Assembly (NCBI RefSeq): GCF_963921235.1
Contig: NC_086097.1
Span: 22,880,001 to 22,944,000 of the forward strand
Direction: 5' to 3'
DNA length: 64,000 bases
Source of the DNA: Mobula hypostoma
Taxonomy: Eukaryota
The notes beneath the pieces were generated by a model. The model saw only the letters and a list, made by a program, of their open reading frames with translations, was not told the DNA's origin and made no database searches. Below are positions 1 through 64,000 of the stretch, one piece after another. A program made the position numbers and the translations under genes. Each line of letters begins with the position of its first letter. Position 1 is the first letter of the stretch.

Positions 1-671
1 CCTGCACAACATCCGTTCATTGGTCTTTTCTGCTCTCCTCGTTCTGTCGATAATGATTGAGTCTGTTTATACTTTCACATTTATTTAAGTTTGATTATTG
101 ATGTTTGTGTATGTGACTGTCCAGCAAATTGTTTATTGCTCATTGCTGACTTGTAAACTGTTGGTTGCTATTATGTTGTCTGTTTTGGTATTGTGTTTTA
201 TGCTTGGCACCGAACCACAATCATTGGTAGTACGTTTCACATACTGGCAATAAAGTGATTTGATTCTCAACATCAGGGTGAATGTCACTCAGGCAGATTC
301 TCAGATCCCCATGTTCAGTAATTTGCAGTCTGTTCGTTGCTTTGAAAGAAGCTCGACTGCACTGAAACTACACTCCACTAAGTGTGATGTTGGAGAGGCA
401 ATGAATATCTTGACCTTTTTCCTACAGTGCAGGATAGTTTTCAGAGATTTCGTTCTGCAACCGAAAGTCTCGATATGAGTTTTTGAACCTCAGCTTCAGC
501 TCAGTCATTTTGTAGTGAAATCTGTTCCTTCTCTATCCTTCCTGTTAATTCCTCATTACAAGAGTTCAGGAATGGATTTATTTACCCAATCTGGAACTTG
601 AATTGAGAGAGGATCCTGAGATCTTGTTGACGTTCTTTACGTAGCTCATCCAGGTAGGCATAGCATACTTG

Positions 672-805
672 AAAACAAGAGATCCTGCAGATGCAGAAAA
701 TCCAGGACAGCACACACAGAATGCTGGAGGACCTCAGCAGGTCAGGCAGCATCTATGGAAACAAATAAACAGTCAACGTTTTGGGCCAAGTCCGTTCATC
801 AGGAC
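672..805 (-). mobile_element. Penelope-like element terminal (pLTR) fragment with degenerate hammerhead motif
   Basis: Reverse complement of the terminal region of the 38020-40125 element (gtcctgatgaa...gcccaaaacgttgactg...gatgctgcctgacctgctgag). Confidence 0.8.
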
Positions 806-899
806 GCTCATCATCTGGTATTCTTTCTTTTCTATATCTTATGGTCATAAACCCCAACTCCAATTATTTCTCATGAGATTCTCTTTGCTCAAACATATT

Positions 900-1255
900 A
901 AATACCCTACCCACCTTGGACATTCAGTCTTCTCCCCTTTCCTATTGGGCAGAAGATACAAAATGCTGAAAGCATATACCATCAGGCTCAAGGACAGCTT
1001 CTACCTTGCTGTTATAAGACTATTAAATTGTTCACTAGTATGATAAGATGGACTCTTGACCCCACAATCTACCTTGTTATGATCTTGTACCTTACCTGCA
1101 CTGCACTTTCTCTGTGGCTGTTTGACTTTATTCCACATTTTTATTGTTTTACCTTGTTCTACCTCAATAATCTACTGTGTGAAAATGGTATTCAAGAAAA
1201 GCTTTTCACTGTATTTTAGTACGTGTGACAATAATAAACCAATTCCAATTCCGAT
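900..1255 (+). mobile_element. Rex1/Babar-type LINE 3' fragment
   Basis: Degenerate C-terminus 'GHSVFSPFLLGRRYK...TIRLKDSFYLAVIRLLN', then 3'UTR, AATAAA and a (ccaatt)n tail. Confidence 0.75.
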
Positions 1256-1329
1256 GATTAGTTTAAAATCACCTTTGCTGAAACATAATGTTTAGAACGA
1301 TGGCTTCCGAAGTGGGTGATATCACACCA

Positions 1330-1343
1330 CCGCCAGGGGGCAG
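1330..1343 (+). promoter_or_regulatory. Candidate CTCF-binding motif
   Basis: CCGCCAGGGGGCAG matches the vertebrate CTCF core consensus and lies in non-repeat sequence. Confidence 0.5.
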
Positions 1344-1529
1344 TAAGAGTTTCTAAAGGTGTGATAAGAATAAAGGGGGTGGTGTGGGGGGTGGGAAACG
1401 CTTGGTAGGTAGCAAGAGGGGCAGCTGATGAATTACAGATTTAATTTAAAAAATGAATTACTTATTGTATTTGATCGTCAGTGCCTCATAATTGATGACA
1501 ATGATCACATAATTGTCTCACCTCTTGGT

Positions 1530-2110
1530 GATGCAGCTCTGTAAAACCCTGGTTAGACCATACTTGGAATATTGTGTTTAGTTCTGGTCACCTCATTATA
1601 GGACGGCCATGGAAGCTTTAGAGAGGGTGCAGAGATTTACCAGGATGCCACCTGGGTTGGAGAGCATGTCTTATGAGGACAGGTTGAGCGAATTAGAGTT
1701 TTTTCTCTTTAGAGTAAAGGAAGACAAGAGGTGACTTGAAAGAGATGTACAATATATTAAAAGGTATAGATCAAATGAACAGCCAATGACTTTTTCTCAG
1801 AGTGGAAATGGTTTGTATGAGGTGATTGGAGGAAGTTTTTTTTTGGGGGGGGGGAATGTCAGAGGTAAGTTCTTTACCCAGGGAGTGCTGGGTGCATGGA
1901 ACACCCTGCCGGGATTGGTGGTAGAGGCAGATACATTAGAAATATTTAAGAAACTCTTAGCTAGGCACATACAGTAGGTGATTGAAAAATGAAGGACTAT
2001 GTGGGAGGAAAGGGATAGATTAATCTTAAATTAGGGTTATTAAAGTTTTGGCACAACATCATGTGCTGGAGGGCCTGTACATTGCTGCAGTGTTCTATTT
2101 TGTAGTTCTA
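1530..2110 (+). mobile_element. CR1 LINE 3' fragment (degenerate)
   Basis: Encodes remnants of 'LVRPYLEYCV.FWSPHYR' and 'FFTQGVLGAWNTLP'; tail 'gggcctgtac...gtgttctat'. Confidence 0.85.
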
Positions 2111-2759
2111 TATTCTTTCAAATAAAATCAGGATAGTTATCTTTGAGATTGACAATGGTATACCCTTCAGTCATCATTGTAGGAAAGCTGTAAGATTAGT
2201 TAACACTGTGACCTTGCTATAGGCAAATTGACTCTGCATTTCTCACATTGCAGAAGGAGAAATAAAGCACTTTGTGACATCTCAAAGTCGAGGAAGGCTT
2301 TTTCCTTTGTTAAGCATGAGCTTACATGCAAACTGATTGGAGCCCCTCTGAACTCAACAACCTCTACTCACAAGAAGCAAAAGAGCAATAATGATCTGTC
2401 ACTTCTAATTACACTCCAGGGTGTGCACATTCTGATTTGGATATGCATTCTGTATAATTGTAACAGGGCCAGAAAGTAAACTGGATGATAAATTAGCACA
2501 TTGTCCTTCTTTGATACTGAATGAAAAGAGAGTTATTTGCCTGTTGATGATCTGGGCATTTTATTGGCACAAGGACAGCTGGGCAAAGAGAAAAACTCAC
2601 AGTACTTGCTGAGGACAGTAAGAATGAATGGTGGTTCTAGTATATTTTCCATACTTAACAATACTTTATGTTTTGTGTATTGGCCAGCTAACACGACTAC
2701 GATAAGTTTTATTGCCTTTAATCTATTAAATGTTCCCAAAGAATTTAAAGTGAGTTAAG

Positions 2760-3122
2760 GTTAGAGATTAGCTTTATACAGTGAAATCTGTCATTGGCAT
2801 CAAACCAAATCAGTGAGGGTTTTGCTGGGCAGCCCACAAGTGTCATCATGCTTCCGGTGTCAACATAGCGTGCCCACAACATACTAACCCTAGCTGTAAA
2901 TATTTATTATTTATTGACATACAGCATGGAATAGGCCCTTCCGGCCCTTCAAGCTGTGCAGTAGCCTCCGATATAATCCTTAGCCTAATCATAGACCAGG
3001 AGGAAGCCCATGCGGTCGTGAGGAGAACTAGCAAACTCCTTACTGACAGTGGCGGGAACTGAACTCCAGTCTTACAGCTATCACTGTAAAGTGTTGTGTT
3101 ACTGCTGTACCATGCTGCCCTG
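2760..3122 (-). mobile_element. V-SINE (HE1-like) with nested CR1-type SINE tail
   Basis: tRNA-like head with A/B boxes at 3060-3120 on minus, V-domain remnant and 'aagctaatct' tail; 2900-2995 is a different tail fragment. Confidence 0.7.
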
Positions 3123-3469
3123 TTTCTCAACAGGAATATGAAGGAAAAAAATGTGGAAATAATAATAATGAACGCTGGCGAAAGAATTAGGTTTTAAGAA
3201 TTATCTTAAAGGATGGGCGAGTGATGGGTTTGGGAAGGAATTCTAAATCTCAGGGCACAATCATTGAAAGCTCAGTTTTCAGTAGCGGGGAGATTTAAAA
3301 TTTTGTGCCAAAGAAACCGAAACTGGAGAAACACTTTAAGAGGGGAGTGTTTAGACCATAGAGTTAGAGTAGCACCTTCAACCTAACTACTGAATTCTCC
3401 CATGAATTCGTTTGGCATCACTACTTCCTCTCATCTCTTAAAGTATTCCTTTTGACCCACTTCTTTAAC

Positions 3470-4185
3470 AGAATCAGAATCAGGTTTATTATTACTGACA
3501 TACGGTATGTCATGAAATCTGTCGCTTTTGTGGCAGAAGTTCAAGACAGAGAGAAATTACAATAATTATAATAAAAAAAATAATTTGTGCAAAGAGGAAT
3601 AGAAAGGTCATATACATGTGTTCATGGTGGCTGTCCTGAAATCTAATGACAGAAGGGAAGTAGCTGTTCCTAAAACATTGAGTGTGGGCCTTCAGGCTCC
3701 TGTATCTCCTCTCTGATTGTAGTAATGTGAGGAGAACCTGGTGAGGGCCTTTAATGATGGATGTCGTCTTGTTGAAGCACAGCCTTTTGAAAGTGTCCTC
3801 AGTAGTACAGAAGATTGTGTCTGTGATGGAGCCGGACCTTCTGCAGCCTCTTTCATTCCTCTATACCAGGTGGTGATGCAACCAGACAAAATGCTCTCAA
3901 CCATAAACATGTAGAAATTGGCTAGAGTATTTTGTGACATACCAAATCTCGTCAAATTCAAATGAAGTACTGCTGCTAGCATGTCTTCTGCATGATCGAT
4001 GAATATGTTGAGCCCAGGACAGATCCTCTGAGATGGTGATGCCCAGGAGCTTGAAGCTGCGCACCTTTCCACTGCTGATCCCTTAATGAGAACCGCTGCG
4101 TGCTCTCCCAACTTTTATAGATAGCGTTTCAGCTGTGCCGAGCTACACGGTCACAAGTGTGGAGAGGAGCGCTTAGCCCTCAGCT
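3470..4185 (-). mobile_element. Rex1/Babar-type LINE 3' fragment
   Basis: ORF 3692..4111 contains 'RFGMSQNTLANFY..MVESILSGCITTWY'; (tctgat)n tail. Confidence 0.85.
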
Positions 4186-4216
4186 TTAACCAAGCATTTA
4201 AATTTTTTACTCTGAT

Positions 4217-4820
4217 AGATTATGAAGAAATGCAGTCCTCTTTTATTGTCATTTAGTAATGCATGCATTAAGAAATGATACAATATTTCCTCCGGTGTGA
4301 TATCACACAACGCAGGACAGACCAAGACTGAAAAAACTAACAAAACCCAATAATTATAGCATATAGTTACAACAGTGCAACAATACCATAACTTGATGAA
4401 GCACAGTCCATGGCACAGTAAAAAGTTCAAAGCCTCTCAAATGTCCCACATCTCATGCAGACGGGAGAAGGAAGAAAACTCTCCCTGCCATGCCCGACCA
4501 CAGTCCGACTCTGAGTCATCTGAAAGCTTCGAGCCTCTGATCAGCCCTCTGACACCGAGTACCAAGCACCATCTCTATCCGACCGATTCGACCTTGATCT
4601 CCGTCACCAGAAGCAGGCAAAGCCGGGGATTTTGGGGCCTTCCCTCCAGAAGATTTCTCGATCGCCCAGTAACAACAGCAGTGAACTGGCGTTTTTAGAA
4701 ATTTCTCCAGATGTTCCTCTGTGCTTTCACGTATGTCTCCATCAAATCAGAATTGTCCACAGCCCCTATTTAACGGATACAATATCATTTTCACCGGAGG
4801 GCTAGCTCCTCCTCCCGCCA
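4217..4820 (-). mobile_element. Non-autonomous retroelement with LINE-type 3' tail
   Basis: Its 3' ~230 bp recur on + at 61893-62120 (gcattactaaatgaca.taaaagaggactgc...cataatct); no ORF. Confidence 0.65.
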
Positions 4821-4838
4821 ATAATACTTCTTTATCAA

Positions 4839-5090
4839 GGTTATGTATTTAATATTTCAGTAATATTTGAGTGATATTTTAAATATATTGTTTGATAAAG
4901 CATCCTTTGTTGTTTATATAATGCATTGTGAGTTGCATGTAAAAGTATGTGAATGGCATACATCATTAGGCCACCACGTCATAAGTGTGCATCTTGCTAA
5001 AAGTAAAAATGATGTTAACATACGTGAGTTATTCCGGCTCCACGTTTTTCATCCAATTAAATTTATGTTTTAGAGTCACAAAACATAACA
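4839..5090 (+). mobile_element. Solo LTR-like repeat (Gypsy-type)
   Basis: Ends in ...caaaacataACA after an AGTAAA signal; homologous inverted copy at 63829-64000. Confidence 0.6.
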
Positions 5091-5127
5091 GCATTCAAAT
5101 CCATTTGCTCCTTCAAAAGATTCAAGA

Positions 5128-5552
5128 GAAGATTAGCTTTATTTGTCACAAGATCATCGACAAATGCATTGAATTCTATTGCTTGTGTCAACAACCAGCA
5201 CACTCCAAGGATGTGCAGGGTGCAGCCTGCATGTGTTGCCATGCCCACACTTACCAACCATAACCCGTACATCTTTGAAGTGTGCAAGGCAACCAGAGCA
5301 CCCAGGGGAAACCCACGTTGTCAGGGGGAGAACGTACAAACTCCTTAAAGACAGAAAACACGAGGAAATCTGCCGATGCTGAAATTTCAAGCAACACACA
5401 TAAGTCGACGTTTTGAGACCTGGCCCGAAACGTTGACTGTACCTCTTCCTATAGATGCTGCCTGGCCTGCTGCGTTACACCAGCAATTTTTATGTGTGTT
5501 CCTTAAAGACAGTGGTGGGATTTGAACCCAGCTCTGTAAAGCATTGCACTGT
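5128..5552 (-). mobile_element. V-SINE interrupted by a Penelope-derived insertion
   Basis: V-domain (gagtttgtacgttctcccc...gggtttcccctgggtgctctgg on minus) split at 5355-5499. Confidence 0.8.
5355..5499. mobile_element. Fold-back Penelope-derived mini-insertion with 13-bp TSD
   Basis: TCCTTAAAGACAG at 5342-5354 and 5500-5512; left part is pLTR sequence on minus, right part on plus (aacacacataa...ttatgtgtgtt). Confidence 0.85.
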
Positions 5553-6299
5553 GTACAAGTCATTATTCTAGTCAATAATACTAAAGTATTTGGAGTTGCA
5601 GAAATGGGGAGGAGTATATGCATGGATGATTTGACCAGGAAGATGAGAATGTTAAGATTCAGATACTAAACTGGGAGTCAGTGTATGTTGGTGAATAGAG
5701 TTCCGAATGCAAATGTCTGTCAGCTTTAATGCAGTTTCCATTGAAGGCAACTATTAATGTCCATCCTTGATGAACTCCGGATCTGGCAACATTTACATTT
5801 CAAGCTGATTGGAACCAGGGAAATGTTTTAGCATAACAAATGGCAATAGATGGAGCTTTGAGGAAGGTTTGAAGGCATACTGTGATTTGCTTGCGAGAAA
5901 AAAAGGATTTGGCTTGTTGCTATCTTTAGTTATCACAGCTGATGTGTTCTTCTTGCCTGTTCAACTTAACAGCTCCTGTAATGAATTTAATCACAATGTC
6001 AATTGAAATGCGACAGAAAAGAACGATTGATTGATGCTGGAAAAGATAAAGGCTTGTATTTTCTGATGATGCATGGTGTAACTGCTATATGAGGTTGAGA
6101 GAATGAAATCTTTTTGTGTCACCAAACCATAGATCTTGAGGCAAGGTTTATCAGGTGACATGTGGTTTTCTGTGGTCATAGCTACCTGACGAACCCAATT
6201 AAAACTTATATTACTGATAGTCTTTATCTACCTAAACATGTCATCATGTTCTGTTAGAAAAATAACTTGAATTGTGAGGTATTAATATTCATCTTATGC

Positions 6300-6650
6300 T
6301 CCCAGTGCAGTGCCTAATGCTGCACTCTCACAGATGCAGGGACAGCAGTGACTTTCAGATGGGACTTATATTGAAGCTCCTTGTGTTTCTGAAGCTGGAT
6401 GCAAATGAGACTGACAGTATCTGAAGAGGGCTTGGAGTGTAGTTTCTTCTTCTCCCAGTCAATATTTATTCCTCAGTATCAAAATATACATGTTTTATGG
6501 TCAATATTTCTGGAAGTTTGCTATATTCAAAATGGCTGCCATCATCTTTTTTCATACAACAGTACATTTCAAATGCCTAATTGGCTATAATCTGCTTTGT
6601 GACATCCTGAGGCCTTGAAAGACGCTCTGTTAAAGTAGACTCCCTTTGCA
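6300..6650 (+). mobile_element. DeuSINE (SacSINE1/AmnSINE1-like), old copy
   Basis: Recognisable Deu-domain and tail blocks: 'gctgcact', 'ctttcagatgggac', 'caatatttattcctca', 'aaatggctgcc', 'attggctataa..gctttgtgacatcctgagg..tgaaagacgct'. Confidence 0.7.
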
Positions 6651-6799
6651 TTTCGTGATATGGGAAGAGATATGTTTGTTTTTATCCAAATCAAATTTTT
6701 AAAACATGTAGTCTATTTTCATACATTTACTCCCTGTGACCTCTGCTGCTCTCTGACTCTTCGATCAGCTGCTCTCTCAGACTCACTACCACAGTTTTG

Positions 6800-7070
6800 T
6801 GTCCATGATTCACTGTCCTCTCATATTAGATTCCTTCTTCAATCCCTTACCTCTTCCTCCTATCCCCTCCCAGCTTTGTGCTTCATCCCTTCCCCCTCAC
6901 TCACCCATTTTCCCCTCACCTGGTCTCACCTATCACCTTCCAGCTTGTACTCCTTCGCCCTCCACATCTCCTTATTCTGGCTTCAACCCCCATCCTCCTC
7001 AGACCTGACAAAGAGTCTCGAGCCAAAACATCAACACTTTGTTCACCTCCACAGATGCTACCTGACCTGA
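6800..7070 (+). mobile_element. Penelope-like 3' fragment
   Basis: Pyrimidine-rich 3' region, degenerate hammerhead (cctgacaaagagtctcgagccaaaacatcaac) and 'gatgctacctgacctg'. Confidence 0.75.
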
Positions 7071-7589
7071 TAAACCCAACAGGCTGGGATATAATGCGGA
7101 TTGGATGTAAAAAATGATAATATAGTCTGAATTTGATTACAGACTGCAATCCACATTCACAGATTCCTGGCTGCATGCATTTTTTGATAGTTTGGTTCTA
7201 GATTCCATGTTATGCTACAAACTTTTCTAATTCGGATAAGAATTTGGAGGCTACCAAATACAATTCAGTTACAGCCTTAAACCATATCTATTGAGGAGAA
7301 ATTGCCATCATACTTTAGCAGGTTGAATCTAAATTATTCAGATTAAATAAAAGCCCCATTCCAGCTTGGTCAGAAATCAGATAATGTGGTAAGAGGATTT
7401 GAAGAAAGAAATGAAACTGCATTAAGACACCTAAGTAGCATAGAAATTTGCTCGCAGGTGCTAAACGAGTATCGGTCACTGCCACACTTTCCTCTTGATA
7501 ATTGATTCTGTTGACACCAGAAGAATTGAATGGCAGGAGAGGTACTGTCCATGTAAAGTCACATTGAATGTATTAACAGTGATTGTAGA

Positions 7590-7895
7590 GATTAAAGATG
7601 TTAACTTTATTTATCACATGAACATCGAAACATTGAAACACACAGTGAAATGCGCTGTTTGAATCAACAACCAACACAGTCCAAGGATGTGCTGGGGGCA
7701 GCCTGCAAGTGTTGCCACGCCTCTGGCTCCAAACAAAACATAGCATGCCCACAACTTACTCGCCTGTGCAGCTTTGGAGAACAGGAGGAAACTGGAGCAC
7801 TACACAGGAAGAAAGAACAAACGCTTTATAAGCAGAGGTGGGAATTAAACCCTGATTGCTGGCACTCTAAAGTCCAACACTAGCTGTTGCGCTAT
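7590..7895 (-). mobile_element. V-SINE
   Basis: Same head and tail as the 5128-5552 copy. Confidence 0.7.
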
Positions 7896-7949
7896 GCACA
7901 GACCTGACTATAAGTATGCATAATAAATATGTCAATGTATACAGAGCCA

Positions 7950-8223
7950 TGTAGATTCCTTCTTTTTTACCCCTTTGTCATTTACAATGATTACCTCCCC
8001 GCCCACCCACCTGGCTTCACCTATTACGTTCTCCTTCCCCTCCCCCCACCCCACCTTCTTATTTTGGCATCTTTCTCCTTCCTTTACAGTCCTGATGAAG
8101 GGTCTCAGCCTGAAAGTTGAACTGTTTATTCATTTCCATAGAGACTGCTCGACCTGCTGAGCTCCTTGACCGTTTTGTGCCTGTTGCTTTGGATTTTCAG
8201 CATCTGCAGGTTCTCTTGTGTTT
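7950..8223 (+). mobile_element. Penelope-like 3' fragment
   Basis: cagtcCTGATGAagggtctcagcctGAAAgttgaactg, then the terminal 'ggattttcagcatctgcag'. Confidence 0.8.
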
Positions 8224-8697
8224 AAGATACAAGTTATATCTTAGAATCGTAAAGTGATTGGCAGACAATGAAAACATTTGGCCACAGTTAGAAAGTAGGA
8301 TGACAGATGGGCTGATAACTAGAGTAAGATTTACTTTGATAGGTTCCTTGAATGAAACATCCAATTAATTCCTCTGTACTGTTCTTTATTTATAACAGTT
8401 TAATTGTTCTGCTTTCAAATATATATCCAGTTTCCTTCTAAAAATAACAATGAAATCAACATCTGCTGCCCTCTTCCATGCACAATTTCTTATAGTTTTC
8501 ATGTTGCCTTTTAATCAACAGCTTACAACTGTGACTGACCCATTTGCTCTGTTACTTGCTAATCTGAAACGAATGGAGCAAATTCAGTGCAGATCCTCGC
8601 TACCTGGAATGCCTGTTTGAGATTGTGGTGAATCCATTGCAAAGCGACTTTCCTTGGAGGGGTTCAGAATGTCTGCAGGATTCTTCCGAGCATATTA

Positions 8698-10475
8698 CAA
8701 AGTCAAAGTCTAATTAAATTTATTATCAATGTTCATATATGTTACCATATACTACTTGAAATTAAGTTTATGGCAGGCACTTACCGGAAAATTTAAAAAA
8801 GCAATGGAATTTATGAAAAATTATACATAAACAAAGACTTTCAAACAACCAATGTGCAAAAGAAGGCAAACTGTGCAGATAAAAAAAGTACTGAGAACAC
8901 GAGTTGTAAAGATTTCTTGAAAGTGTGTGTAGGTTGTGGAATCCATTCAGACTAGCGATGAATGAAGTTATCTACACTGGTTCAGGAGCTTGATGGTAGT
9001 TGAATATTTATTCCTGAACCTGGTAGTGTCGGGCCTAAGGCTCATTATATCAAAGTTCAAAGTAAATTTTATTATCAAAGTACATATATGTCACCTTATA
9101 CATCCCTGAGATTCATTTTCTTGTTGGCACACTCAGCAAATTTACTGTGTACATACATCTATTGATGCTTCTGGACACATCTTCAGTGATGTTCCTGGAA
9201 TCATGGGGTGTTTCAGGTCTTTCAACATCATACAACCTCCTCCAGGTGACCCAGCCGGGGCTGATCAGACCCCAGCTTGTGTCCGGATGGCTAGCTACTT
9301 ATGACTCCATGGCTCCCCTCTTTTGAGCCACAGCCATCTTGAGGCCCTCTCTGCCGCACTGGTGGTACTGCGGATGGCTCTCCTCTTCCTCTCTCCCTCG
9401 ATGCCCAAAATGCTGAAGGCTCTAACTAAAGAACGGGCTATGAATCCCTTACAAGCAACCTCCACTGGGAGACACTTTGCTCTCCATCCAGCCAGCTGAC
9501 AGTTGCTGACCAGTCCTGCGTACTTGGAGAGCTTCCTTTCAAAGGCCTCTTCCAAGCTATCTTCCCATGGGACTGTCAGCTCCAGTAGCACCACTCGCTT
9601 AGTAGACTCAGACACTAGGACAATGTCTGGTCGCAGGGTGGTGGCTGCGATATGGTTGGGGAACTTCAGCTGCCCTTCGAGGTCCACCAACAGCTGCCAG
9701 TCCCTTGCAGAGGTCAGAATGCCTGCAGATGTTCTTTTGGCGGGTATTGGCTGCTCCCCAGCTCTGACAAAGGCAATGGTCTGCTTGGAGGGTCGGGACC
9801 ACTTCGCCCACTCAACTCCTGCTCTGATGGCTTCAGCGATGGTCTTCAGGACCTGATCATGCCTCCACCTGTACCGTCCCTCACCAAGTGCCCTTGCGCA
9901 GCCGCTGAGCATGTGCTCCAGGGTTCCTCGCTTGGAGCAAGAAAGTAATTGTAACAGGATTAATGAAAGCTCAACCAGGGTGCAGAAGACAACAAACTGT
10001 GTAAATGCAAATATAAATAAATAGCAATAAATAACGAGAACACAAGGTAATGAGATGAAGAGTCCTCAAAGTGAGATAATTGGTTGTAGGAACATTTCAA
10101 CAGATGAGTATTTAAATATATTTATCCCCCCTTTGTTCAAGAACCTGATGGTTGAGGGGTAGTGAATCTTGAATCTGGTAGTGTGAGTCCTGAGGCTTTT
10201 GTATCTTCTATCTGATGGCAATAGCAAGAAGAGAGCATGACCTGGGTGGTGAGGCTATTTGACAATGCATGCTGCTTTCCTATGACATGTTCATGTAAAT
10301 GCACTCAATGGTTGGGAGGGCTTTACCTGGGGTGTACTGAGCTGAATCCACTACCTTTTGAAGGATTTTCCATTCAAAGTCATTAGTGCTTCCATACCAG
10401 GCCATGATGCAGCCAGTCATGATGTACTGGGCCAAATCCACTACCTTTTGAAAATTTTCCATTCAAAGGCATTGC
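8698..10475 (-). mobile_element. Two adjacent Rex1-type LINE 3' ends; the second is split by the HERO element
   Basis: (ttgaact/ttgact)n tails at 8698 and 9050; ORF 10280..10462 'TGCIMAWYGSTN'. Confidence 0.7.
9150..9940 (-). mobile_element. HERO-clade non-LTR retrotransposon, 5'-truncated (restriction-like endonuclease domain and 3'UTR)
   Basis: Open frame 9295..9940: partial CCHC knuckle 'CSKRGTLEHMLSGC', 'RYRWRHDQVL', PD-(D/E)XK-type 'RPDIVL...LLELTVPWE...RKLSKY', 'AERASRWLW'. Confidence 0.85.
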
Positions 10476-11519
10476 TCTCCACTATATAGGCAGATTTATA
10501 GCCACATAACGACTTTTCTTGGAATCAGCTTTCAGAACCACAGCAAGACTCTTACCCTATAGTAGATTTAGTCTTGATTTACTGGTTTCAAAAGAAAGAC
10601 CATCTTCCCACAAATACAAAGAATGAGATCTTTGGACTTCTCAGTCAATAATTGAGTATTTCCAAATGCTCATTCACACTCTGCTGAAATTCTGGAGATT
10701 AATTTGTTCGAGAAATTGCTTTCAATCATGTGCATGGAAAAACATCATCGTTAAATTGATTCAAATGTGGTGCTGCATCCCCAGGTGTGCAAGCAATGGA
10801 CTGAAATGATATTTATTTTCATTGAAAAAATATGCCAATAATATTTATATTTGAAGTGGCAGTCTTTTGCATTATGATGCCTGAGTGAACTTGATAGTTT
10901 TCTTTTGAATTCAATGCATGATAAATCCTGGGTAAATGTTGGCATTTCGACTTGTTAAATCATGAACAGATGAATAATGTTCATTAGCTAGAATGGCAGC
11001 CTATTTTGCTACAACAGCCTATTAAACTTTTTTATTTAATGTAGTTCTTTGCGCCGAGCAGTCTATCAGCCTTGTGGTCAGAAGAACTGATAGGGCTTTA
11101 TTATTTAAACAGCCACCAACGCTTTGTACCCTCAGTTCATGAAATTTTGGTGACTGCTACCATGTCCATGTATCCCTCATGATCACAAAAATGTTTCTAT
11201 AAATCTGCTTATATGAGCAGAAGTGACATTCAATTTTGTGTTAGGTAAGTCTTTTTTTAATGCATTTTCAATGCACCAAGATTAGAGTGAGTTTATTGTG
11301 AAGAGATTGAAAATAAATGACGGTCTGCGAGTAATTCAATACAATGGAAGATATTTTAAATGGACTGGTTCCCTAAAATGTGCAGAGTGTTTCTCGCTGC
11401 TGATAATGTACTTTATTCTTTAGCTACTTGTTAGAAATGGTTCTTATTTTACTGCCATATGCTCAAATATTCCTGTGTTCCCTGAAGGTTGCACTGGAAT
11501 GACATTTATAGACTTCTGG

Positions 11520-12200
11520 GTTGACCACACTTAGAATATTGAAACATCCACGAAATGTTGGAGGAACTCAGCAGGCCAGGCAGCATCTATGGAAGGGAGT
11601 AAATGGTTGACTTTTCAGGCCGAGACCCTTCGTCAGGACCCTTCATCATCTTTTCCACAGAAGCTGCCTGGACTGCTGAGTTCCTCCGGCATTTTAAGTG
11701 TGTCACTTGGATTTCCAGCGTCTGCAGATTCAGACTATTGTGTTCAGTTCTAGTTGCCTCATTATAGGAAGGATATAGAAGTCTTAGATAGGGTGCAGAG
11801 GAGATTTACCAGGATGTTCCCTGAATTAGAGAGCATGTCTTATGAGGAGAGACTGTGCAAGCTAGGGCTTTTCTCTTTGGGGCCAAAGAGGATGAGAGGA
11901 GTACAGGATGGTAAGAGGCACAAGTCAAATGGCCAGCCAGCGATTTGTTTCCTCAGGCGGAATGGGCTCATGGGGGGCAGAGTTTCTTTGACATGGAGTG
12001 TGCGTGTGTGGAATGCTGTCAGGGTTAGTGGTGGAGATGTACACATTAGGGGCATACTAGATAGGCACGTTGGTGATAGCAAAATGGAAGGATATCTAGG
12101 AGGGAAGGGTTAGATCAATCTTACAGTAGGTTAAAAGGTTGGCACAACATTATCGGTCAAAGGGTCTGTACTGTGCTGTAATGTTTTATCTTCTATGATC
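11520..12200 (+). mobile_element. CR1 LINE 3' fragment, interrupted
   Basis: 'PHYRKDIEVLDRVQRRFTRMFPELESMSYEERL'; split at 11542-11735. Confidence 0.85.
11542..11735. mobile_element. Fold-back Penelope-derived mini-insertion
   Basis: Inverted arms ggaggaactcagcag...ctgctgagttcctcc; TATTG at 11537-41 and 11736-40. Confidence 0.8.
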
Positions 12201-12469
12201 TACTATCAAAAGAGCTTTAGAAGATAGGAACAGAAGTAGAGCACTCTCAAGCCTACTGTGACATTCATAGAAACATAGAAAACCTACAACATAATACAGG
12301 CCTTTCGGCCTACAATACTTCCTTTAGAAATTATCTCGGTTTATCCAAAGCCGTCTATTTTTCTAAGCTCCATGTACCTATCCAGAAGTCTCTTAAAAGG
12401 CCCTATTGTATCCGCCTCCACCACTGTCACTGGCGGCCCATTCCAAGCACTCACCACTCTCTGAGTAAT

Positions 12470-13075
12470 ATGATCTGGATCAGAACCAAGTTTTCCATCA
12501 CTGACATATATCATGAAGTTTGTTGTTTTGTGGCAGCAGTACAGGGCAAGACATAAAAAAAAGTTACAGAACAAATACATTAGTGCAAAAGGTAAATAGT
12601 GAGGTAGTGTTCATGGGTTCATGAACCATTCAGAACTGTAATGGCAGAGGGGAAGAAGATGTTCCCCTAACATTGATTTTGGGTCATCAGGTTCCTCGAC
12701 CTCCAGCTCTGTTGGCAGTAATGTGAAGTGGCATGTCCTGGATGGTGAGGGATTTTAATGATGGATGCTACTTTCCTGTGGCACCCATCTCTTGAAGGTG
12801 TTCTCAGTGGTGGGAAGGACGGTGCCCATGATGAACTGGTTGAGTCTACAACCCTCTGCATCCTCTTGCAGTCCCATGCATTTGAGCCTTCGTACCAGGC
12901 GGTGATGCAACCAGTAAGAATGCTCTCCACCGTACAATCTGTAGAAATTTGCAAGAGTGTCTCTGGTGACATACCAAACCTGCTCAAAGCCCTAGTGAAG
13001 TATAGCTGCTGGTGTAGCTTCTTCATGATCACAACAATGAGGCGGGCCCAGGATGGATCCTCTGGTGTTGGCTGA
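12470..13075 (-). mobile_element. Rex1/Babar-type LINE 3' fragment
   Basis: ORF 12667..13032 'QQLYFTRALSRFGMS...VESILTGCITAWY...IIKIPHHPGH'. Confidence 0.85.
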
Positions 13076-15233
13076 TCTGCCCCAGTTCATCTCCAGTCTT
13101 GTGCCTGTTCCTAAGTGCTCTCAGATCCCCCATTTTTCAAAACGGTCTCGACTTCATGTTTAATTGCACCCCAATCATTCTAATTACATTGGGCCATGGA
13201 GGCAAACTATACCCAATTACATACTTTAAGTACGGTCACTTGCGGTATAATCTTTTCGCACATTCGCGTATGCGTTGTTTGTCATTTTTTCTCTGTTATG
13301 TACAGTTTTCCATAAAATTCCATTGTATTTCTTTTCTTCAAGTTCAAGTTTAATTGTCATCCAACCATACGCATGTATACAGCTAAACGAAAAAGCGTTC
13401 TTCCTGGGCCAAGGTGCAAAGCACAGTACATACAGTCGCACTCAGAAAATACAATCTCACACAGCACATGTAGTAATTACAGCACATGCAGTCACAAAAT
13501 AATATTAGCACCAGTCCCTGAGTGTCATGGCCTGAAGACTGATGCTGAAAGGATGTTATCCGGCGGCCACGCTTCTTCAAGAGCAAGCATGCAGCAGTTT
13601 CTCATTGCTCACAGCCGCAGAAGAAACGCCCGCAAGAAAATGAATCTCAGGGTTGTATATGGAAACATATATGTACTTTTATAATAAATTTACTTTGAAC
13701 TTTGAAGCACTTGAGTAAAATTTCACCCAGGTGCTTTTTCTGCCGGACATCCTGCACTTCAGGAGACAAAGAGTAAGGATTAAAAATTAAGGGGATATAA
13801 TTACAGATGTTATTTTGCTGCAGTAATTCAAGCATTAAAGTTACAAAATATTGATTTTGAGAACTGGAGTAAATTATCAATTCACTCTTATCAACTGACT
13901 GAATAAATAAACTGGCCTTGTAGACTAGCCACAAAATACAAACTGATTCTGAGTCCATTAAATTGAAAATCTAGGCCTATAAAGCAAGCTAAGTATGTAG
14001 AGATTTTATTTAAAGATTGGTATTTAAATAGCTTCTGGTAGAAAAGTTCAGAGTTGGAATTTTTCCTTTTGTTGGATGCCACTTCCCTCTTCAGGTCGAT
14101 TCCAATTTCGTCTCACGTCCAACAATATCTCTGTTTCAAAGTTCTTCATCTCATTGAAGACCTCGGATCTTCAATGATATGATCCACTGACTCTGCTTCT
14201 CCACTTCTGCTCTTGCACCTCTCTGATTTTAGTGCATGAGCCCTTAGCTGCTAGTTCTAAAGGTGTTTATCGATCCCCTTGCATTTACCCATTAAGATGT
14301 TCTTACAAACTCTCACTTTGACTCCCACTAGGAACCAACCAACCCCAAACCTCTTCCTCAACTCCTGAAGTTTATCCTCTTGTGTGGTTCCCCATTTAAT
14401 TTTGTTTGATACTGTAATATTGCCATGAAGCACTTCAAATCACATTTATTATCACTGACACATGTCATGAAATTTGTTGCTTTGCCGCAGCAGTGCAATA
14501 TAATACATGAAAATACAATGTTACAATAAGTGATATAAAAAATAAAACAAGCAGTGCAAAAACAGAACAAAATAGTAAAGTAATGTTCATGGGTTCATGG
14601 ACCATTCAGAAATCTGATGACAGGGTGGAAGAAGCTGTTTCTAAAACATTGAGTGTGTGTCTTCAGGCTCCCTTACCTCTACCCCAATGAAAATAACGAG
14701 AAGAGGGCATGTCTTGATGGTGGGGGTTCTCAATAATGAAAGCACTGTGCAGATTGTGGTGCTTTGGGATGTTTACCTGCATTGGAATGATCAGACAAAG
14801 TCACAAGGTAGGTGGGTGGACAGAACAGGGAATTTCGAGTAATTACATACTCATACATCTCCAGCCGTTCTTTCCTCAGCAACAAGGAAACAAGGACTCA
14901 GATTGATAAAGCTTTGTACTCGGTACATCAAGAAACATTTCCTTTCACCTTTCGTGCGCAAGGTTATGATTAAAGTTAGTGGCAGGCAAACTTTAATGTC
15001 AAAACAGTCCTTGCAAGCACAGAGCTGCATCATAACACTCAGAATGTTATTGTTTCAGCTTGACACACAATGTACATGTGGTCCCCATTCAATTGCTTGC
15101 AGCCTAAAGAAAATAAGAAAATCAACTAGCATATTTGTACAGGCTTTGGAAGCCACAAAATTTTTATACAACTGCATCAGTCAAAATGATACATTACATC
15201 CATCATTATTGTGACTTAATTTTCTTATATATA

Positions 15234-15747
15234 CACTCATTGGCTAGCGTAATAAGGTACACCGGTACACCTGCTTGTAATGCAAATATCTAATCAGCCA
15301 ATCATGCAGCAGCAACTCAATACATAACAGCATGCAGATGTGGCCGAGAAGTTCAGTTGTTGTTCAGATCAAACATCGGAATGGAGGAAAAATGTGATTT
15401 AAGTGACTTTGACTGTGGAATGATTGTTGGTGCCAGTTAGGGTGGTTTGAGTATTTCAGAAACTGCTGATCTCCTGGGACTTTCATGCACAACTATCTCT
15501 AGAGTTTACAGAGACTGTGTGAAAAATAAAGTAAACCCAGCCAGTGAGTGGCAGTTCTGTGAACAAAAACACCTTGTTAATGAGAAAGGTTAGAGGAGAA
15601 TGGCCAGGCTGGTTAAAGCTGACAGAAAGGTGACAGTAATTCAGATAACCAGGCATTATAACAGTGGCATGCAGAAGAGCATTTCAGAATGTACAGCATA
15701 GCTCACACTGGGCTCAACTCTTGCACTTAATAAATAGCCACTCAGTG
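15234..15747 (+). mobile_element. Tc1-family deletion derivative with both TIRs
   Basis: TA|CACTCATTGGC...GCCACTCAGTG|TA; interior is a degenerate Tc1 transposase N-terminus (KCDLSDFDCGMIVGA..GGLSISETADLLG). Confidence 0.85.
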
Positions 15748-16029
15748 TATATCACTTTAATGAAGCTCTCGGTAACTCGTCCTAGAACTTTTCCTTAATA
15801 GAACAGAAAATACTGCAGGCTTCAGTAACCAGAGAGGCAGGGTTGGGGTCAATGTTCCAACTGAATATCCTTCAGGCAAAACTGAAAGTAGTTACAGATT
15901 TAACAATTTTAGGAAATACTGTAGTGGGGGATCGAGGTTTGGGAGGAAGGAGAGAACAAACTAAAAGTTCTGTACTTGAGTGAATGATCAGTGTACTGAT
16001 TTGGCAGGATAATACTACAAGGCTTAATG

Positions 16030-16970
16030 TGGTTGGCTGCTGGTAACAAGTGATGTTGCTCGTGGGTTGGTCTTAGGACTGCTTCTTTTCATACTGTATA
16101 TCAGTGATTTTGATCATGGAATTGATGACTTTGTGGCCAGGTTTGCAGATGATATGAAAATAACTGGAACTGCAGATAGTTTTGAGGAAGCAGGGAGTCT
16201 GCAGAAGACTGACATTTTAGAAGAATGGATAAAGAAGTGGCAAATGGAATATAGTTCAGGGAAGTGTATGGTCTTGCACTTTGGTAGAAAGAATAAAGGC
16301 ATAGGCTATATTCTAAACGTGGATAAAATTCTGAAATCAGAGATGCAAAGGGAGTCATCATGCAGGTAGAGTTGGTAAGGGAGGCAAATGCAATGTTAGC
16401 ATTAATTTCGAGAGGACTAGAATATAAAGGTGAAGATGTAATACTGAGGCTTCATAAGATAGTGGTCACATCACACTTTTGGGCCCCTTATTTAAAAAAA
16501 ATATATGTGAGGGTTCAGTAGAGGTTCACAAGATTATCCATGCAATGAGAGGGTTAACGCATGGTGTTTAGAAGATTGAGGAGGGTTCTCACTGAAACCT
16601 ATCTAATATTGAAAGGTCTGAATAGAGTGGATGTGGGGAGGATGTTTTCTACCGTGGATGAGTCCTTGACCAGAGGGCAAAGTCTCACAATAGAAGGATG
16701 TCCATTTAGAACAGAGATGAGGAAGAATTTCGTTAGCCAGAGGTTAGTGAATCTGTGGAATTCGTTACCACAGACAGCTGTGGAAGCCAGGTCGTGGTGT
16801 ATATTTAAAGCAGAGGTTGTTAGGTTCTTGATTAGTCAGGGTGTTGAAAGCTATAGGAGAAGGCAGGTGAATAGGTTAGAGATGGATAATAAATTAGCCT
16901 TGATGAAATAATGGAGCAGACTTGATGGGCTGAATGGCCTAATTCAGCTCCTATGTATTATATGCCTTAT
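16030..16970 (+). mobile_element. CR1 LINE fragment (RT C-terminus to 3' end)
   Basis: 'VLGLLLFILYISD...FADDMKI', 'KWQMEY..GKCMVLHFG', 'NFVSQRLVNLWNSLPQ'. Confidence 0.9.
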
Positions 16971-17770
16971 GTGTGTCATTGAAACAAATAAAGGAAAACA
17001 AGACAGTTTAAGAGGAGTTATAACTGCCCACAACAGAACCATTACCAGCATATTCTAAGCAAAAATGAAAAGCAGTGGTAAGTAATATCTCATCTCCTTA
17101 AACACCTCTGTTAATTTCTGAACAGTAATGCTCCTTCAGAGCATTTATTTCATTAAAAAAGCCTTACAAATGCAAACTGTTGTTGAATATGTTGCAGGTT
17201 CTTTTTCTCCATGTTGTCATTCCTCCAGTAAATTTTATTTTTCAAATTCCTACGCTCATTTGAATTTCTTAAGAAAAATCTGATTATATTTGATTGTGCA
17301 CATGAATAAACAGTGAAGATTACAGTTTGAGGAAAGCATTTTGGTGATTATCTAGATTGTATAATTGGCAGAAAATTAAGAAGAACTGTTGAATCCTCAA
17401 GAATTAAGAGGATTCAAAGTTACATGAATGAAACAAGTTTGAACAAAGTTGAGGTTAATCAAATTGTTATTTACAAAGTTGAGGTCAATCAAGTTATAGT
17501 GGGAAAACTAAACCAAAAACCAAAACAAAACAATTGCCACTAGCCTGCGGCCACTGCGGAGTTGTTATATTTGCGTGACGTGCCATCGGCGGTCAACAAA
17601 AGATATGACCTCTGCGGTCCCAAGCTACAATACTCTCCTGAAATAAGCAAGAATACGTAACTTATTCCCTTCACTTTTATCACACCCTCACTCATATGGC
17701 TAGTTACCATAATAAACGCGAAATATAGATAGAGAACAGATACATGGCTCCGACACCAGTTGTTAATGAC

Positions 17771-18015
17771 AACACACACAAAATGCTGGAGGAACTCAGC
17801 AGGTCAGATAGCATCTATGGGGCAAGTAAACAGTGATGGTTTGGGTCAGGACTAAACCTATGCTGCTGGGGGTGGGGTGGGGGTGGTATTGGTGCTCCTT
17901 AGAGCACATCCTTAGAGTCCTGCTGAAGGGTCTCAGCCCAAAATGGTAACTGTACTCTTTTCCATAAATGCTACCTGGCCTGCTGAGTTCCTCCAGCATT
18001 TTGTGTGTGTTGCTT
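17771..18015. mobile_element. Fold-back Penelope-derived element
   Basis: aacacacacaaaatgctggaggaactcagcagg...cctgctgagttcctccagcattttgtgtgtgtt inverted arms. Confidence 0.8.
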
Positions 18016-18084
18016 AGATTGTGTTGGCTGTTAATGACTTGATGTATATGAGATAAATAAATCAGGTTTGGAAAGGAAAGGTCC

Positions 18085-18580
18085 AAACACCCTTCATCAG
18101 GATTGGAAAGAAAAGGGGCAGAAGCCAGAATAAGGAGTTGTGAGCTGGCAGGTGATAGGAGAGACCAGGTGGGGGAGAGGGGAATGAAGTAAGAATCTGG
18201 AAGGTGATTGGTGGAGATGGGAAAGGGCTGAAGAAGGAGGAATCTGATATGAGAGGACAATAGAGATGGGAGAAAGGGAAGGAAGGAGGGGACCCAGAGT
18301 GAGGCACTGGGCAGATGAGGAGAAGAAAACAGGTGAGAGGGGAACGAAATGGGGGACGGAAAAAGAGAGAATGGAGGGGTCGGAAATTTCCAGATGATAA
18401 GAACATTTGATGCTCATGCCATCAGGTTGGAGGCTACCCTGGTAAGTGTTTCTCCTCCAACTTGAGGGTGGTCACATCATGACAGTAGAGAAGGCCATGG
18501 ACCAAAATGGGAATGGTAAGTAGAATTAAAATGAGTGACCACCGGGAAATCCCATCTTTGTAGCGGACAGAGCGAAGGAG
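18085..18580 (-). mobile_element. Penelope-like 3' fragment
   Basis: Purine-rich 3' region plus GIY-YIG C-terminal remnant, homologous to 39500-40050. Confidence 0.75.
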
Positions 18581-19399
18581 AAACATTGAAGTCTGGAAAA
18601 GGTATTAGGATTCCCTTTTAAAAAGATAATTCATGGAAGATTATTGCAAAGTAAGTGTTTGATTAGGATGTGTTTTGTATATCCTGTCTCCAAGTTCAAT
18701 GGCTTTAACAGAAAAAAACTGATGAAATGGGTTGGGTGATGTGATGCACCCCTCAATGAGCAGGGTCATGACCGCCTGCTTTTTGATGCTATTTGAAGGT
18801 TTATCGATTTATCTTTGCTTCTGTTTGCCATATCTTCAGACTTGAAATTAAATGTTCTGATGTAAATCAGGAATAAAATTCATTCAGGATCTACATCCCT
18901 TTGGACTGTAAAGTAGAGTCTTATGTTGAATTTTATTTATTGTTTAGTGGCCTTACAATTGACATTGTTCTCTCCAGCAGTTGGTTTCAATTAAGCTGAC
19001 TGGTTGTTCTGTTCCATGATAAGTGAGCTTTAGGCCATGAGCCTTTTTCTGCCAAATTCTGTCGTTATTTTCATTCTCTCTGACCCCATTTAATGTTGGG
19101 TGTGTGAAAGGTAAATATGAAATCATTATTTTTAAATCAGTTTTCGCTTTGCTTAGAGCAATATAGTGGGCTAAGGGAATTCTCTGTAATTTTTTTAATG
19201 ATTATATTACTCTTGTTGAAAGGACAAATGTCAAGAATGAAGAATGTTTCTGAGAGAGATAAAAGGTAAAATGGTCTGTTTCTGTGCTGTAGTACTGTAT
19301 TTTGTATCCTTGTGGAGTGATTTGTTTCAAACTGAGGCTTTTAAAATTGACCAGGGCATTGGCAGGATATAGTCTTTCTGCTTTGGGATGTGAATTTCA

Positions 19400-19880
19400 A
19401 AGGACAGATAAGATTGAGGAGGTTTACAATAATCCAGGAATGAAAGGGTTAACATATGAGGTGCTTTTGTTGGTTCTGGGCCTGCGCCCACCGAAGTTTA
19501 GAAGAATGAGGAGGGAACTTATCAAATATTGAAAGGTCTAGGACGTGAAGAGGATGTTTCATAGTGGGAGAGTCTAGGACCTGAGGGCACAGCCTCAGGA
19601 TACAAGGATGTCCCTTCAGAACAGAAGTGAGGAAGAAATCTTTTAACCAAAGACTGATATATCTGTGGAATTCATTGCCACAGATGTCAGCGGATACCAA
19701 ATCATTGGATATATTTAATGCCGAGGTTGATAGATCCCTGATTAGTCAGGGCAAAGGTTATGGGGGAAAGGGAGGAGAGGATAATAAAATAATGGATAAT
19801 AAATCGGCCATGATGGAATTTTAGAGCAGACACAATGGACCAGATGACCTAATTCTGCTCCTGTGCCTTATGTCTTATGA
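19400..19880 (+). mobile_element. CR1 LINE 3' fragment
   Basis: 'PGMKGLTYE', 'FNQRLIYLWNSLPQ'; tail 'cctaattctgctcct...tgtcttatg'. Confidence 0.85.
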
Positions 19881-22199
19881 TCTGAATGAAATTAAGTGCC
19901 AAGAAATCAAAGTCAAAGTAAATTTATTGTCAAAGAACTTATATGTCACTATTTACTACCCTGAGATTCATTTTGTTGCAGAGATTGACAGGAAAATAAA
20001 GAAGTACAATAGAATTTATGAAAAAGCCATACATAAACAAAGGCTGACGACCAACCAATGTGCAGAAAGACAAATCGTACAAATAAAAAATAAATAAATA
20101 ATACTGAGAACATGCTTTGTAGAGTCCTTGAAAGTGAGACTGTAGGTTGTGGAATCAGTTCAGAGTTGAGGTGAGTGAAGTTTTCCATGCCAATTCAGGA
20201 GCCAGCTGGTTGTAGGAGTGCAGGAACGTTTGCCAGATGGTTGTAAGAAATTATACCTTATATGACTTTTGAACTCTGAGTTCTCCTGCATTTCTTGATC
20301 ATGCAAGTTAGGTTGCAACTCATTCTTGTTCTTGGGATTAATATTTTACTTTAAATTTTCATTGCATAAATGGTGTACGGCAGATTTTGTTTTTACGGGA
20401 GGGAACATGATGGAGTTGTGCTATCGATGAACTAAGGCATAGAAAATGATTTTATCCTTTTTGATTTGGCCTTGACACCAATACCCCAGTTGCCAAAAAG
20501 AGGCACAAAAGCCTCAGTCAAAGAAATGTGGCTCTCTCTCTTTGAGCCTAGCTGGCATGATCACAACATGGGTTGCTCAAGAGATGAGTGAACTGGTGTA
20601 TAAGATAATAAGAGGCATTGATAAAGTGGACTGCCAGTGTTTCCTAACACCCCCCCCCCAGGTGGAGGGGCGATGACTAATATGTGGAGGTATGCCAGGG
20701 GTAGGATTTTTGCACTGAGAGTGGTGGGTGTGTGGAATGTGCTGCCAGGGTGATGGCAGAGGCAGATACATTAGAGACATTTAAGAGTCTCTTAGACAGG
20801 CACATGGATGAAAGAAAAATGGAAGGCTCTGCAAATGGGAAGTGCTACTCCCCGCCTCACTCTCAGTTTATCCTATTCTCCACTTAAGAGGATAGAACAT
20901 AGAACCCTAAAGCCCAGTACAGGCCTTTCAGCCCGCAATGCTGTACTGACCTGTTAACCCACTCAAAGGTCAATCTAAAGGTTAAAGTAAATTTATATCA
21001 AAGTTCATATATGTCTCCATTTACAACCAAGATTCATTTTCTTGTGGGCATACTCAATAAATCTATAGAATTATGACCATAAATGGTTGAATGCCGTAGT
21101 TAAATGCCCAACCAGTTTGAGAATGTCAGTGTGTTGGTACCGGAGGCGAGGGTCAGGATGGTTTAACTCGCTGTTCTGCGAGGTTTACTCACCTCTGCAC
21201 TGAACTGAGCCTGTGCCCTAAACCTAGTGGGCTTTGGAATCAGCTGCAGTGATGACTGGCTTTGCAGCTGTGGACTTTGTGAACTTCATTTGCCTACCTT
21301 TATTGTTTGCACGATGATTTGCTTTTTCATCTACATATTGATTGATGGTCTTCATTTCTTTAATAGGTTCTATTGGGTTTCTTTGTTTTGTGGCTGCCTG
21401 TAAGGAGACAAATCTCAAGGTTATATAAAGTATACATACTTTGATAATAATTGTACTTTGAACTTTGAGTACAGGGTATCGGGGGAGATCACGAGGGGAT
21501 GAGGGAGATCACAAATGGGAAAAAAAATTGGAGACAAAGCGGAACATGGAAAGGAAAAGCTTAAAATGGGCAGTAGTGTCCAATGAAATATCTCGTACAG
21601 GTGTGATGTTTGACATGCTTCATGCTATGATCAGTTCACTGCTACAGCAATCAAAGGACTGCAGATTGCAGCATCTTGCATTGAGGCAGAGCATGCAGAG
21701 GTGACATGCTGTCTCTTTGCAGAAGGATAGCACATGGAAAGCAATTTGAAATTGCTTTATTATTGTCACGTGAAAAGTTTGTCTTGCATACTGTTCATAC
21801 AGATCAATCCATTGCACTCTGCAATGAAGTAGAACAAGGTAAAACAATCACAGAATGCAGAATATAGTGTAACAAGTACAACGCAGGTAAACAATAAGGT
21901 GCAATGTGGATTGTGAGGTCAAGAGTCCATCTTATCATACTAGGAAATCATTAAGTAGTTTTGGGTAGGAGCTGAACTTGAGCCTAGTTGTATATGTTTT
22001 CAGGATTTTGTATTCAGTCACGTTAAAATCTATGTCCCAGCAGAGACCCTTTAAGTCAGTTCTGGTCCTGGATTTGTTGTGCGGCTTATTCCATGCTTTC
22101 ATTGGAGGGAACATCAAGGTGTAGAACAACCTTCTGATTCTATTTTTGTCACTGTGCCCATAACTCACTGATGATGTCATCTCTTGAGGAAAATATTTT

Positions 22200-22475
22200 G
22201 GGCACCCTGGTGGCTTAGTGGTTAGGGGGACGCTATTGCAGCTCGGGGTCTATCGGTAAGGAGTCTCTGTACATCCTTCCCAGTGAAATGAATGGGTTTT
22301 CCCTGGAGGCTCCAGTTTCCTCCCACAGTTCAAAGACGTACCAGGTAGGTTAATTGTTCATTGTTAATTGTCCTGTGATGAGGTTAACGGTAATCAGAGT
22401 TATCCAGGGTTGCCGGGGTGGTGTAGCTCGAAAGGCCAGAAGGACCTACCACACTGTATTACTGAATAAATAAAA
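22200..22475 (+). mobile_element. V-SINE (HE1-like) with CR1-type tail
   Basis: A-box 'tggcttagtggtt', V-domain, 'ggccagaaggacct...aataaataaa'. Confidence 0.75.
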
Positions 22476-22711
22476 ATCGATTTCTAGTTTTAAGCCTATT
22501 TTCCAAACATTCTGTAATGCTTTTAGAGCTAAAATTGATATTTACTACCCATTTAGCTTTTTTTTCCTGTAAATGTAAATCCTGATTATATATTGTTTGA
22601 TTGTACTAACCTTCATGATTACCCTTTTGGGAGCCCAATGAAAAGCAAGATATATATTCTAGCTGCACGATTTTCAGCTTGAATTAATTAAATCGTGTTT
22701 ATGAATAAAGG

Positions 22712-23000
22712 CTTACCACACGGTAGCGTGGTGGTTAGCACAATGCTTTACAGTGCCAGTGGCCAGGGTTCAATTCTCATTGCTGACCTTAAGGAGTTTG
22801 TATGTTCTCCCCGTGACTGCGTGGGTTTCCTCTGGGTGCCCCCGGTTTCTTCCCTCAGTCCAAAGACGTACCAGTTGGTCGGTTAATTGGTCACTGTAAA
22901 TTGTCCTGTGATTTAGGCTAGGGTTAAGTTGAGGGATTGCTGTGTGGTGTGTCTCACAGAGCTGGAAGGACCTGTTCTGGGCTGCATCTCAAGAAATAAA
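22712..23000 (+). mobile_element. V-SINE (HE1-like), well preserved
   Basis: 'ggtagcgtggtggttagc' A box, 'ggttcaattc' B box, V-domain 'gtttgtatgttctccccgtgactgcgtgggtttcctc'. Confidence 0.85.
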
Positions 23001-23102
23001 TTAATGAACAATCTTGTGAAAATCAGTTAAAGACAACAGATATTTTGTGGCTGTAATACTGGTGATATGAATGCGAGAATGCCATTCACATCTGTAGTTG
23101 TG

Positions 23103-23450
23103 AACTTCCCATGATTCAGGACATTTACAAGGACAGGTGTGTAAAAAGGGCCTGTAGGATCATCGGGGACCTGAGTCACCCTAACCACAAACTGTTCCAG
23201 CTGCTACCATCTGGGAAGCGGTACCACAGCATAAAAGCCAGGACCAACAGGCTCCTGGACAGCTTCTTCTGCCAGGCCATCAGACTGGTGAACTCACGCT
23301 GATTTGCTTGTATTTCCATGTTACATTGACTGTTCTATTTATTATAAATTACTACGATTGCACATGCACATTTAGATGGGGGCGTAACGTAAAGATTTTT
23401 ACTCATGTATGTGAAGGATGTAAGAAATAAAGTCAATTCAATTCAATTCG
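23103..23450 (+). mobile_element. Rex1/Babar-type LINE 3' end
   Basis: 'IIGDLSHPNHKLFQLLPSGKRY...RTNRLLDSFFCQAIRLVN*'; AATAAA and (caatt)n tail. Confidence 0.9.
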
Positions 23451-23579
23451 AAAGCCACTGCCAAATCATTGATTTTAAAATAATTGTGTAGCATTAGTTA
23501 TTGGGAAACATCTGATACTGATTGATCACTTTTATATTTTCATAAGTAATGGTTTATAGAAGGTAGCACAGAAAACATT

Positions 23580-23980
23580 GAACCATGGGGAAAGGTTGAC
23601 TAGGACTTTATTCTCTAGAGTGCAAGAGAATGCTCGGAGGTCTCACAGAGATATAGAAAATTATGAGGGGTGAATGCATGCAGGCTATTTCCCCTCAGGT
23701 TGGGGAAGACTAGAAATAGGTGTCAAAGATTTAGGGAGGAAGGTGAAATATTTAAGGGGAACCTGAGGGAAAACTTCTTCACTGAGAGGGTGGAATAATC
23801 TGACAGTGGACGTGTAAGTTGTGGTTCAATTGTAACATGTAAGAGAAGTTTGGATAGGCACGTGGATGGAAGGGACTTGGAGGGATATGTTTTGGTACAG
23901 GTCGATGGGACCAGGCAGAAGATCTGGTCAGCACGGACTAGATGGGCTGAAGGGTCCGATTCAGCACTGTAAAGCTCTAA
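23580..23980 (+). mobile_element. CR1 LINE 3' fragment (degenerate)
   Basis: 'aaacttcttcactgagagggtgg' and 'gatgggctgaagggtc' tail. Confidence 0.75.
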
Positions 23981-24489
23981 AACATGGAAAAGTACATGCA
24001 GGAATAGATATTGGGCCCGTAAAGCTTGCTCTTCTCTTCCACAAGCATCACGGCTGATTCTTGTGGGAGTGCAGTTTAATTCTAGTTTAGCCCGGAGTGT
24101 AAAGTGTCACATGACACATCCACTTCCTTCATCCCTGAATGTCTTGACCAAAGTGTTCATGATGAATGGTCTTCTGCGATGGCAGTATCCTTTCTGAACC
24201 TGATGGTGTGGGATATAAAGCTTTTGTACCTCCTACCCAGTGGGGTGGTGAGAAGAGAGCATGGCTTGGATCGTGCGGTGTCCTCGATGATAAATGCTGC
24301 GTTCTTGTGGAGGGTCCATGTCTACAGAAAAATGTTACTGAAATATGGTGATTGTGTCTGATTCCATTACTTCCTCTGGAGTAAGTTCCAGATATCAACA
24401 GAATCTGTATATATAAAAACTATCCCTGAAATTCTTTCTGAAAACTTCCCCTGAAGACTATTGCTCTTGTTTTTGACACCCTTATGAAT

Positions 24490-24750
24490 GGGCAGAGCAA
24501 GAACATCAGAGCAGTAGGATTGAACGGTTTTACTGAGTCATGTGACAACCGTACACGTTGGGCAACTTGTAGTGTGGGGGTGATGAACTAGCCCGCTGAG
24601 ACGAAAAGATGGACGAGCGAAAGCCTATGTGAGAAAAGAGACACCCCCAGGTATAGGAGGCCCAGTCTGTTCACCACGCGATCAATCAACCACATGCACA
24701 CTTGCCATGTTCTCGCAATCAATCCAGTATGGTTCATCTACAATCGGTGT
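24490..24750 (-). repeat. Solo-LTR-like repeat, copy 1 of 3
   Basis: Homologous to 27730-27990 (+) and 29202-29483 (-); sits within a CR1 fragment. Confidence 0.65.
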
Positions 24751-25411
24751 CCGAGGGCATCCGTCATTTCTCTGCCCTGTATAATTTTATATCCCTGTAA
24801 CCAGTCAGCCTTCAGCCTCCCTTACTCCAGGGAAAGCAAGCCTAGCTTATCCACTCTCAACCAGTAACAGAAGTCCTCCAGTCCATGCAACACCCTGGTG
24901 TAAACTGTAATACACTTTTCATTACTCTGGTGTTGCTTTGGGGACTGCATTACCACTGAAGTCCTCAATTAAGAAGCATTGGTGTGAAGCGGTCTTTAAT
25001 TTCCTTGGGGCACAAAATGTGTACAATGCAAGTTTGTTTGACTTGAGCCAATTTAGAGCAGATATATTGGAAAACCTTAGGGCTTTTCCTTTGGCCTGAA
25101 AGCTTAGTCCTGTGTATGCTGCCTCATGAGTTTGCATTGTCTCATAACATTACCCTATAAATTGATAGCATTTCCGCATTTATACTACTAAATGATCTGT
25201 GACATGCCTTGAAGTGTTTTAATGCTTTCAGCTGGATTTCAAAGTCTGGCATACAGTGATGTGTCTGCAGATACTTTATAACTCTTCCCTGAAAGTCACG
25301 ATGGTTCATTTTACTTTATGGCAAATAGATCATTGACAAACTGAAATATAAAATTAAAAATTTCAAATGAAAAAAATTTAAACACTCAAGTAGGAATTGT
25401 GGGAGCCTTAG

Positions 25412-25700
25412 GTCAAAAGGACATAAGAAATAGGAGCAGGAGTCGATCATCTGACCTGTCGAGTCTGCTCTGCCATTCAATACAATCATGGCTGATCTGG
25501 CCATAGATTGATCTCCACCTACTTGCTTTTTCCCCAAGACCCTTAATTCCCCTACTATGCAAAAATCTATCCAACCTTGTTTTAAATATATTTACTGAGG
25601 TAGCCTCCACTGCTTCATTGGGCAGAGAATTCCACAGATTCACCAGTCTCTGGGAAAAGCAGTTCCTCCTCATCTCCATCCTAAATCTACTCCCCTGAAT
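25412..25700 (-). mobile_element. CR1 LINE 3' end
   Basis: 'MEMRRNCFSQRLVNLWNSLPNEAVEA...FKTRLDRFL'. Confidence 0.9.
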
Positions 25701-26369
25701 TTGTTCATCGTAAGGAGAAATCGATCAGGTTGGAGGGTACCTAGACAGAATGTTGCTCCTCCAGAATATCTTCAAGTGGAAAATTGGTATGAAGGGGTCC
25801 ACTAAAGATCAACTGAAGTTGGAACTGGTAGAAGAAATGTGACAAACGATATATCAAGTAGTGTTTGAAGACAGTGAGAATGGGGTGTTGATTATCATTC
25901 CTCCATTTTAGAGAAGGATAATGTTTAGCTTTTGTTGTTAACACTGCAGGATTGTAGTAAACTCCAATTAAGTATTGCCTTCTGTGTTCCTTTCAGGCCC
26001 CTTCCTACCTCATTACTTCAGAGGCTGGCTGTGGAATCTGGTGCAGCAGTTTTGTAAAATTAAATGACTTCTTTCTTTAAAAAAAACTAATTTTCGCTAT
26101 CTTTCAAACCCAGTGCAGTTTACCAGAGAAGCGATCTAGTCTGTCAGTACTGACATGCCACTTGGCAGGCTGCCAACAGATCTAGACTGTGAGTTGTATA
26201 AAACAAGACTCTGCAGTTAGAGACTGGAAGGATGAGATTATTTGACTGGTGGGACTTTTTTGTGTTTTAAAGGTGAGGGATATTAAGGTCTGGAAAATTA
26301 AATATACTCCTGCGTTGGTAACCAGGTGTTCTCAAACATTCTTTGGAACCTGTATTTACCAAATCCAAA

Positions 26370-27060
26370 TCAAAGACGAGATTCTGCAGGTGCTGGAAAT
26401 CCATAGCAACACACACACAATGTTGGAGGAACTCAGCAGGTCAGGCAGCATCTATGGAGGAGAATAAACAGTTGACATTTTGGGCCTAGGCCCTTCATTG
26501 GGAGTGGAGAAGAAGGAGGCATCGTATAAAATAAAAAGGTGGGAGGAGATGGGAAGGGGTACGAGCTGGTAGGTAATAGGTGAAGCCAGCTGAGGGGGAA
26601 AAAGAGAGGATGGGGGAATGGGGATGAAGTGAGAATTTTGGAGGTGATAGGTGGAAGAGGTGAGGGGCTGAAGAAGCCCAGGTAGGACATGTGGCTATGG
26701 TAGCAAGTCTATGTGAGCATATGATTAGAGAGTTAGAGAACAGCAGAAATCACAGAGGGGAGGTTCTCACTGAACTCCTGTCAAAGAGAAGTTTTAAACT
26801 TATGGGTAAATATACCTTGAATAGACTTCGCAGTGCAGCAGCACATCACAAACACAAGAGATTCTGCAGACGCTGCAGCTCCAGAGCAACACACACAAAA
26901 TGCTGAAATGCTGGGGGATCTCAGCAGACCAGGCCGCATCTATGGAAATGAATAAACTGTCCCTCTTTCGTGCTGAGATCCTTCTTCAGAACTGGAGAGG
27001 AAGAGGGAAGAAGCCAAAGTAAGAAGGTAGAAGAGGGGAAGTACAAGCTGGCAGGTGATA
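26370..27060 (-). mobile_element. Two Penelope-like terminal fragments (26370-26690, 26848-27060)
   Basis: Both start 'gagattctgcag...agcaacacacacaa' and continue into the hammerhead and purine-rich region. Confidence 0.75.
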
Positions 27061-27729
27061 AAGTAATGCTCTCTCTACCTTGTCCTGAACCACTATTTGA
27101 GGAACTTTATTTTCTGTCATACTGTCAAAAAGCTTTATAAAATTATAGGAGTAAGAATTTCAGGTTGTATTCTGTAAATATTCTCGGATATTACATTGAA
27201 CCATTGAACCACTGAAAAGCAGATTGTATTATTAAGTCCATATAGGCCAAATTGAACCATAAATTAATTCAGCTTCTTAGATATTGCTCCTTGTATGTTA
27301 TGGCTTTTCATGTTGGCCATTTTGTTAACTCCCACTTAACTGTGAGTTCAAGATCACCACCCCCCACTATTTGTTGAATTGATAATCATGTCCCCAGTTT
27401 TCTGCGGTTCTTCTGCCAAGTAATGATCGAGTCTGCGAGGATTGTGCTGGGGGCAGCCCGCAAGTGTCACCATGCTTCTGGCGCCAACATAGCATGAGTG
27501 ACTGCAGCTTACTAACCTGAACCAGTGCGTGTTTGGAAACACGAACACCCTGAGCTGACCCACGTTGTCATGGGAAGAATGTACAAGCACTTTACAGGCA
27601 GCGATGGGAATTGAACCCAATCGGTAATTGCTGGCACTGCATTAGCATTACACTAACTACTACGCTAGAGAATTCCAACTGTTCACCGTCCTCTGGGTGA
27701 AGAAAAACTCCCTTCAACTCTATCGTAAA

Positions 27730-27990
27730 AGAGAAACCTCTTTGAACTGTACCAAATCAATTGAAAAATTGGCAAGTGAGCATGTGGCTGACTGATCGCA
27801 TGGGAGATTGATTGAGCCTCCTACACCTGGGAGGCATTTGCTTTTTGCGCCAGCTTCCAAGTGCGCATGTTTTCTATTTAACTGCTCCCACACTATAAAC
27901 TGCCCAGCGTGTACAGTTCCTAACATGACTCAGTAAAAATGTTTAATCATACTACTCCATTGTTGTTCTTGCTCTGCGGATTTGTGACAA
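27730..27990 (+). repeat. Solo-LTR-like repeat, copy 2 of 3
   Basis: TATAAA, AGTAAA, a T/GT-rich tract and terminal TGTGACA; shares 'tggcaagtg.gcatgtgg.tga.tgatcgc' and 'catgactcagtaaaa' with copy 1. Confidence 0.65.
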
Positions 27991-28714
27991 TCTTACTTTC
28001 AGTCTATGACTCTTTCCTCCTAACACCTCAGAAGTAGAGTTACCAATTCTGGATCTATCCCTAGTTGTTCTCATATCTGCCAAGGGGAGAAGGCCATTCT
28101 GCTTGAACCTATTTACTTTATGTATGTACCTCGGCGAAAGCTCCCATCACTGTGTCCTCTCTGATATTCAGAGAACATTGAAGTGGTCATCTATTGTGCC
28201 ACTTAGGCCCATTTTATACGGGTATTTAACGAACTGCATTCCTTGCTTCTTAGCCACAGCTTTGAGAATATTTTGTGATATATATTTCCATTCATGATGG
28301 AAATTTTCTATTGAATTGACTTCTACCACCTTACCAGGCAACATGTTCAGCTATGTAGATATAACTGTCTGGTGCATAGTTTGCCACCTCCGTTACGTTT
28401 TCCCCTCTTTTACTTTATATCTCTGTTAACTGTGCTCACCAATCCTTCTCCCAATTGAAACATTTCTTCTTTATTGGGGGGAAAAGGACCTTTCATTGTT
28501 ATGAATTTCATCCACGTGCCCAAGATTTCTCCGTTTCCAGTAAAGAGACCCAAGTCATTTTGTCTTGAGCAGCAGGTCTGTCTTGTATCATTCCAATAAA
28601 CCTTCTCTGCATTTTCCCAAGACCTAATCAGTTTCCTGAAAGGTTTTTCCCAGAAATGTTGAACGTGATAGGTGTGCATTTGCTTTCAGTTTCATATAAC
28701 TCATACAGGCTATC

Positions 28715-28910
28715 ACAAACACAAGAAAATCTGCAGCTGCTGGAAATCCAAAGCAACGCCGCATCTGTGGAAAAGAGTAAACAGTCGATGTTTTGGGACC
28801 AGACCCAAGTCTTGATAAAGGGTCTCGACATGAAACATTGACTGTTCACTCTTTTTCATAGAGGTTGCCTGGCCTGCTGAGTTCCTCCAGCATTTTGTGT
28901 GTGTTGCTTG
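28715..28910. mobile_element. Fold-back Penelope-derived mini-insertion with ~11-bp TSD
   Basis: tacaggctatc (28704-14) / tataggctgtc (28911-21); minus then plus pLTR halves joined within the hammerhead region. Confidence 0.8.
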
Positions 28911-29201
28911 TATAGGCTGTCTGTCATCTTGCGATATAAGTTATTGCATAATAAACAATGAGCATCTTCTTTCATGTCAATATTAATAGAGCTCACAATG
29001 AACATTGACATACCCAATGCTCTATGCAATTGTTAAATAGGAGGCTTCTTTTGAAACATGTAATTTATTCAATAACACATTTTAAACAGAAATTGGATAA
29101 CTATTTGAAGAGAAAAGGTGTCCAGGATTATGAAGAAAGAATGGAGTTGATGAACCATTTGGAGAGATTTATTTTCAAGCGTCGGCAGTAACCACTATCC
29201 A

Positions 29202-29483
29202 TGTATTATATATGTGTGGAGGAAGAATGACAATAGGGTAGTAGGATTAGAAGTTTTTACTGTGTTCAGTTAGTAATGGTGCATGCTAGGTAGCATAAAG
29301 TGCAGGGGCTATGAAACGGACTCACCGAGAAGAAAATGTGCCTATCCAAAATACTGCACAAAATGGGGGGGGGGGGGCTTCCATACATAAGAGGCCCAGT
29401 TGATTCACTGTGCAATCAATCAGACACATGTGCACTTGGCACATTCTTGCAATCGATCTGATGTGGCTCATCATGATGTTACA
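29202..29483 (-). repeat. Solo-LTR-like repeat, copy 3 of 3
   Basis: TGTA...TTACA termini; homology with copy 1 (gaggcccagt...caatcaatca..cacatg..cacttg). Confidence 0.65.
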
Positions 29484-30149
29484 TTTTCTGATTATATAAA
29501 ACTTTGACTGTATTTTTCTACCAGTGGCAAATATATTCTATGAGGAGAGAGTAAACAGATTGGGCCTCTACTCTCTGGTTTAGACCAATGAAAGATGGTC
29601 TCATGCATAATTCATAATGGGGTTCATGTGGAACTTTTGTCTCTTACTTGGAACAAACAATTACTTTGCATCTAACCTTGAGTGGTTTGGGTTCCGCTCA
29701 AAATATTAGATTAAGTTTATGGGCAGAATTTTAAAATAAAACTTGCATAAAATAAGACATAGGAACAGAATGACCCATTGGGTCTATTCCACCATTCCAT
29801 CATGGCTGATTTATTTTCCTTCTCAACCCATTCTCTTGCATTCTCCCTGTAACCTTTGTTGCCCTTACTAATCTTGAACCTCTGAACCTTTGGCTAAAGA
29901 AATTCCTCCTCATCTCTAATCTAAATCATGGTCAATCTGTGGAATGCATAACAAAAGATGGCCATGGAAACCAAATCATAGGGTATAATTAAAGCAGACA
30001 TTGATAGGTTCTTGATTAGTACTTTTCAAGACAGAGATTGATATACTTCCAGTTATTGAGAAAATCAAGAGATATTGATTAAGTGCAGGAAGGTAGCACC
30101 AAAGGAAGAGATAAACTGGATGTTAATAAGTAGCATATTAGGTATTTAT

Positions 30150-30445
30150 TTATTGATTGATCGATCAATACAATGTGGAAGAGGCCCTTTTGGCCCATTG
30201 AGCCGCACTGCACAGCAACCCACCTATTTAACCCTCGCCTAATTACAGGAAAAATTGCAATGACCAATTACCCTACTAACTGTTATGTCTTTGGACTGTG
30301 GGAGAAAGCTGGAGCATCTGGAGGAAACTCACACATACATGGGAAGAACATGCAAACCTCCATACAGGGGATGCTGGAAATGAACTCTGAACTCTGAACT
30401 CTGCTGTAATAGTGTGGTGCTAACTGCAATCCCTACCGTGGCTCC
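30150..30445 (-). mobile_element. V-SINE with CR1-type tail
   Basis: V-domain and 'aagggcctcttccacattgtat' tail on minus. Confidence 0.75.
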
Positions 30446-30799
30446 CCTAAGCAGTGCTTTAGACCTTGGTACAAGGGTTCAAAGATCCAACCCCCTGCTG
30501 TTCTTTTTATGGATCGCTAGAATTCAGTGATGGATTGTGAAAAATATACCATGTTATTAAGAATCTCAATTTTTGTAAGAAAAAAAGCAATAGTACATCT
30601 TGACCTGATGGTAATTTTGTCTTTTGGGTTTCTCTTTTCTTGCACAGGAACCCATGAGCTGTTGTGCATGATACTGAAAGTTTCACCACCGCTTAAAAAA
30701 AATATTTCTTGTATACAAGCTGCAATGATCACTTAAGCTGAGTTGCCCTGAGTTGAAGTTTTTACAAGGCTGCTTCAGTAGAGCATTACAAATCTGTAG

Positions 30800-31075
30800 C
30801 AACACACACAAAATGCTGGAGGAACTCAGCAGGTCAAGCAACATCTATGGAAATAAATAAGCAGTTGTTGTTTCAGGCTGAGCCTGTTCTTCAGGACAGA
30901 GAAGGAAGGGGGAAGATGCCAGAATAAAGTAGGGGGAGGGAGGGAGGAAAAGGAGGCTAGCTGGAAGGTGAAGCCAGGTGGGTGGGAAAAGTCAAGGGTT
31001 GGAGAAGAAGGAATCTGATAAGAGAGGAGAATGGACCATAGGAGAAAGGGAAGGAGGAGGGGACCCGGGGGAGAT
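30800..31075 (-). mobile_element. Penelope-like terminal fragment
   Basis: aacacacacaaaatgctggaggaactcagcagg followed by the purine-rich region. Confidence 0.8.
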
Positions 31076-31079
31076 TATA

Positions 31080-31745
31080 GTCAAGTCCAGTCAAGTCAAA
31101 ATTATTTATATAACACATTTAAAAACAACCCATGTTGACCAAAGTGCTGTAAAGATCAGAGCAGATAGTTAAAATCACAAATACAAGAAACAGAGACATA
31201 ACCAACAAGGCAAACAGCTTATAGGCACAAAAGAAACAACACAAGGGCCCAGGCACAAGCCAAAAGTCAGCCACATCAGGAGGATTCCAACGCTAGTGAA
31301 TAAAAGTAAGATTTGAGCCTGGATTTAAAAGAGTCAATGGAGGGAGCAGGTCTGATAGAGAGGGGAATGCTGTTCCACAGTCTAGGGGCTACAATAGCAA
31401 AGGCGCGGTCACGCCTGAACTTAAATTTAGATCGCAGGACAGCCAGGAGCCCCAAGTCAACTGACTTGAGGGACCTGGAAGTAGAATAAGGGGTTAGAAG
31501 GTCTGCGATATAGCAGGGGGCTAGCCCATTTAGGGCTTTATAAACAAACAGGAGAATCTTAAAATCAATTCTGAACCGTACTGGCAGCCAGTGGAGGGAG
31601 GCCAGGATAGGAGTAATATGGTCCCTCTTCCGGGCACCTGTCAGGAGCCCGGCTGCGGCGTTCTGGACCAGTTGCAGACGGGACAGGGACGACTGACTAA
31701 TCCCAGTATACAGGGAGTTGGAGTAGTCCAAGCGGGAGGATATAG
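31080..31745 (-). mobile_element. L2-clade LINE 3' fragment with open ORF2 C-terminus
   Basis: 'SSRLDYSNSLYTG...RLQLVQNAAAGLLTG..KRDHITPILASLHWLPVRFRIDFKILL...APRLWNSIP'; (cttga)n tail. Confidence 0.9.
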
Positions 31746-32065
31746 ATTCGATTAGATTCAACTTTATTGTCATTGTTCCGGGTACAGATACAAAGCCAAT
31801 GAAATGTAGTTAGTATCTGACCAGAAATGCAAAGAATAGTCTTATTTACAAAATAACTGTGAATAAAAAGTAAATGCTACAGCACACAAATATAAAAGTA
31901 CTGAGACAGTACAATGTGGGTGCAATACTGCTTAGCGCTGTGATGTGAGGTTCAGCAGGGTCACAGCCTCAGGGAAGAAGCTCTTCCTGAGCCTGCTGGT
32001 GTGGGAGCAGAAGCTCCTGTAGTGCCTACCGGATGGGAGGAGAGTAAGAAGACTATGGTTAGGGT
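31746..32065 (-). mobile_element. Rex1-type LINE 3' end
   Basis: 'LPSGRHYRSFCSHTSRLRKSFFPEAVTLLN' on minus, followed by AATAAA. Confidence 0.75.
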
Positions 32066-33241
32066 TAAGGGCGTGGATGACTTTCTCGAGATCGTTAAAA
32101 GAGAGAAACTGCTTGATTTCTTGCAGGGCAAGTTTTTTTTACACAGAGAGTGGTTGGAGCCTGAAGTGCACTGCCAGAGGATATGCTGGAGACAAATACG
32201 ACAGATGCATTTAAAAGGCTCTTAGATAAGTATATAAATATTTGGAGAATAAGGAATATGTTGGACACATGTAGGCAGATGGAGCTTGCAACACGGCTGC
32301 CGTACGCGGCACCATCTTGGCTAAAATGGGATTAGTTTAATTAGGTGTTGTAGCTGAATTGGTTCAGCGCAACATCATGGATGGAAAGGGTGGTTCCTCT
32401 ATAGTACTGTTCAATGATCTATGAACTGTACCCTTAATGGGTGTTCACATGTAAATACAATTCAGTAACTTGTAATTATATATGTCCATCTGTTGAATAA
32501 ATTTAAACTGGGAAGAAAGAGTCAGGTTGAGTAGATGAAAAGGTTGACCATAACTTCATTAGACAATGGGGCAGGATTAAGCCCATTGAGTCTGTTCCAC
32601 CTTTCCATCATGGCAGATCTATTATCCCTCTCAACCCCATTCTCCTGCCTTCTTCCCGTTACCTTTGATTCCCATACTAATCAAGAACCTATCAACCTCC
32701 ACTTTAAATATACCCAGTGACTTGTCCTCCATAGCCATCTGTGGCAATGAATTCCAATTATACCATCCTCTGGTGAAAGAAATCCCCCCCTTCTCTTTTC
32801 TTGAGGGATTGTATTGTGTCCTCAATGTCAGGTCTGTCCTGTGCTGTTCTTAATGCAACATCTCTTAGTGTTCATATTATTTAAGCCACTAAACGCATTG
32901 TGGTCATTCTATAGTGAGGTTATTATAGTTACTATCCTAAGTATGAATCCATAATAACTCCCTACTGAACTTAACATAGTTTTTTTTGTGTCAGCGGTAT
33001 CCTGGAGAACACCCTGAATAAAATATTGCATGCATTGTGTTAGTTGTACAGTTGCGCATTCATAGAATGTAGGACATTTTCAAAATCATTTTAATAAAAT
33101 TCGGACAGGTACTAAAGACAGGTGTGCTGGGAATTCCTGCTGGTCAGGGACCGCCATTGATCACAACTGAAGTTAGCATCACACTTTAGAATGCCAGAAA
33201 TCTGGGCTCAGTTCCCACTACTGTGTGTGAGGAGTTTGTAC

Positions 33242-33518
33242 TGTTACAGTGTGCGCTGGCAATGACTGAACCCAGGTGCAGAGGAACAGCCGATTCCCAT
33301 GGAGAGATGGAAACAAGAGCTTATGCTTTGGAATTCCTGTGGTGCAAGACCGAGCGACATCGTGAGATGAATCATTCTCAACATGAGGACCCCGAGAACA
33401 GAAAGCACTAGGGCTTAACGACTCCAATTAAGACAACAATTAGTAAACACAGGCTCCCAAGAAATGCAGAAGCTTAATGCTCTATGGCACGCCGCAGAAG
33501 CCCGCTGGATTCATGACA
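33242..33518 (-). mobile_element. Solo-LTR-like insertion
   Basis: TGTTAC...ATGACA termini exactly interrupting the SINE V-domain; no clear TSD. Confidence 0.55.
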
Positions 33519-33576
33519 TTCTCACCGTGAACACATGGGTTTCTTCCAGGTGCTATGGTTTCCTCCCAAGTTCCAA

Positions 33577-34342
33577 AGATGAATGGTGGCCGATTAGGAA
33601 AAGGGGAGGTGCAACGAGACCTGGGTGTCATTATACACCAGTCATTGAAAGTGGGCATGCAGGTACAGCAGGCGGTGAAAAAGGCGAATGGTATGCTGGC
33701 ATTTATAGCGAGAGGATTCGAGTACAGGAGCAGGGAGGTACTACTGCAGTTGTACAAGGCCTTGGTGAGACCACACCTGGAGTATTGTGTGCAGTTTTGG
33801 TCCCCTAATCTGAGGAAAGACATCTTTGCCATAGAGGGAGTACAAAGAAGGTTCACCAGATTGATTCCTGGGATGGCAGGACTTTCATATGAAGAAAGAC
33901 TGGATGAACTGGGCTTGTACTCGTTGGAATTTAGAAGATTGAGGGGGGATCTGATTGAAACATATAAGATCCTAAAGGGATTGGACAGGCTAGATGCAGG
34001 AAGATTGTTCCCGATGTTGGGGAAGTCCAGAACGAGGGGCCACCGTTTGAGGATAGAGGGGAAGCCTTTTAGGACCGATATTAGGAAAAACTTCTTCACA
34101 CAGAGAGTGGTGAATCTGTGGAATTCTCTGCCACAGGAAACTGTTGAGGCCAGTTCATTGACTATGTTTAAGAGGGAGTTGGATATGGCCCTTGTGGCTA
34201 CGGGGGTCAGGGGGTATGGAGGGAAGGCTGGGGCGGGGTTCTGAGTTGGATGATCAGCCATGATCATAATAAATGGCGGTGCAGGCTCGAAGGGCCGAAT
34301 GGCCTACTCCTGCACCTATTTTCTATGTTTCTATGTTTCTAT
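33577..34342 (+). mobile_element. Young CR1 LINE, 5'-truncated, open ORF2 C-terminus
   Basis: ORF 33555..34244 'QRDLGV...LYKALVRPHLEYCVQFWSP...RLRGDLIETYK...FFTQRVVNLWNSLP'; (tttctatg)n tail. Confidence 0.95.
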
Positions 34343-34864
34343 ATATGGGTTAGGGTTAGTAAGTTGTGGGGATGCTATGTTGGCACTGGAAGCATGGTGA
34401 TACTTGCAGGCTGTCTCCTGAAGTCCTTCTGACGTTGGTGGTCATTGACGGAAATGATGCATTTCACCATACATTCAAAAAGTGGAGCAGTCTCGATGGG
34501 CTGAATCGCCTAACTCTGCCCCTATGTCTTGCGGTCTTTCATAACGGATAAGGCAACACACTGCTGTATGACTAAATTATATTTGACTTTATCATTAATT
34601 ATCAGCTGTTCACACTTGCTTCTGACGGAAGTACTAAGTATATTCTTGCACACAAGAGATTCTGCAATTGCTGGAAATGTGGAGAGCAACACACACAAAA
34701 TGCTGGAAGAACTCAACAGGCCAGGCAACGTCTGTAGAGAGGAATAAACAGTCAGTATCTCCGGTCAAGACCCTTCTTCAGGGCTGGGAAGGAAGGGGAA
34801 AGAATCCAGAATAAAAACCTGGCAGTCGGTTTTCCTTCCCCTCCCTCCACCACTTTATTCTGGC

Positions 34865-35375
34865 TTATCTAAAAGAGGATGTGCTGGCATTGGAGGGAGT
34901 TCAGAGGAGAGTAGCGAGAATGATCCCAGGTTTGAAAAAGTTAACACATGAGGAGCAGTTGATGGCTGTGTGCCTGTACTCACTGGAATTCAGAATAAGG
35001 GGAGATCGAATTGAAACCTATTGAATATTGAAAGGCCTAGATACAGTGGATGTGGAGACATTTCCAATAGTGGGCGAATCTGTGACCGGAATACAAATAT
35101 GTCCCTTTGGAAGAGAGAAGAGGAGCGATTTCTTTAGCCAGATGATGGTGAATATGTGGACATTACTGCCACAGATGGCTGGAGAGGCCAAGTCATTGGG
35201 TATATTTAAAGTGGCGGTAGATAGTTTCACAATTAGTAAGGATGTCAAAAGCTATGAGGGAAAAACCAGGAGAGCGGAGTTGAGAGGGATAATAAATCAG
35301 CCATGCTAGTATGGCGGAGCAGTCTTGATGGGCTGAATGGCCTAATTCTGTTCCAATGTTTTATGGTCTTATGAT
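34865..35375 (+). mobile_element. CR1 LINE 3' fragment
   Basis: ORF 35028..35309 'FFSQMMVNMWTLLPQ'; typical tail. Confidence 0.85.
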
Positions 35376-35884
35376 TTAATTCTGTAATTCTAAATATTGC
35401 TTTAGAAATAAATAATGGAATGAAAGAAAAATGCATGGCAGATTACTTTCAGAAAATAAATTTATAATGTTTTTGCAAAGAGTTTACCAAAATAAATAAC
35501 TGATATGGAAGATACAGAACAAGTTTCTTAAAATGCTTTGTGAATTTGTGTGCCCACAAGGCATCTCTTGTTCCCAAAGCATATGGGCACAACGTATAGA
35601 AAAAGCAAAGCCAGCAGAAATATTGCTGAAGTGTGCGTGATGTGGATTGAACAACTTTGCTTTGAGTCTGGTTCATTAATGAGGTTTGTGCTGGAAATGG
35701 TCACAAAATGTTTTCAGCTCATTTAAAAATAGTATTACAATCCAAAAAGAAATTAACGCATTAAGGGCGGTTTCCTTGGTTTAGTGTTGCATATGCTCTC
35801 TGAAGAGATAGAGACCAAAATAAATTCTTAAGGTTCTTTTTCTCAATGAATCACTGAAAAAAAGCAGAAAGATAGAGTAGAGTA

Positions 35885-36857
35885 CATAAGACCATCAAGT
35901 CTGCTCCACCATGTCTGTTATATTATCTCTCTCAACTCCATTCTCCTGTCTTCTCCCTTTGATGCCCTGACTACTCAAAAAATTATCAATCTCTGCTTTA
36001 AATATACCCAATGACTAGGCCTGCACAGCTGTCTGTGGCAAGGATTTCCACAGATTTACCACCCTCTGGCTCAAGAAATTCCTCCTCATTTCTGTTCTGA
36101 AGGGAAGTCTTTCTATTCTGAGGCTGTGCCCTCTGGTCCTAGACTCCCCCACTATAGGATTCATTCTCTCCACATCCGTACTATCACGTCCTTTTAATAT
36201 TGATGGGTTTCAACGAGATCCCCCCCTCATTCTCCAGTGAGTACAGGCCCAGAGACATCAAGCGCTCTTCATACGTTAACCCTTTCACAGACATCCCACC
36301 CTGCAAAAACTAATTTCAGGGAGGTAGCACCATCAATTTGCGGGAGACTTCCGGGAGAGGTGGGATGTCTGCAATAGAGTCGCTCCTTAGCAACCAGCCA
36401 GCCAGTTTAAATAATGTTAGCTATGCTAATGAACGAATGACACCTGTTAAGCTCACCTCAACATGTCTTTTACAGTCTTAACCCACCATGGGCAATAGAA
36501 AAGTCATTGTTGCAAACAGTGCAATGAGCAACACTGTCATTATTAGGCAGGGGTACACTTTAGTGTAGTCTGGGGTGACGTATGTTTTATATTTTTTGGA
36601 ACACTCTGCAATGGTGTGCTCTCGCTTGCGCTCTCTCTTGCTCTCTCTCTCTCTCGTGGTCGCTCGCGCGCTCTCGCTTGCTTTTCTCTTGCTCGCTCTC
36701 AAAAAAATTGATTTCCATGATATTGTATATAACTTGCGGGCATCAGGGAGCCACTATTAATATGCGGGAGACTCCCGGAAGTTCCGGGAGAGGTGGGATG
36801 TCTGCTTTCATTCCCAGAATCCTTCTCATGAACCTCCTCTGGACCCTCTCCAATGCT
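35885..36857 (-). mobile_element. CR1 LINE 3' fragment split by a TIR element
   Basis: CR1 sequence resumes at 36805 (ctttcattcccagaat...gaccctctccaatgc). Confidence 0.85.
36288..36804. mobile_element. Non-autonomous DNA transposon with 13-bp TIR, 6-bp TSD and an internal duplicate right end
   Basis: CAGACATCCCACC (36288-300) / GGTGGGATGTCTG (36359-71 and 36792-804); CTTTCA at 36282-87 and 36805-10. Confidence 0.85.
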
Positions 36858-36944
36858 GTGGAGGCCGTTTGGAGCAGCACTGTGTGATAATGTTGTGTGA
36901 AAATCACAATTTGTAGTGTAACTTATTTATCATTAACAAGAGAA

Positions 36945-37580
36945 AAACGAGAAGGTCTTCAGAAATCCAAAGCAACACACAAACATTGCTGGAGGAACTC
37001 AGCAGGCCAGGCAGCATCTATGAAAAAGAGTCAATGGCCAAGACCATCAGGACTGGAAAGGAAGCGGGAAAGGAGTCAGACTAAGAAGACGGGGGAGGGG
37101 AGGTACAAGCACAAGGTGACAAGTCATAGGTGAAGGGGAGGGGGTGAAGTAAAGAGCTGGGAAGTTGATTGGTGAAAGAGGAATCTGATAGGAGAGGACA
37201 GAAGACCATGGTAGAAGGGGAAGCGGGAGGAACACCAGCAGGAGATGATGCGCAGGCAAGAAGAGAAGGTGTGGGAAGGAAAGAGGAATGGGAATGATGA
37301 AGTGGGGGTGGGGGGGGTGCAATTTCCAGAAATTCTGGAAATTGATGTTCATGGATCAGGTTGGAGGCTATATAAGGTGTTTTCTCCTCCGACCTGAGTG
37401 TGGCCTCATCCTGGCAGTAGAGAAGGCCTTGGACTGACATGTAAGAATGAGATTGGGAAGTAGAATTTAAGTGGGTAGCCACCAAGAGATCCTGCTTTTT
37501 ATGGTGGTTGGAGCAAAGGTGCTTGATAAAGCCATCTCCCAATCTACGTTGTGTCTCACTGATATACAGGAGGCTATACC
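36945..37580 (-). mobile_element. Penelope-like 3' fragment (GIY-YIG remnant and pLTR)
   Basis: ORF 37081..37542 'VATHLNSTSQSHSYMSVQGLLYCQDEATLRSEE'. Confidence 0.85.
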
Positions 37581-38019
37581 TGAATATCTAACAAGGTAAG
37601 GCATATTTTTCCCTCATTCATAATTTCACATAGACAGCTTCCAACACTTCAGATACTAAGTTCATGGTTTAAAACAATCCATAAAAATAACAGCCTGCAG
37701 TAAATGACTTGTCAGCAGAGGAATTTCCCCATGTATTATGTGCTGGATTAATATTATAAAGGAGAAATTTATTTTTCTCTTTTCCTATAAAGCAAATTTT
37801 TCATGCATAAACCTTTGTGTTGAACCTTTGTTCTAATAGAAATGCTTAGATTTGGCATCCACAAATAGCTTATAAAAATTCAGAGTGATGCATCATTGTT
37901 GCTAGAGGCAATAATGATCCCTGTTGAATGGAATACCCGAATCACAAAGATGTTAGCTTCATTTCTGCCTTGTTCGCTGTATCAACTTTTCAACTCCCCA
38001 GAAACATTTTCTCCAAGCC

Positions 38020-40125
38020 CCCCGCCCCACTAAGGAGCACCAGACCATTGTCTCCCACACCATCACCAACTTCATCAGCTCAAGGGATCTCCCATCCACT
38101 GCTCCCAACCTTATAGTTCCCACACCTCGTACTTCCCGTTTCTACCTCCTACCCAAGATCCACAAACCTGCCTGTCCAGGTTGACCCATTGTCTCAGCTT
38201 GATCCTGCCCCACCAAACTCATTTCTGCATACCTCAACACTGTTTTATCCCCCCTTGTTCAATCCCTTCCCACCTATGTTCGTGAATCTTCTCCGCTCTG
38301 AATCTTTTCAATGATTTTAAGTTCCCTGGCCCCCACTGCTTTATTTTCACCATGGATGTCCAGTCCCTATACTGTATATCTCCACCCCCCACCAAGAAGG
38401 TCTCAAAGCTCTCCACTTCTTTTTGGAATCCAGACCTAATCAGATCTACCACCACTCTGCTTTGTCTAGCGGAATTAGTCCTTACTCTTAATAATTTCTC
38501 CTTTAGCTCCACCCACTTCCTCCAAACTAAAGGTGTAGTCATGGGCTCCCATATTGGTCCCAGCCATGCCTGCCTTTCTGTTGGCTTTGCGGAACAATCC
38601 ATGTTCCAAGCCTATACTGGTACCTGTCCCCCACTTTTCCTTCGCTGTATCGATGACTGCATTGGCGCTGCTTCCTGCACGCATGCTGAGCTCGTTGACT
38701 TCATTAACTTTGCCTCCAACTTTCACCCTAACCTCAAGTTTACCTGGTCAATTTCCGACACCTCCCTCCCCTTTCTTGATCTTTCTGTCTCTATCTCTGG
38801 AGACAGCTTATCTGCTGATGTCTACTATAAGCCTACGGACTCTCACAGCTATCTGGACTATTCCACTTCCCACCCTGCCTCTTGCAAAAATGCCATCCCC
38901 GTCTTGCAATTCCTCCGTCTCTGCCTCATCTGCTCTCAGGATGAGGCTTTTCATTCCAGGATGAAGGAGATGTCCTCCTTTTTTAAAGAAAGGAACTTCC
39001 CTTCCTCCACCATCAACTCTGCTCTCAAACGCATCTCTCCAATTTCACGCACATCTGCTCTCACCCCATCCTCCCACCACCCCACTAGAAATAGGGTTCC
39101 CCTTGTCCTCACCTACCACCCCACCAGCCTCCGGGTCCAACGTATAATTCTTGTAACTTCCGCCACCTCCAACGGAATCCCACCACTAAGCACATCTTTC
39201 CCTCCCCCCCCCACTGCTTTCCGCAGGGATCGCTCCCTACACGACCCCCTTGTCCATTCGTCCCCCCCATCCCTCCCCACCGATCTCCCTCCTGGCACTT
39301 ATCCTTGTAAGTGGAACAAGTGCTACACATGCCCTTACACTTCCTCCCTCACCAGCATTCAGGGCCCCAGACAGTCCTTCCAGGTGAGGCGACACTTCAC
39401 CTGTGAGTCAGCTGGGTGATATACTGCGTCCGGTGCTCCTGATGCGGCCTTCTATATATTGGCGAGACCCGATGCAGGCTGGGAGACCGTTTCGCTGAAC
39501 ACCTACGCTCTGTCTGCCAGAGAAAGCAGGATCTCCTACTGGCCACACATTTTAATTCCACGTCCCATTCCCGTTCTGATATGTCTATCCACGGCCTCCT
39601 CTACTGTCAGGATGAAGCCACATTCAGGTTGGAGGAATAATGCCTTATATTCTGTCTGGGTAGCCTCCAGCCTGATGACATGAACATTGACTTCTCTAAC
39701 TTCCATTAATGCCCCACCTCCCCTTCGTACCCTATCCCTTATTTGTTTGTTTGTTTATTTATTTATCCCCCCCTTTTTTCCCCTCTCCTTTTTCTCCCTC
39801 TGTCCCTCTCACTATAACTCCTTGCCCATCCTCTGGGCTCCCCTCCCCCTTTCTTTCTCCCTAGGCCACCCATCCCATGATCCTCTCCCTTCTCCAGCCT
39901 CGTATCCCTTTTGCCAATCAACTTTCCAGCTCTTAGCTCCCTCCCTCCCCCTCCTGTCTTCTCCTATCATTTCGGATCTCCCCCTCCCCCTCCCACTTTC
40001 AAATCTCTTACTATCTCTTCTTTCAGTTAGTCCTGACGAAGGGTCTCGGCCTGAAACGTCAACTGTACCTCTTCCTATAGATGCTGCCTAGCCTGCTGCA
40101 TTCACCAGCGTTTTTTCTGTGTGTT
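38020..40125 (+). mobile_element. Penelope-like retroelement (Neptune-type): RT, Cys linker, GIY-YIG endonuclease and pLTR; 5'-truncated, frameshifted
   Basis: 'FYLLPKIHKP', 'MDVQSLY', 'QTKGVVMGS', 'LRCIDD', 'PFLDL', 'YYKPTDSHSYLDY', 'CKWNKCYTC', then 'VIYCVRCS*CGLLYIGETRCRLGDRFAEH'. Confidence 0.92.
40028..40065 (+). ncRNA. Minimal type-I hammerhead ribozyme motif in the Penelope pLTR
   Basis: agtc-CTGACGA-agg...cct-GAAA-CGTC-aact; palindromic ACGT stem III; C.A mismatch at the base of stem I. Confidence 0.65.
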
Positions 40126-41019
40126 TCTCCAAGCAACATTTGTTTTCCAAAATATGAGACCATAAGACCAGAAGAAAGAGGCCATTCAGCCCATTGCGTC
40201 TGTCCACCATTCCATTATTTATTTAGAGTACAGAGTAGGCCCTCCCAGCCCTTTGGGTCATACTGCACCGCAAGCACCTGATTTACTCCCAACCTAATCA
40301 CTGGACAATTTACAAAGACCAAATAACCTACCATCTGGTACATCTTTGGACTGTGAGAGGAAACCAGAGCATCCGGAGGAAACCCACACAGTCACAGGGA
40401 GAACGTGCAAACTCCTGAAAGGCATCAGCAGGAATTGAACCCTGGTTGCCTGTACTGTAAAGCATTGTGTTAACCACTGCGCTACTGTGGCGCTGATTCA
40501 TGGCTGATTCAGCATCCCTCTCAACCCCATTCTCCTGCCTTCTCCTCGTAACTTTTGACATCCTTACTAAGCAAGAACCTATCAACTTCCACTTCAAATT
40601 TACCCAATAACCTGGCATCCACAGCCAACTATGGCAATGAATACCACAGATTTACCAACTCTGACTAAAGAAATCGCTTCTAATCTCTGTATTCAAACCA
40701 GATTCCCTCACTATAGGAACCATACCCTCCTGATCCATGCTATCTAGGCCTTTCAATATTCAATAGGTTTCACTGAGGTCAACCACCTCCTTCTTGTTCT
40801 TCTAAACTCCAGTAAGTACAGGGAAGGAATGAGAAATAGTTTTTCTTTTCTCTCTGCTTGCTTATTCAATGATATTTTACAATGAAATATTATTGCTTGA
40901 AAATTGGGGCACATCGTGGATGCTGTTTTGCAGTTGTACGTATGATGAGCTTTGTTTCTAAAGCATTCACATTTATTTCGCTTGGAAATCTGATTCATTA
41001 TGAAATTGGACTTACACCT

Positions 41020-41470
41020 CCCGGATGCTGCCTGGATTGGAGAGCGTGTCTTATGGAGAAGAGTTGAACGAATTTAGTCTTTTCTCTTTGGAGCGAAGGA
41101 GGATGAGAAATGACAAAATAGAGGTTCGTAAGATGATAGGAGGCATGGATAGAGCAGACAGATGGCACCTTTCTCCCCAGGGTGTAAATAGCTAATATGA
41201 AAGGGCATAATATTTAGGAATGTGTGGGGAGGATATCAGAGGTAGGTTATTTATACAGAGAGTGGTGGTTGTGTGGACTGCTAGACATGGAGGTAGAATC
41301 TGATATATTTGGAATATTTAAGAAACTCTTAAATCGGCCCATGGATGAAAGAAAAATTGAGAGCTCAGCGGGAGGGAAGTGTAAGTTTGATCTTGGAGTA
41401 GTTTAAAAGGTTGGCACATTTTTTTGGGGCCAAAGGCCCTGTACTGTGCTGCAGTGTTCTATGTTCTCTG
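41020..41470 (+). mobile_element. CR1 LINE 3' fragment
   Basis: 'ggatgctgcctggattggagagc...' to 'gggccctgtactgtgctgcagtgttctatgttct'. Confidence 0.8.
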
Positions 41471-41684
41471 TTTTGGCCACAAAACCTTTTTGATGAGTGT
41501 TTTGTGTCCTTCCAGTGTGAATTTGGAAGATTTGATGGTCTTTTCCAGTACTTTGAGGAGCCTGCTGCTGGGTATCCATTTCTCTACATGTGAGGATCAT
41601 TGAAGCTCTAATAATTACTGTAGTACCCCATAGGCTGTGTCTGGCTTTCCTGTACCAAAGTCGTCAGGCTGCTCCATATTCCTG

Positions 41685-42176
41685 GTATTTGCACAGTACT
41701 GTATTTGTCAATGTGGAGCGGAGGGCGAGTTTGTAAATCCAGCAGGAGCAAAGGATTTTGGGAATAGCAAGGGTGGAGCGCCACAGGAGGGGTGTGGGAC
41801 AGATGGCAGAGAAGGAGTGCTGTGGGAGGGGGATGGAGTGGGTGCAGACACACCCATCCCTGAGACACCAGGCAAGGTCATTTGATTCCAAACAACTGGT
41901 TTATTGATCATTACAGAATGTCTCTCTGGTGCTTCCCACTCCCTCCCCTCTCCCTTCCCCTTTTCCCAACCATGATTCCCCTCTCCCTGCCCCTTCCCAT
42001 TCTCAGTCCACAATAGAGACCCATATCAGAATCAGGTTTATTGTCACTTACATAGGTCATGATTTATTTTTGTTTTGCAACTGTACAGTGCAATACATAA
42101 AATTACAACAGTAGAGTGGAAAGTCCTGGGTACCCTAGCGATATATATGTGCCTAAGAATTTTGCAGCTATTGTAC
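41685..42176. mobile_element. Composite Tc1-type non-autonomous element (probable)
   Basis: TIR-like 'tttgcacagtactg|ta' at left; degenerate palindromic mini-unit at 42108-42176; interior holds a Rex1-type tail fragment. Confidence 0.45.
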
Positions 42177-42539
42177 ATCTTTGGGATAGATTTCACTGAG
42201 TTCCCCCACCTCCTCCTCATTCTTCTAAACTCCAATAAGGACAGGCGAGGAATGAGGAATAGTTTTCTTTTTCTCTCTGCTTGCTTGTTCAGTGATATTC
42301 TACAGTGAAATATTATTGCTTGAAAATTGGGGCACATCGTGGATGCTCTTTTGCAGTTGAAGCTCAATGTCACTAGCACAGGTGGCATAGTGGTTATTGT
42401 AACACATTACAGTGCTAGTGAACAGCAATTGGATTCATTTCACTCTACTGTCTCTTAGGAGTTTGTCGTTCTCCTTCTGACTGTGTGGGTTTTGTCCTGG
42501 TGCTCTCGTTTCCACCCAAATTACAAAGATGTGCAGGTT

Positions 42540-43146
42540 ATAGATTTCATAGATTTCATAGAATAGTACAGCACAGTACAGGCCCTTTGGCCCACAATGT
42601 TGTGCCGACCCTCAAACCCTGCCTCCTATATAAGCCCCCACCTTAAATTCCTCCATATACCTGTCTAGTAGCCTCTTAAACTTCACTAGTGCCTCCACCA
42701 CTGACTCAGGTAGTGCATTCCACACACCAACCACTCTCTGAGTAAAAAACCTTCCTCTAATATCCCCCTTGAACTTCCCACCACTTATCTTAAAGCCATG
42801 TCCTCTTGTATTGAGCAGTGGTGCCCTGGGGAAGAGGTGCTGGCTATCCACTCTATCTATTCCTCTTATTATCTTGTACACCTCTATCATGTCTCCTCTC
42901 ATCCTCCTTCTCTCCAAAGAGTAAAGCCCTAGCTCCCTTAATCTCTGATCATAATGCATACTTTCTAAACCAGGCAGCATCCTGGTAAATCTCCTCTGTA
43001 CCCTTTCCAATGCTTCCACATCCTTCCTGTAGTGAGGCGACCAGAACTGGACACAGTACTCCAAGTGTGGCTTAACCAGAGTTTTATAGAGCTGCATCAT
43101 TACATCGCGACTCTTAAACTCTATCCCTCGACTTATGAAAGCTAAA
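42540..43146 (-). mobile_element. Young CR1 LINE inserted in a V-SINE
   Basis: ORF 42612..43229 'LAFISRGIEFKS...LYKTLVKPHLEYCVQFWSPHYRKD...FFTQRVVGVWNALP'; (ctatgaaat)n tail; SINE halves at 42383-42540 and 43147 onward. Confidence 0.93.
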
Positions 43147-43229
43147 TTAGGGTAGTAAATTGTCAGCTTGCCAGAATCATAGTGACACCCTGGGCTGCCC
43201 TCATCACATCCCTGGCCTGTATTGGTCAT

Positions 43230-43850
43230 TGATGTATATGACAGATTTCACTTTATCTTTCCATGTTGCATTGTACACAAATATATTAAAAAATATATAA
43301 CTTTTTAAAAAACTTATAAAAAAACTAAAAACCCGCAATAAATATATAAGCAATCCTATCAAATACAATGCACAAGTAGCTGATTGTATGTACATAAAGT
43401 GACACTAGGTGATGTGTTTGTTGTGGTGGTGGGGGTTGATGGGGTGGGTTAATGGATGGCGTTGCTAATTAGTCTGATGGCTTGGGATTGTATCTGTTTT
43501 TGAGTCTAGTGGCCCGGCATGGATGCTGTGTAGCCTTCTCCCTGTTGAGAGTGGGACAAACAGACTACGATCAGGGTGGCTGGGCTCCTTCATGATATAG
43601 CTGCATTTTTTTCCAGCATCTTTCTGTATATATGTCCTAAATGGCAGGTAGACTGGTGCCAGTGATGTGACAGGTAGTTTTAAGTGCCCGTTGAAGCATC
43701 CTCCTGTCTGCAGCAATGCCGTTTCCATACCACTCAGTGATGTAGCATGTTAGGATGTGCTCAATTGCGCATCTGTAGAAAGTCATATGTATTGATGCAC
43801 ATAGAGAAGCTCTCTTTAATCTCCTCAGAAAGTAGAGGCATTGTTGATCG
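43230..43850 (-). mobile_element. Rex1/Babar-type LINE 3' fragment
   Basis: 'IMKEPSHPDRSLFVPLSTGRRL'. Confidence 0.75.
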
Positions 43851-43879
43851 CTACTATTCTTCAGCCACTAGGGAAAACA

Positions 43880-44745
43880 AACAAATACGAAATCCTGGAA
43901 GAACTCAGCAGTTCAGGCAGCATCTATGGAGGGGAATGAACGGTCAACATTTCAAGCTGAGATTCTTCATCAGGACTGAAGAGGAAGGAGGACACAGTGG
44001 AAGTAAAAAGGTGGCAGAAGGGAAAAAGGTATCAGCTGGGATGTGATAGGTGAAAGTAGGTGAGAGGGAAGAAGGGTGGGTAGAGCAGGGGAATGAAGTA
44101 AGAAGCTGAATCGTGCCTAAAAACCCACACTCAGTGTTTCAGGAAAGGCTTCTTCCCCTCTGCCATCCGATTCCTAAATGGACACTGAACCCTTGGACAC
44201 TACCTCACTTTTTTTAATGTACAGTACTTATGTTTCTTGCACAATTTTTAATCTATTCAATATACATATAGTGTAATTGATTTATTTATTTTTTATTATT
44301 ATTATTTTTCTTCTTCTATATAATGTATTGCATTGAACTACTGCTGCTAGGTTAACAAATTTCACGTCACATGCCAGTGATAATAAACCTGCTTCTGATT
44401 CTGATTCTGGTGATAGGTGGAAGAGATAAGGGGCTGAAGAAGGAGGAACTGGACAGGAGAGAACAGTGTACCGTGGGAGTAAGAGGAGGAGAAAGGGCAC
44501 CAGAGGGAGGTGATGGGCAGGTGAGGAGAGGTGAAGGGGTTAAGAGGGTGACGAGAATGAGGAATTGAAAAACAGAAAAGGAGGAAAGGTAAGAAGTTAT
44601 CGGGTTAGATAAATAGATGTTCATACCATCAGGAGGAGAGGTAAGAAGTTATCGGGTTAGATAAATGGATGTTCATACCATCAGGTAGGAGGCTAACCAA
44701 ATGGAATGTGAACTGTTGCTTCTCAAACCCGAGATTGGTCTCTGT
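43880..44745 (-). mobile_element. Penelope-like 3' fragment with nested plus-strand Rex1 tail (44115-44408) and a 52-bp tandem duplication
   Basis: pLTR and purine-rich tract resume after (tctgat)n at 44409. Confidence 0.75.
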
Positions 44746-45169
44746 ATCTTTTAATGCTTTTCCACTCTGTCTTTATTTAATTCCTACCTGGATGTTGTTT
44801 CATAAGCCACACAAATGAAAACTAAATTCTAATCTTCTTATGCCTTAGGACTAATCCTAAATGAAAGTTCCAATAGTGTTTTGGTTCAATTTATTTCACT
44901 GCATTGTGTTTATAAACAACTGGTGTAGTTTTCAGACATCCTATTTTCCTCAAAGACAATGACCCTCTAAATAGAAGTAAATTAAATAACCCCATGCATC
45001 CCACTGTCTAGAGATGGTGGGCATTTTGTAAAAATCTACTTACTAAAAACAGGCAATGCATTTGATTTTTTTTTGTGTATGCTTTTGCATTAGTTTCTTT
45101 GCACGTCTGCAGCAAAATGGATTGGTGGTGCAATGATGTTCACAGAAAAGATATTGAACAGAGAGCATG

Positions 45170-45700
45170 GACATTTCAGCACAACACATGTGCAATCTAA
45201 CCTTTCCCTCTTAGTTAATCCTCTATTTTTCTGTCATCCAGGTGCTTTTCTCAGACTTTCTTAAATCCCTAATGTTTTTCCATCTCCTACCACCCGTCGC
45301 AGGGGGACCTCACATTTGCCACTTACTGTATAAAGAATTTACCTCTGCCATTCACCCATACGCTTTCTCCCAATCACCGTAAAATTATACCCTCTTGTAT
45401 TAGTCATTCTGCCCTGGGAAAAAGTCTTTAGCTATCTATGGCTTATTATCTTGTATAACTGTATCAACTCACTTCTCATCTTCCTTCAGAGAGAGGAGCC
45501 CTGGCTCGCTCAACCTATTGTCATATGGCATTCCCTCTATACCAGGCGGATTGATGGTAAATCCCCTCTGCAACTTCTCTAAAGTTTCCACATTCTTCCT
45601 ATAATGAGGTGACCAGAACTGAACAGAATATTACAAGTCTGGTCTAACCAAGGTTTTAAAGAGTTGCAGTATTACTTCACAGCTCTTGAACTCAATCCCC
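45170..45700 (-). mobile_element. CR1 LINE 3' fragment
   Basis: 'ttcctataatgaggtgaccagaactgaacagaatatt' corresponds to YSVQFWSPHYR on minus. Confidence 0.8.
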
Positions 45701-45704
45701 CAAC

Positions 45705-45733
45705 TAATAATAATAATAATAATAATAATAATA
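45705..45733. repeat. (AAT)n microsatellite
   Basis: About 9 AAT units. Confidence 0.9.
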
Positions 45734-47960
45734 GTATTTCAATTTTATCTTTATTTAGTTTTAGGAAATTATTGCTCATCCAGTTGTTTATTACAATCAT
45801 ACCAGAAGTCAGAGAAGATTGGGTGTTATCATCATCAGCCTCAACTGAAATGTACAATTATATCTCATCTGTTTAACTGTGGAAATCAAGTTTATTCTCC
45901 CTAATGATGTCTCCTGAGAGGGGCATGCATAAGAATAAGGGTAGGGAACCAATTCAACTTCCCTAAGCAACACCGAAAGGAGCATTGGATCTCTGAGAAA
46001 ATTGGTTTCCAAGATAGACAAAAATTTGTCTCTAAGGCATATGAACAAAACCAATTAAAGGCACTACCAGAGAGGCCAACCCAGTTCTCAAGGGAACCTA
46101 GGAGAATGTTGTGGTCAATTATTTTGAAGGCAGCACTTAGTTCTAGAAGAACTAGAACTGAGATTCTGTTGGCATCAGTGCTGAGACTAAGGTCACTGAC
46201 AGGTTTAGTAAAGGTTGTCTCCGTGCTGTGGTTTGCTCTAAAGCCTGACTGAAATTCTTCTAGGATATTGCTGTCATTCAGAAAGTTGAGTTTGTTAAAA
46301 ATAACTTTGTCAAGAATATTGTCCAGGAAGGAAAGATTTGATATAGGCCTGTTGTTAGCTAGGAAACATTATCAACATTTGGCTTTTTAAGCAGTGGTTT
46401 GACAGTGGTCATTTGGAAGTCATCTGGAAAAACTCTAGTTTCAAGGGATGTGTTAATGATTTTCCAATCAGAATTGAGAAGACTATTAAAAGAGTCCTTA
46501 AAAAGTGCAGTAAGGGCAGGGTTGAAACTCTTCGTTACAATCTTACTGAGTTCTGAATGGGAAATACGGTGGATTCAGGTTAATTGGGACACTTCAGGAT
46601 CGGTACATTTTTACCCAATTAGCCAAAGTTTCATAGAAATAGTTATAAATGTATAATAAGACAAATTACCATTGAACAGAGTCACAAATTATGTATTTAA
46701 ATGAAATATAGAAGAAATTGGAAGACTAACGATACTACTACAGTACTATAAAACTGTAGTTCTGAATAGTTATTAATGGAGGAATTCGTCCTGTGTATGT
46801 TGCTGTGTTCTTTTGATTGACTATAAATAACCAAAATCAGCACAGACACCTAGTATAGATAATGGACTGCCTTCATACAATGTTTCTGATGATTGCATCC
46901 TCAAAATCTTCATTTTCATAGTAACATTCAAGGTGATTGTTAATACCTTCAAATTTGTCATAGTTCCTAACTTGTTGAAGTAGTGGAATTGTTTTATTTT
47001 TTTTCTTCCAGCCATTTCTAGCATCTCCAAGCCTGAATGCTAGAAAACCCAGTAAGCAAAACAGTTCTGAATTGTTTTACTGCTTATTTGTTGCCAACTA
47101 TCAGTGACAACAATCACTGCTTTTTGAACACAATCACATGCAACTGACGCTACTTAAAAACTATTTGCTTTAAGAACAATGTAGTGTTTAACAGCCACAC
47201 AAGTGCACATGATTGATATTAGTTAGAAAATACTGCAACAGTCCCCTGTCTCTATTAAGGAGCATAGTGTCCCAAATAAGCAAAGGGAGTACTGGCTATT
47301 TCTCAATTTGCTTTTGTTCTTTAAGAGTTATCCAAAATAAATGGCTGTCCTGATTAATTGGCGGTCCAATTAACTGGAATCCATTGTACTTGCCATCTCC
47401 TTCTAAAGTTGGCTATACAGGTTACCAACATCTGAAGTTATACTCTAAATAATGGAAGTAATTTTGTTGATTAAAAAAAGTATTGTGAATTCCTCACATT
47501 TTGTGGCAGATGCTTGATTGAGAGCATTATAGGTTGGGGCAGGGTTGAATGGTCGATTTGTAGTTGAGAACAATATACTTGTATCACCACTATTCTCTAT
47601 CATAATTTTGGAAAAATTGACTCCTCTTCCAAAGCGTATAGCAGCATTAAAAGAGGATAATTTTTATTTGAAAATATGATGGTGGACTTCTCGTCCAGTT
47701 TTCCTCCATTTTCTTTGAGCTACTCTACATGATGTCTTGAGTTCGCAGATAGAATTGTTTCACCATGGTGCTGTTTTACTAACAGATTTCTTTTTAACCC
47801 TACATGGAGCCATTGTGTTTGATATATTTGTCAAATTATTGCTGAAATAATCAAGCATTTCATTTACTGAGCAGTTTAGGTCACATGCATCAGAAAACTG
47901 GCCAGCTCAGAGAAATTAACTTGCGTTCAGTATCAAGAAACCGTTTTTAACTAATGTGGT
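45734..47960 (-). mobile_element. Old L2-clade LINE, ORF2 RT region, split by a MITE
   Basis: Minus-strand remnants 'NRPISNLSFL', 'FQSGFRANHSTET', 'VLVLLELSAAFKIIDHNIL', 'NNWMSNNFLKLNKDKIE', and upstream 'QRKWRKT'. Confidence 0.8.
46567..47386. mobile_element. pogo/Tigger-type non-autonomous element
   Basis: TA|CGGTGGATTCAGGTTAATTGG...CCAATTAACTGGAATCCATTG|TA imperfect TIRs. Confidence 0.8.
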
Positions 47961-48380
47961 CAACGTACTGTACCGTTCATCTTCTTAATGTACTGAATAT
48001 GTGAGTTATTATTTCGCCCCATTTCTTACTTCTCTTGCACGTGTGGATGAAAATTCTGCAGCCGTAAAAAATTCTGAAGCCCAGATTGGGGTCTGATTAC
48101 TGGCTCATAAACAGATGGATGCACAAAAATGCAAAACAATCGATTTTAGAGGATTCCCAAGCTCAGGGTAATTGGTTTGTTGTAACATAATATACAGGTC
48201 CACAACCTCATGTGAAATATACTTCCTCTAACCAAATAATTTTTAGCAATTGTGGCCTGTGCCATGGCCTTTGTAGTGCCTCAGCTGGTGTTAGGTATTA
48301 ACCATTTGTCGGGGGAGGGGATCAGGTGTTGTTATTTTTTTTTCTGTGGGGGAGAAAGTTAGGGATTGTACAAACGTATT

Positions 48381-48946
48381 TGTAACCCTCAGATTCGGCG
48401 GGTGGTGTTAGTCTAGGGAAGACAGTCTCTGGCCCTGCCAAACGTGTGAAATTTGAGGTGCCAAACCTCTTATTTGTGTGGATGCTGTGTGATCTGTTCC
48501 CCCATTACAAATCAGTACCACGGAATAGCAAGCAGTACACCATATGCAATTAAACGATCTAGCTCTTTAATTCTTAATTTGACTGAAGGGTTGGTAAAGA
48601 AAAACAAAAAGAAAAGGGCCCATTTTAATGAAACAGTCTAACGTGCACATTGGAGCTCACGGTTTCCCTTCCATCGATTTCCCCGGGCTTCATTGACTCA
48701 AGGCCCCACTACAAGTCCACTCTGCCCTGCTGTCTACGAGTTCTCCTTTCTGACGTCTTCTCTCTTCATCTCTCACCAAACCAAAGATCCAAATCACCTC
48801 GTTCTCAGGCACACAACAAGAAAAAAAACACTCCCTTCATTGGATGGCGCGCATTCCAAAGCCCCTGTTATCTCTAGCCATAACCCAAACATTGCTGCTA
48901 CAGAAAAACCATTACATTAGCAGTGAAACCTTTCCCAGGTATTACA
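48381..48946 (-). mobile_element. Solo LTR (ERV/Gypsy-like)
   Basis: TGTAA...TTACA termini; flanks TATT/TATA (4-bp TSD, one mismatch); orientation tentative. Confidence 0.7.
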
Positions 48947-49029
48947 TATAGTTGCTGGGTTTTTTTCTGCAGAGAAAGGGGTGGGGGATTCTGGGGTCTA
49001 CAAATTTTGTTTCTTTTACTTTTTCCTGT

Positions 49030-49137
49030 GTATTTCTTGGCTATCTGAAGAAGACAAATATCAGAGTTGTATTGTACATGCATAATTTGACAATAACAGG
49101 AATCTTGAACCTTGAACCTTGAACCTTGAACCTTGAA
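49030..49137 (+). mobile_element. LINE/SINE 3' tail ending in (TTGAACC)n
   Basis: 'acaaatatcagagttgtattgtacatgcat...caataa' followed by 4-5 heptamer units. Confidence 0.65.
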
Positions 49138-49489
49138 TTCTGGCCACTCAGCCAGACCATACAGGATTCTAAGTATTGGATTTGAGTTGGGATCATTTTG
49201 AATAAATTTGAGTTGATTGGTCTAAACTGACTCTTAATAAAAGCATGCACAAATGCACTGAATAAATGTATTACTATAAAATAAACATGTTATTGCATAA
49301 TAGTATGTGCAAATGAGAGATGTACAAGACAATACAGACTATGTTTATACTCAAACTCATCACTAGAACCAGGTGTTCAAAGTTGCTGTTCCATTGAGAG
49401 ATTTTATATGTGTTAGGTTCCAGAATGCCTGAATGTTCAGACCAGATTGTGTATGGAATAAACATACAATCTGAGTTAAGGGCAAATAT

Positions 49490-49815
49490 TAAAGATTAGC
49501 TGTTTTTGTCACATGTTCATCAAAACATACAGTGAAATGCGTTATTTCTGTCATCAACCAACACAGTCCAAGGATGTGCTGGGGGCAGTCCGCAAGTGTT
49601 ACCACGCTTCTGGCACCGGCATAGTATGCCCACAACTTACTAACCCCAACTCGCGTATATTTTTGGGAAGAGGAGTAAACTGGAGCACCTACAGTAAACC
49701 CACGCGGTCACTGGGAGAACGTATGAATCCCTTACAGTTAACAGTGGGAATTGAACTCGTTCAGTGATCTCTGGTTCTGTATAGTAGAGCGTTAACCGCC
49801 ATACTGCTGTGCTCC
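49490..49815 (-). mobile_element. V-SINE with 'aagctaatcttt'-type tail
   Basis: Same organisation as 5128-5552. Confidence 0.8.
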
Positions 49816-50039
49816 TCTATCTTTATGCTACATGCCGTTATGCAACGTAGGCCTCTATCAATTATGAAGTCCATCAAAGCAAACATTTAAATCAACCATA
49901 TCTTCTGCATGTCCTTTCCCATCTGTACAGACAATGGTTTACTCTGCATTCTTGGACCAATCACTGGGCATTCATTTACATTCAGTAAACAGATCCAGAT
50001 ATAACAGTGCTGTTCAATATTTATTCCCCATTCCTCTTC

Positions 50040-52310
50040 AGTGTCCTACAGGGTAATTAACTACTGTACATACACCTGAGAAAGGTATTTCAACTCTCCC
50101 AAATCACTGTTGTAACCCCCTTCATTTGTACGTACACATTTTCCTCTTCTTAGAGTCATAGACCTACAGCTCAAAAACAGGCCCTTTGGCCCATCTAGTT
50201 TGTGCCAAGCTATTACTCTGACTGGTCCCACTGACCTGCATCCATGTTCCTATCCAAATTTCTCTAGAGTTGAAATTGAATCCACATCCACCACCTCTGC
50301 TGCCATCTGGTTCTACTCTCTCATCACACTCTTGAGTTCCCTCTCATTTTCTTCTTCAACGTTTCACCTTTCACCCTTAACCTATGATCTCTTGTTATAG
50401 TCTCACTCAACCTCGGTGAAAAACTGTTTGCATTTACCTTATCTACATCCTTCATAATTTTGTATATCTCTATCAAATCTCCCCTCAGTCTCCTTCGGTC
50501 TAGGAATAAAGTCTGAAACTACTCAACCTTTCCCTATAACTCAGGTTCCTCAAGTCCTAGCGACATTGTTGTAAATTTTCTCTACACTCTGTCAATTTTT
50601 TTGATATCTTCCTTGAAGGTGGGTGACCAGAACAGCACCCAACACTCCAAATTTGGCCTCACCAATGTCTTATACAACTTCAGTATAACATCCCAAATCT
50701 TGTACTCAGTACTTTGATTTATGAAAGTCAATGTGCCAAAAGCTCTCTTTAAGACCCTATCTATCTGTGCCACCACTTTCAAGGAATTCTGGATCTGTAT
50801 TCCCAGATGCCTTTGCTCTACCACACTTCTCAGTGCCCTACTGTTAACTGTATAAGTCCTAACCTGGTTGGTCCTCCCAAAGTGCATCTCCTCACAATTG
50901 TTGGCATCAAATCCCATCTATTATTTCTCAACCCATTTTTCCAGCTGATCCAAATCCCTCTGCAAGCTTTGATAGCCTTCCTCATTGTCCACTACAACCC
51001 CAATGTCATCCACAGATCTGCTGATCCGCTTTACCACATTATCATCCAGATTGTTGATATAGATGACAAACATCAACGGACCCAGCACCTAGCCCGTGGC
51101 ACTCCACTAGTCACAGGCCTCCAGTCAGAAAAGAAACCACCTACTACCACTCCCTGGTTTCTCCCACAAAGCCAATGTCCAATCCAATTTGGTGTCCTGT
51201 AGAATAATTAATTACTGTAAATACACGTGAAAAGGATATTTCAGATCTTTTGAATCACTGATACAACTCTCTTCTTTTGTACACACACATTTTCCCCTTA
51301 GAGTCATAGAGTATCATAGCACAGAAACAGGCCCTTTGGCCCATCTAGTCAGTGCTGATCTAATTCTCTGACTAGTCCCATGGACCTGCATCCATGTATC
51401 TATCCAAATTTCTCCAAAGAGTTGAAATCTAATCTGCATCCACCACTTCCACTGGCATCTCATTCCATACTCATACCGCCCTTTGAGTGACAAGGTTCCC
51501 TCTCATGTTCTCCTTAAACATTTCACCTTTCACCCTTAAACCATGACTTCTCATTCTAGTCTCACCCAACGTAATTGGAAAAAAGTTGCTTGCATTTATC
51601 CTATCTCTACCCCTCATAATCTGGTATACCCCTATCAAATCTCCTCTCATTCTCCTTTGCTCTCGGGAATGAAGTCTCAACCTATTCACACTTTCCCTAT
51701 ATCTCAGGTCCTCAATTCCCGGCAGCATCCTTGTAAATTTTCTCTGCAGTCTGTCAATTTTATTGATAACTTTCCTATAGGCAGGTGATCAGAACAACAC
51801 ACGATGCTTCAAATTTGGCCAATGTTTTATACAACTTCAACATTACATCCCATCTCCTGAAATCAATACTTTGATTAATGAAAACCAAAATGTCAAAAGC
51901 TCTCTTTGCAACCCTATATACCTGTGCCACCACTTTCAATGAATTATGGACCTGTATTCCCAGATCCCTTTGTTCTAGCACACTCCTCTGTGCCCTCGCA
52001 CACACTGTGTAAGACCTACCCTGGTTGGTCCTCCCAAAGTGCAACACCTCACACTTGTCTCCATTAAATTCCATCTGCCATTTTTCAGTCCATTTTTCCA
52101 GCTGGTCCAAATCCCACTGCAAGCTTTGATAGCCTTCCTCGCTGTCTACTAAACCCCAGTCTTGGTGTCATCTGCAAATTGGCTTATCCAGTATACCAGA
52201 TTATCATCCAGATTGTCGGTATAGATGTCAAGCAACAATGGACCCAGCACGGATCGCAATGACACTCCACTAGTCACAGGCATCCTGTCAGAGAGACAAA
52301 CACCCACTAT
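50040..52310 (-). repeat. Old ~1.15-kb tandem duplication, each unit being unique flank plus CR1 fragment
   Basis: Units start at ~50041 and ~51192 (gtgtcct...taattaa.tactgta.atacac); CR1 ORF remnants 50582..50917, 51471..51728, 51775..52122, 52149..52463. Confidence 0.85.
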
Positions 52311-52553
52311 CAAGATGCTCTTAGGCAACCTATCTGGGTCGAATGAAACATGGAGTGAGTAAATTAGTTTAAAGTGGAAATAGTGTATTGTTTGGTAGTC
52401 CAGTGCTTTGAGAGGTAAACTATAGTTGTCCATGTCTTTATGTTCTAGAAGATGAGTAATCATTGCAGCTTAACTGTGTAGTTTAAATAATTATTGTCAT
52501 ATACTTACAGAGTGCATTCCAAATCTCCTGTGCCAAATTCATAATTATAATTT

Positions 52554-53075
52554 GACATCCTTGCCATAGAGGGAGTACAAAGAAAGTACAAAGATTGATT
52601 CCTGGGATGGCAGGACTTTCATATGAAGAAAGACTGGATGAACTGGGCTTGTACTCGTTGGAATTTAGAAGATTGAGGGGGGATCTGATTGAAACGTATA
52701 AAATCCTAAAGGGATTGGACAGGCTAGATGCAGGAAGATTGTTCCCGATGTTGGGGAAGTCCAGAACGAGGGGTCACAGTTTGAGGATAAAGGGGAAGCC
52801 TTTTAGGACCGAGATTAGGAAAAACTTCTCCACACAGAGAGTGGTGAATCTGTGGAATTCTCTGCCACAGGAAACAGTTGAGGCCAGTTCATTGGCTATA
52901 TTTAAGAGGGAGTTAGATATGGTCCTTGTGGCTACGGGGATCAGGGGGTATGGAGGGAAGGCTGGGGCAGGGTTCTGAGTTGGATGATCAGCCATGATCA
53001 TAATAAATGGCGGTGCAGGCTCGAAGGGCTTAATGGCCTACTCCTGCACCTATTTTCTATGTTTCTATGTTTCTA
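52554..53075 (+). mobile_element. Young CR1 LINE, same subfamily as 33577-34342
   Basis: ORF 52595..52978 nearly identical in protein sequence; same (tttctatg)n tail. Confidence 0.95.
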
Positions 53076-54695
53076 TAACACGAAATGATGGTGGCACAGT
53101 AAGTCACAGAGTCATAGAATCATATGACTCTATGACTAAGACAATCAGTTCCAAATCTTCTGCTCAAAAGTTATAATTATTTTCCATTCTTGGAACCTGC
53201 CTCTCACAGAAGGCAGACATTGCTGGTGAAATAGATGGCTGCCTCCGGTATAACCTTTGGCCCGTCTGAGAAAAGCGTGTTCAAGCATCATCGCCTCAAA
53301 CCCGGCAGCAATTTCACGGTCTACACTGAAGTAGTACGTGTAATGTGCTTTTCTTGTGTAGCTTGTGCTGAATATTTCAAAGAAACAAAGGGGAGATAAA
53401 TTAATATAATTGCACATTTAAACATTCCTTGTATGCAGATTAAATGCCATGTCTCAGAAAAAAATAATATTCATGAAGAGGAAATGTCAAGTGTAAATTT
53501 ATTACAGAATGGTTTCATATTTCATAATATATGTCAGAAGTGTGACTTAATTAATACATTAATATAGCCCACTTTGCATACACAAATGCTGCATGAAAAG
53601 CTTTTATAACCATCATGAAACCTAAATCTAGAATCTAACATTTATAGAGCTCTGATGGCTAATCATGCTTTTTAGTAGAAACTATGCTTCTGTGGATAGG
53701 GAATTGCCAAGGATTATACTTCATCGTTTGTCTCCTTGGAATTAGATGGTACCCCACAGCAGCTGTAGCAAAGTTCTCCCACAAGTTAACAAGGAGGCAA
53801 TGCTGGGGAGACTCAGCAGGTCAGACAGCGTGTTTGGAGAGAGATAAACAATCAACATTTTGGGCAGAGACCTTTCATCAGGTCTGAAGGAGCCACTAGA
53901 GATAGACGTTGGAGATGTCATTATGAGGTATGTCCACATTCTGCAGGCCAATGAAAACATATTAAACAATTTTTTTTCACTTTGGTTGGGTGGGACTACA
54001 ACTAGAGGTTATGGGTTAAGGATGAAAGGTGAAAAATTTAAGGGGAACATGAGCAGAAACTTCTTCACTCAGAGGGTCGTGACAGTGTGGAACGAGCTGG
54101 TAGCACATTTGTGAGAGTGACTGGACAGTCTAGTTTCCTGCACTAAAAAATTATCTTCAAAATAAAAGACCTACATTGACTATAAAGCCTTTTAGGGATG
54201 TTCTGAAAATAATATAAAATGTGAACTAAAAAGCAGATTGCTTTTTTAGCTTGTGATCACTGGTAGGATTTTTAATGTCTATATGTCAGTGCTTTGGAAT
54301 TCCTTTGTTCAGTTCCTCCTTCTTTTACTTCAACCTAAAAACTTTTCCTAAGCCTAAATCTTTTGCAAATGTCCTGGTCATTCTCTCCCAACTTTTTCCC
54401 AGTCCTTTTCCTGTCATCACTCCTTTCTGTTGTGATGTCCTTAAAATATTTAGTAATACCGAAAATACGAATACGGGTAGTAATGTGTGGTTTTGTGGAA
54501 TCGATGCATAGACATTTAACTTTTTGATAGCTTTTCCAAGCATTATAATATTTACATTTTGCAATGATGGTAAAGAATGTATCATGATGATTAAATTATA
54601 TCACCTTCCTGTGGCTGTTTTGAATCAATGGGATTATACACATTTAGTTTATAATTTAACATAATAGAACTTCAAAAGGAGATAATTATTGTAAC

Positions 54696-54923
54696 TGTGG
54701 TAAACCATATATATGTTGTAACTGGGTTACCTGTCTGGACACACCCCTCTGCTGACTGCCTCTGTGGCTCCTCCCACAGAGCCCTGAATAAAGGTGATTT
54801 CACCTTGCCCCTCCCCCTCAGTCCAGGGGCAGACACTCAGCATGGAGGTCGTATTTTACTGCGAATAAAAGCCTTTCAGTATTTACCCTACTTCAGTCTT
54901 TTGGAGTTATTGAAGGTGCTTCA
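54696..54923 (+). mobile_element. Solo LTR (Gypsy-type), 228 bp
   Basis: TG...CA termini, AATAAA, perfect 5-bp TSD GTAAC (54691-95, 54924-28). Confidence 0.88.
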
Positions 54924-55224
54924 GTAACCCCTGATCATTCATTGGGCTCTTCAATCGGAATGATGACTTGCAATTCCTGCTTATATCTCCTTGCAGAGAA
55001 TGTCAGTTATCCACAATATTCAAAACATGTTGAGGCTCAGGTAGAGTTCTTTCACTTGGGCTTCCAATTGCACTCTGTTGATGGAACCAAATATGAGATA
55101 AGGTATTCAACAAGTCAAGAATTGTGAGCATTAGTTCCAGACAAAATAAGCTGAAGAGGAAGTACTCTGGTATAAGTTGGCAAGTAAAACTTAAATTTTA
55201 GTTCATTAAATTTATTTTAGAAAG

Positions 55225-55790
55225 TTAGATACTTTATTGATCCCAAAGGAAATTACAGTGTCACAGTAGAATTGCAAGTGCACAGATATACAAATATTAG
55301 AAGAGAAGTAAGAAAGAATTTTTAAAAAGTTACCTCGAACAGTCTAACAGGAGGGGGTTTTCATTTCCCGGCTATAGGCTAACTCATTATAGAACCTAAT
55401 GGCCAATGGTAAGAATGACCTCATATACTGCTCTTTGAAGTAGTGCTTAGTCTATTACTAAAATTGCTCCTCTGTTCAGCCAAGGTAGCATGCCGAGGCT
55501 GAGAAACATAGTTCAGAATTTCCTGGATTATTTGCACGGTCCTTTGTTCTATCACAGCCTCCAGTTTGTCCAGTTCTGCTGATGATGCAGTTTGCTCCAT
55601 TTGATAAAGTACTCCATCAGGACCTTTCCTCCTATACTCATCCTCCTGTCCTCCCTTTATACACTTAACTATTGCTGAGTCATCAGAGAATTTCTGCAGA
55701 TGACACGACTCAATGTTGTATCTAAAGTCCAGGTATACAGGGTGAACAAGAAGGGAGCCAGTACAGTCCCCTGTGGGTCCCAGTGCTGTT
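55225..55790 (-). mobile_element. Rex1/Babar-type LINE fragment
   Basis: 'PQGTVLAPFLFTLYT', 'CHLQKFSDDSAIV'; tail with 'tttcctttgggatcaataaagtatct'. Confidence 0.85.
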
Positions 55791-56169
55791 TATAGCCATA
55801 TCTGACACACAGCTCAGTAGATAATTTTGTTAGTTCTGAGTTTTTAGAAAATCTTATGCTTACCCTCTGTTCTTTAGTGCCCACAATTCCACCAAATATT
55901 TGCTCAAACTAATTTACAATGGGGATGAAAGGCAGATTTTGGACAAAATAATCTGGATGAAAGATATTGCTTTGTCTTTAATGTTACCCACTCAGTCTGT
56001 GAGGCAAGGTTTGTCACTGTTGACTTACTGACAGCAGTATTTATAGCTATTTTCTAGTAAGTCTTATTGAGTCACGATCAGAAGCCAAATTATTTCTAAT
56101 TATCTAATCCCATTCTCAGTACTGAGTCCACTTTAGAACCACAAACCAAACTGGTCCAGACACATGACA

Positions 56170-56768
56170 TGAGCACAGGAGATAGGATGTTATGTTGAAG
56201 TTGTATGAGACATTGGTGAGGCTGAATTTGGAGCACTATGTGCAGTTTTAGTCAGCTACCTACAGGAAAGATATAAATAAGGTTGAAAAAGTACAGCAAA
56301 AATTTACAAGGATGTTACCAGGTCTGGAGGAGCTGAGTTATAAGGATTTAATGGTTTAGGACTGTATTATTTAGAGCATAGAAGACTGAGAGGCGATTTG
56401 ATAGAGGTATACAAAATTATGAGGGGTATAGATAGGGTAAATGCAAGCAGTTTTTTTCCCGCCGAATTTGGATGGGACTAAAACCAAAAGTCATGGGTTA
56501 AGGGTGAAAGGTGAGAAGTTTAAAGGGAGCATGAGGGGAAACTTCTTCACTGAGGGTGTGGAATGACCTGCCAGCACAAGAGGTGCATGCTAGCTTGATT
56601 TCAACGTAAGGGAAGTTTCAATAGATACACAGATGGTAGGGCTATGGAAGGCTATGGTCTCGGTGCAGGTTGATGGGAGTGGGCAGTCTAAATGGTTTAA
56701 CATAGACTAGATGGGCTAAAGGGCCTGTTCTGTGCTATATTTTTCTTTGACTCTATGACTCTATGACA
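56170..56768 (+). mobile_element. CR1 LINE 3' fragment
   Basis: LYETLVRLNLEHYVQF remnant; (gactctat)n tail. Confidence 0.85.
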
Positions 56769-57367
56769 CATTAATGCTTTACCTTTAAGAACAAGTCAGA
56801 AACTCAGTATTTCCTGTTAAGTAATCTGTAGCTTGATTCTCCCAACTTTATCATTGAGTCAAAAGTAGATTGGAATGCTCTTAACTTTCCTGAAAGAGTG
56901 CAGTTCCAACAAGATACAGTCAAGAAAACGCTCAACATAATCCAAGCCATTTTAGTTAATTAGCGTACCATCCACCATTGTAAACATTAATTCTGTGCAC
57001 TACCTGCATGCCATGACTATGGTCTATTAGTTGGAAGATAATTTGCAATGTCTTTGTAAATATTATTTGAAACATCATCCGTACCAGTGACCTACCTTGT
57101 GGAGTACATGGACAATAGATGAAAGGGAACTCAATACCCAGTAAGTTTGCTTTGATTGCCAAGGATCAAAATCTTGTGTAACCGTGGGTGTTCACTCGGA
57201 ACGTGACGGCATTGTTTAAGATCATTTAGAGATGACAGAAGAATAAAAAAAATTCTGAGCAGGGTAAACTAACCAAGTCTTGAGAAACAAAAATAAATTG
57301 ATTAAACAAACATATGTTACATTCAATCATTAAGTCAACTGAAAAGCTGAGTTTATTTTCATTGACT

Positions 57368-57645
57368 AACAGACACGAAATGCTGTAGGAATTCCACAGG
57401 TCAGGCAGTATCTATGGAGGGGAATAAACAGTCGACGTGTCAGGCCAAGACCCTGGTTTAAGAGCAACACACACAAAATACTGGAGGAACTCAGCAGGTC
57501 GACAGCATCAATGGAAAAGAATAAACAGCCAATTCTCGGCACAAAACATCAACTATCCATAGATGCTGTCTGACCTGCTGAGTTCCTCCAGCATTTTCTG
57601 TGTGTTGCTTTGGATTCCAGCAACTGCAGACTTTCTCACGTTTAC
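57368..57645. mobile_element. Penelope-derived element: two minus pLTR pieces then one plus piece
   Basis: Repeated 'ggaggaactcagcagg' with inverse 'cctgctgagttcctcc'. Confidence 0.75.
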
Positions 57646-58147
57646 CCTGATTAAAGACTTAGGCTGTTTTTTTGTCATTCTTCAGTATGTGAGTGAAAAG
57701 GAGAATTCTATATCAGATGCAGCATTAAAAAAGCACAATAAACATAAAGAACACAATAAAAAAATATAAAAATAAAACACAGTAAAGATAAATACAGTAG
57801 CAATCGTATAAAACACAATTTGCAATAAATGTTATATATCCAGGAGATCCCAACCTAGGGTCTATGGATCCTTTGGTTAATGGTAGAACTCCATGGCATA
57901 ACAAAGGTTGAGAACCTCTGGTCTAAACTGACTGTACATGCAACCTCAACGAGAAATGTTAAATGTTGATTCCCCTCCCATAGATGCTGCTTGACTTGTT
58001 GAGTTCCTCCAGCATTTTGTGTGCGTTGCTCCATATTTCAAGGATCTTCAGAATCTCTTCGATTATTTATTTTCATTACACTTAAACATTTAATTGATGC
58101 ACAGTCTAACAAATTTATTTTGTGAAAATCTATCTAACTTTAAATAG

Positions 58148-58495
58148 GGAGCCATGGTAGCATAGTGGTTCGTGTGGGACTATTACAACTTGAGGTGTTA
58201 GAGTTCAAAGTTCAATTCTTGCTCCACATAAAAGGAATTTGTTCGTCCTCCCTGTGAACATGTGAGTTTTCTCCAGATGCTCTGGAGTCCTCCCACATAC
58301 CAAATACATACTGATTAATACAGGGTTCCCAACGTCAGGGGCCACGGACTCCTTGCTTAACGGCATTGGTTCATGGCATTAAAGAAGTAGGTTAATTGGT
58401 CATTGTGAATTGTCCCATGTTTAGGCTACAGTTAAATAGGTAGGTTGCTGAGTGGTGCAGCTCGTTGGGGCAGAAGAGGCTGCTCTGTGTAAATA
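58148..58495 (+). mobile_element. V-SINE with nested hAT MITE
   Basis: 'ggtagcatagtggtt' head, V-domain and degenerate (taga)n tail. Confidence 0.75.
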
Positions 58496-58848
58496 GGTAG
58501 ATAGACAGATTGATAGTCGGTAGATGCTGTTGCTAGACATACACCTTTGATCATCCTAGTCACGTATTGATTCAAAACCATGAAGTGATTGTATTGAGTT
58601 ATTATATTGTCAGACAACTAGAAGTTCAGCATGAATTTCTTCAACTAATATAGTGGAATTTAATTCAGTCAATGATAATTTTATCAACTTATTCAGACAA
58701 GTTTATGAAATTATCAACGACTGAATTAGAAGACAACATCTAATTAGTTCAGGTAAATAGGATGAGCGCACGATTTTCAACTTTCATAATCTATTAGCGT
58801 GCCTGCATATCTGTGCTTTCTTAACATGGGAGGAATATATTTATCTAC

Positions 58849-58885
58849 ACTACACTTGATCTTAGCCAAAAGGCCGAGAAGCGAT
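58849..58885 (-). pseudogene. RNU2: U2 snRNA 5' fragment (nt 1-37), tailless retrocopy
   Basis: Minus strand ATCGCTTCTCGGCCTTTTGGCTAAGATCAAGTGTAGT is the vertebrate U2 5' end; flanked by ~17-bp direct repeats. Confidence 0.93.
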
Positions 58886-59419
58886 ATATATTTGTCTATA
58901 CTCGTCTTTGAATTTATTTAAAAATTTTCCTTCACAAACCACTGTTTACCAATTTTCTCACCTTTGCTCAAGTAGGTATAGATTCATGTTGCATAATGTT
59001 CCATGAGGTGTCACTACCTTCTGGTAAAGTACCAGAAGTGGTTTCTTTCAAGTGTAAGTCTCGAGACTTTGTCACTGAAACTTTACTACAGCCAAATCCA
59101 ATTCCTGTTCTCACTTGATCTCTAAGCACATATATTTTCTAAGGGGAAATAATAACCAATAAGATGAATCCAAAATAATATTTTATTTCTACCAGTTACA
59201 TCCTCCAGCTCTTCTATGTTTTCATGCCTAATTTACTCAGCTCAGAATTAGCATTGGATCAATATCAAAGCTGAGGTTTCAGATCCTAATGCTTACTGCA
59301 GAGAAATTAAGAATACACACAAATATATAGTCTTCTAAGTACATCGTCACGAGTCTAATTTCACATTTTACACCTTTGCAAGTCACATAAGCGCTGTTGA
59401 AGGATTAAAATGTCAACAA

Positions 59420-59595
59420 TGTGTTTGTCAATTTGCCCACAACAAGCTCTCTGTAATTTGATAAAGACTGGATAATATGTTTTAGTGATGTTGATTGAAT
59501 CATAAACATTGGCTACAACAACATAATGAAGTTGTCATACTCTTCTTTGAATAATGCACTGGGATTTTTACATCCACCTGAGAGAGCAGCCTAAA
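59420..59595 (-). mobile_element. DeuSINE (SacSINE1-like) fragment
   Basis: 'gttttagtgatgttgattga...aaacattggc...ctcttctttgaataatgc..tgggatttttacatccacctgagag' is the Deu domain on minus. Confidence 0.75.
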
Positions 59596-59949
59596 CTAAG
59601 TGTTTGCTGTAGTAAAGGTATTTTAAGGCTCAATTATTCAAGTACTTAATGAAAGAATATTACAGCATGGTACAGGCCCTTCAGGCCATGATGTCCTGCT
59701 GATCCTTTAGCCGATTCTGAGATCAGTCTAACCCTGCCCTTCCACATAGCCCTCCATTTTTCTATCATTCATGTGCCTAGCTAAGAGTCTTTTAGATGCC
59801 TCTAATGCAGGGGTTCCTAACCTTTTTTTACACCCTGGACCAATACCATTAAGCAAAGGGTCCATGAACCCCAGGTTGGGAACCCCTGTCTATATATCTG
59901 CCTCAACCAAAGCTTCTCGCAGTGCTTTCCGTGCACCCGCCACCCTCTG

Positions 59950-60212
59950 TGTAGAAAGCTCCAAGAAACTGTTGTGCATGAAGGTCCCAGGAGATCGGTA
60001 GTTTCTGAGATACTCAAACCACCCCATCTGGCACCAATAATCATTTGTTCTACAGTCAAAGTCACCTTGGTCACATTTCTTCCCCAGTCTTAAGTTTTGT
60101 CTGAATAACAACTGAACCCCTTGACCATGTCTGCATGCTCTTATGTATTGAGCTGATTAGATATTTGCATTAACGAGCAGGCATACAGGTAATAAAGTGG
60201 TCACTGATTGTA
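59950..60212 (-). mobile_element. Tc1 left-end fragment, same family as 15234-15747
   Basis: 'GKKCDQGDFDC', 'MIIGARWGGLSISETTDLLG'; TIR 'aataaagtggtcactgattg|ta'. Confidence 0.85.
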
Positions 60213-60494
60213 GGTAAGTGGACAGTGTACAATACTGTCCAGCCTGGAGTGGAAGACACGTGCATGGTTTAATGGTGGATTACAGTTCCCATGATAGTTT
60301 TGAAGAGTGGGCAGGCTAATTGATTTCAGACCCCTTGACTACAAGCCCCTTGATGTCTGAATGCTAAATCCATCACTGTTCTCATCCACACTGATTTACC
60401 TGGCTGAGGCAACTCCTACACCCATAGTGTTCTGCGATGGCGGAGGTTTAGTAGAGAATATTCGAATCACAGTTTTACTTTAACAGAGAAATCA

Positions 60495-60960
60495 GATGAG
60501 CTTTATCGATGAGCGTTATTTGTCACATACATCAAAACCTACAGTGAAACATTGTTTGTGTCAAATCAAAGCAGTGAAGATTGTACTGGGGCAGCCTGCA
60601 AGTGTCGCCATGCTTCCGGTGCCACCATGACATGCCCAGAACTCACCAACCTTAACTGCATGTCTTTGGACTGTGGGAGGAAACCCACTCGGTCAAGGGG
60701 TGAACAAGCTTTTCACTGTATCTCAGCACACCAAAACATTGCAATGAAATGTGTCATTTGCGTCAATGACCAACACAGCGCGAGATGTACTGGGAGCAGC
60801 GCACGTGTTTCAGCATGCTAACGGCACTGAAGTAGCATGCCCACAACTCACTAACCCTAATGTGTACGTCTCTGGAATGCTGGAGGAAACTGGAGCACCC
60901 AGGGCAATCCCACATGGTCACAGTGAGAATGTACAAACTCCTTACAAACAGTGGCTATCG
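60495..60960 (-). mobile_element. Two adjacent V-SINE 3' halves
   Basis: Repeated 'tgtactggg.gcagc', 'catgcccacaactcac' and V-domain. Confidence 0.7.
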
Positions 60961-62228
60961 TACCACTGTCGACATCAACAAATGTGGAATAAAATTTGTC
61001 TCAACAGTAATGAAATAGATGCAAATGTTATTTTTTTTTGCATCAGATGCATATTGCTGTTTTCCATATCTCAGAAAAATAATTTGGTTGAACTCCTAGG
61101 GACGTTCATTATTTATTACTCCAAATGTTTGAACTTAATTATGTCATCTTGCAGAACCTTTTAAACAGTCATAATTAGGAGCAATAATAATAATTGCCGT
61201 GGTTACAGATGTTCAATAAAACTGAGATGACATGCCTTCACTCGCATGCTCAGAGCGGGCACCAGGCAGCTGGCTTCTGGAGCGCCTGCTGTGGATGTCA
61301 TTTATTGTGGGATAGTGACCAAATACGGACTGGTGCTATGTAATAAAAATCTAAAAACATTCGACACTATAGCACTCTATTGCAGGAAGTAATTTGGGGA
61401 ATGTGGCAGTGATTTTGTACCCGTCAGTGTAATAATAAGGATGATGCTATCCCAAAGCACTATATAATTTGTACTCTCTGGATGAATAAAAATCGGTAAT
61501 GCAAGAGAACAAAACATGAAATGAATTCCACAACAAATTAACTGGACCATTTTCTTCCATAACAGAGATATATTTGTGGTTCGTCTTTCCCTGCCTTGGT
61601 TTTCTAAAAGGGCTTGGTGTGTCAAACTTCAAAGTAAATTTATTATCATAGCACATATACGTCACCATATCCAACCCCTAAGATTCATTTTCTTGCAGGC
61701 ATACTCAATAAATCCCTAGTAGAATAATAACCATAGTGGAACACCACACCAACATGGGCATACAACCTGTGTACAAAAGCCAATAAACTGCAAATACAGA
61801 AAGAAAGAAATAATAATAATAATAATAAATAAATAAGCAATAAATATTGAGACCATGAGATGAACAGTCCTTGAAAATCCATAGGTTGTTGAGACTTTTT
61901 TTACGTGCCCATGGTCTGTTCTTTATCAAATTACGGTATTGCTTTGCTTTGCACTGTTGTAACTATATGTTATAATTATGTGGTTTTTGTCAGTTTTTCA
62001 GTCTTGGTTTGTCTCGTGTTTCTGTGATATCATTCTGGAGGAACATTGTATCATTTCTTAATTCATGCATTACTAAATGACAGTAAAAGAGGACTGCGTG
62101 TCCTCATAATCTAATCTAATTTCAGTGAACGGGTGAGTGAAGTTGAGTGAAGTTATCCCATTTGGTTCAAGAGCCTGATGGTTGAGGGGTAATAACTGTT
62201 CCTGAAAGTATGTTTATGTAACCATATA

Positions 62229-62538
62229 TCTCCCCCTCCCCCTCCAACTTTCAAATCCCTTACTCACTCTTCCTTCAGTTAGTCCTGACGAAGGGTCTCG
62301 GCCTGAAACGTCTCCATCCCTCCCCCTCCTGTCTTCTCCTATCATTTTGGATCTCCCCCTCCCCCTCCAACTTTCAAATCCCTTACTCACTCTTCCTTCA
62401 GTTAGTCCTGACAAAGGGTCTCGGCCTGAAACGTCGACTGCACCTCTTCCTAGAGATGCTGCCTGGCCTGCTGCGTTCACCAGCAACTTTTATGTGTGTT
62501 GCTTGAATTTCCAGCATCTGCAGAATTCCTGTTGTTTG
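62229..62538 (+). mobile_element. Partial-tandem Penelope pLTR insertion with two hammerhead motifs
   Basis: 85-nt units 62228-62312 and 62351-62435 differ at one base; inserted between 'ccatata' and 'ctaccctgag' of a Rex1-type tail. Confidence 0.9.
62280..62440 (+). ncRNA. Predicted composite hammerhead ribozyme
   Basis: Core CTGACGA/GAAA from unit 1; ACGT:ACGT stem III between the units; GTC site and stem I (tagtc:gactg) completed by unit 2. Confidence 0.55.
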
Positions 62539-63828
62539 CTACCCTGAGATTCATTTTCTTGCAGGCATTCACAGTAGAACAAAGAAATACAATAGAATCA
62601 ATGAAAAACTGCATACGTGCACATACTGACAAGCAACCGATGTCCAGAAAAGACGAACTGTGCAAATACAAAAATATAATAAAAAAAGAAAGAAAATAGA
62701 TGTACAATTCAATAAATGCACAGTGCAGAGTACCCTGACTGGTAACAGCAATGCCTGGTATTGAAACACCAAAGCACAAGAATGGAAAAGCCTAAAAAAT
62801 GTCGGGATACAGCTCAGTCCATCACAGAAAAAATCCTCCCCAGCATTGAACACATCTCCAGCGCCACTACGTTGAGGTATTGTTACAGACATCATCAGAG
62901 CACTTTCCCTTAATCATTCATGCAATATACAGTTAGACATTTAAACTCTTGTGGTTTTGTTAGGTAAAGGTATTGAGGGTTGCAGAACCGAGGTGGGTAG
63001 ATGGGATGTTGCACAGATTAGTCCACCTTTGGAGTCTTCTAAATAAATATCCAGGAAGACACTCCAGTAATGTATTAAATGGATTTCCAGTTTAGTTAAA
63101 TATTAAAGTTCAATTCTGGGTTCCTGACAACATATCTCCCTCAGTCAGCAATTTCTGAAAAACAATATTTGAACATGTCTACTATAGTAATTGTGAGATC
63201 TTAAGAGCATAGAACATAGAACACTACAGCGCAATACGGGCCCGCAATGTCTTCTACTGTACCTTCTCCAAAGACTCTGCACCCTCTCCTGTAACGGGGT
63301 GGCCAGAATTGCACTCTGCTACTCCAAATGCAGCTGAAGTCAAGTTTTATGTAACTGCAGCCTGAGGTAACTGGAATTAAAATGTTGTTCAATTGTGGTC
63401 TTACTGCACGGTAGAAGAGGGGTAATGGGCTGAACAGTCTGCTCATGTTCACAGATCCAAAGTATTATTCATTCTGTGCTGGGAAGAGCTGGAGTGGTGA
63501 ACAGCAGATGCATAGGGGCAGGGTGCACTGGTGGGGAAGGGGAAGAAAAGCTATTTCTTTCTTTCCTGCAACCTGACAGCTTGCAACTGAAAATATAGGA
63601 GCCGAAATGGTGGGAAATGAGTATGTTATGCATTGAAGTCATTTTTATTCTTAAACCCATGAACATGTCAGTATAACGGTCTTTTGCAGTACCAGGCTGA
63701 GATCTGTTCAACCTATCTGAGCAATGAGGAAGGATTGAAAGAGCAAGGGCTTTTCTCTTTGGAGAGGAGGATGAGAGGTGACATGATAGAAGTGGATAAG
63801 GCGGGTCTGGGGAAGACGGAGTCTGCGT

Positions 63829-64000
63829 GTTCTGTTTTGTAACTTCAAAACTTTAAACTAATTCAAAGGAAGACACGGGAGTCTGGGGATGTAGGTCCAG
63901 CTTTGAGTTTACTTTAAGCAAGGCGCACATGTATCACGTGGTAGGGTGGTGACGTATGCAATTCACGTATTTATACATATAACCTGTGAAGAAATGAACA
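63829..64000 (-). mobile_element. LTR-like repeat running off the window, family of 4839-5090
   Basis: Reverse-complement homology (cacgtgatacatgtgcgccttgcttaaagtaaa...gttacaaaacagaaca). Confidence 0.6.

What the first reader, a model, noticed from the sequence alone, without database searches (positions are those of the whole stretch)
62228..62538. Tandem Penelope ends truncated at the hammerhead cleavage site and able to reconstitute one complete ribozyme
Seen: two 85-nt units differ by one base. Unit 1 has an intact core (CTGACGA...GAAA) and stops exactly after GAAACGTC (62312). Unit 2 has a mutated core (CTGACAA) but keeps GTC-GACTG. Established: Penelope-like elements carry minimal hammerheads whose short palindromic stem III requires a dimeric fold, and cleavage follows the NUH triplet. 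Inference: the unit-1 end records reverse transcription of a self-cleaved RNA end by template jump. In a plus-strand transcript, unit 1's core could pair with unit 2 (stem III ACGU:ACGU, stem I uaguc:gacug) and cut after 62435, so each unit supplies what the other lacks.
Basis: partly seen in the sequence, partly recalled or inferred. Interest (0 to 1): 0.75.

Follow-up and report, generated by a model that had tools for sequence, protein, structure and literature searches.

The report
Penelope tandem ending at ribozyme cut
A young 311-base scrap of a Penelope-like jumping gene has two head-to-tail units, and the first stops within one base of where the element's small self-cutting RNA motif is predicted to cut; this may record a cut RNA end being copied into the genome, but one such case could as well be chance.

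Summary
Units 62228-62312 and 62351-62435 match at 84 of 85 bases. They are the end repeat of an RT + GIY-YIG Penelope-like element; a longer copy at 38.0-40.1 kb carries the enzymes. The 311 bp sit in an older repeat with no target duplication. Unit 1 ends at the predicted cut or one base before it, with 1 nt of overlap, though 55 of 225 possible ends offer 2 or more. Of 24 profile-found copies in the window, 22 run on into the tail and only unit 1 stops here. This fits a template jump or RtcB ligation onto a cut RNA end (about 0.45), but chance (about 0.4) is not excluded; no genome was held for the decisive count. The 'mutual complementation' is incidental: unit 2's G8A is a CpG change in roughly 12-14% of family contig depth, and the active fold is predicted 6-14 kcal/mol uphill. 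Earlier scan notes on this genome found the same family, and only mild enrichment of 5' ends at the cut.

The parts
62228..62312 (+). Unit 1: 5'-truncated upstream pLTR piece, positions -85 to -1 relative to the predicted hammerhead cut; ends GAAACGTC
   Evidence: 94% identical to the 40-kb copy 39976-40060
62280..62312 (+). Unit-1 hammerhead enzyme half: stem I 5' strand (62280-84), CUGACGA (62285-91), stem II (62292-304, closing pair A-U or G-U instead of G10.1-C11.1), GAAA (62305-08), palindromic ACGU (62308-11), C17 (62312); no stem I 3' strand follows
   Evidence: motif anatomy from PMC4209133
62266..62296 (+). Predicted hairpin (pyrimidine tract paired with CUGA and GAAGGG) that would sequester unit 1's catalytic core; -10.5 kcal/mol, also predicted in unit 2 (-7.1) and the 40-kb copy (-8.9)
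62312..62313 (+). Head-to-tail junction between the cut-site end of unit 1 and position -123 of unit 2; 1 nt (C) shared, no added bases
   Evidence: (loose ends at 62312)
62313..62350 (+). 38 nt of pLTR pyrimidine tract present only in the downstream unit (-123 to -86)
   Evidence: matches the 40-kb copy 39938-39975
62351..62435 (+). Unit 2 repeat part (-85 to -1); core CTGACAA with G8A at 62413, a CpG transition; predicted cut after 62435
62436..62538 (+). Stem I 3' strand (62436-40) and the family's long 3' tail (+1 to +103), the usual right end of these insertions
   Evidence: tail meaning from PMC11167929
62205..62228 (+). Left half of the older host repeat that the insertion split (ends ...CCATATA; A62228 is shared with the element)
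   Evidence: unsplit copies near 61655-61710 and at 13655 on the minus strand; loose-end table at 62539
62539..62610 (+). Right half of the host repeat (starts CTACCCTGAG); no target-site duplication and no target deletion
   Evidence: (D7)
37957..40128 (+). Longer, broken copy of the same family used as reference: RT, C-x4-C-xx-C linker, GIY-YIG endonuclease, then the same pLTR, hammerhead and short tail in sense

Best explanation
This is a young, non-coding partial-tandem insertion of a Penelope-like retrotransposon, likely made in one reverse-transcription event in which the enzyme probably passed from a broken template onto the free 3' end of an RNA cut by the element's hammerhead. Shown: the insert reads host / -85..-1 / -123..+103 / host, with no target duplication and a 1-nt overlap at the inner join. 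Inferred order: RT started in the tail (+103), copied an uncut RNA through its hammerhead and reached that RNA's end at -123. It then continued on a second RNA ending in GUC, the cDNA's last G pairing with the terminal C17, and stopped after 85 nt. An equivalent route is RtcB joining the cut end (2',3'-cyclic phosphate) to a 5'-OH fragment before copying; sequence cannot tell the two apart, and I favour the jump about 2 to 1. The one complete dimer hammerhead that can be drawn from the two units is a by-product and is predicted to fold poorly.
For: (1) Layout: the upstream unit is the shorter one and abuts the host junction. A plain DNA tandem duplication would leave the longer copy first. (2) Both units carry the same five differences from the 40-kb copy. 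For the four of them with a row at the unit-2 position, the locus base is common in organism A's contig depth (other letter 17-40%) and mostly rare in organisms D and E (other letter 97-100%, 69% in one cell). They are subfamily states, so identical templates were available at insertion. (3) The end is unusual: 22 of 24 profile-found copies run at least 66 nt past the cut, 1 ends at +38, and only unit 1 ends at the cut. The window's other direct tandem (57534-57459 / 57454-57367, minus strand) breaks at the ordinary tail, +73. (4) Overlap at the join is 1 nt, though 55 of 225 possible ends offer 2 or more and 7 of 225 offer 4 or more, so homology did not pick this site. (5) End-to-end jumps guided by one base pair are shown for a group II intron RT (PMC8363836, passages) and R2 RT (PMC8857657, passages). 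RtcB joining of a cyclic-phosphate end to a 5'-truncated element RNA before retrotransposition is shown for U6/L1 (PMC6789731, passages). (6) Weak hint: 1 of the 15 listed joints (organism B, 1 contig, depth 231, letters between not known) leaves at 62311 and re-enters at -59.
Against: (1) n = 1, picked out by a reader looking for oddities. At 0.9-2% per non-tail end and about 2 such ends per window, about 5-11 chance hits are expected in 275 windows (rough figure). (2) A 1-nt overlap is not diagnostic: 67 of 225 possible ends have exactly 1 nt, and 103 have none. (3) For the only PLE tested, the anole Poseidon, hammerhead cleavage was not needed for insertion, uncut RNA was the dominant substrate, and no RNA-seq reads began or ended at the cut (PMC11167929). 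(4) Minimal PLE hammerheads cut weakly even as dimers (PMC4209133), and only 1 of 9 frog dimers cut in vitro (bioRxiv 10.64898/2026.07.22.740005). (5) This subfamily has U at 11.1 in about 94% of organism A's depth, losing the conserved G10.1-C11.1 pair. (6) Earlier notes on this genome report the cut site as only a minor hot spot for 5' ends (e1-9848786, e1-9850483, e1-9958889; not checked here). (7) Whether PLE RT accepts a cyclic-phosphate 3' end is untested; from recall, 3'-phosphate ends hinder such jumps.
Confidence: 0.45

Rival explanations
1. Same single insertion event, but the switch point is accidental: RT slipped, or a cDNA or RNA break was rejoined, at a position that happens to be the hammerhead cut; the ribozyme played no part.
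For: One case among very many copies (24 in this 64 kb), with about 5-11 chance hits expected over 275 windows (rough). Listed back-jumps also leave at -92, +79 and about +98. PMC11167929 finds no RNA ends at the cut. PLE insertions are known for variable partial tandems and microhomology joins (PMC3846280; PMC8557442).
Against: A homology-guided switch had better sites: 55 of 225 ends offer 2 nt or more. Non-tail ends are rare here (2 of 24), and one of the two hits a 2-base target.
Confidence: 0.4
2. The junction arose once in a source element or in a 123-nt circle (a retrozyme-like tandem of the pLTR) and was then copied here, so this locus records nothing about its own insertion.
For: PLE-derived hammerhead tandem repeats occur in vertebrates, including a cartilaginous fish (bioRxiv 10.64898/2026.07.22.740005). 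Circular templates were proposed for PLE tandems (PMC4209133). One search shows multi-contig back-jumps in this family (62344 to 62312, 7 contigs in X1).
Against: A unit whose junction lacks the stem I 3' strand could not cut again, so it makes a poor retrozyme. In one search, contigs entering at 62312 carry the normal upstream element sequence. Contigs that span the junction could not be counted.
Confidence: 0.1
3. A later DNA-level rearrangement at this locus (duplication plus deletion, templated repair patch) or an assembly error made unit 1.
For: The units differ at only 1 of 85 bases, and no listed contig piece spans the junction (32 listed).
Against: It needs two steps or a patch landing exactly at the host junction. 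The near identity is explained by youth: 1 of 8 CpG sites has decayed, and no listed position inside the insert shows another letter in more than 60% of X1 depth. An assembler would not invent the one-base difference and the 38-nt offset.
Confidence: 0.05

Closest known systems
Minimal type-I hammerheads in pLTRs of metazoan Penelope-like elements (Cervera and De la Pena 2014, PMC4209133; parts 1-2 of 4 read)
   Same: CUGANGA, stem II, GAAA, loopless palindromic ACGU helix III that needs a partner, GUC cut triplet, 5-bp helix I, extra A before stem II, sense position in the pLTR, most copies truncated.
   Different: U at 11.1 replaces the conserved C. The paper describes no truncated unit ending at the cut; it proposes circular templates, whose junction would be seamless.
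EN+ Penelope-like element partial tandems with tail (PMC8557442 passages; PMC3846280 passages; Poseidon of Anolis, PMC11167929 parts 1-2 of 4)
   Same: 5'-truncated upstream unit joined head-to-tail to a longer unit; two preferred right ends about 30-35 nt apart (about +70 and +100); AT-rich target; target duplication optional.
   Different: The upstream unit lacks the tail and ends at the ribozyme site. The family's linker has C-x4-C-xx-C, which PMC8557442 ties to Neptune and Nematis rather than Poseidon; no tree was built.
U6/LINE-1 chimeras made by RtcB (PMC6789731, passages)
   Same: An RNA with a defined cyclic-phosphate 3' end joined to a variably 5'-truncated element RNA and retrotransposed as one piece.
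   Different: Here the defined end would come from the element's own ribozyme, both parts are from one family, and the ligation is only inferred.
End-to-end template jumping by group II intron and R2 RTs (PMC8363836, PMC8857657; passages)
   Same: Precise join to the 3'-terminal base of an acceptor RNA through one base pair.
   Different: Not reported for PLE RT in the passages seen; acceptors with a cyclic phosphate were not addressed in them.
Non-LTR retrozymes (bioRxiv 10.64898/2026.07.22.740005, parts 1-3 of 5)
   Same: Short head-to-tail repeat of a PLE pLTR with a type-I hammerhead.
   Different: Neither unit holds a complete hammerhead, so it fails their criterion of two consecutive complete motifs.

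Membership tests
EN+ Penelope-like element | RT followed by a C-terminal GIY-YIG endonuclease in the parent element | tested here: met
   The 40-kb sister copy shares the pLTR at 91-94%. Its RT piece is 45% identical to P0016 and its EN piece 50%, and P0016 has Pfam RVT_1 (29.4 bits, cut-off 29.6) and GIY-YIG (25, cut-off 22.6). 91 homologues at E up to 0.001. The window's own broken pieces hit no Pfam family.
EN+ Penelope-like element | Partial tandem or inverted pLTR structure with an optional 30-40 nt tail | tested here: met
   3' ends cluster at +66..+79 and at or beyond the profile end, +88/89; head-to-head pairs at 11640/11642, 17847/17914, 28806, 57534.
Neptune clade of PLEs | CX2-5CxxC linker between RT and EN; placement in an RT tree | tested here: inconclusive
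   Linker CKWNKCYTC is present; no tree was built.
Minimal type-I hammerhead (min-HHR) | Intact CUGANGA, GAAA, palindromic 15.1-16.1 and NUH in one unit | tested here: met
   Met by unit 1; unit 2 fails at G8. 2 of 15 copies examined keep both boxes and ACGT: 40028 and unit 1.
Minimal type-I hammerhead (min-HHR) | Helix I closed by the strand after the cut | tested here: inconclusive
   Not met within unit 1 (TCCAT follows); met only across units, 62280-84 with 62436-40.
Minimal type-I hammerhead (min-HHR) | Conserved G10.1-C11.1 pair | tested here: not met
   Closing pair is G-U or A-U; T at this site is the common state in organism A.
Minimal type-I hammerhead (min-HHR) | Self-cleavage as a dimer | not testable with these tools
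   Folding puts the active form 6-14 kcal/mol above the free ensemble in 6 of 6 constructs; tertiary contacts, Mg2+ and protein help are not modelled.
Active non-LTR retrozyme | Two or more consecutive units each with a complete hammerhead | tested here: not met
   Unit 1 lacks the stem I 3' strand; unit 2 has G8A.
Retro-insertion templated by a ribozyme-cut RNA end | Excess of element ends at the cut position over background | tested here: inconclusive
   1 of 24 copies and 1 of 2 direct tandems in the window; no genome held; the contig lay-over listed only the best-supported ends.

The most novel reading that the evidence does not exclude
Penelope-like elements use their hammerhead in vivo, and the cut 3' end (GUC) is a normal landing site for their RT. 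RT starts in the tail near the 5' end of a cut-to-cut monomer RNA, runs off at +1 and jumps (or is led by RtcB ligation) to -1, rebuilding the ribozyme without a scar. Rare mis-joins from a broken template, like this one, are the visible fossils. A genome with hundreds of thousands of copies would then hold a countable record of ribozyme cleavage.
Probability: 0.2. Interest if true: 0.75.

Novelty: new member of a known kind. Interest (0 to 1): 0.35.

Why it matters
The role of the hammerhead in Penelope-like elements is open: PMC8557442 calls it unclear, and PMC11167929 found it dispensable in vitro with no RNA ends at the cut. Upstream units that stop at the cut would be genomic evidence of cleavage in the germ line, and would explain how an RT that starts near the front of the RNA can copy a whole element. 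This locus suggests a cheap test, counting 3' ends of upstream units, which differs from the 5'-end counts in the earlier scan notes I saw. On its own it is one dead 311-bp insertion with no sign of function.

Tried and rejected
Genome-wide count: no genome is held for this window. Public collections gave no copies of the family: viral contigs 0 and 0, GTDB genomes 0, JGI metagenomes 1 match whose flanks are unrelated, discarded as chance. Sequencing runs: 20 of 24 listed rows hold part of 61500-63500; no RNA holder listed, which says nothing on expression. Laying 4 DNA runs gave family letter frequencies but not an end histogram: 24 loose ends were listed and 2025 not, 15 joints were listed and 360 not, X1 and X7 were not fully counted, and even the ordinary tail ends are absent from the list, so the lack of a row at 62435 is uninformative. 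The joints from 62299-62312 to 62429-62454 were set aside as other subfamilies that differ just after the cut. Rfam: no hammerhead hit. Pfam and NCBIfam on the window's broken RT and EN pieces: nothing useful. Rejected: strong microhomology as the cause of the join (1 nt only); the shared variants as private mutations pointing to a late duplication (they are subfamily states); G8A as a designed complement (CpG change, recurrent). Literature: 'Penelope + template jump + hammerhead' 0 papers; 'Penelope + partial tandem + template switch + microhomology + junction' 0; searches listed no title on PLE junctions at the cut. The library lacks most subscription papers. Lunse et al. 2017 on dimer cleavage was not held and is known to me only from its citation. 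The supplements of PMC11167929 returned no text hits for 4 terms, and its figure S2 may bear on ends at the cut. (G10.1-C11.1 effect) was seen as a listing only and is not used.

Full report
Observation. The two 85-nt units are there (62228-62312 and 62351-62435, 123 nt apart) and differ only at G62290/A62413, the G8 position of the hammerhead box. Unit 1 reads CTGACGA, a 13-nt stem II, GAAA, CGTC and then TCCATCCC. Unit 2 reads CTGACAA and continues GTC-GACTG into a 103-nt tail. Rfam found no hammerhead here; the motif is identified by the minimal-hammerhead anatomy of PMC4209133 (parts 1-2 of 4 read).

What the element is. A longer copy at 37957-40128 shares the same end at 91-94%. Upstream of it lie a broken RT and a GIY-YIG endonuclease: the two pieces are 45% and 50% identical to protein P0016, which carries RVT_1 and GIY-YIG, and 91 longer homologues were found. 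Its linker has C-x4-C-xx-C, which PMC8557442 (passages) associates with Neptune and Nematis; I built no tree. The hammerhead lies in sense after the stop codon. Earlier scan notes call the host a ray; I did not test that. A profile of the hammerhead and tail finds 25 hits, 24 copies, in the window.

Anatomy of the insertion. In coordinates of the cut, the insert is -85..-1 followed by -123..+103. It splits an older repeat: the left flank ends CCATATA and the right begins CTACCCTGAG, the same join seen unsplit at 13655 (minus strand), near 61655-61710 and in contig loose ends. There is no target duplication or deletion, and one A is shared at the left junction. At the inner join, the C at 62312 can belong to either unit, because the element's own base at -124 is C. 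Unit 1 therefore ends at the cut or one base before it, with no added bases.

Age and templates. Both units share five differences from the 40-kb copy. Contigs of four runs laid on 62130-62640 (summed depth, not copy number, and biased towards the reference) show these to be subfamily states. For four sites the other letter makes up 17-40% of depth in organism A and 97-100% in D and E, apart from one cell at 69%. No listed position inside the insert has another letter above 60% in X1, while the host flank does (62160, 92%), so the insert is young. The non-G letter at G8 makes up about 12% (X1) and 14% (X7) of depth by my rough sum over both units, like neighbouring CpG changes at 7-16%. The same CTGACAA stands in an older copy at 7000. 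G8A is ordinary decay.

How unusual is the end? Of 24 copies, 22 run at least 66 nt past the cut, one stops at +38 and unit 1 stops at the cut. The profile is weighted to the tail, so old copies ending at or before the cut could be missed. The window's other direct tandem breaks at +73. Scanning all 225 possible ends against the resumption point gives 103 with no overlap, 67 with 1 nt and 55 with 2 or more: homology did not choose this site, but 1 nt is also what chance often gives. The shorter unit lies upstream and touches the host, which fits continuous reverse transcription from the tail and not a plain DNA duplication.

Mechanism. For the anole element, RT starts inside the RNA at two sites that define the tail (PMC11167929, parts 1-2 of 4), matching the two groups of right ends here. 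I infer that RT copied an uncut RNA from +103 to -123 and then went on at a 3' end at -1. A cut hammerhead supplies such an end. Group II intron and R2 RTs jump to an acceptor's last base through one base pair (PMC8363836, PMC8857657; passages). RtcB can join a cyclic-phosphate end to a 5'-truncated element RNA before retrotransposition (PMC6789731; passages). Either route gives this sequence. I put a cut-end origin at about 0.45.

Against it. This is one case chosen for looking odd; a rough sum gives 5-11 chance hits in 275 windows. The anole study found cleavage dispensable and no RNA-seq reads ending at the cut. Minimal hammerheads cut weakly, and 1 of 9 frog dimers cut (bioRxiv 10.64898/2026.07.22.740005, parts 1-3 of 5). 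This subfamily lacks the G10.1-C11.1 pair. Earlier notes on this genome report that 5' ends favour the ribozyme's upstream edge and only mildly the cut (unchecked leads), and none of the notes listed in my look-ups that returned any described an upstream unit ending at the cut in a direct tandem. The genome-wide test could not be run: no genome is held, collection scans were empty or chance, and one search lists only the best-supported ends and joints. One listed joint, in organism B, leaves at 62311 and re-enters at -59; it is a single contig with unknown letters between, a hint only. Chance stays at about 0.4, an inherited junction at 0.1, and a later rearrangement or assembly error at 0.05.

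The reconstituted ribozyme. In a dimer, unit 1's core and stem I strand act on unit 2's GUC, so one complete hammerhead can be drawn. It needs nothing from G8A, and the reciprocal hammerhead is impossible in any case because unit 1's site has no stem I partner. ViennaRNA gives the ACGU:ACGU helix a probability near 0.5 in 62260-62470, but stem I about 0.00001, because a hairpin at 62266-62296 buries the core. The active fold costs 6-14 kcal/mol in 6 of 6 constructs. These numbers ignore tertiary contacts, Mg2+ and protein help, which the anole ribozyme needed. Transcription of this locus was not tested; no RNA holder was listed.

Known and new. Minimal PLE hammerheads, their dimer requirement, partial tandems and tails are all in print. 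I found no paper on PLE tandem junctions at the cut, within a library that lacks most subscription papers and Lunse et al. 2017; figure S2 of PMC11167929 could not be read as text. The locus is a new member of a known kind. Its value is as a lead to one clean test, the count of upstream-unit 3' ends. Interest 0.35.

Noticed in passing
run X7, joint 62311 to 62377: One organism-B contig (depth 231, 27 letters on the shorter side, letters between not known) leaves one base short of the cut and re-enters at -59; possibly a second tandem join near the cut site.
   Followed up: no
window 62266-62296, 62389-62419, about 40015-40043: The pyrimidine tract just upstream of the hammerhead is predicted to pair with the CUGA box and GAAGGG in all three young copies folded; it could be a built-in off switch consistent with protein-assisted cutting.
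   Followed up: partly
window 62304 and 62427: U instead of C at hammerhead position 11.1 is the common state in organisms A and B (other letter 6% and 13% of depth) but not in D and E (40%, 62%): the subfamily that expanded here has a weakened stem II.
   Followed up: partly
window 57367-57640: Three-part insertion: head-to-head pair at 57534 plus a direct partial tandem on the minus strand whose upstream unit ends at the short tail, +73.
   Followed up: partly
window 5356-5505: Head-to-head pair whose minus-strand arm has an internal deletion starting 3-4 nt after the cut and resuming about +57.
   Followed up: no
   Followed up: no
window 58661-58728: 30-bp inverted repeat with an 8-nt loop, AT-rich, next to the U2 piece (I6).
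   Followed up: no
window 37957-40128: 2.2-kb broken PLE copy with a 377-codon open RT stretch and a C-x4-C-xx-C linker of Neptune type.
   Followed up: partly
run X15, joints from 62529 back to 62453-62455: High-depth back-jumps from the long tail end to about +18..+20, suggesting a tandem of about 80 nt made of tail only in organism E.
   Followed up: no
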